A DNA stretch of 63,440 nt, the filler included. It is 10 parts of 10 records of this genome, joined end to end, with 100 filler letters (N's around TTAATTAATTAA, not from the genome) between each part and the next. Parts side by side here need not be neighbours in the genome. Positions count along the whole stretch, not along the records: positions 58,574 to 63,440 come from SRR20825010_5805; 9 more parts are not named here. One strand, given 5' to 3'. This document shows positions 1 to 63,440 of the stretch, piece after piece; position 1 is the first letter of the stretch; every line of letters begins with the position of its first letter. The translations under genes were made by a program, and so were the position numbers. The notes below the pieces were generated by a model. It saw nothing but the letters and a program-made list of their open reading frames with translations. It searched no databases and was not told the origin of the DNA.

Positions 1-89
1 AAAAGGGATCAAGCGGTTTTCAGTGCGGAACAAGTAACCCCCGCCGAGTTGACTCAAAAACCACGGCGACCAATCAACGCAATCAACCC

Positions 90-3000
90 TCACATCGACC
101 TGCGGTACTTTCCACCCACTTCAAACAGCGCCTGCGTAATCTGCCCCAGCGAACACACCCGCACGGCGTCCACCAGCACTTCAAACACATTGCCACCGTC
201 CATCGCGGTTTGCTTCAATCGTTCAAGCATGGGTCCGCTTTCCGAAGCATGCCGCTGCTGAAATTCTGCAAGGCGTTTAAGCTGACTCAGCTTTTCTTCT
301 TCCGTGGCGCGGGCCAGTTCAAGCGAATTCAGTGAATCTGCATTTTCATCCGCATTGGTAAAGGTGTTCACACCGACAATGGGCAACGTGCCATCGTGCT
401 TCTGAATTTCATAGTGCATCGACTCTTCCTGAATTTTGCTGCGCTGGTAACCGGTTTCCATGGCACCCAACACGCCGCCGCGTTCGCTGATTCTATCCAG
501 TTCAACCAGCACCGCGTTTTCAACAAGCTCGGTCAACTCTTCAACAATGAATGCCCCTTGATTCGGGTTTTCGTTTTTGGCCAGGCCCCATTCCTTGTTG
601 ATGATCAACTGAATGGCCATGGCGCGGCGTACGCTTTCTTCGGTGGGCGTGGTTACCGCTTCATCGTAGGCATTGGTGTGCAGGCTGTTGCAGTGGTCGT
701 ACACAGCGATCAAGGCTTGCAGGGTGGTGCGTATGTCGTTGAACGCAATTTCCTGTGCGTGCAAGCTGCGGCCACTGGTTTGAATGTGGTATTTCAGCTT
801 TTGGCTGCGGTCGCTGGCACCGTAACGGTCGCGCATGGCAATGGCCCAAATGCGGCGCGCCACGCGACCCAGCACGGTGTATTCCGGGTCCATGCCGTTG
901 CTAAAGAAGAAGCTTAAGTTGGGCGCAAAGTCGTCGATCTTCATGCCACGCGCAAGGTAAGCCTCCACAAAGGTGAAGCCATTGCTCAGAGTAAAGGCCA
1001 GTTGCGAAATCGGGTTCGCGCCCGCTTCAGCAATGTGATAACCGCTGATCGACACGCTGTAGAAGTTGCGTACTTCGTGATCGATGAAGTACTGCTGAAT
1101 GTCGCCCATCACACGCAGGCTGAATTCAGTCGAGAAGATGCAGGTGTTCTGGCCCTGATCCTCTTTCAGAATGTCGGCCTGCACAGTGCCGCGCACCGCT
1201 TTCAAGGTAGCTGCCTTGATGTTTGCGTATTCATCCGCGTTCGGGGCACGCTTGTTTTTGGCGGTGAACAGGTCCACCTGCTGATCAACCGCTGTGTTCA
1301 GGAACATGGCCAGAATGCTGGGTGCCGGGCCGTTGATGGTCATCGACACACTGGTGCTGGGTGCGCACAAATCAAAACCGCTGTACAACACTTTCATGTC
1401 GTCGAGCGTGGCCACACTCACACCACTGGTGCCTACCTTGCCGTAAATATCAGGGCGCAGGTCGGGGTCGAAACCATACAGGGTGACTGAATCAAATGCG
1501 GTCGACAAACGCTTGGCATCGCTGCCACTGCTGAGCATTTTAAAACGGCGATTGGTACGTGCTGCGTCGCCTTCACCGGCAAACATGCGGGTGGGGTCTT
1601 CACCTTCGCGCTTCACTGGAAACACACCTGCGGTGAAGGGAAAGTAGCCGGGCAGGTTTTCCAGCATCACGAATTTCAACAAGTCGGCGCGGCTGGTGAA
1701 CTTGGGCAAACTGACCCGGTTTATTTTCAAGCCACACAGCGTGGTCACAGTCAGCGGCACTTGCAGGGCTTTTCCGCGTATTTCATATGTTAGCGTGTCG
1801 CCTTGGTAGCCCTCGGCCAGCCGGGAATAATCTTTCATGGCTTTTTGGGCAGCCATGCTGATGCGGGTGTTGGTCAAGGCCACAATGTCGGCCAGTGCAT
1901 CCACCGCCTTGGTTTTGTCGGGCTTGTGTTCAAGCAGCAGGGCTTGTGCGCGTTCCATGCATTCAAGGTCGTACACAGCCGCCACGTCTTGTTGAACCTG
2001 CGCTTTGTAGCTGCGCACAGCCTGCGCAATTTCAGCCAGGTAGCGCACACGCTCGGAAGGCACCACAGCCTTCAAGGTGGTGGAGTGTTTGGTGTTGATC
2101 GTGTTGAACAAGCCGCTGGAAGGCTTGGCAATTGGCAAGGCCGCACGCAGGGCTTTGTACAGGGCACTAACCCCATCGTCGTTAAAGCGGCTGGCCAGCG
2201 TGCCGTACACCGGCATGGTGTCGGGCATGCTGGTAAACGCCATGCGGTTGCGCTGTACCTGTTTGCACACATCGCGCAGGGCATCGAGCGCGCCCTTGCG
2301 ATCGAATTTGTTCACGGCCACGAAATCGGCGAAATCCAGCATGTCGATTTTTTCAAGCTGGCTGGCGGCACCATATTCAGGCGTCATCACATACAGGCTG
2401 AAATCCACATGCGGCACAATGGCGGCATCGCCCTGGCCAATGCCGGGTGTTTCTATCAACACCAGATCAAACCCGGTGGCGCGGCACAGGGCAATGATGT
2501 CGGGCAAAGTGGCGGGCACTTCTTGCGCGGAATCGCGCGTGGCCAGTGAACGCATAAACACTTTGGGGCCATTGCCAGCCCAAGGGCCAATGGCATTCAT
2601 TCGAATGCGGTCGCCCAACAAGGCACCGCCGGTTTTGCGGCGCGATGGGTCGACGCACACTACACCAATGGTCAAATCGTCCCCATGGTCCATGCGCAGG
2701 CGGCGAATCAATTCATCAGTCAGGCTTGATTTGCCTGCACCACCGGTGCCAGTAATGCCAAGCACCGGGGTTTTGCTGGCTTTGGCTTGAAGACGAATGG
2801 CGTCCAAATCGGCAGCAGCCACTTCGTCACGTTCAAGCTGGGTGATCAGTTGGGTCAACAGCGGCCAGTTGCCGGCCAAGGCTTGAATACTGTCGGGGGT
2901 ACACTTCACTTCGGCCTTTTTTCGGGCATCGCGCACTTGTGCAGCACGCGCAATCATGTCGCCGATCATGCCCTCAAGGCCCATGGTCTGGCCGTCATGC

Positions 3001-3392
3001 GGGCTGTAGATGCGGTTCACACCGTAGGCTTGAAGGGCTTCAATTTCAGAAGGCAGGATAACGCCGCCACCGCCGCCAAACACCTGAATGTGGCCCGCAT
3101 GTTGAGCCTTCAGCTCATCGACCATGTATTTGAAGAATTCGTTGTGCCCGCCCTGGTATGAACTGACCGCCAGGCCGTCCGCATCTTCCTGAATGGCCGC
3201 ATCAACCAGTTCCTGCACTGACCGGTTGTGACCCAAGTGAATGACTTCAGCGCCCTGGCTTTGCAGCAAACGGCGAATCATGTTGATGGCAGCGTCGTGG
3301 CCGTCGAACAGGGATGAACCTGTGACAAAGCGCAGGGGCGTGCGTTGGGTGTCAGAGAGGGGTTTTCCCACCTCGCCGGTGCTGCTCTTCAT
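90..3392 (-). CDS. icmF: Fused isobutyryl-CoA mutase / GTPase chaperone IcmF (B12-dependent)
   Basis: 1100 aa with N-terminal cobalamin-binding domain (FDGHDAAIN), MeaB-like GTPase (GITGTGGAGKSS, NKFD) and C-terminal mutase barrel (PTRMFAGEG, GTVQADILKEDQGQN). Confidence 0.95.
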   Translation of the reverse strand: MKSSTGEVGKPLSDTQRTPLRFVTGSSLFDGHDAAINMIRRLLQSQGAEVIHLGHNRSVQELVDAAIQEDADGLAVSSYQGGHNEFFKYMVDELKAQHAGHIQVFGGGGGVILPSEIEALQAYGVNRIYSPHDGQTMGLEGMIGDMIARAAQVRDARKKAEVKCTPDSIQALAGNWPLLTQLITQLERDEVAAADLDAIRLQAKASKTPVLGITGTGGAGKSSLTDELIRRLRMDHGDDLTIGVVCVDPSRRKTGGALLGDRIRMNAIGPWAGNGPKVFMRSLATRDSAQEVPATLPDIIALCRATGFDLVLIETPGIGQGDAAIVPHVDFSLYVMTPEYGAASQLEKIDMLDFADFVAVNKFDRKGALDALRDVCKQVQRNRMAFTSMPDTMPVYGTLASRFNDDGVSALYKALRAALPIAKPSSGLFNTINTKHSTTLKAVVPSERVRYLAEIAQAVRSYKAQVQQDVAAVYDLECMERAQALLLEHKPDKTKAVDALADIVALTNTRISMAAQKAMKDYSRLAEGYQGDTLTYEIRGKALQVPLTVTTLCGLKINRVSLPKFTSRADLLKFVMLENLPGYFPFTAGVFPVKREGEDPTRMFAGEGDAARTNRRFKMLSSGSDAKRLSTAFDSVTLYGFDPDLRPDIYGKVGTSGVSVATLDDMKVLYSGFDLCAPSTSVSMTINGPAPSILAMFLNTAVDQQVDLFTAKNKRAPNADEYANIKAATLKAVRGTVQADILKEDQGQNTCIFSTEFSLRVMGDIQQYFIDHEVRNFYSVSISGYHIAEAGANPISQLAFTLSNGFTFVEAYLARGMKIDDFAPNLSFFFSNGMDPEYTVLGRVARRIWAIAMRDRYGASDRSQKLKYHIQTSGRSLHAQEIAFNDIRTTLQALIAVYDHCNSLHTNAYDEAVTTPTEESVRRAMAIQLIINKEWGLAKNENPNQGAFIVEELTELVENAVLVELDRISERGGVLGAMETGYQRSKIQEESMHYEIQKHDGTLPIVGVNTFTNADENADSLNSLELARATEEEKLSQLKRLAEFQQRHASESGPMLERLKQTAMDGGNVFEVLVDAVRVCSLGQITQALFEVGGKYRRSM

Positions 3393-3681
3393 GTCTGTCT
3401 CCTGATGGGTTGCGGTTGTTTTCCACCGCTCGTTTGAATTTTAATTCTAACCTATCCATGCACCATGCGTAGCATGCAACCAGACCTAAAAAGCTTAAAA
3501 GAAGAACACTGGAGATGACCCAATAAGACAATGGCACCCCGTAAACCGTGATGCCAAGCTGGGGAATGAACAAAACAACGCTAAGTATCAATGCAACCCA
3601 GACCCCAAGCAAACGCCAGGTAAGTTGCTTAACCTGCCGCCAGTACTCGTTTTCAAGCGGGGTGGGGTGCAGGTTTTTCAT
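3352..3681 (-). CDS. DUF4212-family small membrane protein (solute:sodium symporter small subunit-like)
   Basis: 109 aa, two hydrophobic helices, YW..LLGVW...G.PL.YW...Y..MDRL pattern typical of DUF4212. Confidence 0.7.
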   Translation of the reverse strand: MKNLHPTPLENEYWRQVKQLTWRLLGVWVALILSVVLFIPQLGITVYGVPLSYWVISSVLLLSFLGLVACYAWCMDRLELKFKRAVENNRNPSGDRHEEQHRRGGKTPL

Positions 3682-3690
3682 GAATCGACC

Positions 3691-4332
3691 CTAGGCTGAA
3701 AACTGGGGTTTGAAGCGATACACTGCCAGGGTGCTGCGCAGATTGCCCAGAAACTCGACAGGCTCACCATTCAAGAAAAGCTGCTTGCCCAGCACCTTGT
3801 GCCCGATTTGGGCCACCAGTGCCTCGAAATCTTTGGGCGTACAAAGGTGAATATTGGGTGTGTTGTACCACTGATAGGGCATTTGCTTGGACACCGGCAT
3901 GCGGCCCATGGCAATCGACCACACATGGTACCAATGGCCAAAGTTGGGAAAACTCACAATACCTTCTTTGCCCACGCGTGCAATTTCCTTGAGGATGCGC
4001 TCGGTGTTGTGCATGGCCTGCAGCGTTTGGGAAAGAATAACCACATCAAAGGCGTGGTCCTCGAACATGGCCAGGCCCTTTTCAAGGTCTTGCTGAATTA
4101 CGTTGATGCCACTGGCCACACTGCGCTGCACATTGGTGTCGTCGATTTCAACGCCATAGCCCGTGGCCTTGCGGGTTTTCATCAAACGGGCCAAAAACGA
4201 TCCGTCGCCACAGCCCAAATCAAGTACGCGTGCGCCCATGGGCACCCAACTTTCAATCAAATCGAGATCGGCCCGGGGCACCACGATGGGCAAGGGTTGT
4301 ACGTCTTGCGGCACAGCATGCAGGTTCTTCAT
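3691..4332 (-). CDS. metW: Methionine biosynthesis protein MetW
   Basis: [13 protein letters not shown]-binding motif, SFPNFGHW and [11 protein letters not shown] motifs; directly downstream of metX with 4-nt overlap. Confidence 0.93.
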
Positions 4333-5465
4333 GCGAGATCCTTGGCAATACGTTCAAAATAACCCCGAACCACATTGTGGTAGCGCGGATCGGTCAACAA
4401 AAAGGCGTCGTGACCATGTGGGGCGTCAATTTCAGCGTAAGTAACGTCGCGCTGGTTGGCCATCAAGGCCTCCACTATTTCGCGGGTTCGTTCAGGGGCA
4501 AATCGCCAATCGGTGGTGAAACTGACCAGCAGGAACTTGGCCTTCGATGCTTCCAGTGCCTTGACCAAATCGCCGCCTGTGTGGCGTGCCGGGTCGAAAT
4601 AATCCAGCGCCTTGGTGATCAACAGGTAGGTGTTGGCATCGAAATAATCTGCAAACTTGTCGCCTTGGTAACGCAGGTAACTTTCGACCTGAAAATCCAC
4701 ATCCAAGCCGTAGTTGTAGTCGCCGTTGCGCAGTGTACGGCCGAATTTCTCGGCCATGTCATCACCACTCAGGTAGGTAATGTGGCCGATCATTCGGGCC
4801 AAACGCAGGCCGCGCTTGGGCACCACACCGTGTTCGTAGTAATTGCCACCGTGGAAATCGGGGTCGGTCACAATGGCCTGGCGGGCCACTTCGTTGAAGG
4901 CGATGTTTTGCGCGCTCAGCTTGGGCGTTGAAGCAACCACCATGCAATGGCCTACGCGGTCAGGGTAACTGAGGCTCCATTGCAGCGCCTGCATGCCGCC
5001 AAGGCTTCCGCCCATGACAGCAGCAAACTTCTGGATTCCGAAATGATCAGCCAGGCGCACCTGCGCATTCACCCAGTCTTGAACCGTGACAAACGGAAAT
5101 TCGGCCCCATAAGGCTTGCCGGTTTCAGGATTCATGCTGCCAGGGCCAGTGGACCCAAAACACGAACCCAGGTTGTTCACGCCAATGACAAAAAACCGGT
5201 TGGTGTCCAGGGGCTTGCCCGGGCCCACCATGTTGTCCCACCAGCCTTCGCTTTTTTCTTGCCCTTCGTACAAACCTGCCACGTGGTGCGAGGCGTTCAG
5301 AGCATGGCACACCAGCACGGCGTTGCTTTTCTCAGCATTCAGCGTGCCGTAGGTTTCCACCATCAAGGAATAGCTGGGCAGGGTTTTACCGCACTCAAGC
5401 AAAAGCGGTGCAGTGAATTCAATAAGTTCGGGCTTTACAAAGCCCACAGACTGGTTGGCAGACAC
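4329..5465 (-). CDS. metX: Homoserine O-acyltransferase MetX
   Basis: [23 protein letters not shown] nucleophile elbow, FDANTYL, HGHDAFL. Confidence 0.95.
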
Positions 5466-5574
5466 AATGCGGCGTTTCTAAAGTTGGATTGTTTGTTCTT
5501 GCAAGCCCTTGAGTATAAATCGCAAACTGCCTGCCAAAGCAGTGCAAATGCGGGTCGGGGTGCAAAGTGGCTAC

Positions 5575-6702
5575 TTAGTCGTTGTGCAGTTGACGCATCA
5601 GCTCTTCAATTTTCTCGATGTCGAAAGTTCGAACCACTTTTTTGACCAGCTTTTGCGTTGCTGCAAAGTCTGTTTTCAACAGCAGTTCTTTCACATCCAG
5701 CAACTGCGAAGGGTGCATTGAATACTGGGTCAAACCCATGCCCAGCAGCAAGCGGGTCAGGCGAACGTCGCCTGCCATTTCCCCGCACACGCTGACAGGC
5801 ACACCCGCTTTGTCAGCACTTGAAATCACCTCGTAGACCAAGCGTAGGACTGCCGGATGCAAAGGATCATAAAGATGCGCCACCTGATGGTCTACCCGGT
5901 CCACGGCAAGCGTGTATTGAATCAGGTCGTTGGTACCTATCGACACGTAATCCAGATAGTTCAGGAAATGCGGCAAGCTAAGCGCAGTTGCGGGCACTTC
6001 GATCATGCCGCCAATTGGCACGTCCTGATTGGCCTGAAAACGACGCTCCAGTAGCTGTTCCCGGGCCATGTCGATGTAAGCCAAGGCCTGCCGCGTTTCA
6101 CGAATGTTGGTCAACATGGGCAGCAAAATTTTGACGGGCCCGTGTTTCGCGGCCCGCAACAGCGCACGTATTTGTGTGAGAAAAATTGCAGGCTCGGCCA
6201 GGCTAAACCGAATAGAGCGCAAGCCCAGCGCAGATGTACTTGAAACCGGTGGCGCACTGCTGTTTGCACCATCAAACTGCAGGGTTTTGTCCGCGCCAAG
6301 ATCGAGCGTGCGCACCGTGACCGGCTTGCCCTTCATGGCCTTGATCACCTTGCGGTAGGCTTCAAACTGCTCGTCTTCGGACGGCCATTCCTTGCGGTTC
6401 ATGAACAGGAATTCGGAACGGAACAAGCCCACACCGTCGGCACCCGCATCCACCACACCTTTGATGTCTTCAGGCAATTCGATATTGGCCAGCAATTCAA
6501 TCCGGCGGCCACATTGCGTGCGAGATTCCGTGGTGATGAGGCGTTTTAACCGCTGACGCGAAAGGGCCAGAATGGCCTGCTTGCGCTGGTACTCCTCGAC
6601 CACCATGGTTGCGGGGTCAAGAAACACGGCGCCAATTTTGCCATCGACCACCACCAGGTCACCGTTGTGCACAAACTCAAGTGCACGGGGTACGCCCACC
6701 AC
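5575..6702 (-). CDS. ptsI: PEP-protein phosphotransferase (PTS enzyme I), C-terminal part, 5' truncated by gap
   Basis: GVGLFRSEFL, RTLDLGADK, GGMIEVP, SIGTNDLIQY, VCGEMAG motifs. Confidence 0.92.
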   Translation of the reverse strand: MVGVPRALEFVHNGDLVVVDGKIGAVFLDPATMVVEEYQRKQAILALSRQRLKRLITTESRTQCGRRIELLANIELPEDIKGVVDAGADGVGLFRSEFLFMNRKEWPSEDEQFEAYRKVIKAMKGKPVTVRTLDLGADKTLQFDGANSSAPPVSSTSALGLRSIRFSLAEPAIFLTQIRALLRAAKHGPVKILLPMLTNIRETRQALAYIDMAREQLLERRFQANQDVPIGGMIEVPATALSLPHFLNYLDYVSIGTNDLIQYTLAVDRVDHQVAHLYDPLHPAVLRLVYEVISSADKAGVPVSVCGEMAGDVRLTRLLLGMGLTQYSMHPSQLLDVKELLLKTDFAATQKLVKKVVRTFDIEKIEELMRQLHND

Positions 6703-6802
6703 NNNNNNNNNNNNNNNNNNNNNNNNNNNNNNNNNNNNNNNNNNNNTTAATTAATTAANNNNNNNNNNNNNNNNNNNNNNNNNNNNNNNNNNNNNNNNNN
6801 NN
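6703..6802. other. Artificial contig spacer
   Basis: 44 N + TTAATTAATTAA (stops in all six frames) + 44 N. Confidence 0.98.
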
Positions 6803-9730
6803 GTGCGGCGGCGGCGAAATCAGGGTCACACCGGGCACCGAGTGACGCAGGCGCGCGATCAACGCATTCACCTTACCACCGGGCAGCTGGCCACCTTCAC
6901 CAGGCTTGGCACCCTGAGCCACCTTGATCTGCAGCACTTCGGCGTTGACCAGGTAATGCGGGGTCACACCAAAACGGCCAGAGGCAATCTGCTTGATCTT
7001 GGACACACGCTCGGTGCCAAAGCGGGCCGGGTCTTCCCCGCCCTCGCCAGAGTTGGAACGACCACCCAAACGGTTCATTGCCGTAGCAATGGCTTCGTGG
7101 GCTTCCGGACTCAAAGCACCCAAAGACATGCCCGCGGAATCAAAGCGCAGCAGAATATTTTCCAGCGGCTCCACCTGATCCACGTCGATGGCGTCCACGT
7201 CATCGCGCAAAGCAAACAGGTCACGCAGAGTCGCCACCGGGCGCTTGTTGACCAGCTCGGCGTACTCTTTATACGCGTCGTAGTCACTGTCCTGGGTGGC
7301 ACGGTGCAAGGCGTAGATCACGTCTGGATTGAAGGCGTGATATTCCTTGCCGTGGATATACTTGAGGATACCGCCCGCATCGATGGGCTTGCGCTGCTTC
7401 CAGGCATCCTTGGCCAGGTTCTGCTGGTCTTCCTGGAAATCCTCAAAGCCCGCCCCTTGAATCCGGCTGGGCACACCACGGAAACACAGCTCTACCACTT
7501 CGCTGTTGATACCAATGGCTTCAAACAGCTGGGCACCCCGGTAAGAGGTAATGGTAGAGATCCCCATTTTGGAAAGGATCTTCATCAGGCCCTTGTTGAT
7601 GCCTTTACGGAAGTTCTTTTGCAGCTCCACCGCATCGCCCAGCAGCTCGCCGGAACGCACCATATCAGCGATTACATCATAAGCCAGGTACGGGTACACC
7701 GCTGTGGCACCGAAACCAAACAGCACAGCAAAGTGATGGGAGTCACGCACCGTGGCGGTTTCCACGATGATGTTGGCGTCGGAGCGCAGACCCTTTTCGG
7801 TCAGGTAGTGATGCACCGCGCCGGTGGCCATCAAGGCGTGAATGGTGAGCTTGTCCTGGGCAATACCATGGTCCGTCAGCACCAGAATGACATTGCCATC
7901 GCGTACCGCCGTTTCCGCCTGCTGACACAGATCCAGCACCGCCTGCTTGAGGCCGATCTCAGCGCTGTAGTGCAGGCTGAGCTTGGCTGTCTGGTAACCC
8001 GGACGCTCGATATTGATCAGGTTGGTGAACTTGGAGTGCGACAGCACCGGGGTAGACAGAATCGCCCGATCGGCGTGATCGGCGGTCTCTTCGAACACAT
8101 TGCGCTCGGCACCCACACAGGTTTCCAGGCTCATCACGATCGCTTCGCGCAGCGGATCGATGGGCGGATTGGTCACCTGGGCAAACTGCTGACGGAAGTA
8201 ATCGAACAGGGAGCGCTCGCGACGGGACAACACCGCCATGGGGGTATCGTCACCCATGGAACCGGTGGCTTCCTGGCCAGACTCGGCCAACGGGCGCAGC
8301 ACCTGATCACGCTCTTCAAAGCTGATCTGGAAGAATTTCTGGTAGCTGAGCAGATCCTGCGGATCCACCTCATCGGTACGACCCACTTCGTGGTCGTAAT
8401 CCGCTTCGATGCGCAGGGCATTGCTCTTCAGCCAGTCACGGTAGGGGTGACGGACTTTCAGGCGGTTATCAATGTCCTTGGTGTGCAGGACTTCACCGGT
8501 TTCGGTGTCAATGGCCAGGATCTGACCCGGCCCCACACGGCCCTTGGCCACCACGTCTTCCGGCTTGTAGCTGTACACACCGATTTCCGAGGCCAGGGTA
8601 ATAAAACCGTTTTTGGTAACCACCCAGCGAGCCGGGCGCAGACCATTACGGTCCAGCATACAGACGGCGTAACGGCCGTCCGTCATTACCAGGCCAGCCG
8701 GGCCATCCCACGGCTCCATGTGCATGGAGTTATATTCGTAGAAGGCGCGCAGGTCCGCATCCATGGTTTCCACGTTCTGCCAGGCAGGCGGAATCATCAT
8801 GCGCACGGCGCGGAACAGATCCATGCCCCCGGCCAGCAGGATTTCCAGCATGTTATCCATGCTGGAGGAATCGGAGCCGGTACGGTTAACCAGCGGGCTC
8901 AGTTCTTCCAGGCCCGGCAACAGCTCATTCTCGAACTTGTTTTCCCGGGCCAGCGCCCAATTCCGGTTACCCTGCACAGTGTTGATTTCACCGTTGTGGG
9001 CCAGGTAACGGAACGGCTGAGCCAGCGGCCACTGGGGCAGCGTGTTGGTAGAAAAGCGCTGGTGGAAAACGACAATGGCCGTTTCCATGGCGCTGTCACC
9101 CAGGTCCGGGAAGAACACCGGCAGATCCACCGGCATCATCAAGCCTTTGTAAGACATCACAGAGGCGGACAGGGAACAGATATAGAAGTAGCCGTCGCTT
9201 TCGATGGCTTTTTCCGCATGGCGACGGGCAAAGAACAGCCGACGGTTCAGCTCCTGCTCGGAGTTGCCATCTGCCGCCACCATCACCTGCCAGAAGCCCG
9301 GCAGGGACGCCCGCGCCAGATCACCGAGGCAAGACGGATCGGTGGGCACTTCGCGCCAGCCGAGTACGGCAACGCCCTGGGCCTCCAGAGCCGCATTGAT
9401 AGCGCTTTTCTGCTGCTCGGACTGATCCGCGTCCGGGTGGGTAAATACCATCCCCACGCCGTAGTTATCCGGCAACGTAATGGATTGCTCTTCCGCGACC
9501 TTGCGGAAGAAAGAATCGGGTTTCTTAAGCAACAGACCGCAGCCATCACCGGTTTTTCCGTCGGCATTAATGCCGCCCCGGTGTGTCATGCACGTAAGTG
9601 CTTCAATAGCAGTTTGCAGAAGCTCGTGGCTGGCCTGGCCCTCCATATGGGCAATCAGACCAAAACCACAGTTGTCCCGGAATTCTCCGGGCTCAGTGAG
9701 CCCCCGCACCAGCGTTGAGTTCTGCTGCAT
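6803..9730 (-). CDS. gltB: Glutamate synthase large subunit, 3' truncated by gap
   Basis: N-terminal DNCGFG (Ntn cysteine), [41 protein letters not shown]. Confidence 0.97.
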
Positions 9731-9873
9731 GAAAACCTTTCCTCTTGAAATTCAGAGACTTACAGAAGGCAAATGGCGTCAAGAAAATGGTGACGGCAAA
9801 AAAGGGATATGCATTCTACACATTGCGCGCTTGGGCGACAAATTGAACAGTCACCCAAGGCGCTTTTTCATGC

Positions 9874-11430
9874 TCAAAGTTCGCCGCGAACATCGCCCAT
9901 TTTGCGAGGAAAAGGCCCCGCTGAGCGCAACTTTGCTGGCAACGTCAACTTTGCATCAAGCGCAGCCTGACGACTGGAATAGTCCCCGGCGAGCACCAGA
10001 AACACGGTTTTTCCATTCCGTTTGGCCGGATAATAAGCGCCTTTACGGTCCAGCTGGTCCAGCACCGCACGGGCATTAGCCTCTTGGCTAGTGGCGGTAA
10101 TCTGCAAAAACCAGCGATTATCATCCAGCGCCGCGAGCCAGGCCGCCTGATTATACCCGGAGGTGTCGGTCGTCGGTTTTTCCTGCGCGGATGGCGAAGC
10201 AGCCTTGCCCTCCTCGGACTTTGGTTCTGACGGCGCAGAGTCGGCCGGCTTCTCGGGGGGCGGCGCTACCGCAACCTCTTGTTGCGCCTGGGCCGGTGAC
10301 GACTGCATCACCGGATCGGTCACCGGCGTCAGCTCCACATTGCTGCTCGGCGCAACCTCAACGTTGCTTTCTTCGTCTTCCGGCTCCGCCCCTAGATCCT
10401 CGAGACGCGCCACCGGCTCCATGGTCGGCTTCAGCGGTGTCACCCCGGGCTCCTGGGGCGCGGCCTCTTCCGGTTTCGACGACACCGACTCCGGCACAGG
10501 CAAAGCCAACTCGCGGGAGGCCTGCGCCGCATCCTCATCATCACCGCCAGAAAGCACCGACCACAAGAGGATCACCACCAACAACAAGCCCACAACAGCC
10601 GCCCCGTGACGCCAGGGCGCAGCGGCACGGGACGCTGACGCCGTATCAGCCGGCGGCACTGGCGCTTCGGCATCAGCATGATCATCGTCATCTTCATCAC
10701 TGGAACGCGCGGAAAAACCCGGCATGTCACTCATTTCGTCATCGCCATCGGCCTCGCCCGCTTCAGCGGCGCTATCCGAGCTGTACGTGGCAGCCCCCAC
10801 CGGCACCGCTGCAGCGGAGTCCCGGGTACCCTGCAGCAGCCCCAGCAGAGCACCCGGCAACCCCTCACTACGGTGCGCCAGCCGCTCTGACTCAGCCTCA
10901 TCCAGCTCCTCAGCGGCAACAAACCAGGCAAAGTCCTGCACGTCATCAGCATTCAGTGTCGGCAGATCCAGCACATCATCCACGGTAAAGTCCACGGACT
11001 TGAGCGCTTCAACGGTACCCGGCAGCCCGCCGAACAGGTAGCACAACCGCACCCCCAGCTTCTGCTTGAGGGCCGCCATGGTGGTCAGCGCATCCGCCCG
11101 CACGTCTTCACTGTTATCCACCACCACCACCAGGCGACCGTTACTCAAGGTGTCACGGAGCACCTGAGGCAGCTCGGCGCGGTCGATATCAAAATGACGC
11201 AACAACGCATCAACCACCACATTGGCATCATGGGGCTCACTGCCATCGATGCGAACCACTTCCATGTCGGCCAGCAGCGCCATCACTGCCTGCCCGAGCA
11301 GAGTAGACACACCGCTGCCCGTATCGCCCTCTAAAGCCACTACCGACCCCAGCCCGGCATGGGCGGTCATGGCATCCAGAAAATCCCCTCGCGAGGCCCC
11401 GCTATAGAAACGTTCGTCATCATGCTCCAC
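9874..11430 (-). CDS. DamX-like protein: degenerate AAA/P-loop domain, one TM helix, low-complexity linker, C-terminal SPOR domain
   Basis: [10 protein letters not shown]-loop-like motif, TM segment [18 protein letters not shown]-like end (WFLQI...[13 protein letters not shown]); aroK-aroB-damX synteny; start set at GTG 11430 after GGAGG. Confidence 0.75.
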
Positions 11431-12499
11431 AAAAAGCCTCCAGCGTTTTTTGCAATGCCGCTTCATCATAGTCGGCTGTTACCACAGCCTTACCCAGCGC
11501 GCGCAACAGCACAAGGCGTAACTGGCCGTTATGAACCTTCTTGTCCATAGCCATAAGATCGACAAATTGTTCCGGCGTCATGCCTTCAGGAACCGCCACC
11601 GGCAAGCCCCAGGTCGACAGCAGTGCCACGACATCCGCCTCCAGCGAGCCCTGCACCCAACCCAGCTCGGCCGACATGCGGATCGCCATAAGCATGCCCA
11701 CCGCCACGGCTTCACCATGCAACCACTGACTGTAACCGGTGGCCGTCTCGATCGCGTGACCGAAGGTATGCCCCAGATTCAACAGTGCACGATTACCTTG
11801 TTCGGTCTCATCGTCAGCCACCACCTGCGCCTTGTTTTCGCAGCTACGGAAGATGGCCTCGGATATAACCGACTCCTCTCTGGACAACAGCTTGCTGTTG
11901 TTGGTTTCCAGCCACTGGTAGAAATCCGGATCACGGATCAGGCCGTATTTGACCACTTCCGCGTAACCGGCAGCCAGCTCCCGCTCGGGCAGCGTGCCCA
12001 GCACATCGGTATCAATCAGCACCAGGCGCGGCTGATGAAAGGCGCCAATCATGTTCTTGCCGCGGGGGTGATTTACCGCCGTCTTCCCCCCCACGGACGA
12101 GTCCACCTGCGCTAACAGCGTGGTCGGCACCTGAATAAAATCCACACCACGTTGATAACAGGCCGCCGCAAAACCCACCATGTCACCGACCACGCCGCCA
12201 CCCAGCGCGATCAACGTGGTCGTGCGCGAATGACGTTTGGCCATCAAGGCATCAAAAAGCGTTTCCAGAGTTTCCAGGGTTTTGTATTTCTCACCGTCAG
12301 GAAGGATCAACGTGTCGCACTGGATCGCGGAAAATTGCGCTTCCAACGCCGCCAGATACAACGGGGCGATCGTTTCATTGGTGATAATCATCACCTGATT
12401 ACCGCGCACCTGCTCGGCCAGAGGAAAAGACGACAGCAAGCCGGCCCCGATATGAATAGGGTAACTCCGCTCGGCCAGGGCTACCTGAAGTGTGCGCAT
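11420..12499 (-). CDS. aroB: 3-dehydroquinate synthase
   Basis: [37 protein letters not shown]; start trimmed to MRTLQV. Confidence 0.96.
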
Positions 12500-12559
12500 T
12501 ACAGCTCCCACAAAATAATTCAGCAAAACAGGCCGACAGCAGCCCGACAATTGCCTGCA

Positions 12560-13096
12560 TTATCCTTGTGGGTGAGAGTCCAAACAAGCGAGCACGTCAT
12601 CGGCGACCTTTTTCAGGTTACCGGATGCGGTCGAGACGACATGGTGAGCCACCTGCCGGTAGAGCGGATCACGCTCAGCGAGCAGGGTCTCAAGCCGCGC
12701 CCTGGGGTCTGCCGTTTGCAGCAGCGGGCGGCCTTTGTCATTGCGGGTGCGCGCCAACTGAATGTCTACCGGCGTCCACAGATAGACCACACAGCCACGC
12801 TCATGGAGAAAGGTGCGATTTTCCGGGGTCACCACAACCCCACCCCCGGTCGCCAGCACGATGCCGGACTCCCGGGTCAATTCGTCGATGACATCCTGCT
12901 CTCTCCGCCGGAACCCCGCCTCACCTTCCATATCGAAGATCCAGGGAATGTCCGCCCCGGTCTTCTCCTCAATCACACGATCAGAGTCGAAAAACGGGCG
13001 ATCCAGCAGCTGGGCAAGATGCCGGCCCAGGGTGCTTTTACCTGCACCCATGGGCCCGACAAGAATCAAAGGAACAATAGAATTAGTCTTGATCAC
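12560..13096 (-). CDS. aroK: Shikimate kinase
   Basis: GPMGAGKST Walker A, EGEAGFRRRE, ATGGG, RPLL. Confidence 0.96.
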   Translation of the reverse strand: MIKTNSIVPLILVGPMGAGKSTLGRHLAQLLDRPFFDSDRVIEEKTGADIPWIFDMEGEAGFRRREQDVIDELTRESGIVLATGGGVVVTPENRTFLHERGCVVYLWTPVDIQLARTRNDKGRPLLQTADPRARLETLLAERDPLYRQVAHHVVSTASGNLKKVADDVLACLDSHPQG

Positions 13097-15261
13097 CGAT
13101 TAGCCAAAGCATCCTTCATCAACCGTGGCGTAATAAAGATCAGCAGCTCCTGCTTGTTATCACGATTCACGGTCTTCCTGAACAGGTTACCAATCCACGG
13201 CAAGTCACCCAGGAAAGGCGTCTTGGTCACGGAATTGATCTTCTCCTGCTGGAAGATACCACCAAGCACCACTGTCTCGCCATCATTGACCAGCACTGAA
13301 GTTTCTACCCGGTTAGTATTGATCGCCGCAGAACCGTCTGAACTGAAGGAATCATTGTTCACTTTCAGCGTCATGATGATATTGCCATCTGGCGTGATAT
13401 GTGGGGTTACCTCAAGACGCAGCTCCGCTTCCACAAAATCGATGGACGTAGCGCCCGAGGACGTGGCCACCTCAAAAGGCACCTGCTGACCGGATGCGAT
13501 CACCGCAGGCTGCTGATCCGCTGTTAACACCTTGGGAGTAGCCACCAGCTCACCATGACCTTCCGCTTCCAGAGCGGAAAGCTCAAGCTCGATCAGGCCA
13601 GAGGCGAGAGAGGTAAAGCCGACAGCAAACCGGGATGCATTGGCAGAATCCACACCCAAGTCGACGATCAGATCGTCATCGTTCTCGATATCTTCAAATT
13701 CATAATCATCAGGGCCGAAATCCACATCATCAGGATCAATAGCCGGGCTGGCCGCAAAGGCTGTTCCGTCAATATTAGTCTGGTGCAAATTACGCAGAGA
13801 CTGCAAACGGCCCGACACACCATAGGTACGACCATCCTGAAGCATACTCTCGGTGTCAAAACCCAAACCACCCCAACGCACACCGAATTCATCCGTTACG
13901 TCATTGGTTGCCACCACAACGCGGGCCTCGATAAGTACCTGCTGAACAGGAACATCCAGCTGGTCAATCAGCTCACGAATCTCCTCCAGCTTTGCCTGGG
14001 TATCCTGCACAATCAGCGTATTGGTGCGCTGATCGACAACAACAGAGCCACGACTGGAAACCAGCGCCTCGCCTTTACCCCCAGCGTTGGCAATCAACCC
14101 TTTCAGCTCCGAGGCGTTGGCATAATTGATATTGATATATTGGGTACGCAAGGGCGCCAATGCTTCAATTTTCTTCTGGCTTTCCAGCTCCAACTGCTCA
14201 CGGGCCGCAATCTCATCTGCGGGCGCGACGAGCAAGACGTTACCCACCTGACGCTTATCCAGCCCCTTGGTTTTCAGAATCAATTCCAGCGCCTGATCCC
14301 AAGGCACATTCTGCAAACGCAGAGTGATGCGCCCATCAACCGTATCAGAGGCCACCAGGTTCAAGCCGGTAAAGTCGGCGATCAGCTGAAGCACCGAACG
14401 CACTTCAATATCCTGGAAATTCAGGGACAACTTTTCGCCAGTGTATTCAAACGCGTCTTTTTTCTTTCGTGCCGCTTCCGCCTTGCTCACCGGCTTAACA
14501 TTAATACTGAACTCGTTATCCGCTTGGTATGCCAGATACTCCCACACCCCGGTCGGCTCAATAACCACCATGGTGCTACCCTCGGCTGACTGGGTCTCCA
14601 CCATCTTGACCGGCGTCGCAAAATCGGTCACATCCAGTTTCCGCACCAGCTCATTGGGCACACCAGCCCCGACAAACCGGGCCACAATCTTGCCGCCCTC
14701 TTCCTTCACATCGACCGGAATTGAGGGCTCAGACAGCTTGATAATCACACGACCTTCGCCGCTATCACCACGCCGAAAATCCACACCGGTTACAGCCGCT
14801 TCGCCACTGTAATCGTCACCTTGGGTGGCCTGATTCTGCTTATCCACCTGATCATTACCCAGGAGAACAACCAGATCATCCCCTTCGGCACGAGTAGAAT
14901 ACCCGGTCAGCGATTCCAGATTAAAAATTAGTCGTGTTCGGTCTTTTGCTTCAACGATAGTCACGCTGCGGGCATTACCCGAACCGAGATTTTGCCGCTT
15001 GCCTGCGATATCCGTATCGGCGCCAACAAGATCCAGAGCAATTCGGGCAGGCTGCTCAATACTGTACCCCTTTACTTCCGGCACCCCCCCTTCAAACTTC
15101 AAGCGCACTTCCATGCCATCACCGGACAGGGAGTTCGCTTCGATCGACTTCAGCGTATCTGCGCCCGCAACCATAGAGAGAACCGACAGCACCCCTACAG
15201 AAAACAGCCCCGCCAGACGCCGGGAAGCGCTCTTTTTTATTGTCAATTTTGCACATTTCAT
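13093..15261 (-). CDS. pilQ: Type IV pilus secretin PilQ
   Basis: Signal peptide, two AMIN-like domains, LSLNFQDIEVRSVLQ, QVLIEARVV, PFLGDLP..LF secretin signature. Confidence 0.95.
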   Translation of the reverse strand: MKCAKLTIKKSASRRLAGLFSVGVLSVLSMVAGADTLKSIEANSLSGDGMEVRLKFEGGVPEVKGYSIEQPARIALDLVGADTDIAGKRQNLGSGNARSVTIVEAKDRTRLIFNLESLTGYSTRAEGDDLVVLLGNDQVDKQNQATQGDDYSGEAAVTGVDFRRGDSGEGRVIIKLSEPSIPVDVKEEGGKIVARFVGAGVPNELVRKLDVTDFATPVKMVETQSAEGSTMVVIEPTGVWEYLAYQADNEFSINVKPVSKAEAARKKKDAFEYTGEKLSLNFQDIEVRSVLQLIADFTGLNLVASDTVDGRITLRLQNVPWDQALELILKTKGLDKRQVGNVLLVAPADEIAAREQLELESQKKIEALAPLRTQYININYANASELKGLIANAGGKGEALVSSRGSVVVDQRTNTLIVQDTQAKLEEIRELIDQLDVPVQQVLIEARVVVATNDVTDEFGVRWGGLGFDTESMLQDGRTYGVSGRLQSLRNLHQTNIDGTAFAASPAIDPDDVDFGPDDYEFEDIENDDDLIVDLGVDSANASRFAVGFTSLASGLIELELSALEAEGHGELVATPKVLTADQQPAVIASGQQVPFEVATSSGATSIDFVEAELRLEVTPHITPDGNIIMTLKVNNDSFSSDGSAAINTNRVETSVLVNDGETVVLGGIFQQEKINSVTKTPFLGDLPWIGNLFRKTVNRDNKQELLIFITPRLMKDALANR

Positions 15262-15281
15262 AACTGGGTCCCCAGCGACTA

Positions 15282-15809
15282 TTATTCGGAAATCGAGACG
15301 TTACTGGCGCGTTCCACCCAGCCATCTCGACCATCCGGTACGATTTCAATCAAACTTACCTTGGCTTCGTTAACCTGCTTGACCAAGCCAAAATTCTTCC
15401 CCATATGACTACCCGGCTTGACCCGAGTAACAGCCCCCGAAGGGTCAGCAACAAGCGCCTGGAGCGGCTCGCCAGGCTTACTAATGGTCCCAACCATTTT
15501 CAGCGTATCCAGCGAGAATCGCTCCAGGTATTCTTTCGGGCGCCCCATATCCGGCTCTACCTTTCGGCCATCTGGCACGACCAGCAGCTCCTGATCCTGC
15601 GGCGGACTGAATGGAGAGCGAAGCTTGTGGGCCGCATATGAATAAGAAGCGATAGGCTTGAATTCAGGTGGTGGCTCAATCCGCCCCCGAGGCCTTGCCT
15701 TGATTTCCTGGAGTCGCGCATCCAGTTCTGACAAATTTGCACTGGAACCGCACCCGGCAAGACCGAACAAGGCGACGCAAGCAACAGAAAGAAAGACTAA
15801 TTTTTTCAT
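15282..15809 (-). CDS. pilP: Type IV pilus lipoprotein PilP
   Basis: Lipobox LAGC, RSPF, RPKEYLE, GKNFG, EIVPDG..W.ER. Confidence 0.93.
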   Translation of the reverse strand: MKKLVFLSVACVALFGLAGCGSSANLSELDARLQEIKARPRGRIEPPPEFKPIASYSYAAHKLRSPFSPPQDQELLVVPDGRKVEPDMGRPKEYLERFSLDTLKMVGTISKPGEPLQALVADPSGAVTRVKPGSHMGKNFGLVKQVNEAKVSLIEIVPDGRDGWVERASNVSISE

Positions 15810-15823
15810 TATCCCACGCCCCC

Positions 15824-16497
15824 TTATTTATTCTTGCCAGAAGAATTCGCGCCGCCCGCAGCGCCATCCTTACTCGAATAGCGGTAGGTCTTGGCCGTAA
15901 TGTCCATTCTCAGCAGCCCCAGAGCAGCCAACTCTTTATTACTATCCGATGGCCGCGTCACAGTAAAATCATGCAGCGTCACAATACGCGGCAGCGACGC
16001 CACACCGGACACAAACGAACCGAAACCATGGTAATCACCGATCACCTGAATATTGATTGGGAGTTCTGCGTAAAACTCCTTTTCAATTTCATTTCTCAGC
16101 TCAATGTTTTCAAATTCCAACCCACTGCCCAACCCCGTATGGGTGATATCCTCAAGCAAGCCGGGCACCTCGGTATCCTTGGGCAGCTGCTTGAGCAGGG
16201 CCCCAAAGGTCTGCTCCATTTCCGCCAACTGCTTACGAAACTGATCAAGGTTATGGGCTTCAAACGCTTTCTTTTCATACCCTTGCAGCAAGGTCGCTTC
16301 TTCTCTTCTTTGCTGCTCAAGCGTCTGATTGGCATCACTGATCGACAGGAAATAACCAAGAACGACAACAATAACCAGTACAAGAATGGCCGCCCCAATC
16401 TTTATTGGCGTAGGCCAGCCTCCCACATTCTCAAAATCCAGGCTGTTGAGTTCATCCATCAACTCGCCCAGATCCAAATTTTTCAGCTCAGAGGCTT

Positions 16498-16501
<4 letters not shown>
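15824..16501 (-). CDS. pilO: Type IV pilus assembly protein PilO
   Basis: WP..IK TM helix, LLKQLPKDTEVPGLLEDI, FYAELPI, LPRIVTL. Confidence 0.94.
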
Positions 16502-18149
<1,648 letters not shown>

Positions 18150-18330
18150 TTATTATTGAAGTGTTTTTTCTTGCTAAAGATACACTTACACGTTTTTTAT
18201 GTCGAATCACTTTAGGAGTTAGTAATAGCAGAACAGATATTAGATCACAACAAGCATTCCGCCATATAATGACCCACTTCACGGGCCGGCTAGGCCTTTC
18301 TACCGATCCCAGCCAGTAGTTGCCGAAAAC

Positions 18331-20904
18331 ATGCGTTTACCCTCCTGGATCCGATACCTGCTGTTACTCCTTATTGCCGGCGCCGGTGGCAGCCTGACAG
18401 CCCTCGCCGCCAGCTACCTCTATCTGGCTCCCCAGCTGCCCCCGGCAAGCCAGATTCGCGAGGTGGAATACCAGATCCCCCTGCGCATCTATAGTCGCGA
18501 TATGAAGCTGATCGCAGAATACGGGGAAAAACGCCGCCAGCCAGTGACTTACGACGAACTGCCGCAACCATTGATCCAGGCGGTACTGGCCGCGGAAGAC
18601 GAGCGCTTCTTCCGCCACAACGGCGTGGACCTGAAAGGCCTACTGCGTGCCTTTGTGGAATTGGCCCGCTACCGGGAGATTCGCTCCGGGGGCTCCACCA
18701 TCACCATGCAGGTGGCCCGCAACTTCTTTCTGGACCGGGAACAGCGCTTTCTGCGCAAATTCAACGAAATCGTGCTCGCCATCCAGATTGAACGGGTCCT
18801 CAGCAAGGAAGAAATCCTTGAGCTTTATCTAAACAAGATCTATCTGGGGCACCGGGCCTACGGCGCCGAAGCCGCCTCCCAAGTGTATTATGGCAAGTCT
18901 GTGGGCGAACTTACCCTGCCCCAATGGGCCATGATTGCCGGGCTACCGAAAGCCCCTTCAGCCTATAACCCGATCACCAACCCCCAGCGCGCCCAGGTGC
19001 GACGCAACTGGATCCTGCATCGCATGGAAGAGACCGGCGCCCTCACCGCCGAGCAGCGCGAGCTGGCCCAGGCTGCCCCGGTCAGCGCCCGCTTCCATGC
19101 CGCCTCACCGGAAGTGGACGCCGCCTATCTGGGCGAGATGGCCCGCCTGCAGGCCATGGAATTAGTGGACGCCAACATCTACACCGACGGCATCCGCATC
19201 ATCACCACGGTAGACAGCAAACGCCAGCAGGCTGCGGTCAACGCCCTGCGCAACGGCCTGCACAGTTATGACGAGCGCCACGGCTACCGGGGCCCGCTGG
19301 CACAGCTGGACATCAGCGACGCCCCGGCCCTGCCCTCACCCTCCGACGCGGACAGCGAAAAGCCCCCGGAAGACAGCACCGACAAGCCCGTCGTTGCCGA
19401 AGAGGCTGAACTGGAAAAGACCATCACCGGTCTTGACCCGGATGTCGCCGCCTGGGCAGAACGCATCAAGGACCAGCGCCGCATCGGCCCCCTGCAGCCG
19501 GCCATCGTTACCGCCGTAGGCGACAAGGATGCGGAAATCCTGTTCCGGGACGGCAAGCGCAGCCCGCTTGCCTGGAATGATATTCGCTGGGCGCGCCCCC
19601 AGCTCAACAACAAATATGTCGGCAAAGAGCCCACCCGGGCCGGTGATGTCCTCAGTAAAGGGGACGTCATCTACGTCCGCCCCGCCGGCAGTGGCGACGA
19701 GCGTCACTGGCGCCTGGCCCAGCTCCCCAAGGCCCAGTCCGCCCTGATTTCACTGGACCCGTCCAATGGCGCCATTGTGGCGCTGCAAGGCGGCTACAGC
19801 TTCTCTACCTCCAACTTCAACCGGGCCGTACAGAGCGAACGCCAGGCCGGCTCCGTGTTCAAGCCGTTCATCTACACCTCCGCCATGGAAAACGGTTTCA
19901 CTCCGGCCTCCATCATCAACGACGCCCCAGTGGTCTTTGATGACGACAAACTGGAAACCGCCTGGCGCCCCACCGGCGCCAGCGGCAAGTTTTATGGCCC
20001 CACCCGCATGCGCGAAGCCCTGTACCGCTCGCTGAACCTGGTCTCCATCCGCATCCTGCGTCAGATCGGCATCAGCCAGGCCATGGGCACCCTGAAACGC
20101 TTCGGCCTGCCGGCAGACACCTTCCAGCGCGATCTGTCCCTGGCCCTGGGTAGCGCCAGCGTGACCCCCATGGACATCGCCTCGGCCTACAGCATCTTTG
20201 CCAACGGCGGCTATCGGGTAGCCCCCTGGAGCATTGTGCAGATTGAAAAGGATAACGGGGACGTGCTCTGGAAAGCTCCAGAGGTGATTTTCTGCGAAAG
20301 CCCCTGCCGGCCACCGCAAACCGATAACGACACCCAAGACAACATGACCGAAGTCGACACTGTCGACACAGCCAATAGCGACAGCGATGACCGCACCACC
20401 CAGCCCCACCAACCACCACCGGTCATGGCCCCGCGTGCAATCGACGCCCGCATTGCCTGGCTGATGAACTCCATACTGCAAGACGTGGTGCGCCGCGGCA
20501 CCGGCCACCAGGCTAACCGCCTGGGCCGCCGGGACCTGGCCGGCAAAACCGGGACCACCAACGACCAGGTAGACGCCTGGTTCTCCGGCTACTCTCCGGA
20601 CTTGGTCGCCACCGTCTGGGTCGGCTTCGACAATCCCGCTTCACTGGGCTGGGGTGAGTATGGCGGCAAGGCCGCCCTGCCCATCTGGATGGATTACATG
20701 GGGCCGGCACTGGAAGGCGTTCCCAACCGCCAGCTGGAACAACCCTCCGGCATCGCCACCGTGCGTATCGACCCGGACAGCGGCCTGCAGGCCCGGCCGG
20801 AGAACCCGGACTCCATTCGCGAGTACTTTATCCGCAGCCAGGTCCCCGATATGGAACCGGCGAGAGGGCCGGGCGGACACAGCGCACCGGAGCAAATATT
20901 TTAA
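18331..20904 (+). CDS. mrcA: Penicillin-binding protein 1A
   Basis: Transglycosylase motifs EDERFF.H.G, GGSTITMQVA, RKFNE; transpeptidase GSVFK, SLN, KTGT; divergent from pilM. Confidence 0.95.
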   Translation: MRLPSWIRYLLLLLIAGAGGSLTALAASYLYLAPQLPPASQIREVEYQIPLRIYSRDMKLIAEYGEKRRQPVTYDELPQPLIQAVLAAEDERFFRHNGVDLKGLLRAFVELARYREIRSGGSTITMQVARNFFLDREQRFLRKFNEIVLAIQIERVLSKEEILELYLNKIYLGHRAYGAEAASQVYYGKSVGELTLPQWAMIAGLPKAPSAYNPITNPQRAQVRRNWILHRMEETGALTAEQRELAQAAPVSARFHAASPEVDAAYLGEMARLQAMELVDANIYTDGIRIITTVDSKRQQAAVNALRNGLHSYDERHGYRGPLAQLDISDAPALPSPSDADSEKPPEDSTDKPVVAEEAELEKTITGLDPDVAAWAERIKDQRRIGPLQPAIVTAVGDKDAEILFRDGKRSPLAWNDIRWARPQLNNKYVGKEPTRAGDVLSKGDVIYVRPAGSGDERHWRLAQLPKAQSALISLDPSNGAIVALQGGYSFSTSNFNRAVQSERQAGSVFKPFIYTSAMENGFTPASIINDAPVVFDDDKLETAWRPTGASGKFYGPTRMREALYRSLNLVSIRILRQIGISQAMGTLKRFGLPADTFQRDLSLALGSASVTPMDIASAYSIFANGGYRVAPWSIVQIEKDNGDVLWKAPEVIFCESPCRPPQTDNDTQDNMTEVDTVDTANSDSDDRTTQPHQPPPVMAPRAIDARIAWLMNSILQDVVRRGTGHQANRLGRRDLAGKTGTTNDQVDAWFSGYSPDLVATVWVGFDNPASLGWGEYGGKAALPIWMDYMGPALEGVPNRQLEQPSGIATVRIDPDSGLQARPENPDSIREYFIRSQVPDMEPARGPGGHSAPEQIF

Positions 20905-20910
20905 AGAGAC

Positions 20911-20960
20911 GCAACATGCATCACGCAACACGGAAAGGCGTGAAGCGTGCTGCATGATGC
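20911..20960. repeat. Imperfect intergenic inverted repeat with 7-nt periodicity
   Basis: gcaacatgcatcacgc (20911-20926) vs gcgtgctgcatgatgc (20945-20960), 14/16 complementary. Confidence 0.5.
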
Positions 20961-20964
20961 TTGC

Positions 20965-21004
20965 AGCCATAAAAAAACCGCCTTCCGGCGGTTTTTTTAT
21001 GGCT
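20965..21004. terminator. Bidirectional intrinsic terminator between mrcA and maeB
   Basis: Perfect 18-bp arms agccataaaaaaaccgcc-ttcc-ggcggtttttttatggct with A7/T7 tracts between convergent genes. Confidence 0.92.
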
Positions 21005-21015
21005 CGCGTTTGTTG

Positions 21016-22037
21016 CTACAACTCCGGGAAGATCTCGTCCAGCGAGTTCAACGGGTAGTGTGACGGGTAGCCTTTACGGGCCACACCGCAGTCCACCGCC
21101 GCCCGCGCCACAGCCGCAGACACCTTGCCCAGCAAACGCGGATCGTTCGGCTTGGGAATAATGTAATCCGCACCAAAGGTCAGGGGCTCACCACCGTAGG
21201 CATCCAGCACCTCCTGCGGGGGCGCGGTGCGCACCAGCTCGGCGATGGCATGCACTGCGGCGATCTTCATTTCCTCAGTGATGGACGTGGAGCGCACATC
21301 CAGCGCCCCGCGGAACATGTACGGGAAACACAGCACATTGTTCACCTGATTGGGAAAATCCGAACGACCGGTCGCCACAATCGCATCCGAACGCGCCGCC
21401 TTGGCCACCTCCGGACGAATCTCCGGGTCCGGGTTAGCCAGTGCGAAAATGATCGGTTTGGGCGCCATTTTCTTGACCATGTCCGGAGTCAGCATATCCG
21501 GCCCGGAAACACCGATGAACACATCGGCGTCTTCAACCGCATCATCCAGGGTGCGCTTGTCAGTATCGTTAGCCAGCGCCGCCTTGTACTGGTTCAGGTC
21601 ATCGCGACGGCTATGAATCACACCCTTGCGATCCAACACCAGGATATTTTCCTTGCGCGCGCCCATCTCGATCAGCAGGCGCACAGACGCCACACCAGCC
21701 GCCCCGGCACCCACACACACGACCTTGATGTCTTCGATACGCTTGCTCTGAATTTCCAGCGCGTTGATCAGACCGGCACACACCACAATGGCGGTACCGT
21801 GCTGGTCATCATGAAACACCGGCACATCACACTGCTCTTTAAGAATGCGCTCGATCTCAAAACATTCCGGCGCGCGGATATCTTCCAGATTGATACCCCC
21901 AAAGGTGCGATGGATACGCATCACCGTATCGATAAAGGCCTGGGAATCTTCCGCATCTACTTCGATATCAAACACATCGATACCGGCAAACAGCTTGAAC
22001 AGAATCCCCTTGCCTTCCATCACCGGCTTGGACGCCA
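21016..22037 (-). CDS. maeB: NAD(P)-dependent malic enzyme, 5' truncated by gap; no phosphotransacetylase domain
   Basis: MEGKGILFK, GGINLEDI, VFHDDQHGTA, GAGAAG, ATGRSDFPNQVNN. Confidence 0.88.
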
Positions 22038-22137
22038 NNNNNNNNNNNNNNNNNNNNNNNNNNNNNNNNNNNNNNNNNNNNTTAATTAATTAANNNNNNN
22101 NNNNNNNNNNNNNNNNNNNNNNNNNNNNNNNNNNNNN
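22038..22137. other. Artificial contig spacer
   Basis: 44 N + TTAATTAATTAA + 44 N. Confidence 0.98.
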
Positions 22138-25100
22138 CTGTAAAGCTGTGATTGCCTTCACTCAGACTATCTGTGTTGAAGCTCCAGTTTCCGAACCCGT
22201 CAACAAATGCAGAGCCGATCTTGGTTGCACCATCATAGATATCGACTGTACGGCTTTGCGGCGCTGTGCCGGACAACGTCAAAATCTGATCATTGGTTAC
22301 GCCATCGCCCGCAACGCCCGTATCTTCGCTGATGGCGCTAATCACCGGTTGCGGCGGGGCCAGCGTGTCAATCGTCAGAGCCAGTGTGGAGGATGAAGCA
22401 CTCAAGTTGCCCGCAGCATCGCTGGTGCGCACTGTGAAGTTATGTACGCCATCAGAGAGCTCACTTGTCGTATAGCTCCACGCGCCAGCGGCAACGACAG
22501 CGGAACCAACAAGCGCGCCATTATCATAGAGCATAACCGTGCTGCCATCAGGCGCGGTGCCACTCAACGTCTGGATGTTGTCAGAGGTTGTGCGATCACC
22601 TGCAATGCCTGTGTCAACGCTATAGGCGTCAATGGTTGCAACGCCGAATGCTGTCGTATCAATTTCAATGGCAAGTGCGCTTGAGGCGTCGCTTGCATTG
22701 CCCGCGCCGTCCAGCGCCTTGGCAGTGAAGCTATGCTCGCCTTCAGGCAGAGCCGCCGTGGTAAAGGTCCATGTTCCGCCGGACACGCTGACTGTACCAA
22801 GCGCCGTCTCACCATCATAAATCGTCACTTTGGTGGCGCTTGTAGCCGTGCCTGTCAGTGTGATGGTTGTGTCATTTGTTATCCTATCTCCAAGCTGGCC
22901 GGAATCGTTGGAATAGCCGGTGATCGCTGGTGCCGGAGGCGCTTCTGTATCGATCACCACAACGACTGTGTTGGAGACATCGCTGCGATTTCCTGAATCA
23001 TCCAGCGCGCGCGCCACAAAGGATGTATAGCCATCCGCCAGTTCGCCTGTTGTTGCGGTCCAGTTGCCGTCACCGTCCGCCACGCCTGTCGCAACGATGG
23101 TCGCGCCTTTGTAGACATTCACTGTCGCGCCTGCGATGGCCGTTCCCGTGAATGTGATTGTTGTGTCGCTTGTCTGGCTATCGCCTGCGGTACCCGTATC
23201 GTCCGAGAAACTTGTGATCACGGGTGCCGCCGGACCGGTCGTATCAATCGTCACCGAGTAGGGGGCGGAGGCATCACCCTGATTGCCCGCCTGGTCCAGA
23301 CCTTTGGCCGTAAAGTTGTGGACACCTTCAGCTAATGTCGCCGTCGTGAATGTCCAATTGCCATTGCTATCGACGGCGGCAATCCCCAGCTCCGTTGCGC
23401 CATCGAACACGATGACGCGGCTATACGCTTCTGCTGTGCCCGAAAGCGCCAATTGGTCGTCAGACGTGACGCCATCACCAACTATGCCGGTATCGTTCGA
23501 GAAACCAGTGATGCTAGGTGCATCCGGTGCCAAAGTATCAACGCGGATGACAAGATTGTTGGTCGGCAAGCTGACATTGCCTGCCGTGTCTACGGACCGC
23601 GCATTGAAATTGTAGGAACCATCGACCAACTCGCCGGTCGTCGCTGTCCAGTTGCCGGCACTATCGGCCACACCGGTCGCATATAGCACGCCGGCTGCAT
23701 AGATATTAACCGTCACACCTGCATCTGCGGTGCCTGTGAAGGTTACGGTATTGTCATTGGTCAAACCATCGCCGGTGGAGCCGCTATCATCCGAGAAACC
23801 GGAGATGACAGGAATCGATGGCGCAATCGTATCCACCGTCACCACAAGCGCCGTCGAGGCATCCGCCACATTGCCAGCCTGATCCTTTGCAACCGCTGTC
23901 AGACTGTGCTCGCCATTGCCGAGTGCAGGGCTTGTATAGGTCCATGTTCCACCCGCCACGGCGGCCGCGCCGAGCAAAGTTGCGCCATCATAAACCAGCA
24001 CTTGCTGGGTGCCTGCCTCCGCAGTTCCTGTCAGCGTCAGTGTGGCATCAGACGTCAGGTAATCACCTGCAACGCCCGTGTCATTGGAATAACCGGTGAT
24101 GGACGCCGCCGCCGGCGCAACAGTGTCGATGACCATAGTGGCACCATTGCCAATGACACTGCCGTTACCTGCCGCATCAAATGCGCGCGTGTAGAACGAT
24201 ACTACTCCGTCCGCCAATGCCTCCGTTGTGGCTGTCCAGTTGCCATCGCCATCGGCAATCCCGGATGCAACAATCGTCCCATTTACATAGACATTGACCG
24301 TCGCGCCCACCTCCGCTCGGCCCGTGAATGTCAGCGTGTTGTCGCTGGTCGTGCCGTCATTGGGAATATTTGTGTCTTCGGACACCGATAATAGCGAAGG
24401 TGCGACAGGCGCTTCCGTGTCAACTGTCAGCGCCAGCACATCGGACGCGGCACTTGTTGTGCCTTCCACATTGGTTGCTGTTGCCGTGATATTGTGGAGG
24501 CCATCCGCTAGCTCAGCGGCAGTAAAGTTCCAGTTTCCCGCACCATCAGTGAAGGTCGTCCCGAGCAATGTCGCGCCGTCATAAATTGAAATAGTCACGC
24601 CCGAGACAGCCGAACCGCTGATTGTCGGCGTCGCATCATTGGTCAGGCCATCAACGCTGGTGCCCTCCGCAGCTGTATAGCCAGTAATCACGGGTGCGGC
24701 AGGCACTGCCGCGTTGACGGTTATCTCAGTATTCGAAGACGCAAAGCTTGTATTTCCTGCAACGTCGGTTGCCACTGCTGTGAAGGAATAGCTGCCATTG
24801 GCCAGAGCGGCAGTTGTCACGCTCCAGTTCCCCTCTCCATCAACTGTGGTTTGGCCTACATTCACAGCACCGGCAAACAGGTCGATCGTCGCTCCAGCTT
24901 CCGCCGTTCCCGTGAAGGTCAGCGTATTATCTGAGGTCAGTCCGTCGCCCTGCACACCTGTATCATTGGAGAATCCGAGAATCACTGGTGCATCCGGTGA
25001 CGATGTATCTACCGTCACGGTCCCGACCTGCGTTGCGTCACTGGTATTTCCAGCAGCATCTACTGCACGCACGGTGACCGAATAGTCCCCATCAGCGAGT

Positions 25101-25875
25101 ACAGCTGTTGTCGCGCTCCAATTCCCACTGCCGTCAGCTGTCGCCGTTGCGATGACCGTCGCGCCGTCATAGACATTCACTGTGGCGCCGATCTCGGCCG
25201 AGCCCACGAAAGTCAACGTGTTATCCCGCGTGATGCCGTCACCCGCGATATTCGTATCATCCAATACTGACGTCACACTCGGTGCATCCGGCGCCGTACT
25301 GTCTATCTCGACCGACATAACTGTGGACGCCGGACCCGCATTGCCAGCCGCATCTGTGGCAACGGCTGTGAGTTCATGTGCGCCGTCCTCAAGGATTGCA
25401 GTATCAAAGCTCCAGCGGCCTGTTCCATCCGCAATTGTGGTGCCCATAGACGTCGCGCCATCGAAAAGCTCGACCGTCGCATTTGCTTCCGCTGTGCCAG
25501 CCAATGTCAAGGCGCGATCCGATGTCAGGTTATCATTCGATACGCCTGTGTCGTCGCTGAAACTTGTAATGACCGGAGCGTCAGGCGGCGTCGCATCCAC
25601 AATCACTGTCACGGATGTTGAAAGCTCGCTCGTTGTGCCGCCATCGGCTGCCGCGACGCTGAACTCATGTTCACCATCGGCCAGTGCCGGAGTCGTAAAA
25701 CTCCAACTTCCGTCATCACCGGCTATCGTGGTTCCGATCTCCGTTTCTCGGTCGTAGACTGTGACCTCGGCACCGGCGTCCGCCGTGCCAGTCAGCACCA
25801 GCTCAGTGTCAGCGGTGATCCCGTCTCCAACCGCTCCTGTATCATCATCATAGCTATCAATGCTGGGGGTCGTCA
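22138..25875 (-). repeat. Tandem ~294-bp degenerate coding repeats (13 Ig-like units, last partial)
   Basis: Counted from the translation; the array runs into the gap. Confidence 0.85.
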
Positions 25876-26305
25876 GTGTTCGTGCGCCGTCTGTCACATC
25901 ATTGTAAGAACGTGTGCTTTCTTCTTCATTGACACTGCCATCCGTTCCGTTGCGCTGAGCATGCGATGATGTATCGAACTCTGTCAGGGCGCTCCCATCG
26001 TTTCTGGTATCATCCTGATCCCATTTCAGCAGATGCAAAAAACCATCCGGCAATGGCCCGTCAAGTGTCAGATCACTGATCGAAGCCGTACTGGACAGAA
26101 TATCGGCTCCCAGCCCGGCAATGCGCACAGTGCCTGCTTCACCTGTCAGAACAAGGTCGCCGCCCTCGGCTCTCAGATCGTCCACCCCTTCAAGGGTCAC
26201 CAGCTCCACCGTCACACCGTCCGGCACACTGAAGTTTTCACCCGCCTTGATGTTTACGAGGTCGGACGATCCGTCAGCCTTGGTCAGTTTCAGTACGATC
26301 TGCAT
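22138..26305 (-). CDS. Large Ig-like (Big) repeat adhesin, BapA/SiiE-like type I secretion substrate, 3' truncated
   Basis: No Sec signal; 12 complete plus one partial ~98-aa repeats DT.AP.AP.I..FS.DTG..GD..T.D.TLT.TGTAEAG...DAAGN.S; follows a TolC gene. Confidence 0.88.
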
Positions 26306-26351
26306 TTGCCCTACTCCAACTCAGTACAATTTCGAGGCGCTATTTCGTCAC

Positions 26352-27692
26352 TTACTTGGAAGCAACAACCATCGGTCCCAGCTCGCCCATAGCGGCAAGC
26401 AGGCGATAGGCCGAACGTAGTTTCGCTATCCGTGCTTCCAGCTCCGCGCGATAGGCCGTGCGTTCTTCATTCAGCACGAAAAACAAATCCAGAAGATCGC
26501 GCTGACCACCCACAAATTGCTGATCATAAACCCGCACCGTCTCGCTCGCGGCGAGGCGGCGACGCATCAGCACCGAATGCATGTCGCGGCTCGAACGATA
26601 TGTTTCCAATGCATCCAGCACATCGAGTCGAACTTTTCGTGCCACATCCTGAATGCGGATGTCCGCCGCTTTTTCACGCAGGTCAGCGGCATCGTAGTTG
26701 TAGATATCCCGACCGCCGGTGGCGAAGCGATAAGTCAGCCGAAAACCGGCGTAATAATCGTCATCCGGCCCCGTCACGCCTTCGATATTGCGTCCGTTGC
26801 GGGCTTTAAGCTCGGCATCCAGATGAGGCATCAGCTCAGATCGCGCGGCCTTGCGTTCGCCAATGGCTGCGACGGCTCGCGCACGCACAGCATTGAGTGC
26901 GGGGTGATGCAGGCTTGCACGGTCCAGCGCTGTTTCCGGTGTCAGCGTCACAACCTCAATTGGCTCTACCGGAGCCTGCAAGTTATCTGGAGCCACGCCC
27001 ACCAGTTCGCGATAGCGCGTCTCGGCCAGCGATTTCTCGCGCTCGGCTTCCAGCACCAGAAAACGTGCTTCTTCGGTCTCGCTATTGCCCACCACAGTGA
27101 GCGAGCGCAATCCGCGGTCTGCTTCGGCACGTTTTGAAATGCGTCCGGAAATTTCGAGCGCACGCTTTTCGTTCTCTTTCAGCAGAGCCACCAGTTCACG
27201 GGCTTCAAGCACCCGCAGATAGGCTTGTGCCGCATCAAAGGCGGTATTGTTCAACTCGCCTTTGGTTTCGAACTCTGCCGCCTTGGCGTCGGACTTGGCA
27301 GCGGCCACACGCGAAGATGTCTTGAAGCCGTCAAACAGAGGCTGTGTCAGCGTTAGGGAATACTCTTCCGCCGTCAGCGTCCGGTTAAGGGTTGTGCGCT
27401 CGGTCTTTTCGCGCCTCACCGATCCATCCAGCGCAAGTGTTGGAAAGTAGCCAGAGCGTTCCGCACTAACTTGTTTTTGCGCAGCTTGCGCTTCAAAAGC
27501 CTGGGCCTTCACGGCGGGATGCGTACGCATCGCCTCTGCCATTGCCTCGTCAATTGTTTGGGCTTGCGTGGTGGTGCTCATGGCCACCATCGCCACTAGC
27601 CATGCAAGTGCTGCCTTGCCCCAAAACAGACGCTTTGCCCGCTCGCCACTGACGTGCTTCTCGGCCCGCCACACCACATTTTCGTATTTCAT
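26352..27692 (-). CDS. TolC-family type I secretion outer membrane protein (LapE/AggA-like)
   Basis: Signal peptide ending AQA, SGYFPTL, LTQPLFDGFKT, QF..GQRDLLDL, YRLLAAMG. Confidence 0.87.
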   Translation of the reverse strand: MKYENVVWRAEKHVSGERAKRLFWGKAALAWLVAMVAMSTTTQAQTIDEAMAEAMRTHPAVKAQAFEAQAAQKQVSAERSGYFPTLALDGSVRREKTERTTLNRTLTAEEYSLTLTQPLFDGFKTSSRVAAAKSDAKAAEFETKGELNNTAFDAAQAYLRVLEARELVALLKENEKRALEISGRISKRAEADRGLRSLTVVGNSETEEARFLVLEAEREKSLAETRYRELVGVAPDNLQAPVEPIEVVTLTPETALDRASLHHPALNAVRARAVAAIGERKAARSELMPHLDAELKARNGRNIEGVTGPDDDYYAGFRLTYRFATGGRDIYNYDAADLREKAADIRIQDVARKVRLDVLDALETYRSSRDMHSVLMRRRLAASETVRVYDQQFVGGQRDLLDLFFVLNEERTAYRAELEARIAKLRSAYRLLAAMGELGPMVVASK

Positions 27693-27836
27693 AGTCGATT
27701 ACCCCAGCCGCAGAAAACTGCCTATGGAAGCAATCCATAGATAAGCGGGTATCAATTCAATAAAAAACAATTAAAATGCTTAATATTGACACGATAATTC
27801 ATAGATCAGATATAGTATAACTAATATACAATCTGT

Positions 27837-27875
27837 TATTTTCTTTATGAATACTTTATATTCACAAAATGAATA
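27837..27875. promoter_or_regulatory. Tandem LysR-type operator sites
   Basis: TATTTT-cttta-TGAATA (27837-27853) and perfect TATTCA-caaaa-TGAATA (27859-27875), 22 bp apart, in an AT-rich divergent promoter region. Confidence 0.65.
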
Positions 27876-28006
27876 GTCTTCTACGTTCAAAAGCGGAAGA
27901 TAGATGAACACATCTGGCGGCTCGCACTTGCAGTCCTATGTCTGCCGCACAACTCTTGTGGTATGGAGGTGGCGTTTCATCATTGAAATTGAGGGAGGTG
28001 CGAAGC

Positions 28007-28948
28007 GTGAATTTCCGTGAGCTGGATCTGAATCTGCTACTCGTTTTCAATGCGATTTTCTCCGAGCGCAGCATCAGCAAAGCAGCGCGGACACTTGGTA
28101 TGTCGCAGCCTGCCGTCAGCAATGCGCTGCGCCGTTTACGCGACTTTACGGGCGACACCTTGTTCTACAAGTCGGGAACCGGCGTCGCGCCGACACGTGC
28201 CGCACTCACATTAGCTATTCCGATCAGCCATGCGCTGGATACTGTCGAACGCGGCCTCACGTCGGTGCGCAGCTTTGATCCGCAGACCTCACATCGCACC
28301 TTCAAAGTGGGCGTCACGGATATCACCAACCCTATGGTCACCCCCGCCTTGGTCAGTCTTACGCGGCGAATAGCGCCGAATGTCCAATTGGAATTTGTAG
28401 CCCAGCCCGGAACAGGTTCACGCGAGGCGCTTAAACGTGGCGACTATGAAATCGGATTTCTATCCACCTTCGCGCTGGATAATGAAATCATATCCGAAGT
28501 TGTATGGAACGAACCTTTTACACTCATCGTCAGCCGCAATAATCCCCTAGCCGCAAATCTCACACCGAGCATTGAAGATGTCAGAAGCATGGAATTTGTG
28601 ATGACAACGCATGTTCCGGCTCTTCGTGATGCGATAGATGCGGTGTTCCAAATGAATGGCATCAACAGGAAAGTCGTCTGCACTGTGGCCGACACACAGA
28701 GCCTCTATCCGTTGGTATCCACATCAGACCTCGCAGCTTGTGTCGGCCGCACCATGGCAGAACACTATAATCAGGACGGGAGTCTTGTTTTTCTTGACCT
28801 GCCATTCGATCTTGGGCGCGCTGAAGCCAATGTTGTTTGGACCGCCTCATCAAATGATGATGATGGTCACCGATGGCTTCGCGAACATGTGATAGAAATA
28901 CTGCGAAGCGCCTTCCGCCTACATTCGCGCATGGGCAACCAGACATAG
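28007..28948 (+). CDS. LysR-family transcriptional regulator (NodD/NahR/LeuO-like)
   Basis: LDLNLLLVF...SISKAA..LGMSQPAVSNALRRLR HTH, FDP.TS.RTF, D.GHRWLRE; start set at GTG 28007 after GGAGGT. Confidence 0.92.
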   Translation: MNFRELDLNLLLVFNAIFSERSISKAARTLGMSQPAVSNALRRLRDFTGDTLFYKSGTGVAPTRAALTLAIPISHALDTVERGLTSVRSFDPQTSHRTFKVGVTDITNPMVTPALVSLTRRIAPNVQLEFVAQPGTGSREALKRGDYEIGFLSTFALDNEIISEVVWNEPFTLIVSRNNPLAANLTPSIEDVRSMEFVMTTHVPALRDAIDAVFQMNGINRKVVCTVADTQSLYPLVSTSDLAACVGRTMAEHYNQDGSLVFLDLPFDLGRAEANVVWTASSNDDDGHRWLREHVIEILRSAFRLHSRMGNQT

Positions 28949-28989
28949 TGAGCCTGCCGCTCGGCTCATCGGCCACGGAGATTGAAACC

Positions 28990-29982
28990 TTGATCGAAAA
29001 ACGTCGTATCGCAGATTTTGATGTTTCGGCCATTGGCCTTGGTTGCATGAGCCTGTCTCACTCCTATGGTCCGCCGCCACCGGAAGATCAGGCCGAGCGC
29101 GTGCTGCTTGGCGCATTGGATGCTGGATACACATTCTTCGACACCGCCGCGGTCTACGGGCTGGGCCATAATGAGCGTCTTGTCGGCCGCGTGCTGAAGC
29201 CCCATCGCGACAAGATTGTGCTCGCATCCAAATGCGGCATGACCAATGGCGAGGAGCGCGACCTCAATGGCGCGCCCGAGCGTTTGAAGGAGACTTGTGA
29301 AGAGAGCCTCACCCGCCTCGGCGTCGATGTAATCGACCTCTATTATCTACATCGTTGGGACAAGAGCATCCCGATAGAAGAAAGCGTCGGCGCGCTGGCC
29401 GATCTCGTCAGGGACGGCAAGATCCGTTCAATCGGTTTATCGGAGGTGGGTGCGGTCAATCTGCGCAAAGCCCATGCGGTTCATCCCGTCGCAGCCTTGC
29501 AGACCGAATATTCGCCGTGGACGCGCAATCCCGAGATAGCGGTGCTGGATGCTTGCCGCGAACTCGGCGTTACCTTTGTCGCTTTCAGCCCTGTCGCGCG
29601 CGGCTTTCTGGCAGGCGGGGCCAGCGATCCGGAAAAATTCGGCAAAGGTGATTTCCGCAAAGCCATGCCACGCTTTCAGGGCGATGCGCTCGCCGCAAAC
29701 CTCAAATTGCTGGATGCGTTTTCCGCGCTTGCCCGCGATGCGGGATGCACCCCCGCGCAATTGTGTCTCGCATGGCTCATGCATAAGGACCCGACCATCG
29801 TGTCTATTCCGGGCACGTCGAATCCTGAACATATGATCGAGAATGCAGATGCGGCTGGCGTGACGCTCTCGGCTGAGCAAATGTCGAGGGTAGAAGAATT
29901 GGTCAACGAACGTACTGTTGTCGGCGGACGCTACCCCGATGCTATGCAGGCAACGGTAGACACCGAGGACTGGCCGTCCTGA
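28990..29982 (+). CDS. Aldo/keto reductase
   Basis: VSAIGLGCM, FDTAAVYG, IDLYYLHR, IGLSE, LQTEYS, IPGT; start set at TTG 28990 after GGAG. Confidence 0.92.
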   Translation: MIEKRRIADFDVSAIGLGCMSLSHSYGPPPPEDQAERVLLGALDAGYTFFDTAAVYGLGHNERLVGRVLKPHRDKIVLASKCGMTNGEERDLNGAPERLKETCEESLTRLGVDVIDLYYLHRWDKSIPIEESVGALADLVRDGKIRSIGLSEVGAVNLRKAHAVHPVAALQTEYSPWTRNPEIAVLDACRELGVTFVAFSPVARGFLAGGASDPEKFGKGDFRKAMPRFQGDALAANLKLLDAFSALARDAGCTPAQLCLAWLMHKDPTIVSIPGTSNPEHMIENADAAGVTLSAEQMSRVEELVNERTVVGGRYPDAMQATVDTEDWPS

Positions 29983-30139
29983 CAGCCGCCTATTTGCTGC
30001 TCTCCTGAACCACCCGCTGCACGGTCCGGTGTGCAGGGAAGCACGCAGAGAGCTTCGTGCCCCTATCGCGCGCGCTGTCAATTTCCAGCGCGCCTTCATG
30101 CAGTTCGAGCAAAGAACGACAGATTGGTAGCCCCAGTCC

Positions 30140-30239
30140 NNNNNNNNNNNNNNNNNNNNNNNNNNNNNNNNNNNNNNNNNNNNTTAATTAATTAANNNNN
30201 NNNNNNNNNNNNNNNNNNNNNNNNNNNNNNNNNNNNNNN
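30140..30239. other. Artificial contig spacer
   Basis: 44 N + TTAATTAATTAA + 44 N. Confidence 0.98.
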
Positions 30240-30818
<579 letters not shown>

Positions 30819-30960
30819 GGGCGGTAAAATGCGTGCATGGAGGTGCAAAGGCAAGCCGAATCGGCGGAAAGCAGCCATGCTGCAACCGCGTATCTCGCGC
30901 GCCCGGGAAGGGAGAGGGGAAGCGTCACGCGGCCCGTGACGCTTCGATCCGGGCCGAAGC

Positions 30961-31473
30961 CTATTTCCCGCACTTCCCGTCGATCAGCTTCTTGGTCGCA
31001 GTGAAGCCGCTGAGGGAATAGGTGTCCGCCGTCTTGGTGCCGCGCGAGGACACACCGCTCACCATCATCTTGCTACCCTTGATCATCGCCGCCACGATGG
31101 AGCTGTCCGTTTTGGCATCAGGCGCCCAGGCCCGGTCCTTGTCGGTGAAGAGCGAGAATTTCTGCCCGCCGATTTCGACCTCGACCTCACTATCGGTCTT
31201 GTAGGTGTAGCCGGTGACGATACTGAACTCGCCCTGGCTGTCCGCATCCGGGTGATGGGTAACCAGCGCGTAAATGTGGCCGCGCTTCGAATAATTGCCT
31301 TCGGCCTTTGTTGGCGTGCTCGCCATGTAACAGACCGTCTTGCCGCCACTTTGATAGGTGTAGGCAATCCAGTCGCTGTTGCGGCCGATGGTTTGCGGCT
31401 CCTGTGCGGAAGCCGTTGTGGTCACGCCGACAGCAAGGGCGAGACCGAGCAAAAGCAAGCGGAAGTGCGTCAT
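30961..31473 (-). CDS. Invasion-associated locus B (IalB) family periplasmic protein
   Basis: Signal peptide, DW..Y...VCY, AM.KG, SSRGT.T.DTYSLSGFTA...C; usual neighbour of rlmN in Alphaproteobacteria. Confidence 0.8.
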   Translation of the reverse strand: MTHFRLLLLGLALAVGVTTTASAQEPQTIGRNSDWIAYTYQSGGKTVCYMASTPTKAEGNYSKRGHIYALVTHHPDADSQGEFSIVTGYTYKTDSEVEVEIGGQKFSLFTDKDRAWAPDAKTDSSIVAAMIKGSKMMVSGVSSRGTKTADTYSLSGFTATKKLIDGKCGK

Positions 31474-31602
31474 GGTGATTGAGCCAGCCATTCCGGTTTT
31501 CATATCTGAGGTTTTGGATGCCATCCCGGCGTCGAATATTCAATGCAAAGAATGTGGCGGGATTGAGAAGTCGGCAGGAAATCGAGAAATTTTCCGGCCG
31601 AA

Positions 31603-31630
31603 TGATCCACTCCCAGGCTGCAAGCGTATC
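31603..31630 (+). promoter_or_regulatory. RpoE (ECF11)-dependent autoregulatory promoter
   Basis: TGATCC-N16-CGTATC upstream of rpoE-chrR, matching the Rhodobacter sigmaE-type -35/-10 consensus. Confidence 0.75.
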
Positions 31631-31729
31631 TTCACCATCATGTTAGAGCAAGCCACCCTCGCACGCACCCACCCCATGCTTGAGTCCCGATGCTTCGGGA
31701 CGGTACAACCAAATCAAGCACGAAAGAGG

Positions 31730-32290
31730 ATGGACCGACTTCCCTTGGACATGACGCATGACGACCTGATCGAAGCCATTGCCGGGAGCCAGGACAAAAC
31801 AGCTTTCCGGCAGCTCTTCGAACATTTTGCGCCGCGCCTGAAATCGTACCTCCTGAGGCTCGGTGCGGACGCGGCAATGGCGGAAGACGTCGCCCAGGAA
31901 GCGATGGTCATGGTCTGGCGCAAGGCTGCGAGCTTCGATCGCAGGCAGGCTGGCGCGAGCACATGGATTTTCACCATCGCCCGGAACAAGCGGATCGACC
32001 GGCTGCGCCGCGAGAAACGCCCCGAACTCGATCCGGACGACCCCGGACTGATACCGGTGGCGGAACCCGCGCCGGACCGGTCTCTGCAGGATGGTCAGGC
32101 ACGGCAGCGCATTGCATCCGCCATGCAGGTTCTGCCCGACGAGCAGGCAGAATTGATACGCCGCGCTTTTTTTGACGATGAACCCCATAGCCGGATCGCG
32201 GAGGAAAGCGGTCTGCCACTGGGAACGGTTAAATCACGCATCCGTCTGGCCCTGACACGGCTCAGGCACGAGATGAAGGATTTTGAGTAA
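31730..32290 (+). CDS. rpoE: ECF sigma factor RpoE (ChrR-associated)
   Basis: AEDVAQE..VWRKA..FD, TWIFTIARNKRIDRLR, LPLGTVKSRIRLAL; start uncertain (in-frame ATGs at 31640, 31730, 31751). Confidence 0.9.
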   Translation: MDRLPLDMTHDDLIEAIAGSQDKTAFRQLFEHFAPRLKSYLLRLGADAAMAEDVAQEAMVMVWRKAASFDRRQAGASTWIFTIARNKRIDRLRREKRPELDPDDPGLIPVAEPAPDRSLQDGQARQRIASAMQVLPDEQAELIRRAFFDDEPHSRIAEESGLPLGTVKSRIRLALTRLRHEMKDFE

Positions 32291-32292
32291 CG

Positions 32293-33000
32293 ATGGCTGA
32301 AGCAAAACCCGACCGCGACAGCAGCTCCGGCGAGGATCTGTTGCTCGACTATGCAAGCGGCGCACTGGCCGAACCGGTCTCGGTGCTCGTTGCCACGATG
32401 CTCGCCCTGCGTCCGGACCTGCGCCGGACAGTCTCCGAAATGGAGGAAGTGGGCGGCTATCTGCTGGAAGAAATCGAACCGGCGGCACTCTCCAACGATG
32501 CCTTCGATAACGTGCTAGCGCTGATCGACGCGGATGACAGCCCGGCGAATGATATCCTGGCCACGGCCGCCAATGATGATGCCATTACGGCATTCGATGA
32601 AACGACACGCGCCACCGTCCCGGAGCCGCTCCGTACCTATCTCGGAAAATCACTTTCCGGCCTTTCCTGGCGCAAGCTCGGGCCCGGCATCGAGGAATAC
32701 CGGCTGCCGGTGACGGACAAACGCTTCGAGATATCGGTATTCCGCTTCGGCCCCGGCCGCACCGTACCCACGCACAGCCACGAAGGCAGCGAGCTGACCC
32801 TGGTCCTGGACGGCGCCTTCAGCGACGCCACGGGCCGGTATGGACGCGGCGATCTGGCGGTGAATAACGAAGAAAACCACCACGCACCGGTCGCCGACGA
32901 CAGGGATGGATGCCTCTGTCTTTCGGTCACCGGCGGACCGCTGCGTTTCAGCAATCCCCTGATCCAGTTGTACAACCGGATTACACGGGGCAGAGCCTAG
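32293..33000 (+). CDS. chrR: Anti-sigma factor ChrR with C-terminal cupin domain
   Basis: LL.YASG.L..VSVLVAT anti-sigma domain, cupin PTHSHEGSELTLVLDGAF...H.P.A...CLCL; immediately after rpoE. Confidence 0.9.
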   Translation: MAEAKPDRDSSSGEDLLLDYASGALAEPVSVLVATMLALRPDLRRTVSEMEEVGGYLLEEIEPAALSNDAFDNVLALIDADDSPANDILATAANDDAITAFDETTRATVPEPLRTYLGKSLSGLSWRKLGPGIEEYRLPVTDKRFEISVFRFGPGRTVPTHSHEGSELTLVLDGAFSDATGRYGRGDLAVNNEENHHAPVADDRDGCLCLSVTGGPLRFSNPLIQLYNRITRGRA

Positions 33001-33578
33001 CCCTCGCTCTCCGCGGCCTTTGCAGCCGCAGCTTGCCGTTTCCGGTTCTTCCGGACCCAAAGCGGCGGCCCGAAGCTCGGGACCTTTTCCGGTTGGGGTT
33101 CCGTCGGCCCGCCCGGCATGACCGGGCGGCGGGCGAAATTGCCGGTGGATTGCAGCCGGTCATACATCACCAGCGCACCGGCAAGCCCGACATTAAGCGA
33201 GAACTTGGTCGGGATCTTCACGATGTGATCGCAGCGCGCCACCATCTCTTCGGAGAGACCGCCGCGTTCCGGGCCGAGCACATAGGCAGCGATCTTTGGG
33301 TGATGGAAACTCGGCAACTCGACCGCGTCGTCGGTGATCTCGATACCGACCAGGGCGCAGCCTTTCGGCAGCAGCATGGTGCCGACCGTATCGAACTCAT
33401 AGAACGGCAAGCTGCCCGCAGTGCCGGACGTGTCCGTCTGCTTGAGCTCATGCACCGAGAGCGCCGCCTGGACGCTGAAGACAAAACTGGCGCCGAAAGC
33501 GTGCGCCGTTCTGTAGATCGCGCCGACATTACGGGATTTACTGATCCCCTCGACGCCCATTCCGAAATATCCTCGCAT
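32997..33578 (-). CDS. SpoU/TrmH-family RNA methyltransferase
   Basis: NVGAIYRTAHAFGA, YVLGPERGGLS, SLNVGLAG SPOUT motifs; start trimmed to MRGYFG. Confidence 0.88.
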   Translation of the reverse strand: MRGYFGMGVEGISKSRNVGAIYRTAHAFGASFVFSVQAALSVHELKQTDTSGTAGSLPFYEFDTVGTMLLPKGCALVGIEITDDAVELPSFHHPKIAAYVLGPERGGLSEEMVARCDHIVKIPTKFSLNVGLAGALVMYDRLQSTGNFARRPVMPGGPTEPQPEKVPSFGPPLWVRKNRKRQAAAAKAAESEG

Positions 33579-33694
33579 GGCGTCTCTGTTGCACAAACCC
33601 GTGCTCCAAGGCAAGTTGCCTTGAATGTCAGTGTACCAACGTCAATGCACCGGCCCCAAGAGCCGGGAAAACATGACAGATCAGGAGACGCCTC

Positions 33695-34756
33695 ATGAGC
33701 CCGGACAGCCTCGCCGCTGACGACCGTATCGTGCGCACCCATATCTCGGAAGCCGATGCGGCTCCCCTGCTCATCGAAATCACCCGCGGCGACATGGTGG
33801 AATCCGTACATCGCGGGATCGTTTCCGTCGTCGATGCACAGGGCAAGGACGTGCTGTCCCTCGGCGATATAGAACGGCCGACCTACCCGCGCTCCGCCAT
33901 CAAGCCCTTCCAGACCCTGCCGGTGATCGAAAGCGGCGCGGCCGATGCCTTTAATCTGAGCGAGGCGGAAATCGCGCTGTGCTGTGCCTCCCATCGCGGC
34001 GAGCCGATCCACACGGACAAGGTCGTCCCCTGGCTCGAGCGCCTCGGCCTGAGCGTCGATGATCTGGAATGCGGCCCGCAACTGCCCTTCCATGAAGAAT
34101 CGGCGCATGCGTTGATCAGGGCCGGAACCGAGCCGACACGCGCCCATAACAACTGCTCCGGCAAGCATTCCGGCATGCTGACCACCGCCGTGCATCTGGG
34201 CGAGCCGATCAAGGGCTACACCGAAGCGGATCATCCCGTTCAGACCCGCCTGATCGATCTGATCGGAGAAATGGGCGAGATGGACCTCTCCCGGTCCGCG
34301 CGCGGCGTCGATGGCTGCGGCATTCCGGTTTTCGGTGCCCCTCTGCACGGTATCGCCTATGCCATGGCCCGCCTCGCGGCACCGGATGCACTCGGTGCCG
34401 ACCGGGCAGCCGCCTGCCGCCGGATCGTCAAAGCCTGCGCCAACAATCCGCTGATGCTCTCCGGCACCGGCGCGTTCAATTCCGTTGTGCTGGCGGAGAC
34501 CGGCGAGACCTGCCTGCTCAAGGGCGGGGCCGAGGGTTATTACACGGCAGCTCTGCCGGAAAAAGGCCTTGGCGTTGCGATCAAGATCGACGATGGCGCC
34601 GGCCGGGCAGCCGAAGCCGCGGTTCTTGCCGTGCTCATCCGGCTCGGCGTGATCGATGACGCACAGAAAGCCCGCATCGAAGCCGCATGCTCGCCGGAAG
34701 TCCGGAACTGGGCCGGCCGGCTGGTTGGGTTCATCCGGCCAACGCCCGCTTTCTGA
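33695..34756 (+). CDS. L-asparaginase II, Rhizobium etli-type (class 3)
   Basis: RG..VESVH.G, RSAIKPFQ, ASH.GE..H, NNCSGKH, DGCGIP, KGGAEG, KIDDG. Confidence 0.88.
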   Translation: MSPDSLAADDRIVRTHISEADAAPLLIEITRGDMVESVHRGIVSVVDAQGKDVLSLGDIERPTYPRSAIKPFQTLPVIESGAADAFNLSEAEIALCCASHRGEPIHTDKVVPWLERLGLSVDDLECGPQLPFHEESAHALIRAGTEPTRAHNNCSGKHSGMLTTAVHLGEPIKGYTEADHPVQTRLIDLIGEMGEMDLSRSARGVDGCGIPVFGAPLHGIAYAMARLAAPDALGADRAAACRRIVKACANNPLMLSGTGAFNSVVLAETGETCLLKGGAEGYYTAALPEKGLGVAIKIDDGAGRAAEAAVLAVLIRLGVIDDAQKARIEAACSPEVRNWAGRLVGFIRPTPAF

Positions 34757-34879
34757 GCGACTCCCTGGCGCTGTGGTAATGACCACTGGCCATGGAGCCT
34801 GCTTCGGGCAAATATAATTTAACGATATTTAAGCGATCTTGGCTTCTTATCGTCCGGTGGATAATTAGGATCCGGGGCC

Positions 34880-36115
34880 ATGGCTAATCCTGTCAGCGAT
34901 CAACTCGCAAGTCTTGAGGGCCACAGCGTCGGCCTCGAAGGGCAGTACACGCACGATCACGGCGCAGACGAAGTGCGCTCGATCGATCTGCAGCGCGCCA
35001 GTCAGGGCGGCCTCACCGCTCTCTCCTCCGATTTTCTTGGCTTTACCTGGACGACAACGATCAACTATTCGTTCGACGCGTCGTCCATGGGATACAGCAG
35101 CCTGAATACCACCTATCAGGCACAGTTCGAAGCTGCGATGGCGACATGGACGAACGTTGCCGATATCACGTTCGTCGAAACCGATACAGCCTCGGCGGAC
35201 TGGGTGATCGCCTGGGAGCCATCTTCGGATGGCACCGGCGGCGTTCTTGGAACCGCCTATTATTCGGATGTCGGATCCGACGGCCAGATGGTGTCAGGGA
35301 CGGACACCGTCACCATTTTTATGGACAGAGCGGACACGGAATATTTTTTCACAACCGCGATCCACGAAGCCGGTCACGGGCTGGGGCTCGACCACATCAA
35401 TCACACGTCCTCGATCATGTCGTCCTACCTCGACACCTCGCTCTCGACCATCACCGCCTACGATATCGAAGTCATCCAGTCATTGTACGGCGTGACAGGA
35501 TCGGCAATCAGCACGGCGATCATCGGCACATCCGACGCGGACAGCCTGTTCGGCACATCGGCGGCGGATGTCATCAGCGGCAATAGCGGCAGCGATCTGA
35601 TCTCTGGCGGCGCCGGCGACGATCTGATGTACGGCAACAAGAACACGGACTACCTCGTCGGCGGCTCGGGTGCCGACACCATTTACGGTGGCCAGAACGA
35701 CGGTCCCGAAAGTGGCACTCCTCTCGCCTTGCGCGAGGGGGTGGATACTATTTTCGGTGGCGACGGGGACGATATTCTCTATGGAAATCATGGTAACGAC
35801 CTGATCTTCGGTGACAGCGGCGCGGATACGATCTTCGGCGGCCAGAATGCGGACACGATCTCCGGCGGCGCGGGATATGACGATCTCTACGGCAATCTGG
35901 GGGCCGATAAATTCCTCTATTCCGCAAGCAATGAAGGCTGGGATTACATCTACGGCTACGCATCGGAAGACGCGATCCAGCTTTCTGGTGGCGTCACTGC
36001 GACAAGCATTTACGTGGACAGCTACGGGGATACCGTAATCAATCTCAGCAGCGGCACCCGCATTGATCTGATCGGATATTCCGACTCCAGCAGCGTCAGT
36101 TTCGAGGTCGTTTGA
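34880..36115 (+). CDS. Metzincin (M10/matrixin-like) metalloprotease with C-terminal RTX calcium-binding repeats
   Basis: HEAGHGLGLDH zinc motif, SSIMS Met-turn, multiple GGxGxDxLx nonapeptides, no Sec signal. Confidence 0.85.
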   Translation: MANPVSDQLASLEGHSVGLEGQYTHDHGADEVRSIDLQRASQGGLTALSSDFLGFTWTTTINYSFDASSMGYSSLNTTYQAQFEAAMATWTNVADITFVETDTASADWVIAWEPSSDGTGGVLGTAYYSDVGSDGQMVSGTDTVTIFMDRADTEYFFTTAIHEAGHGLGLDHINHTSSIMSSYLDTSLSTITAYDIEVIQSLYGVTGSAISTAIIGTSDADSLFGTSAADVISGNSGSDLISGGAGDDLMYGNKNTDYLVGGSGADTIYGGQNDGPESGTPLALREGVDTIFGGDGDDILYGNHGNDLIFGDSGADTIFGGQNADTISGGAGYDDLYGNLGADKFLYSASNEGWDYIYGYASEDAIQLSGGVTATSIYVDSYGDTVINLSSGTRIDLIGYSDSSSVSFEVV

Positions 36116-36213
36116 CCTGTCAGTGAGCCGTTTTCGTGCATTTTTCCTTTGCGGGCCGCCCTCGCGCGCGTTAGGAGATGCCGCGCGCGCAATTCCGAAA
36201 AGATTGATCACTC

Positions 36214-36819
36214 ATGCATCGCTATCGCAGCCATACCTGTCACGATCTCCGCATCGATCATGTCGGTGAAACGGTCCGCCTGTCCGGCTGGATCCACCGC
36301 CGCCGCGATCACGGCCAGCTGGTCTTCATCGACCTGCGCGACCATTACGGTCTGACCCAATGCGTCGTCGATATCGAGGACGAGACTTTCAAGACGGTCG
36401 AGAAGCTGCGTGTCGAGAGCGTGGTGACGATCACCGGCCGCGTGGTCAAGCGCACCGACGAGACGATCAACGACAGACTGCCGACCGGCCATATCGAGCT
36501 CCGGATCGACGAGATCGAGGTCCAGTCCATCGCCGACGTGCTGCCGCTGCAGGTCAATGCGGACGAGGATGCCGGCGAGGATACCCGCCTGCGCTACCGT
36601 TTCCTGGACCTGCGCCGCGAGCGTATCCACAACAACATCATGCTGCGCAGCAAGGTGATCTCCTCGATCCGCCGCCGCATGACCGAGCAGAATTTCATGG
36701 AGTTCCAGACTCCGATCCTGACCGCTTCCTCGCCGGAAGGCGCGCGCGACTTCCTGGTGCCGTCGCGCCAGCATCCGGGCAAGTTCTACGCCCTGCCGCA
36801 GGCGCCGCAGCAGTTCAAG
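36214..36819 (+). CDS. aspS: Aspartate-tRNA ligase, 3' truncated
   Basis: [56 protein letters not shown]. Confidence 0.96.
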
Positions 36820-36919
36820 NNNNNNNNNNNNNNNNNNNNNNNNNNNNNNNNNNNNNNNNNNNNTTAATTAATTAANNNNNNNNNNNNNNNNNNNNNNNNN
36901 NNNNNNNNNNNNNNNNNNN
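36820..36919. other. Artificial contig spacer
   Basis: 44 N + TTAATTAATTAA + 44 N. Confidence 0.98.
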
Positions 36920-37788
36920 CCCATGTTGTGCAGGTGGCCCATATCGGTGACGCTGCCGGGATCGCCTCTGGTACCACCCGGCCCGCCAACGATCCGGTTA
37001 GCCTGTCCATCGCCGACACCGCCGCGCAAGTCATCGCCGCCAGCGGGCTGCTGCAAGAGGGGGTTTCCTTTCAGACCGGGGCTGGTGGGGCGTCTTTGGC
37101 CACGGCGGCGGCGGTGGGTCGGGAAATGGCGGCGCGCGGAGTGACGGGCAGTTTCTGTTCCGGCGGCATCACCGGCTTTCACGTCCAGATGCTGAACGAC
37201 GGGCTGTTTCGTGGGCTTCTAGATGTGCAGTGCTTCGATCTGGAGGCCGTGCGATCCTACCGCGACGATCCCCGGCATCAAAGCATGTCCGCCGCCGCCT
37301 ATGCCGGTCCACATGTGGGGGGCGCGGTGGTGGACCGCGTGGATGCTGTGGTGCTGGGCGCGGCTGAGGTGGACCTGAATTTCAACGTCAACGTGACCAC
37401 GCGGGCGGGGGGCATCATCATCGGCGGGTCGGGCGGCCATGCGGATACCGCCGCCGGGTCCAAATTGGCCGTTGTCACCACCCGCCTGACCGCCGCCGGG
37501 TTTGCCAAGTTGGTTCCGCAGGTCGGCACACTGACCACGCCGGGCGCGACCATCGACGTAGTGGTGACAGAGGCCGGGCTGGCCGTGAACCCGGCGCGCA
37601 CGGATCTGGCCGAGCGCCTGATCAGCGCGGGGCTGCGCGTTCGGGACATGGCGGATCTTGTGGCCGAGGCGGCCCGTGCCGCGACCCGCCCCACGCCGCC
37701 GCGCGCACTGGGGCGCATCGTGGCCGTTTGCGAATACCGGGATGGTAGCGTGACCGACGTTGTCCGCGCCGCCCCCTCTGAAACGTGA
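36920..37788 (+). CDS. citF: Citrate lyase alpha subunit (citrate CoA-transferase), 5' truncated
   Basis: SFQTGAGGASLA, GGIT, LLDVQCFD, EVDLNFNVNV, GSGGH.DTAAG, TTPG..IDVVVTE, EYRDGSV.DVV. Confidence 0.9.
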
Positions 37789-37926
37789 CCGCTGCGGGTC
37801 ACTCGGCACTGGAACTCGGCGTTGAATTCGCGACAATCAATCGGGACGGATCAATTACAGACCCCCGCACAGGCCGGACTTGGACCGGGCCAAGGCGCGG
37901 CGTGCAACAGGGAAAGAGGATTCAGG

Positions 37927-39129
37927 ATGACCAATCACATCCAACGCAGCTGGCTGGGCGGTTTTATGGCCTTGTCACTGATGGTGCCGATGACAGGCAT
38001 GGCGCAGGAGACTCCTCTGGCGGTCGACACGATGCGATTGCAGGCGCAAAGGATGGTGACCACCGATACCTTCTTTGGCACAGTTCAGGCGACCGCCATG
38101 GTCGGCCTGTCCTACGAGGCGCGCGGCTGTGTTGTCGAAGTGTCCGAACAGGCCAAGCGTGACCGCGTCGCCACAGCCGGACAGGTGTTGGTGCGGCTGG
38201 ATGGCAAGCGGTCCCTGCTGGCGCTGCGCACCGCCGAATCGCGATTGGCAGAGTTGGGGGCCCAGATCGAAGAGCGCGAACTGGACATCGTCTCTGCCGC
38301 TGCCGACGACAAGCGCCGGCAGCAGGAACTGGACCTGACCACCGCCGAATACGAACGCAACAGCACCATGCTGGGGCGCGGTCTGATCAATGAAACCACA
38401 ATGGAAGGCGTCGAGCGCCGCTTCATGGAGGCGCGTTTTGCCGCCGACCGGGCGCAAGAGGCCATCGCCACCGCCCGGGCCGCCAAGCGCCGCGCCCAGA
38501 TCGCGCTGGAAATTGGTGAACTGGAGCTGCAAACTGCGCAGTTGAGCCATGACATGTTGGTGCTGACCGCGCCGATCGACGGTGTTCTGGTGGGGTTTGA
38601 GACCAATGTCGGCGATTGTGTGCAAGAGGGGGAGCGCGCCGCGCAGATCTATGCGCCCAGCCAGAAATCGGTCGATGTTTTCATCCTGATCCGCCGCCTG
38701 TCCGCCAGCGGTCCGAACGGCATCGCCGAAGGGTCCGAAGTGCGCATCACCCGCGTCAACGACCAGACCTGCGGCGGCACGATCACCCGTTTCGACACTG
38801 AGGCCGATCTGGAAAACCAGTTCGTCAAGGCAACGATCGAGGTCGACGAAACCTGCGCGCCAGGCCTGTTCCTGAACGAGGCGGTCGAGGTAGAGGCGAT
38901 GATGGGTGCGGGCGAAGACACCTTTGAGATTCCCACCTCTGCTCTGACCGGCGGCGACACTGTCTATCTGGTGAATGAGGACGGTCTGGTGCTGGAAGAG
39001 GTGGCCGCCGAGATCCTGCAATCCGGACTGAGCCAGACCATCGCGCGCATTCCCGCGGCCTCTGGACGGCTGTTGGTCAGCGATGCCCGGACCGGGCTGG
39101 CGGCGGGTCAAACCGTTTCGCTGGAGTGA
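37927..39129 (+). CDS. Efflux periplasmic adaptor (membrane fusion protein, HlyD/AcrA-like)
   Basis: Signal peptide, lipoyl half-motifs (V..GQVLVRLD; LTAPIDG.L...VGD.V..G) around a long helical hairpin, IP.SAL; start set at ATG 37927. Confidence 0.8.
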   Translation: MTNHIQRSWLGGFMALSLMVPMTGMAQETPLAVDTMRLQAQRMVTTDTFFGTVQATAMVGLSYEARGCVVEVSEQAKRDRVATAGQVLVRLDGKRSLLALRTAESRLAELGAQIEERELDIVSAAADDKRRQQELDLTTAEYERNSTMLGRGLINETTMEGVERRFMEARFAADRAQEAIATARAAKRRAQIALEIGELELQTAQLSHDMLVLTAPIDGVLVGFETNVGDCVQEGERAAQIYAPSQKSVDVFILIRRLSASGPNGIAEGSEVRITRVNDQTCGGTITRFDTEADLENQFVKATIEVDETCAPGLFLNEAVEVEAMMGAGEDTFEIPTSALTGGDTVYLVNEDGLVLEEVAAEILQSGLSQTIARIPAASGRLLVSDARTGLAAGQTVSLE

Positions 39130-39176
39130 ATTTGCGGGCGGGCGGTCAATCGATCACGCCGCCCGCGCCAAACCTG

Positions 39177-41408
39177 TCAGGTCAGGTCAACGCCGCGTGT
39201 GGCGGCGAACAAAAAGGACTCCAGATCCTCTGTGTTGATCGGTTTGGTCATCAGGCCAACCTGAGCCGCATCACACAACAGGTGCAGTTCGTTTGACCGG
39301 TTCGCCGACATGAGTCGCGCCGGAAGCTGGGCATCACGCGCGCGCAACTGGCGCACCAACGACAGTCCGTCCTGTTTGCCATCCCCAAGATTGTAGTCGA
39401 CCAATAGCGCGTCGGGCAGGATGCCAAGATCGTTCAGCAACGCATCCGCCTCTTCGGCGTTAGAGGCGTCCAGAACGCTGCCGCCCCAGCGTTCGATCAA
39501 CAGGCTCAGCGCGCGGCGCAATTCATTGTCGTTTTCGACCAGCAGGACTATCAATCCGGTGTCGCGCAGCCGCTGGCGGGCGGCGGGGCTTCTCTTGAGG
39601 ATGGGCACCTCTTCAGGGCCGTTCACCCGCTGTGCGCTGAAAAAGAACCGGGTGCCCTGCCCGACAGTAGACTGCACCCCCAAGGGGTGCCGCAACTGGT
39701 CACAGGCGCGTTCCACGATGGCAAGGCCCAACCCCAGCCCCTCGTTCACACTGCTGTTACGATCCAGCCGCTCAAACTCGCGAAAGATCCGTTCCTGATC
39801 GGCCTCAGCAATGCCGGGCCCGGTGTCCCAGACCTCAAACCGCAAAGAGCTGCCCTGTCGCCGTGTGCCCACCAGAACGCGGCCCGTCGTGGTGTACCGG
39901 ATGGCGTTGGCGATCAGGTTTTGCAGGATGCGACGCAGGAAACCGGGGTCGCTGGCCACGCTGCCGGTGGTCGGAACAACCCGCAGATCCAACCCCTTGA
40001 GCGCGGCCATCGGTGCAAATTCATCGCGCAGGGCGGTCAGCAATTGCCGCACGGATACCGCCGTGATGTCCAGGCTTTCCGCGCCTGAATCCAGCTTTGA
40101 GATATCCAGCAACGCGTCGATGATGTTTTCGACGCTGCCCAACGCGCTCAGCGCCTTTTCGGCGGCCTGTACCGTCTCGCCACTCTCGCCGCTTTCAGAA
40201 ACGGCAGCGACATACAGCTTGGCCGCCGACAGCGGCTGCAACAGGTCATGGCTGGCGGCGGCCACAAACCGCGACTTTGACGAATTTGCCCGTTCTGCTG
40301 TGACAAGCGCATCTTCCAGTTCCAGCGTGCGCTCCATCACCCGCCGTTCCAGCAGTTCGTTTGCCTCGGCCAGCGCCCGCGTGGCCTGCCGTTCCACCGA
40401 CACGTCGGTAAAGGAAATCACAAAGCCCCGGTCGGGCATTTCCTGGGCAAAGACGTCCAGCGTGGTGTCTGGCTCTGCGCGGATCTCAAACCGCAATGGA
40501 CGGCGATCCCGGTCCTGATGTGCCCAGTCGCGCAGACCTCGAGAGCTTACCACATCAGAAACAAATCGCGGCTCCAGAAGATCCACCAGTCGGTCAAAAT
40601 CGACCCCCAACCGCAGCGATACGACTGGTACTGTCAGCATCTCTCCGATGCGGTCGTTCCACCCCACCAGCCGCGCGTTTGCATCAAAGATACACACCCC
40701 CTGATTGAGGTGATCCAGTGTCGCCCGCAGCATGCGTGCCTGACTGTCCAGCAGCTTGCCGCGCTCTTGCCGTTCCAGTCGCATGATGTCGGTCACGTCG
40801 GTCTGCAAGACCACAGTGCCGCCATCGGGCGTGCGATGTTCGCTGACCTGCAACCAGCGGTCCCAGATCAGGCTGACGTTGAAAATGGCGTGCAGATCCT
40901 TATGCCGCTTGAGCCGCTGTTCGGCCCATTGCGCGGGCGTCACGAGATTGGGCAGTTGCAAGAACCGGCTTTCGCTGATCGCCGTCACATAGTCGTCGAA
41001 CGGCAATCCCTCTGACAGGCATGGCTGGACATCGTGCAACGGCAGGGTGAACCGGCTGTTCCACATCACCAAACGGTCATTGCTGTCAAACAGGCCAAAG
41101 CCTTCCTGAACCGCTTCGATCGCATTGGCCAGGTTTTTGCGCGCGTGTTCCGCCTCATGTTTGGCGCGGGCCAGCGCGGCGTTGGACTGGTTCAGCAGAT
41201 CCAGAGTGTATTCCAGATCGCGGGTGCGCTGACGGACCTGATCCTCCAGCATTGCGGCGCGCTCGAACTGGGCATAGGCCGCGCCAGTCTGGTCGGTGTC
41301 CTGCTCAACCCGACGCATCAGCGCCTCACTGATGCGCAGCAGCTTTTCGTTTTGCCGTTCGACCGGGTCTGTCGGGTCGATCAGGTAGTGGGTCATTTCT
41401 GTTGTCAC
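39177..41408 (-). CDS. PAS-domain hybrid sensor histidine kinase (NahK/ErcS-like)
   Basis: Two PAS-like domains, H-box SRFVAAASHDLLQPL, N-box QNLIANAIRY, DTGPGI, GLGLGLAIV, C-terminal receiver; no TM helices. Confidence 0.92.
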   Translation of the reverse strand: MTTEMTHYLIDPTDPVERQNEKLLRISEALMRRVEQDTDQTGAAYAQFERAAMLEDQVRQRTRDLEYTLDLLNQSNAALARAKHEAEHARKNLANAIEAVQEGFGLFDSNDRLVMWNSRFTLPLHDVQPCLSEGLPFDDYVTAISESRFLQLPNLVTPAQWAEQRLKRHKDLHAIFNVSLIWDRWLQVSEHRTPDGGTVVLQTDVTDIMRLERQERGKLLDSQARMLRATLDHLNQGVCIFDANARLVGWNDRIGEMLTVPVVSLRLGVDFDRLVDLLEPRFVSDVVSSRGLRDWAHQDRDRRPLRFEIRAEPDTTLDVFAQEMPDRGFVISFTDVSVERQATRALAEANELLERRVMERTLELEDALVTAERANSSKSRFVAAASHDLLQPLSAAKLYVAAVSESGESGETVQAAEKALSALGSVENIIDALLDISKLDSGAESLDITAVSVRQLLTALRDEFAPMAALKGLDLRVVPTTGSVASDPGFLRRILQNLIANAIRYTTTGRVLVGTRRQGSSLRFEVWDTGPGIAEADQERIFREFERLDRNSSVNEGLGLGLAIVERACDQLRHPLGVQSTVGQGTRFFFSAQRVNGPEEVPILKRSPAARQRLRDTGLIVLLVENDNELRRALSLLIERWGGSVLDASNAEEADALLNDLGILPDALLVDYNLGDGKQDGLSLVRQLRARDAQLPARLMSANRSNELHLLCDAAQVGLMTKPINTEDLESFLFAATRGVDLT

Positions 41409-42592
41409 GGGTCCTCGGGTGCGTAAAAGGCGACACCGGTCATGGTCTGGTTGACGTGCATGCCGTTGATCTGTTCCCCGTAGGTGGAAAACCCGGTCAC
41501 CTTGTGCCGCGCCAGCACCTCGTCCAGCGGGCGCTTGAGCTGTCTTTTCTCTGCCTCGATGCGGCGCAGGATGCAGTCACAGGCAAGGATCGCTGCCGGT
41601 GGGGTATCACTGGCCAGAGCGGCAAGCTGTTGGTCGAGGTGCTCGACAATATGCGCCGCCTCGGCCAACGTCAGCACCAGTCCCTCGTCGATGGCGGAAA
41701 AGAATTCCAGCGCGCCATCGTCTGTCACCCGCTTAATGGCGCGGACGTGGTGGCTCCCGCCCAGTCGCACGACCATCGGGTTGTCGGCAAAGGTAAAGGT
41801 GTCGATCTGGTGCGTGTCTTTGCCCAACAAGCGGCCCAATTCCCGCGCGGCGGGTTCTGCGTTGATCTCATAGACCAGCCGACGTGACGGATCGGCCCGT
41901 GTCACCACCATGCGCAAATCGGTCGGTGTGAAATGGTTGACGCTGAACACCCGCAGGCGGCAGCGGCTGCGCACCACGGCCATCACTGCTGCCCTTTCGT
42001 AGCAAACGCCGTCGAGCGCCACAAAGGTATGTTCAAACCGGACACCGTCGCCCGCCGATCCGCCAAACAATTGCGTCGGGCCCAGCCCTGCGGCCAGCGA
42101 AGAGGCCAGCCGATCCTCTTGCATCGACAGCCCGTCGACCATGAGAAAGGCGAACTCGTGCTCCATGTCCGCCGCCCGTTGGGACAGGGCGGCCCGGGCG
42201 CGGATCGTCTGCTGGGTCAGGTCATCGCCGGACAGTTCATCCAGATTGCCGAACAGCAGCACCTCGGCCTCAAAGAAATCTTCTGGCAGCGCGATGGCCA
42301 ACACGGAATCCTCAGCATAGCCGCTACCCATGGCGATTTCGCCTGCGGTAGTACAGGCCATAACCGGGGCCGCGCCGAACCGGGTCTGTGCCTCGGCCAG
42401 CAGCCGTTCAAAAGGCGCTGCCGGGCTGCAAAAGATCATCACCAGCGAAAATGGCCCTGTGCCAAGGCCCTTGTCCAACTGGTCAATCAGGTCCGGAGCA
42501 TCGCAATCGACGCAAGCAGTCCGCAGAATGGCGTCACTGTCGACACCTCCCGCGGACGGAGAGGGTGGTCCGTCCATCGGGTCTCCTCCCAT
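41405..42592 (-). CDS. FIST-domain sensory protein (NosP/GfdT-like)
   Basis: CTTAGEI, VDGLS, LFGGSAGDG, VYEINAEPAA, CDCILRR, GFSTYGEQ...H.NQTMTG. Confidence 0.88.
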   Translation of the reverse strand: MGGDPMDGPPSPSAGGVDSDAILRTACVDCDAPDLIDQLDKGLGTGPFSLVMIFCSPAAPFERLLAEAQTRFGAAPVMACTTAGEIAMGSGYAEDSVLAIALPEDFFEAEVLLFGNLDELSGDDLTQQTIRARAALSQRAADMEHEFAFLMVDGLSMQEDRLASSLAAGLGPTQLFGGSAGDGVRFEHTFVALDGVCYERAAVMAVVRSRCRLRVFSVNHFTPTDLRMVVTRADPSRRLVYEINAEPAARELGRLLGKDTHQIDTFTFADNPMVVRLGGSHHVRAIKRVTDDGALEFFSAIDEGLVLTLAEAAHIVEHLDQQLAALASDTPPAAILACDCILRRIEAEKRQLKRPLDEVLARHKVTGFSTYGEQINGMHVNQTMTGVAFYAPEDP

Positions 42593-42616
42593 GTGGTCTG
42601 TAGATTTTCGAACAGA

Positions 42617-43315
42617 CTACGGAGTGTCCGGGCCCCTTGGCAAGAGGTTCGAAAAACTGGCCTCGCCCGCGATCAGCACCGCCTGAGTGCGGCTCTGGAC
42701 CCCCAGCTTGCGCATGATGGCGGTGACATGCGCCTTGACCGTGGTTTCGGCGATCGACAGGTCATAGGCGATCTGCTTGTTCAGCTTGCCCTCGCAGATC
42801 AATTGCAGGATGCGCGCCTGTTGGTTGGTCAGCGTCGACAGCCGCGCCACCGCGTCCTCTCCGGCGTCCGCTGACTGCCCGGCATCGGCCACGTCAACAA
42901 ATCCCTCTGGCAGGAACACCTCATCCCGCACCAGCGCGTCAAAGGCCTGTCGAAAGACGCCGCGCTGGCTGTGTTTGGGGACAAAGCCGTTGGCCCCGGC
43001 CCGCATGACAGAGCTGACCATGCGGTTGTCCGCCATGGAGGACACCACCACCAGCGGCGTCGTTCCGGCCGCAGTCCTGAGACGGATCAACCCGTCCAAC
43101 CCGTTCACATCGGGCAGGTTCAGGTCCAGCACGATCACATCCGGTGCAGCGCCTTCGGCCAGCGCGTCCAATGCGTCCGACAACAAGCTGGCGGTTTCAA
43201 TGTCTTCGATCCCGGCCACGGTCTTCAACGTCATTGCCAGCGCGTCGCAAAACAGCGGGTGGTCGTCGACGATCAGCGCAGAGGCGAAATGCCGCTGAGG
43301 CTCAATCTGTGCCAT
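42617..43315 (-). CDS. NarL/LuxR-family response regulator
   Basis: LIVDDHPLF, LDLNLPD, GFVPK, C-terminal G.LNKQIAYDL.IAETTVKAHV; start set at ATG 43315 after GAGGAG. Confidence 0.92.
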   Translation of the reverse strand: MAQIEPQRHFASALIVDDHPLFCDALAMTLKTVAGIEDIETASLLSDALDALAEGAAPDVIVLDLNLPDVNGLDGLIRLRTAAGTTPLVVVSSMADNRMVSSVMRAGANGFVPKHSQRGVFRQAFDALVRDEVFLPEGFVDVADAGQSADAGEDAVARLSTLTNQQARILQLICEGKLNKQIAYDLSIAETTVKAHVTAIMRKLGVQSRTQAVLIAGEASFSNLLPRGPDTP

Positions 43316-43614
43316 CACTGTGCTCCTCATCAACCCATCCTTTGTTGGTATACCATTCGATCCTAGCAAAGCACCACAAACCGCGAACCTGTCCTAAGGT
43401 CTTAGAGCATTCAGCCCGGCAGATGCCCGGCCAAATACCGCTGTGACGCGGGCAAACCCGTCCGCGTTGTAACCAGCGACCCTTGACGGGGCTCAAATCA
43501 ATTGAGAACAGTTCAGGCTGTGTGTTCTGCGCCACGGGCACCAAAGCGGTGTCCAGTCGGCGCGCAGCGTCTGCCTGCAAGAGGTCAGCCCCTGTTTTCC
43601 TTTCGGAGTGTTCC

Positions 43615-43773
43615 ATGAAATTTCGCTTTCCGATCGTCATCATTGATGAGGACTTTCGTTCTGACAACTCCTCGGGGCTGGGTATCCGCGCGGTCGCGCA
43701 GGCCATAGAGGCCGAAGGCTTTGAGGTGCTGGGTACAACCAGCTACGGCGACCTGTCGCAATTCGCCCAGCAG
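43615..43773 (+). CDS. Orn/Lys/Arg decarboxylase, N-terminal wing domain fragment, 3' truncated
   Basis: MKFRFPIVIIDEDFRSDNSSGLGIRA...AIE.EGFEVLG.TSYGDL..FAQQ is the characteristic start of this family. Confidence 0.8.
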
Positions 43774-43873
43774 NNNNNNNNNNNNNNNNNNNNNNNNNNN
43801 NNNNNNNNNNNNNNNNNTTAATTAATTAANNNNNNNNNNNNNNNNNNNNNNNNNNNNNNNNNNNNNNNNNNNN
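43774..43873. other. Artificial contig spacer
   Basis: 44 N + TTAATTAATTAA + 44 N. Confidence 0.98.
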
Positions 43874-44457
43874 GCCTTCTGCCATGAGAAGGTGGTGACA
43901 TCGAGCTTGGACCAAGGCAGGTCCTGCGCGAAAGCGGCAGACGTTGCATCGCAGATCGTCAGGCCTTCACGGTCGGCTGCAATCCAGTCGCCATTGGGCA
44001 CGCGCACGCCGGAGGTCGTGCCGTTCCATGTGAAGACGACGTCATTTTTGAAATTGACGGTGGAAAGATCGGGCAGCTTGCCGTAACCGGCTTCGAGCTT
44101 GCGCACATCTTTCAGTTTCAGCTGTTTGACGACATCGCCAACCCAGCCCGAACCGAAGCTTTCCCATGCGAGCATATCGACGCCGCGCGCACCGAGCAGC
44201 GACCAGAGCGCCATTTCGACTGCACCTGTGTCGGAGGCGGGTACAATGCCGATACGGTAGTCAGCGGGAATGCCGAGAACAGCGCGGGTCTTGTCGATGG
44301 ACAGAGCCAGACGCGACTTGCCCGGCTTGGAGCGATGGCTCCGGCCGAGAACAGCTTCTTCGAGATTTTTGAGGGTCCAGCCCGGGCGCTTGGCGCAGGG
44401 ACCAGAAGAAAAGCACGGATTGGCCGGACGTGTGCCGGGACGCGTTGCAGCAGTCAT
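43874..44457 (-). CDS. serC: Phosphoserine aminotransferase (alphaproteobacterial type), 3' truncated
   Basis: [51 protein letters not shown] (PLP lysine). Confidence 0.95.
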
Positions 44458-44510
44458 GTGATCTATCCTTCCAGATAGGAGCCTCCCGGTGGGGGGAGGT
44501 GGCCCGACGC
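44455..44510 (-). ncRNA. serC leader cis-regulatory RNA motif
   Basis: Minus strand ...GGCCA-CCUCCC-cccacc-GGGAGG-CUC-CUAUC-uggaag-GAUAG-AUCAC-AUG: two hairpins, the second covering the Shine-Dalgarno, directly before serC as described for the alphaproteobacterial serC element. Confidence 0.75.
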
Positions 44511-44615
44511 GGGATATATGCCTCATGCGCGAGCCTGTCAAATGACGTTTTGAAGCAGTGAAAATGCGGGAAGAAACCCACCTCCCCACAAGAGGAAGGC
44601 TGGGTTTTCCAATCC

Positions 44616-45428
44616 TTAAATCTCGATTTCACCCTTGAGGTAATCAACACAAGTTCCGCGCAGGATCACACGCTCACCTGCATCCGTGCACCAGAGCGTG
44701 CCGCCACGGGCCGAAATCTGGCGGGCCACCAGATCACTTTTGCCAAGTTTCCTGGCCCAATAAGGAACCGATGTGCAATGCGCCGAACCGGTGACGGGGT
44801 CTTCGTCAATGCCGTGAGCAGGCGCGAACATGCGCGAGACAAAATCAAGCCCTGAGCCTTCATCGCCCGCCGCCATGCAGATGACACTGATGCCGCCATG
44901 GGCCGCGCAGAACTTCTTCAAAGCGCCCATATCGGGGGCGAGAGCGGCCACTTCTGCTGCTGTACCGAAGAGAAGCACCAGAAAATTGCCTTTCATGGTG
45001 ACGAGCGGCTTGCCCCCCAGAATCCCCGCCAGATGCTCTGGCTCCATGGTGGGGCGCAATTTATCAGCCGGAAAATCCATAGCGAGCTTGTCGCTGTCAC
45101 GCTTCACGGTGAGGCGTCCGCTCAGGGTCTCGAAATGGATTTCAGGCCTTGTATGACCAAGATGAGTGAAAAGCACATGCGCTGTGGCAAGCGTCGCGTG
45201 ACCGCAAAGCGGGACTTCAAGCGCGGGTGTGAACCAGCGCAGACGATAGACACCCTCCTCTTTCGGGCCTTCGGGCACCACAAAGGCGGTCTCGGCCAGA
45301 TTGTTCTCCGCCGCGATGGCCTGCATCACATCGTCGGGCAGAAAAGCATCCAGCGGCACGACAGCGGCTGGATTGCCCTCAAAGGCTTTTGAGGCAAAGG
45401 CATCGACCTGGAAGAGACGGGCTTTCAT
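44616..45428 (-). CDS. PhzF-family epimerase/isomerase
   Basis: QVDAF...[45 protein letters not shown]. Confidence 0.92.
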
Positions 45429-45439
45429 AGCGAACTCCT

Positions 45440-45560
45440 ATTGTATCGGTACAATGTCGAGAAAATCATCGAAAATGGTGTCTTTAACACCTGATTGTCT
45501 CGTTTTCGAATTTAGTGATGACGAAAAAGAATACAATCACTAGATTGTCACCATGACAAT
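45440..45560. promoter_or_regulatory. Array of ATTGT/ACAAT half-sites, probable MocR-type operators
   Basis: ATTGTA-tcgg-TACAAT (45440-45455), ATTGT (45494), ACAAT (45533), ATTGTCA-cca-TGACAAT (45544-45560) spanning the regulator start codon. Confidence 0.65.
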
Positions 45561-46971
45561 TCAACTTGCCGACCATATCAAAGCCTATACCGCCAAGGGC
45601 CCGCGCTATCGCGTGATTGCCGACGCAATCTCGGCAGCCATTCAGGATGGTATTTTGGCCTCCGGCGAAAAGCTGCCGCCAATGCGAACACTGGGCTGGG
45701 CGCTGGGTGTGACCACCGGCACAATCGCGCGGGCCTATGCGCTGGGTGTGACGCGCAAGGAACTGGCAAGCGAGGTCGGGCGCGGCACTTTCGTCAGCCA
45801 GCGCCAAGCACCGACACTAGCCATGCCTGCGCCGATTACAGCCCCTATGGAGAAGGAAGATCCTGCGGACGGCATGATCAGCCTCAAGGCCAACCTGCCC
45901 GCCAATATAGGCCAGTCACAATTATTGGCGGACGAAACTGCGAGACTGGTCAGCGAAGGCAGATCGGGCCTCTTCGACTATCTGCCTGCAGGTGGCACAA
46001 AAGCCCATCGCGAGGCGGGCGCTGAATGGCTCAGCACTGGCGCATTCACGCCCTCGCCTGGTGATATCATTCTGTGTTCGGGTGCCCAACAGGCGATCAT
46101 GGCCGCGATCCTTGCCGCAACAGATCCCGGCGATGTAATCCTGACCGAGAGTCTGACCTATCACGCCATCACATCGCTTGCGCTGATGCTGGACCGCCGC
46201 GTGATGCCGGTGGAAATAGATAATGACGGACTGGTGCCTGATGCATTAGCCCGCGCTTGTCGTGGCTCACGCGTGACAGCACTCTTCACCGTACCGACGC
46301 TGCATAACCCGACCACAACAAGTATGAGTGCCGGGCGCCGCCAAGCCGTTGCGGAAATGGCTGCGGCACAGCAACTCTCCATCATCGAAGATGATATCTA
46401 CGCCAATATGATGGCAGAGCGACCGCTGCCACTGAAACATCTGTTGCCGGAGAGAACCTATTACATCAACAGCCTGTCAAAGGCGGTCGCACCCGGATTG
46501 CGGCTCGGCTATCTGGTGCCACCCCGCGCCACATATGAACGCAGCCGCGCCATCATCCATGGGCTGGGACAAACGCTGCCGCCGCTCATGGCAGAGCTCG
46601 GTACACGCATCATTACAAATGGCGTGGCAGCTGCACTGACCGGCAAACAGAAAGTCGAAATCAGCGAACGCAACCGCATAGCAAATCGCGTATTGGGTGA
46701 CGCGCCGCGACGCCAGAATGCGGCGGCCATGCATGTCTGGCTGCAATTGCCCGATAGCTGGCGCGCCACAAGCTTTGTGGAGGCAGCGAGACATCGCGGT
46801 GTGCTGATTGCGGCGGGCGAAGAATTCATGGTCGGGCGCCCCGATCAGGCATCGCGCCATGTGCGACTCTGCCTCGGCGCGGCAAGCGACTGCACCAGAA
46901 TGGAACAAGGCTTGGCAATTCTCGCGCAATTGATGGAGGAAGCACCCATCGAAATGCAAACGCTGGCGTGA
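45553..46971 (+). CDS. MocR/GabR-subfamily GntR regulator with PLP-dependent aminotransferase domain
   Basis: N-terminal GEKLPPMR.L...LGV..GTI.RAY wHTH; PTLHNPT, IIEDDIY, SLSK..APGLRLGY. Confidence 0.93.
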   Translation: MTIQLADHIKAYTAKGPRYRVIADAISAAIQDGILASGEKLPPMRTLGWALGVTTGTIARAYALGVTRKELASEVGRGTFVSQRQAPTLAMPAPITAPMEKEDPADGMISLKANLPANIGQSQLLADETARLVSEGRSGLFDYLPAGGTKAHREAGAEWLSTGAFTPSPGDIILCSGAQQAIMAAILAATDPGDVILTESLTYHAITSLALMLDRRVMPVEIDNDGLVPDALARACRGSRVTALFTVPTLHNPTTTSMSAGRRQAVAEMAAAQQLSIIEDDIYANMMAERPLPLKHLLPERTYYINSLSKAVAPGLRLGYLVPPRATYERSRAIIHGLGQTLPPLMAELGTRIITNGVAAALTGKQKVEISERNRIANRVLGDAPRRQNAAAMHVWLQLPDSWRATSFVEAARHRGVLIAAGEEFMVGRPDQASRHVRLCLGAASDCTRMEQGLAILAQLMEEAPIEMQTLA

Positions 46972-47150
46972 GGCAAAGCCGACACAATACAATTGAGTCA
47001 ACGGCCCTGACCTATCCTATCCGGTGATGGACGATGCTCGATTGATTTGATCGCTGTGCCAGAGGCACTCTTTCACTGCGGACCAGATTTCTGCAAAGAA
47101 CGATTCGGAAATCCGAAATCTTGATGTTAGAGTTTTCCACAGGAGGACTT

Positions 47151-47529
47151 ATGGCATCTATCTCGCCACCGAAAAAACGAGTCTTTGTACGCCCTGCCTG
47201 GCAGGACGAAGGCTCGGTGCTGACGAAACTCGCTATGGAATCCAAAGCCCATTGGGGCTACGACAAAGCCTTCATGGAAAAGTGCCGCGCCGAACTGACG
47301 ATGACAGAACAACGTATCGGGCGCGAACGTGTGCGCGTGGCGGAAGTGAATGGCAAGGTCGCCGGATTTGCCACACTGCATGTGCATGTGGGCAAGGCAG
47401 AGCTGGGAGACCTGTTTGTGCATCCCCGCTTCATCGCCACAGGTGTCGGACAATTTCTCGTCAATGATTTACTGATGTATGTCTGCCGCCACGGCATTCC
47501 TATGGTGCTTGTGGAAGCCGATCCTAATG
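47151..47529 (+). CDS. GNAT-family N-acetyltransferase, 3' truncated
   Basis: SKAHWGYD..FM, LFVHP...GVG, EADPN; AGGAGG RBS before ATG 47151. Confidence 0.85.
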
Positions 47530-47629
47530 NNNNNNNNNNNNNNNNNNNNNNNNNNNNNNNNNNNNNNNNNNNNTTAATTAATTAANNNNNNNNNNNNNNN
47601 NNNNNNNNNNNNNNNNNNNNNNNNNNNNN
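47530..47629. other. Artificial contig spacer
   Basis: 44 N + TTAATTAATTAA + 44 N. Confidence 0.98.
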
Positions 47630-48478
47630 ACCTGTTTCCGATACTCCCTCCAGAGGGGCGTCCGCCCATGCTGCGAGGTCCCGCACCGACGGAACATCAA
47701 CTGTTGTCGTGCCGCCGAGGTTCAGAGGTTGAGTGCTTTTTACCAGGCCGTCAAAATTGAGATTGATGTTCTTGGATGCGACATTAACTGTCGTCGTTGT
47801 CTCGATATTTTCAAGAATGCTGCGAAGGGCGCCCACATTGACGTCAAGTTCGACCTCCTCGTTATTCCAGACGGCGCTGCCCTTTGCATCGAACGGCTGA
47901 TCTAGACCAAGCAGTACAAGTTCGAGATTGATGTCGCTGAGATTGATATTTGTTCCGCCCTTCTGATCGACGAAATTGACCACTCCGTCAACGATGCGTA
48001 CATCACCGAGGTTCAGGTCCGATATGCCAAGATCCGTCGCCCCGCTATCCGAGCTTGCGGCTTCCGTTTCTTTGGGGGGCTCTGCTTTGGCGGTATCGAA
48101 CTCCCAGTTTGCCTTGCCGCTTTCATCGACTTCAAGGTTGATGACTGGCTTGGTCAGGACGAATTCATCGACCTGCACCTTACCGGTTATCAGGGGCAAA
48201 AGGCTGAGCTTGACAGTGAGGCTGTCGATCGCGGCCATGCTGGGATTCTGGGCGCCTTCCGCGTTCGAGAATGTCACGGAATTTGCGGTCACCCCGAGAG
48301 TCGGGAAAACGGAGAGGCTGAAATCGCCGTCAATTGCCAGTTCTCGCCCCGTGGCGTCATTGGTTGCCTGGATCAGTTCCTGTTTGATCCGGTCCGTTGG
48401 CACAATGAAGGGCAGAGCTACCGCCAGGCCGACGATAACCACCAAAACCACAATAATTGCGATGACGATTTTTTTCAT
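47630..48478 (-). CDS. AsmA-family protein, 3' truncated
   Basis: N-terminal TM anchor, TGREL.IDG..LS.FP, LLPL..G.V.V....L..P.I.L....G..NW. Confidence 0.87.
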
Positions 48479-48616
48479 GATCCACTCTCTGTTAGTTTCG
48501 CGATCTCTTCTGATAATGGCATAAAAGACGACCCGGGTCATGACCCTTTGGAAAATTGGTCATACTTTTGCCGTGAATTACGATAGACTCGACTTCACTT
48601 TTCTAACCTGGGGCGT

Positions 48617-49318
48617 GTGAGCAAAATTGCAATGAAATGGCTATCCCTGATCGCAATACTGATATTCGTTCTGACCCCGAAAGCGGACGTTTCTGCCGAT
48701 GAAGTGGACATGCAACTCGTTCTCGCCATCGATGTTTCGTCCAGTGTAAATTATGACGAGTATAACCTTCAGATGCGCGGCTTTGCGGCGGCATTTCGTA
48801 GTGACCTTGTGATCGAGGCAATCGCGGCAGGCCCAAGAGGGCAGATCAGCATCGCGGCTACCCACTGGGCCGGCCTCGGCGAGCAACGAATGATTCTCGA
48901 TTGGCGCGTCATTGCGGGGGCAGAGGCTGCTCATGAATTTGCGAACCAGCTCGATAATGTGTCACGGACCTTTCCATATGGCGGGACGGCCATAGCCGGG
49001 GCGTTGGATCATGCCTTCTCCCTTTTTTCGCATGATCGGAATATTTCTCTGCGCAGGGTGATTGATATTTCAGGAGACGGTGTGGTTTCCATCGGGCGCC
49101 CGCCTGAGGCGGCGCGGGACCGGATTGTCGCATCCGGGGTTATCATCAACGGCCTGCCGATCCTCAACGATGAGCCGGAGCTCGACAGCTATTACCGGGA
49201 AAGAGTGATCGGCGGGATCGGGGCCTTTACCGAGCCAGCACAAGGATATCAGGATTTCGCCCGCGCCATTTCCGAAAAGCTGGCGCGGGAAATCCGGGGA
49301 ACCTGGCAAGGTGTCTAG
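48617..49318 (+). CDS. DUF1194 (vWA-like) exported protein
   Basis: Signal peptide, LVLAIDVSSSV MIDAS-like motif, RRVIDISGDG, INGLPI, YY...VIGG.GAF. Confidence 0.85.
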   Translation: MSKIAMKWLSLIAILIFVLTPKADVSADEVDMQLVLAIDVSSSVNYDEYNLQMRGFAAAFRSDLVIEAIAAGPRGQISIAATHWAGLGEQRMILDWRVIAGAEAAHEFANQLDNVSRTFPYGGTAIAGALDHAFSLFSHDRNISLRRVIDISGDGVVSIGRPPEAARDRIVASGVIINGLPILNDEPELDSYYRERVIGGIGAFTEPAQGYQDFARAISEKLAREIRGTWQGV

Positions 49319-49333
49319 GATGTGACCTGCCCG

Positions 49334-49948
49334 TCAGACGACCGGCCGGTCCATGGAGAAGATATCTTCGACATGGCAGTAATCCATATATCCAAGGCGC
49401 GCGAGCGGCTGGTATTTCTTCATGTCAATCATGCCATCGACGATGATTTCATCGCTGATATGGATACCGACGACTTCCCCCAGAACCATGCTATTCACTA
49501 CCTTCGGGTTATGAGAAGGCAAGATAATCGTTTTATGGTGGATACATTCCAAATGAGCGAAGCTTTCCTTGACGCGAGGCGGCTTGACGAGGGCGGACGG
49601 TTCCTTGGTCAGTCCGGCATAATCAAATTCGTCAACGGAACGCGGCAGCATGGCCGAACTTAAATTCATCTGTTCCCGAAGATTATAGGAAACCATGTTG
49701 CAGACGAATTCCTTCGTTGCCTCGATGTTATCAAGTGAATCCTTCGCACCGCCTTCGCTGTGGGTGCCATTGATTCCCATCGCGACAATCGGTGGATTTT
49801 CGGCCATTGCATTGAAAAAGCTGAAGGGTGCTAGATTGACAGTGCCGTCAGTGGCAAGGGTGCTGATCCAGCCTATCGGGCGCGGGGCGACAATGGCCTT
49901 GAAGGGGCCGTGCTTAAGGCCATGGGGTTCGGATGGTTTGTAAAACAT
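49334..49948 (-). CDS. Flavin reductase-like FMN-binding protein
   Basis: PFKAIVAPRPIGWIST, NLAPFSFFN, KDS..NI..T.EFV.N, ARLGYMDY. Confidence 0.9.
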   Translation of the reverse strand: MFYKPSEPHGLKHGPFKAIVAPRPIGWISTLATDGTVNLAPFSFFNAMAENPPIVAMGINGTHSEGGAKDSLDNIEATKEFVCNMVSYNLREQMNLSSAMLPRSVDEFDYAGLTKEPSALVKPPRVKESFAHLECIHHKTIILPSHNPKVVNSMVLGEVVGIHISDEIIVDGMIDMKKYQPLARLGYMDYCHVEDIFSMDRPVV

Positions 49949-50084
49949 TCGGAAATTCTCCGGCAAAATACGTGGGTTGCGCGCCCGTTCTTTTATTGAA
50001 GTTAAAAACTAATCCTTGAATTTAGCGCAGGCAAGGCATGATTTATTTCTTTCCTTGGAACACTGCCTGTGATATTTGCGCTTC

Positions 50085-50150
50085 ATGAGCAAACAGATGA
50101 CCAAACTTCGACGACGACAGGCTGCTGCCCTTACTTGTGCTGCCGCTTAA
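50085..50150 (+). CDS. Putative 21-aa leader peptide MSKQMTKLRRRQAAALTCAAA
   Basis: Short ORF 95 nt upstream of the GNAT gene, three consecutive CGA codons, followed by mutually exclusive stems. Confidence 0.5.
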   Translation: MSKQMTKLRRRQAAALTCAAA

Positions 50151-50165
50151 ACTGCCTGTGCGTTA

Positions 50166-50248
50166 GTCATCATATATTTCATGACGGATCGGGAACTTTT
50201 TTAAGAGGCATTGTTGTCTAGCCCGTTAGAAATTGGAATTCCGTCATG
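50166..50248 (+). promoter_or_regulatory. Putative translational attenuator stems
   Basis: CATGACGGA (50180-50188) is the exact complement of TCCGTCATG (50240-50248, includes the GNAT ATG); alternative GTCAT (50166-50170)/ATGAC (50181-50185) hairpin. Confidence 0.5.
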
Positions 50249-50830
50249 CCTCAGATTATTCACGAGCGGCCCGAACATGCGGCCTTGATTGAGCCTTTGC
50301 TTGATCGTTGTTTCGGTCCGGACAGATTCAATAAGACTGCCTATAAAGTGCGCGAGAACATTACACCCCTGCCTGAATTGAGCTTTGTCACGGTAGAGGG
50401 AGACACCCTCCTGGCGACTATTCGTTACTGGCCGGTCATGATTGGCGGAAAAACCCCGGCCTTGCTTCTTGGGCCAATCGCGGTCGAGCCGGAGTTGCAG
50501 GGCAAGGGGATCGGGGTCGCCCTCATGCGGGAAACTATCAAGGCAGCAACAGAACAAGGTCATCAGTTGATTGTTCTTGTCGGAGACCCGGAATACTATG
50601 GTCAGTTCGGGTTTCAGAATGCAGCTGTTCTCGGCTTTGAAATGCCGGGCCCGGTTGAGAAGCACAGGCTTCTCGTGAAGGAATGCACGCCGGGTACGCT
50701 GGAGAATGTTTCCGGGATTATTGCCGGCGTAGCGGATATATCTTCATTTCCGGGCCGGACTGCTTTTGAGACGGAAACTGATGAAATGATGGCTCGGTTA
50801 GCGGCCTTCGCGCCACCAACCGATGCATAA
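50246..50830 (+). CDS. GNAT-family N-acetyltransferase (YhbS-like)
   Basis: FGPDRF.KTAY.VRE, LLLGPIAV.P..QGKGIG..L, LVGDPEYY..FGF. Confidence 0.9.
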   Translation: MPQIIHERPEHAALIEPLLDRCFGPDRFNKTAYKVRENITPLPELSFVTVEGDTLLATIRYWPVMIGGKTPALLLGPIAVEPELQGKGIGVALMRETIKAATEQGHQLIVLVGDPEYYGQFGFQNAAVLGFEMPGPVEKHRLLVKECTPGTLENVSGIIAGVADISSFPGRTAFETETDEMMARLAAFAPPTDA

Positions 50831-51373
50831 GAAGGCAAGGGCGAGGATGAGGGCGATAAGCGGCGATAGCATGGCTTGCCGATTATAGCCGGTAATCTCG
50901 TAATTCTCGTTGGCGCGCAGGCCGAACCAGTAGTCCGCAGACTGACGGTTATCCGGCTTCGTCCGCCTGAAGTCCGGAAGGCCGTCCGTTTTCAGCCAGC
51001 GAATGCCACCGCCAGTCGCTTTCGCAATATCCGCAATTTTGTCCGTGCTTGCGCGGATGTCATGGAGTTCCTTCGGATTGAGCGCGCCAACAGCAACTAG
51101 AGATTTTTGCTGACCGTCTTCCAGAATATGCAGGCCGCTGGTCTGAAGCGGAATATTTCCCGTTTGCATCCCGTTTTCCGCTTCGGAAAGAGAAAGTTGT
51201 GTCACGTTTCCGTCGGGGTCTGTCACCGTGACAGTCGCCGGCGCCGTGTCGAGGGAGCGCCGCTGGATATTGAGCATGTTCCCGGCGACAACGGCTTTCA
51301 GTTGTTCCTCTTCAAGTTCCGGTTCTTTCATCAGCCAGTGAGAAACACGCCGGAGAAGCTCAGATTGCGGGCC
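50798..51373 (-). CDS. C-terminal fragment of a conserved alphaproteobacterial membrane protein (class I glutamine amidotransferase-like domain family)
   Basis: Frame open to the gap: GPQSELLRRVSHWLMKEPELEEE...ATGGG...TM helix-WWREGR terminus. Confidence 0.7.
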   Translation of the reverse strand, partial: GPQSELLRRVSHWLMKEPELEEEQLKAVVAGNMLNIQRRSLDTAPATVTVTDPDGNVTQLSLSEAENGMQTGNIPLQTSGLHILEDGQQKSLVAVGALNPKELHDIRASTDKIADIAKATGGGIRWLKTDGLPDFRRTKPDNRQSADYWFGLRANENYEITGYNRQAMLSPLIALILALAFLCIGWWREGR

Positions 51374-51473
51374 NNNNNNNNNNNNNNNNNNNNNNNNNNN
51401 NNNNNNNNNNNNNNNNNTTAATTAATTAANNNNNNNNNNNNNNNNNNNNNNNNNNNNNNNNNNNNNNNNNNNN
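51374..51473. other. Artificial contig spacer
   Basis: 44 N + TTAATTAATTAA + 44 N. Confidence 0.98.
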
Positions 51474-51474
51474 G

Positions 51475-51752
51475 AGCTCAACCGTGCATTTCCCGGCAAA
51501 CAGGGCGCAAAGGTGAGGATCGAGACGACGGCGGGCGCGGTGATCGAGGAAGCGCTGGGTGATATCCGCTCCGCATCGCCCGGCCTGGTGCGCGCGCGGC
51601 TTGCGAAGGTTGCCGAAGAACGGTTGGGCGCTGGCCGGGCGAGCGATCTCGACCGGGCGGTCGATCACCTTGCTAAAGGCGGCAATGATACCGCAAGTCT
51701 CGCCGCGCTGGCAGGGCTTGCCGCCGCAGAAGTCGGGGAGCGCGTTTCGTGA
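51475..51752 (+). CDS. C-terminal fragment, possibly MmgE/PrpD-family protein
   Basis: Frame open from the gap (ELNRAFPGKQGAKVRIETTAG...); stop overlaps the next gene start (GTGA); family call rests on the FP....A.V.I.T..G pattern only. Confidence 0.45.
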
Positions 51753-52714
51753 CGGATTTTCAGTTCTTCATCGAGAATGTCCTGCAGCTTCTGATCACCG
51801 GCGTATCGCTTGGCGCGATCTACGGGCTGATGTGCGTCGGTCTCGCGATGATCTTCGGGATCATGCGGGTGATCAACTTCGCCCAGGGCGATTTCATGAT
51901 GGTCGGCATGTATGCCGCCTATTTCGTGTTCACCGCGCTCGGCTTTCAGGCTCTGTTCGGAAGCGGGCTCGGCCCCTATGTTTCCGTGCTGGCGGCAGCG
52001 CCGGCGATGTACGCCTTCGGCTGGCTGATCCATCGCTTCCTGATCCGCCGGGTCACCGGCCGGCAGTCGATAGAGATGGAGGGCGATGGCCATTATGCCC
52101 AGCTCATCCTGACGCTCGGCATCGCGCTGATCCTTCAAAATGGCGCGATGATCCTCGTCGGCGCCGATCTGGTCTCGATCCGCACGCCGCTTTCGAGTGA
52201 AGCCTGGGTGCTCGAGCCGTTCGGCGAGAGCATGCCCGTCATGCTGTTCTTCAACAAATCCCGTATCTTCGCGATGCTGGTCTCCAGCGCGGTCATCATC
52301 GCCCTGTGGCTGCTCATCCAGCGGAGCTTCCTTGGAAAGTCGCTGAGGGCTGCCGCCGATAACGCGGAAGCCGCGACCTATATGGGCATCGATGTCGACC
52401 GGGCGCACCGGATCGCATTCGCGATCGGCACGGCGGTCACGGCTATTGCCGGCGGGCTTCTTGCCACCAGCTATCCCTTCAGCCCGTTCGTCGGTCTGGA
52501 ATATGTGATCATCATGTATGCGGGCGTAGTTCTGGGCGGAATTGGCAGCATTATTGGGGCGTTCTGGGGCGGGATGATCATCGGCCTCGTCCAGCAGTTC
52601 TCGACGCTGGTCCTGCCGACACAGCTTCAGAACGCGACCATCTTCGTGTGCTTCCTGCTCGTCGTGATGCTCCGGCCGCAGGGTCTGTTCGGGCGCAATG
52701 TGGAACGGACATGA
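51749..52714 (+). CDS. livH: Branched-chain amino acid-type ABC transporter permease (LivH-like)
   Basis: G...GAIYGL..VGL..IFG.MRVINFAQG, G..LRA.A.N...A..MGI, VVLGGIGS. Confidence 0.88.
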   Translation: MTDFQFFIENVLQLLITGVSLGAIYGLMCVGLAMIFGIMRVINFAQGDFMMVGMYAAYFVFTALGFQALFGSGLGPYVSVLAAAPAMYAFGWLIHRFLIRRVTGRQSIEMEGDGHYAQLILTLGIALILQNGAMILVGADLVSIRTPLSSEAWVLEPFGESMPVMLFFNKSRIFAMLVSSAVIIALWLLIQRSFLGKSLRAAADNAEAATYMGIDVDRAHRIAFAIGTAVTAIAGGLLATSYPFSPFVGLEYVIIMYAGVVLGGIGSIIGAFWGGMIIGLVQQFSTLVLPTQLQNATIFVCFLLVVMLRPQGLFGRNVERT

Positions 52715-54492
52715 TGAAAAATCCACGCAACAGATCACTCGTATATTTCATCGTTCCTGCGCTCGGCTATCTGGCGCTGGCGGCGTTCGTCACCAATTCC
52801 TATTACCAGCTCATGCTGACGCTCATCCTGATCTGGGCGGTCTTCGGGCTGAGCTGGAATATCCTGAGCGGCTATACCGGGCTGATATCCTTCGGCCACG
52901 CCGCCTTCTTCGGCGCCGGCGCTTTCGCCACGGTGCTGGCGCAGATCTACTGGTCGCTGTCGCCCTGGGTCATGTTCTTCGGCTCCGGCCTGATCGGCGC
53001 GGCGCTGGGGCTTGCGATCGGCTTTCCGACATTTCGCCTGCGCGGCCACTACTTCGCGCTCAGCATGCTCGCCTATCCGCTGGCGTTCATGTACGTCTTC
53101 CTGTGGCTCGGTTTTCCCGAGGTCAGCGTTCCGCGCGTCCATGACAATCCGGCCGCCTACATGCAGTTTTCCGACGGGCGGGTCTATACGCTGATCGCGA
53201 TGGCGTTTCTGATCGTCGTGGTGCTGTTGTCGCGCAAGATCGAATTGTCCCGCTTCGGCATGGCGCTTATCGCGATCAAGCAGAACGAGGCGGCCGCCGA
53301 GGCCGCGGGGATCGACTCGCTGCGCTGGAAACTAAGGGCGATCGCCGTCAGCGGCGCGATCGCCGCGATGGCGGGCTCGCTCTATTCCGTGGTCATTCTG
53401 GTGATCACGCCGCAATCGGTGTTCGGCATGCTGGTTTCCGCGCAGGCTTTGACGGTGGCCATGTTCGGCGGGATCGGCACGTTCTGGGGGCCGATCATCG
53501 GCGCCGGCTTTCTCATTCCGATCGCGGAAATACTGCATGCCGAGCTCGGCAGCATTCTTCCCGGCATCCAGGGCGTGGTTTACGGCGTCGCGATTGTGGT
53601 GCTGATCACGCTCGCGCCGGAAGGTATTTTCTGGAAGGTGCGCGACTGGATGGGTTCGGCCCGCAAGAAGGATGACATCGAGATCCATCCGGCAACGCAA
53701 CCTTTGGAGGAGGTCGTCGTCGAACCGAGGGCATTCGCTCCGGCCGCCGACGGCTCGGACATCGTGCTCGACGTGCGCAACATGTCCAAGAATTTCGGCG
53801 GGCTGAAGGCGGTTCAGGATGTCAGCTTCCAGGTGCGCCGTGGCATGATCCTCGGGATCATCGGCCCGAACGGCGCCGGCAAGACCACGCTATTCAACCT
53901 GCTGAACGGGTTCCAGACACCCACGACCGGCGAAGTCTTCGTCAATGGCAAGGACATGGCGCGCTGCAAACCGCATGTCCTGTGCCGGGCGGGTGTCGGC
54001 CGCACGTTTCAGATCATGCGTCCGTTTACCCGGATGAGCGTGCGCGACAATGTCCGCATCGGCGCCTATGTGCAGGCACGCACCGAGGCCGAAGCCGAGG
54101 AGGTGGCCGACGATGCCCTGCGTCAGGTCGGGTTGTCGGCGATCTCCACGCGCCTTGCCGGCGAACTCACCACCAAGGAACTGCGCCTGATGGAACTGGC
54201 GCGGGCGCTTGCCGGCAAACCCCACACCCTGCTTCTCGACGAGACGCTTGCCGGCCTCGGCCGCGATGAGGCAGCGGAGGTCGTGGCGGTGATCCGGCGA
54301 CTGTCGGCCAGCGGCATGACGGTGGCGATCATCGAGCACACGATGCAGGCCATGGTGCAACTGGTCGACCGCTTCCTGGTGCTCGACCACGGCCAGGTCA
54401 TCACGGAGGGGCCTCCTTCGGAGGTCACCAAAAACCCCCACGTCATCGAGGCCTATCTGGGCAAGAAGTGGAGCGCCAATGTTGACGATTGA
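52711..54492 (+). CDS. Fused ABC permease/ATPase (LivM-LivG-like)
   Basis: WNILSGYTGLISFGHAAFFG permease half followed by GIIGPNGAGKTTLFN, LLLDE, VIEAYLG. Confidence 0.9.
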   Translation: MMKNPRNRSLVYFIVPALGYLALAAFVTNSYYQLMLTLILIWAVFGLSWNILSGYTGLISFGHAAFFGAGAFATVLAQIYWSLSPWVMFFGSGLIGAALGLAIGFPTFRLRGHYFALSMLAYPLAFMYVFLWLGFPEVSVPRVHDNPAAYMQFSDGRVYTLIAMAFLIVVVLLSRKIELSRFGMALIAIKQNEAAAEAAGIDSLRWKLRAIAVSGAIAAMAGSLYSVVILVITPQSVFGMLVSAQALTVAMFGGIGTFWGPIIGAGFLIPIAEILHAELGSILPGIQGVVYGVAIVVLITLAPEGIFWKVRDWMGSARKKDDIEIHPATQPLEEVVVEPRAFAPAADGSDIVLDVRNMSKNFGGLKAVQDVSFQVRRGMILGIIGPNGAGKTTLFNLLNGFQTPTTGEVFVNGKDMARCKPHVLCRAGVGRTFQIMRPFTRMSVRDNVRIGAYVQARTEAEAEEVADDALRQVGLSAISTRLAGELTTKELRLMELARALAGKPHTLLLDETLAGLGRDEAAEVVAVIRRLSASGMTVAIIEHTMQAMVQLVDRFLVLDHGQVITEGPPSEVTKNPHVIEAYLGKKWSANVDD

Positions 54493-55189
54493 CAACCTCA
54501 CGGTCGGATATTCAGCCAGCGTTCCCGTGCTGCACGATGTGTCGATCAGCATTGGAGCCGGCCAGTTCATCTCCGTGGTCGGGCCGAACGGGGCGGGCAA
54601 GACGACGCTGTTCAAGGCGATTTCCGGAACGTTGACCCCGAACAGCGGTCAACTGAGCTTCGAGGGAGAGGATATTTCCAACCTCGAGCCGTCGCGTCGG
54701 CCGCATCTCGGCATCGCCCATGTCCCCGAAGGCCGGCAGGTGTTTCCCTCGATGACGGTTCTGGAAAACCTCGAAATGGGCGCTGTCCCCAAGGCGGGAC
54801 GGGACCAATGGGCGACAAACCTGGAGCGGATCTACACCTGGTTTCCGGTGCTGGCCGAGCGATCGTCGCAATATGCCGGCACGCTTTCGGGCGGCCAGCA
54901 GCAGATGCTCGCCATCGGTCGCGGCCTCGCATCCTCGCCGAAGCTGATCATGCTCGACGAGCCGTCGATGGGGCTCGCGCCCTCGACCGCCGATTTCGTG
55001 TTCGAGAAGCTGATGGAAATCAGGCGGGATCTGGGTCTTGCCATTCTGTTGGTCGAGCAGCGCGTGGCCGAAGCGCTGCAGTTCGCCGATCGCGGATACG
55101 TGCTCGAAACCGGCCGCATCGTTCTGGAGGGAGATGGCGACACGCTGATGGCCGACGACCGCGTCCGCCAAGCCTATCTGGGAATGTAA
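54479..55189 (+). CDS. livF: ABC transporter ATP-binding protein (LivF-like)
   Basis: GPNGAGKTT, VPEGRQVF, LSGGQQQML, LDEPSMGLAP, AYLG. Confidence 0.9.
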   Translation: MLTIDNLTVGYSASVPVLHDVSISIGAGQFISVVGPNGAGKTTLFKAISGTLTPNSGQLSFEGEDISNLEPSRRPHLGIAHVPEGRQVFPSMTVLENLEMGAVPKAGRDQWATNLERIYTWFPVLAERSSQYAGTLSGGQQQMLAIGRGLASSPKLIMLDEPSMGLAPSTADFVFEKLMEIRRDLGLAILLVEQRVAEALQFADRGYVLETGRIVLEGDGDTLMADDRVRQAYLGM

Positions 55190-55217
55190 TCTGAGATCAA
55201 TAAAGGAGGAGGAAGAC

Positions 55218-55307
55218 ATGAGTGATCAATTGAAGAGAAGTTTCGCCTTGGCCCTGGCGGCGACCACCGCCGCGATGGCCGGTGTTCCGGCGCTGGCGCA
55301 GGAAAAG
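55218..55307 (+). CDS. ABC substrate-binding protein, signal peptide only, 3' truncated
   Basis: Strong RBS AAGGAGGAGG then MSDQLKRSFALALAATTAAMAGVPALAQEK. Confidence 0.65.
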
Positions 55308-55407
55308 NNNNNNNNNNNNNNNNNNNNNNNNNNNNNNNNNNNNNNNNNNNNTTAATTAATTAANNNNNNNNNNNNNNNNNNNNNNNNNNNNNNNNNNNNN
55401 NNNNNNN
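55308..55407. other. Artificial contig spacer
   Basis: 44 N + TTAATTAATTAA + 44 N. Confidence 0.98.
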
Positions 55408-56433
55408 CTTTTCCTCGACCACGATCACCATGTCGAGCCCGTCGACGAACTCGGCCATGTCCCCCAGATCGAACGGCCACGGGCAGGCGACCTTGAACAG
55501 CCTCACACCGATCTGGTTGGCCCGCTTCTCGTCGATCCCCAGGTCATCGAGGGCCTGACGCACATCCAGATAGTTCTTGCCGACAGTCAGGATTCCGATC
55601 CTGGCGTTGGCGCCGCCCGAATAGATGATCCGGTTAAGTCCGTTTGCCCGGATATAGGCACTTGCGGCATCGCGCTTGAATTCGTGCAGCCGCATTTCCT
55701 GGCCGAGGAAATCAAGGTCATTGGCCCGGATATTGAGCCCGCCTGGCGGCATCGTGAACTCCGGCAGGATGATCTTGAGGCGACCGAGCCCCGCGTCGAC
55801 TGACGCCGTCGACTCGACATTGTCCTTGACGCATTTGAGCGCCGCCCAGGTTCCCGCAAATCGGGACATGGCAAATCCGTGCAGCCCGTAATCGATCATT
55901 TCCTGCACGCCGGCCGGATTGAGAATCGGGATCATGGTGTCGATGAAGTTGAACTCGGTCTGATGGGCGTTGGTCGAGCTTTCCGCCGTGTGGTCGTCCC
56001 CCATCAGCGCCAGCACGCCGCCGTGACGGGATGATCCAGCCAGGTTGGCGTGGCGGAACACGTCGCCCGAACGGTCCACGCCCGGTCCCTTGCCGTACCA
56101 GAGGGCAAACACGCCGTCATATTTGCCGGTTCCGTCCAGGCCCGATTGCTGCGTGCCCCAGCAAGCGGTTGCAGCCAGCTCTTCATTCAGCCCCGGTTGA
56201 AAAACGATGTTGTGTTTCGACAGAGGCCTTTGAGCGCGCATGATCTGCTGGTCGAGACCACCCAGTGGCGACCCTCGATAGCCGGAAACAAACCCAGCGG
56301 TGTTGAGGCCGGCGAGACGGTCCCGCTCCTGCTGCATCATCAGCAAACGAACGACAGCTTGTGATCCGGTGACGAAAATCCGGTCCCTGGTCAGGTCAAA
56401 CTTGTCGTCGAGCGAAACATCATGCGCTGTCAT
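55408..56433 (-). CDS. Indolepyruvate ferredoxin oxidoreductase family protein (fused alpha/beta type), 3' truncated
   Basis: SLDDKF, SGYRGSPLGG, NEELAATA.WGTQQ, WYGKGPGVDR, GDDH..ESST, VVEEK; start set at ATG 56433 after GAGGAG. Confidence 0.9.
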
Positions 56434-56645
56434 TACGGTCTCCTCAAACCATCCCGGCCCGGATCGGAACTGATCCGGAACCGACCACGGACGCTCTCCC
56501 AATCCGTGGTCCTTGTCATGATATTTGGGCCAGTCGGAGCGCCGGTCAATCGATTTCATACCTCATGCCCGACTGCGCAATCAGATGGTTGGCAATCGGC
56601 ATGAAACGAAATTATCTGTCGCCGGCAGGGTGCGGCACGACCGAT

Positions 56646-57419
56646 TCAGCGCCCGATCGAATGGCCGCCGTCAACCGTGATCGAGCTGCCGGTCATGTAA
56701 GCGCTCGCCCTGGACGCAAGCAGCAGCACGACGCCATCCAGATCATGCATGTCGCCAAGCCGCCCTGTCGGGTTCTGGCCGGCCATGACACCGGCTCCCG
56801 GCCCCTTGAGAAAGGGTGCCGTCAGATCGGTTTCGAACCAGCCTGGCCGGATTTCATTGACCCTGATTCCATGCTTGGCCCATTCAAGCGCCAGGCAACG
56901 CGTCATCTGGCTGACCGCGGCCTTGGATGCGCCATAGGCTGACACCTGGCGCTGCGCCATTTCAGACAAAACGCTCGAGATGTTGATGATCGATCCGCCG
57001 CGCCCGTCGCGAATCATGCGCCGGGCAGCCTCCTGCGCCACCATGAACGCGCCCTCCACGTTGACGGCCATGACATTGCGAAGCGTCTCTCGCGTCAGGT
57101 GGGTCGCTTTGTCGCGATGTGCAATGCCCGCATTGTTGATCAGCACGCCGACTGGCCCAAGCGTCGCCTCGATACCGTCAAAAGCCGCGCGGATCATGTC
57201 GTCCTGACGCACATCCATCGGCACGGAAATGGCTTGGCCGCCCAATGCCGCAATCGTGTTCACGCCTGCCTGCAGACTGTCTGGATCATTGCCCGCAAGC
57301 ACCAGTTTCGCGCCGTTGATGGCAAGGGCCTTGGCCATGGCAAGCCCCATTCCGGTCCCGCCGCCGGTGACCAGCACAATTTCGTTCGAAATATCAAACA
57401 GCTCGTTTGCCAGCACCAT
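56646..57419 (-). CDS. Short-chain dehydrogenase/reductase
   Basis: TGGGTGMG, NNAG, NISS, YGASK, PG.F.T, VDGG. Confidence 0.92.
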   Translation of the reverse strand: MVLANELFDISNEIVLVTGGGTGMGLAMAKALAINGAKLVLAGNDPDSLQAGVNTIAALGGQAISVPMDVRQDDMIRAAFDGIEATLGPVGVLINNAGIAHRDKATHLTRETLRNVMAVNVEGAFMVAQEAARRMIRDGRGGSIINISSVLSEMAQRQVSAYGASKAAVSQMTRCLALEWAKHGIRVNEIRPGWFETDLTAPFLKGPGAGVMAGQNPTGRLGDMHDLDGVVLLLASRASAYMTGSSITVDGGHSIGR

Positions 57420-57647
57420 CGACCTCTTTTTACTGTATGGAACAAGGGGTATAGCCGCAGTCACGGATTAACGCCACCATCGGCAATCCGGCCGACTGGT
57501 AAAATTAATGCACCACTCGTTGCGCTGGATGCCTTTTTCCTGATATGGGCTGGCGCAACATCATGCAAATGATATGGATGGTGCAAAAAGGGAACGACGG
57601 TTGATCACACTCCTTGGAAACGGAGGTGAAATGGCCAGGAGGGCAAT

Positions 57648-58232
57648 ATGGGTAGTCTTTTGGCATTGAGCCGGTTTATCGACCGGATCAATGAGTTTGT
57701 CGGACGCAATGTGTCCTGGCTGGTGCTGGCTGCCGTGCTGATCAGCGCCGGGAATGCCACAATCCGAAAAATGTTCGACATGTCGTCGAACGCCTGGCTG
57801 GAGGTCCAGTGGTACCTGTTCGGCGCGGTTTTCATGCTCGCCGCAGGCTACACGCTGCGCAAGAACGAGCATGTTCGCATTGACGTCCTGGCCGGCAATC
57901 TTTCCAAGCGAACTCGTGACTGGATCGACCTGTTCGGCCACTTCCTGTTCCTGCTTCCGTTCTGCCTGATGATGACCTACCTGGCCTGGCCGTTCTTCTG
58001 GCGCTCGTTCCAGTCCGGCGAAATGTCCAGCAACGCCGGCGGCCTTATCATCTGGCCGGCCAAGGCAAGCATCCTTCTCGGCTTCATCCTGCTGACAGCG
58101 CAGGCTGTATCGGAAATCATCAAGCGCATCGCCATCATCCGCGGTCTGCTTGAAGAGGAGGCCGGCCATGATCATTCCATGCCACCGCAGGTCGAGGCAG
58201 CCGCTGAAATGAAGGGTGGCAAAAATGCTTGA
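57648..58232 (+). CDS. TRAP transporter small permease (DctQ)
   Basis: SNAWLE.QWYLF...L...YTL....HVRIDV, four TM helices. Confidence 0.9.
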   Translation: MGSLLALSRFIDRINEFVGRNVSWLVLAAVLISAGNATIRKMFDMSSNAWLEVQWYLFGAVFMLAAGYTLRKNEHVRIDVLAGNLSKRTRDWIDLFGHFLFLLPFCLMMTYLAWPFFWRSFQSGEMSSNAGGLIIWPAKASILLGFILLTAQAVSEIIKRIAIIRGLLEEEAGHDHSMPPQVEAAAEMKGGKNA

Positions 58233-58473
58233 TCTTATTGCCCACAATCTTGCGCCGATCATGTTCATCACCGTCATGGCGATGTTGTTGATCGGCTACC
58301 CGGTTGCCTTCACCCTTGCTGCCGGCGGCATGTACTTCTTCGTCGTTGGCGTTGAACTGAGCCATATCTCTCCGGAGATCCGGCTGTTCTGGCCCCTGGC
58401 ACAGGCGAACATGAACCGCGTCTTCGACGTGATGCGCAACGACACGTTGCTGGCGATCCCGTTCTTCACCTTC
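58225..58473 (+). CDS. TRAP transporter large permease (DctM), 3' truncated
   Basis: LLIGYPVAFTL...N.TLLAIPFFTF. Confidence 0.87.
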
Positions 58474-58573
58474 NNNNNNNNNNNNNNNNNNNNNNNNNNN
58501 NNNNNNNNNNNNNNNNNTTAATTAATTAANNNNNNNNNNNNNNNNNNNNNNNNNNNNNNNNNNNNNNNNNNNN
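58474..58573. other. Artificial contig spacer
   Basis: 44 N + TTAATTAATTAA + 44 N. Confidence 0.98.
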
Positions 58574-59032
58574 TTGCTGGCCGCCGGAAAGCGTGCCTGC
58601 GCGTTGCAGTGCCTGCGGTACAAGGTCGAGCCGGTCCAGCGCCTCGATGGCCATGGTTCGCTCGGCGTCGGAGAACGACATGGCCATGGATGACAGGAAC
58701 CCGTGTTCGGCCAGCCGCCCGATCAGCACGTTGGTCAGCACGTCCAGCCGGTCGACAAGGTTGAACTGCTGAAAAATCATTGCGCAATCGCGTCGCCAAT
58801 TGCGCAGGGCGCGTCCCCTGAGCGCCGTGATCTCGACCCCGTCAAAGGAAATCGACCCCGAAGTGGGGTCGACAAGACGGTTGATCAACCGCAGCATGGT
58901 GGACTTTCCCGCACCGGACCGCCCGATGACACCGACAAACTCACCTGGATTGATATCCAGCGTAGCGTTGTCCACGGCCGTGGTGGTGCCGAATTCTCGG
59001 GACAGATTCTTCAGGCTTAGCGTCGCGGTCAT
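58574..59032 (-). CDS. phnC: Phosphonate ABC transporter ATP-binding protein, 3' truncated
   Basis: [42 protein letters not shown]. Confidence 0.92.
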
Positions 59033-59110
59033 GGTGGTGGCCCCCTTCGCCCGACTTTATCGGGCCAATCATCCGGATGAATGTGTTTGGGGCATTCGTA
59101 TCTGGCGTGC

Positions 59111-59150
59111 GTAACAAGTCCACAAACCGTTCGTGAAGGTTTCCTAACAG
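59111..59150 (-). promoter_or_regulatory. Putative Pho box (PhoB site) upstream of phnC
   Basis: Minus-strand heptamers at 11-bp period: CTGTTAG, CCTTCAC, (GGTTTGT), TTGTTAC versus consensus CTGTCAT. Confidence 0.55.
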
Positions 59151-59155
59151 ATGAT

Positions 59156-60328
59156 TCAGGCGACCGTGCGCAACGCCTCGCTCGCTGTTTCCATGGTACC
59201 GTTGGAATAGACCACGCAGCCATCGCCAAGGGTCAGCGCCACGCGGTCACGGTCATCCACGATGACCAGATCCGCCCGCTTGCCGGGCGCAATCGCACCC
59301 CTGTCGGCAAGGCCAAGCGCCTTGGCCGGATTCACTGTGGCAAGACGCGCAGCGCCTGCAAGACCGTTGGCGTCGACCTCGGCCAGGCGGCGGATCGCGG
59401 GTAGAATCGCCGCCGGGTGATAATCGGCAGCCAAGATCGACAACAGACCTTCGGCATGCGCCTGCCGCGCGGATAGATTGCCGGAATAGCTTTGTCCGCG
59501 CATGGCATTCGGAGCGCCCATGGCAGTCATCATTCCCTTGGCGATAGCGGCCTGCGCGGCTTCATGTGTGACCGGGAATTCCGCAATCACCGCCCCCAAA
59601 TCGGCCATCAACTGTGCCTTTTCGACGGTGTCGTCGTCATGGCTGGCCAGCGCGACGCCGTGTTCTCGGCACAGCCGCGCCACGGTGCGCATGTTGGCAA
59701 GTAGCACCTCTTGGGGGCGGTCCCGGTCGGCAATGGATTGCGCCACGATTTGTCGTGCCTCGGTGACCGAGATGCCGTTCTGCGCGGCCTTGTTCCGGAT
59801 GTGGATTTCAAGGTTGCGATACTGTCCCTGCCCCGGTGTGTGATCCATCAGCGACACAAGGTCGACCTGACCATCCTCAAGCAATTGCGCCAGTACGCCG
59901 ACCGCATTGTCAAAGGTGATATCAAATCGCGCATGGATACGGTGATCCACCCGGCATCCCTGCCGCGCACCATGCAACGCCCGGATCACCTGCGACGTAT
60001 GCTCATAGGACCGTCTCTCGCCTTGCGCCGCCGAGCGAGAGAACGAGACCGAGGCATAGGCCGTCGTCACACCGCTGGCCGCCAGTCGGGCGTCCAGTGC
60101 GTTCAACGCCACGTCCATTGGGAAATTCACCCGGGCGCGCGGTTCCAGCTCTTGTTCGATCATGTCGCCATGCATGTCGATGAAACCCGCAAAGATCGTG
60201 TGGCCGCGACCGTCGATGCCGCCGGACACTGAGCCGTCGATAATTTCGGTGATCCGGCCATTCTTGATCCGCAGCGATCCGCGTTGCACCGTGTCAGGCA
60301 GGACGAGAGTAAAATCAGACAGCCACAT
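59156..60328 (-). CDS. phnM: Alpha-D-ribose 1-methylphosphonate 5-triphosphate diphosphatase
   Basis: DMHGD..E....PR, SLMDHTPGQGQY, ASHDD, EFP, GAPN..RG.S.SGN, ADY.P, NPA..LGL.DRG.I..GKRADL. Confidence 0.92.
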   Translation of the reverse strand: MWLSDFTLVLPDTVQRGSLRIKNGRITEIIDGSVSGGIDGRGHTIFAGFIDMHGDMIEQELEPRARVNFPMDVALNALDARLAASGVTTAYASVSFSRSAAQGERRSYEHTSQVIRALHGARQGCRVDHRIHARFDITFDNAVGVLAQLLEDGQVDLVSLMDHTPGQGQYRNLEIHIRNKAAQNGISVTEARQIVAQSIADRDRPQEVLLANMRTVARLCREHGVALASHDDDTVEKAQLMADLGAVIAEFPVTHEAAQAAIAKGMMTAMGAPNAMRGQSYSGNLSARQAHAEGLLSILAADYHPAAILPAIRRLAEVDANGLAGAARLATVNPAKALGLADRGAIAPGKRADLVIVDDRDRVALTLGDGCVVYSNGTMETASEALRTVA

Positions 60329-61034
60329 CGTCTCGGATCTCCTTTTGGGGGGCGTCGGGGGTCAAGTCGATCTCGCGGTCGATCAGGGTCGCCACGTCGC
60401 CGGGATGGTGGAATACCCCGACTATCGCCGTGCCGAGACGTTTCAGTTCGGCCAGCCGGTCGATCAGGGCCGCGCGAGCGGAAGCATCCAGAGAGGCCGT
60501 CGGTTCGTCCAGCAGCAGTAGGCGTTGCGGCAGGATCAGCGCGCGGGCCAAGTTGACCTTTTGCTGTTCACCGCCGGAAAACGTGGTGGGATAAGCGGGC
60601 CAGAGGGCGGGTTTGACGCCAAAGGCCGCCAGCCAGTGCCGGGCTCGTTCCAGCGCGTCCCCGGCGTCGTGTCCGGCAAGGCGCAGTGGCTCGGCCACCA
60701 GCGCCTCGGCGCTGACACGCGGGCGCGCGGTCAAGAACTGAGTGACAAAGCCGATCTCGGTCCGGCGCAAATGGGTCACATCCACATCCGCAGCGCGGGC
60801 CAGATCGATCACCCCGTGTGAGGAATGGAACAGGATTTCGCCCTTGGCCGCCAAATAGCTGCGGTACAGCGTCCGCAGCAGCGTGGATTTGCCTGCCCCG
60901 TTGCGCCCCTTGAGCAGCAGGAATTCGCCCGCATCCAATGTCAGGGAAATGTCGGAAAAGGCCGCCATATGCGTGCCAAGGTGGTGCATGTCAAAGCCTT
61001 TGGACAGGCCGCGTACGTCAAGAATCCGGGTCAT
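60315..61034 (-). CDS. phnL: C-P lyase system ATP-binding protein PhnL
   Basis: L.K.F.MH, G.NGAGKST.L..LY..Y, GFVTQFL..RPRV, P.TFSGGEQQKVNLAR, LLLDEPTASLD, GVFH. Confidence 0.9.
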   Translation of the reverse strand: MTRILDVRGLSKGFDMHHLGTHMAAFSDISLTLDAGEFLLLKGRNGAGKSTLLRTLYRSYLAAKGEILFHSSHGVIDLARAADVDVTHLRRTEIGFVTQFLTARPRVSAEALVAEPLRLAGHDAGDALERARHWLAAFGVKPALWPAYPTTFSGGEQQKVNLARALILPQRLLLLDEPTASLDASARAALIDRLAELKRLGTAIVGVFHHPGDVATLIDREIDLTPDAPQKEIRDDVAV

Positions 61035-61825
61035 AGCTTTGCGTGCACCAATTGTTGTGTGTAAGCGTGTTGCGGGTCTTGAAAGACTTGATCGGCAAGG
61101 CCGGCCTCGACCACTTCACCGCGTCGCATCACCATGACGCGGTCGGCCAGCGTTCGGATCACGCCGAGGTCGTGGCTGACGATGACCATGGTGATCTGGC
61201 GGTCCTGTTGCAGCCGTTTCAACGTGTCCAGCACCAAAGCCTGAACGCTGACGTCCAGCCCGGTGGTCGGCTCGTCCAGCAGCAACAGCGCCGGTTCCAG
61301 CGCAATTGCCTTGGCCAGCTGCACCCGCTGCTGCATGCCGCCGGACAGGTCGATGGGCGGGGCGTCCATCCGTTCCAGAGGGAACTCTGATGCGTCCAGT
61401 GCGCCGCGCGCCTTGTCACGCAGGACGTTGAACCGCCGTTCGCCCGCAACCAGCAACCGCTCGGCCACGTTGCCCGACGAGGAATGCTGCATCAGCAGGC
61501 CAAGATGCGGGTTCTGGTAAACGATCCCGATCCGGGTCGCACACAGCATCCTCCGCGCATAGCGGTCAAGGTCGAACAGGTTGCCCTGCACGTCCGGCAA
61601 GTCCAGCGTATAGCTGCCCGTATCCGGCGTTTCCTCTAGGTTGAGGCAGCGCAAAAAAGTGGATTTGCCCGAACCGCTTTCGCCGACGATACCCAGCACC
61701 TCGCCCGGAAAAACGGTGGCGGACACATTGCGCATCGCCTGCACAGACCCATAGTTCAGCGACAGGCCCTGCGCGGTCAGCAGCGGACGGGTCTTGACCA
61801 GACGGGGGGCGTCCATGGTTTTCAT
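61031..61825 (-). CDS. phnK: C-P lyase system ATP-binding protein PhnK
   Basis: GIVGESGSGKST, VYQNP..GL, GNVAERL, SGGMQQRVQLA, DEPTTGLDVSVQA, DPQHAYTQ.LV. Confidence 0.92.
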   Translation of the reverse strand: MKTMDAPRLVKTRPLLTAQGLSLNYGSVQAMRNVSATVFPGEVLGIVGESGSGKSTFLRCLNLEETPDTGSYTLDLPDVQGNLFDLDRYARRMLCATRIGIVYQNPHLGLLMQHSSSGNVAERLLVAGERRFNVLRDKARGALDASEFPLERMDAPPIDLSGGMQQRVQLAKAIALEPALLLLDEPTTGLDVSVQALVLDTLKRLQQDRQITMVIVSHDLGVIRTLADRVMVMRRGEVVEAGLADQVFQDPQHAYTQQLVHAKL

Positions 61826-62733
61826 GTCATTTCTCCGTTGCTGTACCAGGTTGTTCCGATCTGCACCGGATCGCCTTCGCCACGGCGGATTACCTTGACG
61901 CCCAGGTCGCTGTCCGAAACTTCGTGCAGCGAAGAACCGTCAGCCTGCGGAATCTCGTTCATGAAGTAGCCGCGCGCGCCCGATCTGTGGCAGGTCAAGC
62001 CCGCGTGATCCTCGACCCGGTAGGCCACATCGTCAAAGGTCAACGGCTCGACCCGGGTAAAGGGCGGCACCGCATGCAAGCGCTTTTCGCGGCCCGCCGA
62101 CAGCAGCGTCAGGTGCTGCGCCATGTGCAGCTTTGGCACATCCCAGCGCGGGATCGGCGAGGGCGTCATGACATGGCGGCCATTGACCATCGACGGATAG
62201 GACGCGCCCTGCATCACCCGCCCTGCCCGCACGATCTGCTCATATAGTTGCAGCCACATCCGCCCGTAATCGGCGTCGGCATGCATCTGGCGAGCAATCG
62301 ACATGTTGGGCTGCACAGACCGCAGCGGTTCAGGGTTGGGCACCTGCAACACCAGCACCTGATCGGCGCGCAGCCGTTCCTCTGGGATGCGGTGGCGCGA
62401 TTGGATCAGGTCCGCCTCTAGCGTGTCGGTGGTCACCGGCGCGCCGGAAACGCGCGCCAGAAACTTGCGGATCGAGGCGGCATTGACGCTGTCATCTGCG
62501 CCTTGGTCGATGACCTTGATCCGGGTCCGGGGATTCACCAGCGTGCAGGACACCTGCAACCCGCCAGTGCCCCAACCGCGCGCCATGGGCACCTCTCGGC
62601 TGGCATAGGGCATCTGGCAGCCGGGCACGGCAATTGCCTTCAGCATCTTGCGGCGGATTTCGCGCTTGGCGGACCCGTCGAGAAAACCGTAGGCCATCGG
62701 CTCCCAGTCGCGTGTCAGGGATTTGAGGGTCAT
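61822..62733 (-). CDS. phnJ: PhnJ homolog (alpha-D-ribose 1-methylphosphonate 5-phosphate C-P lyase), divergent, lacking three of four conserved C-terminal cysteines
   Basis: KR.IRR..LKA.A.PG.Q, GWGTGG, KVIDQGADD..NA.SIR, IQSRHRIPE, QVP.PEPLR, PSPIP..D, AGREKR..AVPPFT.VE; start at ATG 62733 overlapping phnI stop. Confidence 0.92.
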   Translation of the reverse strand: MTLKSLTRDWEPMAYGFLDGSAKREIRRKMLKAIAVPGCQMPYASREVPMARGWGTGGLQVSCTLVNPRTRIKVIDQGADDSVNAASIRKFLARVSGAPVTTDTLEADLIQSRHRIPEERLRADQVLVLQVPNPEPLRSVQPNMSIARQMHADADYGRMWLQLYEQIVRAGRVMQGASYPSMVNGRHVMTPSPIPRWDVPKLHMAQHLTLLSAGREKRLHAVPPFTRVEPLTFDDVAYRVEDHAGLTCHRSGARGYFMNEIPQADGSSLHEVSDSDLGVKVIRRGEGDPVQIGTTWYSNGEMT

Positions 62734-63440
62734 TCGGCAGGCTCCGGTTGTTTGTCCTTTGCTGCGGCCGTGCTGCGCGCGTTGCGCATGGCGTCCAGCG
62801 AGGATTGGAAAGTGACGTAATGGGGCAGTTTGAAATGGATGCAAAAGCCCGAGCTTTCGACGCCTTCGGTGTGATAGAGAAAGAACTCTTCTTCCGTGGC
62901 CGCCCCTTTGGGCGCGCCCTTGGCGTTCAGGTCCAGCGTGGCGGCGGCGATCACCTTGACCTCGTTCCAGCCCAGCGTTGCCGAAAAGCCTAGCCCCAGT
63001 TCGCGGCCCTGCTTAGACACCACCTCTGCCTGCGAAACCTTGACCCGCCCGGCGCTGAACTGCGTGCCGCGCGGGTGTTTCACAACAATTTCGGCCTCGG
63101 CCAGTCGCAGTTCGTTGACGGTCGGGTGGGCCTGCCCATAGCCGCGCTGCGCCGCATAGCCCAGCGCCAGCACGCCGCCGGTTTCCGCCCGCGCCAGCGA
63201 TTGCAGGGTATGGGCACGCTTGGCGGGAAACAGCAGCGGTTCGCGTGTGACATCGGGAATGGCATTGCCAAGGGTCTGGTCCGCCTCGGGAGCGGTCAGC
63301 AGGCCGTTCGCCGCCTGCCACGCCGCGACCGATGGCTGCTGCGCCGGTGCGGGAGTGTCGGCCGGAGTTACGGCGGCGGGCACATGAGTTTCGCCCTCCA
63401 GCACCTCGGTGGCCAGAATACGGTGGGCATAGTCCAGCGT
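62730..63440 (-). CDS. phnI: C-P lyase complex subunit PhnI, 5' part outside the window
   Basis: DVTREPL.FP..R...LQ.LAR, LGY..QRGYG..HP, EEF.L.H...V..SGF..H.KLPHYV.FQS. Confidence 0.9.
   Translation of the reverse strand, partial: TLDYAHRILATEVLEGETHVPAAVTPADTPAPAQQPSVAAWQAANGLLTAPEADQTLGNAIPDVTREPLLFPAKRAHTLQSLARAETGGVLALGYAAQRGYGQAHPTVNELRLAEAEIVVKHPRGTQFSAGRVKVSQAEVVSKQGRELGLGFSATLGWNEVKVIAAATLDLNAKGAPKGAATEEEFFLYHTEGVESSGFCIHFKLPHYVTFQSSLDAMRNARSTAAAKDKQPEPAE

Follow-up and report, generated by a model that had tools for sequence, protein, structure and literature searches.

A conserved PhnJ type without the canonical iron-sulfur cysteines, encoded in a second kind of C-P lyase operon

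The window, the whole stretch of DNA that was analysed, is 63,440 nucleotides long and consists of separate pieces joined by N44-TTAATTAATTAA-N44 linkers. Only positions 58574 to 63440 (4.9 kb of contig) are contiguous with phnJ. This segment carries phnI (partial), phnJ, phnK, phnL, phnM and phnC (partial) from a C-P lyase operon of a second, distinct type (Table 1). Codon checks placed ATGA overlaps at the phnI/phnJ, phnJ/phnK and phnK/phnL junctions, and phnL and phnM overlap by 14 nt. A preliminary description of this DNA had called phnI to phnM intact and translationally coupled. The junctions do overlap and phnJ, phnK, phnL and phnM are intact, but phnI is cut by the end of the window, so that "intact" holds for the other four genes only. 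The full operon of related loci reads phnF-G-H-I-J-K-L-M-C-D-E-E (locus L002, for example). In the window (phnI-J-K-L-M-C) as in L002, phnJ lies between phnI and phnK of a phnGHIJKLM operon with a phosphonate transporter.

Table 1. Features of the phn segment, in positions of the window.
Feature	Coordinates	Strand	Evidence
phnJ, Cys-less type, 303 aa (P0001)	61822..62733	-	PF06007, 381.7 bits; E. coli PhnJ, E 6e-78; AlphaFold mean pLDDT 83
C-terminal-domain stretch in place of CX2CX21CX5C: C248, S251, V272, G278	61900..61992	-	Alignment to E. coli and codon check; model pLDDT 89-94 for residues 241-300
G38 codon, matching E. coli Gly32, which bears the glycyl radical in the canonical model	62620..62622	-	Alignment and codon check
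H114 codon, equivalent of E. coli PhnJ His108	62392..62394	-	Alignment and codon check
phnI, C-terminal 236 codons, truncated by the window end	62730..63440	-	PF05861, 198.8 bits, profile positions 121-347; E. coli PhnI 7z15_C, E 3e-28
PhnI metal-site strand with clade-specific Cys	62820..62843	-	Alignment to E. coli PhnI and codon check
phnK (ABC ATPase), start overlapping the phnJ stop	61031..61825	-	TIGR02323, 227.6 bits, short of the 302.85-bit equivalog cut-off; ABC_tran
phnL (ABC ATPase)	60315..61034	-	TIGR02324, 228.3 bits, below the cut-off of 256.3
phnM (RPnTP diphosphatase)	59156..60328	-	NF011988, 466.4 bits (cut-off 369); TIGR02318, 403.4 bits (cut-off 390.55)
phnC (phosphonate ABC transporter ATPase), N-terminal part only, truncated at the N-masked linker (58530-58573)	58574..59032	-	TIGR02315, E 6e-51, profile positions 2-151

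The PhnJ of the window matched PF06007 (cut-off 25 bits) over profile positions 4-268 of 275 and aligned to the E. coli PhnJ chains 7z15_D and 4xb6_D over residues 15-276. An AlphaFold model was obtained with a pLDDT of 83.2 and a pTM of 0.84. Its best fold match was 7z18_D (TM 0.82/0.89), and the rmsd to E. coli PhnJ chains was 2.8-2.9 Å; the model thus has the PhnJ fold together with its central insertion and its C-terminal domain. The accepted C-P lyase mechanism rests on four PhnJ cysteines. A single one of these is kept in the window, E. coli C241 being represented by C248 (codon 61990-61992). E. coli C244 is replaced by S251, C266 by V272 and C272 by G278 (codon 61900-61902). Of the three canonical [4Fe-4S] ligands (C241, C244 and C266) only the first thus has an equivalent, and the canonical thiyl-radical residue Cys272 is absent. 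The protein contains three cysteines, at positions 39, 63 and 248. It retains G38 (Gly32), the GWGTGG loop, R113/H114 (R107/H108), PSPIP and AGREKR. The count of three cysteines, these retained motifs and the reading of C, S, V and G at the four motif positions had all been reported in the preliminary description and were confirmed, and the segment given there for the motif (61900-61992) proved exact. It follows directly from the sequence that this PhnJ cannot accommodate a canonical [4Fe-4S] site with three Cys ligands.

Among the sequencing runs found, 18 contained 50% or more of the sampled words; they came from 10 studies, four of which are possible sources. Contigs of two runs (X12 and X17) span phnJ, and all 25 listed differences fall at 58709-60507 with none in phnJ. 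Contigs of another run (X5) cover 61095-62137 and 62155-63400 with no differences. The phnJ sequence, reproduced by independent DNA runs, is real and not an assembly artefact. An RNA-seq run (X19) contained two short contigs that match exactly, one in phnL (60586-60822) and one in phnI (63007-63171). DNA carry-over is possible in that run, making this a weak hint of transcription.

The substitutions are shared by a large group of proteins. In 120/120 of the closest database homologues the three lost cysteine positions held S, V/I/L/M and G, and none of 133 more distant clade members had Cys at any of them. Every close homologue had Gly at the Cys272 position; among the 133 distant ones, 132 had A, M, L, G, V, I or H there and one was gapped. 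The 86 PhnJ proteins taken from genome loci divided into 53 with the CCCC pattern and 33 of the type found here, referred to as Cys-less, with no intermediates. Canonical copies scored 474-500 bits against PF06007 and Cys-less copies 377-391 bits; annotation pipelines give both types one name, as seen among the database homologues.

In the phylogenetic tree the Cys-less PhnJ proteins formed one side of a single branch, with SH-aLRT support of 99 for the full length. The support persisted, at 95, when the tree was limited to the N-terminal 226 columns and so omitted the C-terminal domain. Representatives clustered at 50% identity were mostly fragments and were left out of the tree. The members of the branch belong to Rhodobacterales, Hyphomicrobiales, Chloroflexota, Deinococcus-Thermus and hot-spring Synechococcus. 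Median pairwise dN/dS was 0.138 for the whole gene (100/153 pairs usable) and 0.26 for the C-terminal domain. The Cys-less phnJ is under purifying selection. A conserved Cys-less clade under such selection had been named beforehand as the test of the initial proposal, and the tree and the dN/dS values reveal one. A decaying pseudogene or a sequencing or assembly artefact is refuted. The frame is intact, the genes are translationally coupled, independent runs give an identical sequence, the pattern recurs in all 120 close homologues, dN/dS is 0.14 and the model fold is confident, with no evidence found in favour of decay or error. The early statement that the substitutions do not stem from a frameshift was thus confirmed, and they are neither private to this sequence nor an assembly error, two conditions that had been named as refuting.

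Residues other than the cysteines were retained to a high degree. Gly was present at the Gly32 equivalent in 119/120 close and 130/133 distant homologues (249/253 overall), and His at the H114 position in 120/120 and 133/133, respectively. Three sequences of one Synechococcus sublineage had Ala at the Gly32 position, which could signal decay there. C248 was kept in 244/253 clade members. The PhnJ of Thermus thermophilus has one Cys, and seven full-length clade proteins have none. Cys-less proteins also carry an extra, conserved tail of about 25 residues at the C-terminus. Cys39, which adjoins the Gly32 equivalent, was considered as a relocated thiyl residue and rejected; this position is Tyr in rhizobial, Chloroflexota, Deinococcus and Synechococcus members, and the Cys also occurs in one canonical PhnJ.

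Sixty-six positions are invariant across both PhnJ types, including G38, R113, H114, Q130, the GWGTGG loop and D274. The equivalents of the PhnI zinc ligands His328 (62835-62837) and His333 (62820-62822) are encoded in the window, and both His residues were found in 29/29 Cys-less and 49/49 canonical clusters. Together with the equivalents of PhnJ Arg107, His108, Gln124 and loop 47-50 they make the His site at the PhnI-PhnJ interface complete in the window and invariant in both types. In the structural account of the E. coli enzyme the PhnJ reaction product PRcP is bound by the residues of this site, PhnJ His108 being one of its contacts (PMC9947105). The conservation of these residues may reflect structural rather than catalytic constraint.

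The partner subunits have diverged along with PhnJ. The PhnG, H, I, K, L and M proteins from Cys-less clusters of different phyla are closer to each other than to those of the canonical cluster in the same genome, and the Pfam scores of their PhnG, H and I are far below those of the canonical copies in the same locus. No multi-cysteine motif was gained by the partner subunits, which have at most a single clade-specific Cys each. Such a Cys was found in PhnI of 28/29 clusters, PhnH of 22/29 and PhnM of 20/25. The one in PhnI (62841-62843) occupies the place of E. coli V326, two residues ahead of the His328 equivalent, and a Cys at this position occurred in only 2/49 canonical clusters.

These single cysteines, with the retained C248, are what could be put forward for a [4Fe-4S] cluster held by other ligands, either cysteines of several subunits or non-Cys residues, with the chemistry remaining canonical. 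This is considered very unlikely. The clade-specific cysteines are not universal, those of PhnI and PhnH being absent from the Synechococcus clusters. One Synechococcus genome (G413) encodes, by ORF calls, PhnG, H, I and L with no Cys and a PhnJ with two. Cys272 would in any case be left without a replacement. The particular version in which several subunits contribute cysteines to an Fe-S cluster was rejected, as the candidate residues are not universal and some PhnJ proteins are Cys-free. The idea that the PhnI Cys takes the place of Cys272 throughout the clade was likewise rejected, since the Synechococcus clusters, the only ones with a reported phenotype, lack it. The relatives with Cys-free PhnG, H, I and L, with one or two Cys in PhnJ or with none at all strengthen the conclusion that the PhnJ of the window cannot hold the canonical [4Fe-4S] site.

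The preliminary description had raised the prospect of co-occurring radical SAM, ferritin-like or oxygenase genes. None was a conserved neighbour among the 30 flanking proteins scanned in Roseobacter, Chloroflexota and Deinococcus loci. This bears on the suggestion that glycyl-radical chemistry is kept, with the Gly38 radical supplied in trans, either by a separate radical SAM activase or, where a canonical PhnJ is present, by that protein, and with C248 as the thiyl residue. The near-universal Gly and C248 are consistent with such a scheme. So is the E. coli structure, in which the Fe-S site lies 30 Å from Gly32, a structural puzzle called unresolved by its authors (PMC9947105). At that distance a radical must travel far, or the complex rearrange, in the canonical enzyme too. 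Activation in trans is nevertheless judged unlikely, given the lack of a radical SAM neighbour in the loci examined, the seven Cys-free PhnJ proteins and the three with Ala at the Gly position. To our knowledge many carriers are also strict aerobes without known glycyl-radical enzymes, which counts against it further.

The genes phnN, phnO and phnP were not seen inside the Cys-less clusters examined. The phosphonate transporter genes were kept in the operons. The PhnN step is downstream of C-P cleavage. In one genome with the Cys-less type only (G104) a PhnN match of 182.8 bits (curated cut-off 156) lies 8 kb from phnJ; in 4/5 of the Cys-less-only genomes searched PhnN-like matches were below the cut-off only. 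For PhnD, taken from a related cluster, the matches to E. coli PhnD (E 1e-25) and to the phosphite-binding PtxB (E 4e-25) were about equal and give no clue to the substrate.

The distribution of the two PhnJ types differed between lineages. A second PhnJ match was present in 21/24 Cys-less carriers of a Rhodobacteraceae-family sample, 14 of these 21 having it at 48-50% identity among the matches listed, and the Cys-less protein was the only PhnJ in the other three. Two PhnJ proteins were also found in 4/5 further relatives, the nearest one among them, as well as in genomes of Devosia, Maritalea, Sinorhizobium, Mesorhizobium and Paracoccus. The co-resident copy was CCCC in the three cases where its pattern was confirmed (L005b, L086 and L087). 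The Cys-less and second clusters stand in tandem in L005 and 18-25 kb apart on one contig in G113, G333 and G398. The host of the Cys-less cluster in the window is a marine bacterium.

Outside these groups the Cys-less type often stands alone. It was the only PhnJ in 7/7 Chloroflexota carriers of a 301-genome sample, in three Chloroflexota genomes reached through loci, in one Deinococcus and in 4/4 PhnJ-bearing genomes of the hot-spring Synechococcus genus. Chloroflexota PhnJ proteins at 52-58% identity were also met with in the 301-genome sample. A Cys-less PhnJ deposited under the source name Synechococcus sp. (P0395, NCBI ABD01166.1) is the same protein as that of G413, which has one PhnJ only. 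We take ABD01166.1 to belong to Synechococcus JA-2-3B'a(2-13), also known as OS-B'. Synechococcus OS-B' reportedly forms methane from methylphosphonate, and methane or ethane release is reported in the abstract of a 2011 study by Gomez-Garcia and colleagues. Growth of Synechococcus JA-2-3B'a(2-13) is supported by phosphonates as sole P source, as described in PMC5955973.

The common presence of a second copy in the lineage of the window means that the Cys-less system could depend on a canonical one there. It is conceivable that the Cys-less cluster is a non-cleaving paralogue, which keeps ribosylation (PhnI/G/H/L) and trimming (PhnM) while its PhnJ serves as a scaffold for PhnK/L, the cleavage being left to a canonical PhnJ or the substrate needing no radical step. 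The frequent pairing and linkage of the two clusters fit this, as does the loss of the catalytic Cys272 and two cluster ligands, and PhnJ is described as the docking site for PhnK in E. coli (PMC9947105). The occurrence of the Cys-less protein as the only PhnJ in several lineages argues against it. If PhnJ were a mere scaffold, conservation of the Gly32 equivalent and of all residues that contact PRcP would not be expected; PhnN adjoins the cluster in a Cys-less-only genome (G104), and the reported Synechococcus phenotype is one of methane release. On balance a paralogue of this kind is doubtful. The initial description had counted constant co-occurrence with a canonical phnJ among the grounds for refutation; this is usual in the lineage of the window and does not hold in general, since several lineages carry the Cys-less type only.

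The reading preferred here is that the Cys-less cluster is a working second type of C-P lyase, with putative activity in the absence of a PhnJ-bound [4Fe-4S]/SAM module, and a probability of roughly 55% is assigned to it. We infer both the cleavage of the C-P bond by this type and the following route. Phosphonate would be imported by PhnCDE and coupled to ATP-derived ribose by PhnI with PhnG, H and L. PhnM would trim the product to 5-phosphoribosyl-1-phosphonate, which would bind at the PhnI-PhnJ interface, in the metal/His site that is conserved throughout. Cleavage would then take place at the metal centre of the His site or be started by a factor encoded outside the operon; this last step is a committed guess. 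The canonical Fe-S module would be dispensable in the Cys-less type. With no three-Cys [4Fe-4S] site and no Cys272, cleavage could proceed neither through a PhnJ-bound cluster and SAM nor through a Cys272 thiyl radical. In favour of this reading stand the family, fold and operon, the clade-wide loss of the cysteines, purifying selection, the retained functional residues, the co-divergence of the operon, the genomes with the Cys-less PhnJ only, the PhnN of G104, the reported Synechococcus phenotype and the lack of a visible alternative Fe-S site. We know of no precedent for cleavage of an unactivated C-P bond without radical chemistry, which counts against the preferred reading, as do the absence of phnN and phnP from the clusters and the sub-cut-off PhnN matches in most of the Cys-less-only genomes searched. 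A bolder form of it is offered tentatively and is less likely to be right than wrong: that a widespread second C-P lyase breaks unactivated C-P bonds, releasing methane from methylphosphonate, without a PhnJ Fe-S cluster, SAM cleavage or a thiyl Cys, by new chemistry centred on the PhnI-PhnJ metal/His site. As for the interpretation in the preliminary description, the clade and the missing canonical site stand, while none of its three proposals (a radical from a partner, another metal centre or another substrate) was demonstrated.

A large clade under selection that lacks three of the mechanism's cysteines, in some members all four, and provides the sole PhnJ of several phyla is a natural test of the accepted mechanism. 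With a conserved Cys-less variant as the only PhnJ in several bacterial groups, that mechanism may not hold for all C-P lyases. Should the Cys-less enzymes prove to cleave C-P bonds, C-P lyase can do without the Fe-S/SAM module, and the metal site conserved between PhnI and PhnJ would be the prime candidate for catalysis, which would address the structural puzzle of the E. coli enzyme. On the bolder form of the reading, the Fe-S module would not be the universal heart of C-P lyase, and the 30 Å gap would reflect an incomplete model. A C-P lyase free of Fe-S could be oxygen-tolerant and save iron, a relevant trait in surface oceans.

No route from methylphosphonate to methane other than C-P lyase is known to us. 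Many papers take phnJ as the gene that marks aerobic methane formation in oceans and lakes, and its counts in surveys may include two different systems per Roseobacter genome. New PhnJ sequences have been validated by a check for the four Cys residues of the mechanism, as described in PMC11978286. A full-text literature search gave no mention of PhnJ without the cysteines; the key C-P lyase papers and their supplements were outside its scope, and alignments there could show the variant.

The Cys-less type can be compared with three known systems. Glycyl radical enzymes and their activases, such as pyruvate formate-lyase and PflA, resemble Cys-less PhnJ in having a conserved Gly, mostly one conserved Cys and no Fe-S site of their own, so that activation in trans would fit. 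Pyruvate formate-lyase and PflA have no fold or sequence relation to PhnJ, however, the Cys-less loci have no nearby activase, and either the Cys or the Gly is missing from some of the Cys-less proteins. In Pseudomonas stutzeri, a second operon of C-P lyase genes, linked to htx, was reportedly described by White and Metcalf in 2004; it would likewise give a genome two C-P lyase sets with the second divergent, which makes it a lead for comparison.

The third system is the E. coli C-P lyase core, Phn(GHIJ)2K/L (PDB 4XB6, 7Z15-7Z19). Its PhnJ is of the same Pfam family (47% identity) and fold, and its operon has the same partners, PhnG, H, I, K, L and M with PhnC, D and E. The Cys-less type differs from it in the replacement of Cys244, Cys266 and Cys272 and in the added tail of about 25 residues. 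Its partner subunits are divergent, PhnI has a Cys beside the Zn ligands and phnN, phnO and phnP are absent from the cluster. Gly32, Arg107, His108, Gln124, loop 47-50 and Cys241 of PhnJ and His328/His333 of PhnI are kept in the Cys-less type.

The window PhnJ, P0001, aligned to the solved E. coli PhnJ chains with an E value of 6e-78. E. coli C241 corresponded to C248 of P0001, and C244, C266 and C272 were replaced by S251, V272 and G278, with the codons verified. The preliminary description had placed this segment at 61900-61992, which was exact since the codons of the four aligned positions fall inside it. Its statement that three of the four E. coli cysteines are replaced agreed with the alignment and codon check, and a count on P0001 gave three cysteines in the whole protein, as it had said. 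ATGA overlaps were found at the codon level at the phnI/J, J/K and K/L junctions. The described translational coupling therefore stands for these junctions, and the described intactness fails for phnI, which is cut by the window end. The window PhnK and PhnL scored under the NCBIfam equivalog cut-offs. Only 58574-63440 belongs with the phnJ finding. The window pieces are joined by nine identical linkers (44 N, TTAATTAATTAA, 44 N). Since genes enter these from either side, the window must be a concatenation, and no meaning attaches to the order of genes across a linker.

Features of the window discussed here, with positions along its full length
Feature	Position	Strand	Basis or remark
phnJ (P0001, 303 residues)	61822-62733	-	ORF; Pfam PhnJ, 381.7 bits
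phnI, phnK, phnL, phnM, start of phnC	flanking phnJ	-	ORFs and profile matches
Clade cysteine codon of phnI	62841-62843	-	corresponds to residue 323 of PhnI of Thalassovita locus L002
Linkers, first five	6703-6802, 22038-22137, 30140-30239, 36820-36919, 43774-43873		
Linkers, last four	47530-47629, 51374-51473, 55308-55407, 58474-58573		

The best 120 database homologues were mostly from the Roseobacter group (Pseudooceanicola, Roseovarius, Sagittula, Salipiger, Marivita, Celeribacter). Identity to P0001 was 83-100% in 119 of them and 71% in one longer protein. All 120 had Cys, Ser, Val/Ile/Leu/Met and Gly at the four positions, so the substitutions are not private to P0001. A PhnJ set was assembled from 80 loci on one-genome-per-species contigs and a few from whole-genome searches, giving 86 after removal of seven duplicates. 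All four cysteines were present in 53/86 (canonical type) and only the first in 33/86 (Cys-less type), with no intermediates. In an unrooted maximum-likelihood tree of full-length sequences, which does not itself give the direction of cysteine change (loss or gain), the 33 formed one side of a single branch (SH-aLRT 99). The same branch was recovered in the corresponding tree with the C-terminal domain removed (SH-aLRT 95), so the columns of the cysteine positions play no part in its support. A separate, long-branched group of four-cysteine PhnJ comprised Rhodobacterales and Burkholderiales.

Members of the Cys-less branch were Rhodobacterales, Devosia, Maritalea, Hoeflea, Sinorhizobium, Mesorhizobium, Chloroflexota, Deinococcus and hot-spring Synechococcus. 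A search from the Synechococcus member also reached Thermus, Meiothermus, Deinococcus, Anaerolineae, Roseilinea and Oscillochloris. None of its 133 proteins had a C-terminal CxxC or a cysteine at the three lost positions, and 87 had a single cysteine in the whole protein. Two Chloroflexota PhnJ matches contained one in-frame TGA each (G539:C63:54983-55834 and G575:C61:22028-22894) and may be broken or recoded genes.

The 4.8-kb stretch was present in many public sequencing runs, with at least half of the sampled words in 18. The runs holding it belong to 10 studies, some possibly its source. Contigs of runs X12 and X17 spanned phnJ, with all 25 listed differences at 58709-60507, outside the gene. 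Contigs of X5 (61095-62137 and 62155-63400) covered nearly all of phnJ with no differences. The identical phnJ sequence in these three runs rules out an assembly error. For 18 alphaproteobacterial Cys-less members (153 pairs, 100 with usable dS) median dN/dS was 0.138 over the whole gene and 0.26 for the C-terminal domain alone; dS close to saturation makes these values rough, yet decay is ruled out. That an artefact or a decaying gene explains the Cys-less PhnJ is hardly credible. Together, the tree and the dN/dS of 0.138 bear out a conserved clade under purifying selection. The AlphaFold model, for which 49 clade members were used, had a mean pLDDT of 83. At residues 241-300 the pLDDT was 89-94, which predicts a confident fold for the former cysteine region. 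The top structural matches of the model were E. coli PhnJ chains (TM 0.82/0.89).

Sixty-six PhnJ positions were at least 97% invariant across both types together, including the equivalents of Gly32, Arg107/His108, Gln124 and C241, the GWGTGG loop and Asp274. The zinc-binding His pair of E. coli PhnI was kept in 29/29 Cys-less and 49/49 canonical clusters. According to Amstrup et al. 2023 (PMC9947105), the E. coli His site binds PRcP, the PhnJ reaction product, via these conserved residues, and growth on phosphonate requires both PhnI histidines. The same paper places Gly32 30 Å from the putative Fe-S site and calls the structure not immediately reconcilable with the radical mechanism.

Seven full-length clade PhnJ had no cysteine at all (P0333, P0335, P0341, P0352, P0376, P0386, P0387). 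They belong to the Chloroflexota-like subgroup and have Asp or Ser at the C241 equivalent. A hot-spring Synechococcus sublineage had Ala for the near-invariant Gly32 equivalent (L029:9986-10852 of Synechococcus sp. H55.6; P0397, P0402, P0403), encoded within an intact phnCDE-GHIJKLM cluster. Several strains carry the variant, in three different sequences, which makes it more than a single read error. That the clade is activated in trans, in the manner of glycyl radical enzymes, is rather improbable, being weakened by both the cysteine-free members and the three sequences with Ala.

PhnG, H, I, K, L and M of the Cys-less clusters were nearer each other across phyla than to the canonical set of the same genome; all partner subunits co-diverge with the Cys-less PhnJ. 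No partner subunit had gained a multi-cysteine motif in the Cys-less clusters compared. Clade-specific cysteines occurred only as single residues, in PhnI (28/29 clusters), PhnH (22/29) and PhnM (20/25). The PhnI cysteine lies at the E. coli V326 position, two residues ahead of His328, where canonical clusters had Val, Ile or Ala in 45/49 and Cys in 2/49 (L044 and L045, both Rhodobacterales metagenome-assembled genomes of the long-branched group). This residue makes a good candidate for part of a changed metal site, although the Synechococcus clusters examined lacked it. In Synechococcus genome G413, PhnG, H, I and L had no cysteine and PhnJ two by our own ORF calls. That other ligands hold an Fe-S cluster is very unlikely, since some whole complexes are almost devoid of cysteine.

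The cluster of the Thalassovita locus L002 had the order phnF-G-H-I-J-K-L-M-C-D-E-E and lacked phnN, O and P. Radical SAM, oxygenase or ferritin-like genes, suggested in the preliminary description as possible neighbours, did not appear in the scanned flanks of Roseobacter, Chloroflexota and Deinococcus loci. In an Anaerolineae metagenome-assembled genome (L026:13585-15551) a HAD-family hydrolase and an FAD-dependent oxidoreductase directly follow the Cys-less cluster and may form a phosphonatase-type side pathway.

Co-residence of both types was surveyed in several genome sets. The family sample was 401 genomes of the family of the Thalassovita genome, 210 with any PhnJ match, and carriers were those with at least 74% identity to P0001.

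Second PhnJ in genomes carrying the Cys-less type
Genomes	Cys-less carriers	Second PhnJ
Family sample	24	21/24; 3 without, confirmed by Pfam profile
Paracoccus, Sinorhizobium, Mesorhizobium, Devosia, Maritalea genomes searched	all	all
Five further relatives, including the nearest (L001, 91% identical)	5	4/5; the fifth is a metagenome-assembled genome
Chloroflexota reached via loci	3	0/3
301-genome Chloroflexota sample	7	0/7; 14 other PhnJ (52-58% identity) left out of classification
Deinococcus	1	none
Hot-spring Synechococcus genus (12 genomes, 4 with PhnJ)	4	0/4

Of the 21 second PhnJ in the family sample, 14 were among the matches listed, at 48-50% identity, and seven ranked below those listed. 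Over all genome sets, the four-cysteine pattern was confirmed in only three co-resident copies. On four contigs the two clusters were in tandem or 18-25 kb apart (L005:177-17302, G113 C14, G333 C3, G398 C28), making up one phosphonate island whose sole transporter set follows the second cluster. In L005 the Cys-less set is immediately preceded, on its upstream side, by a canonical phnGHIJ-(histidine phosphatase)-KL-N-M. Company of a canonical phnJ, whose constancy had been raised earlier as an argument against the finding, was the rule in the window's own lineage but was not constant overall, since several lineages have the Cys-less type only. A non-cleaving paralogue dependent on the canonical enzyme would fit the co-residence in alphaproteobacteria but not these lineages, and we consider it unlikely, though the strongest of the alternatives. 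In genome G104, with the Cys-less type only, a PhnN that passes the curated cut-off is encoded 8 kb away from phnJ and next to a second phosphonate transporter, which hints further at a working system.

The Synechococcus cluster member P0395 is NCBI ABD01166.1, on a 3,046,682-bp contig, which we take to belong to Synechococcus sp. JA-2-3B'a(2-13) (OS-B'). Work by Gomez-Garcia and colleagues in 2011 is said to have found that OS-B' gives off methane or ethane from the corresponding phosphonates. If that strain identity and phenotype are right, then alkane-releasing C-P cleavage is sustained in vivo by a PhnJ lacking Cys244, Cys266 and Cys272. G413 encodes the same PhnJ, its only one, in a phnC-D-E-G-H-I-J-K-L-M cluster. 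Teikari et al. 2018 (PMC5955973) give OS-B' a full phn cluster and describe its growth with phosphonates as the sole phosphorus source.

PhnJ without these cysteines was not mentioned in the full-text literature searched; the variant may already have been noted in the main papers on mechanism and structure or in supplements, which lie outside that body. The four cysteines serve as a validation criterion for PhnJ in a recent paper (PMC11978286). The new chemistry proposed in the preliminary description would follow only from demonstrated activity without an Fe-S cluster. We put the probability that these clusters encode a second, functional type of C-P lyase at a little over one half (about 0.55). 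Cleavage might be taken over by the conserved His-site metal centre or by a factor encoded outside the operon, which is our guess. Such an enzyme would share its early steps and substrate site with the known C-P lyase and would differ from it in cleaving without a PhnJ-bound [4Fe-4S]/SAM start or the Cys272 thiyl radical.
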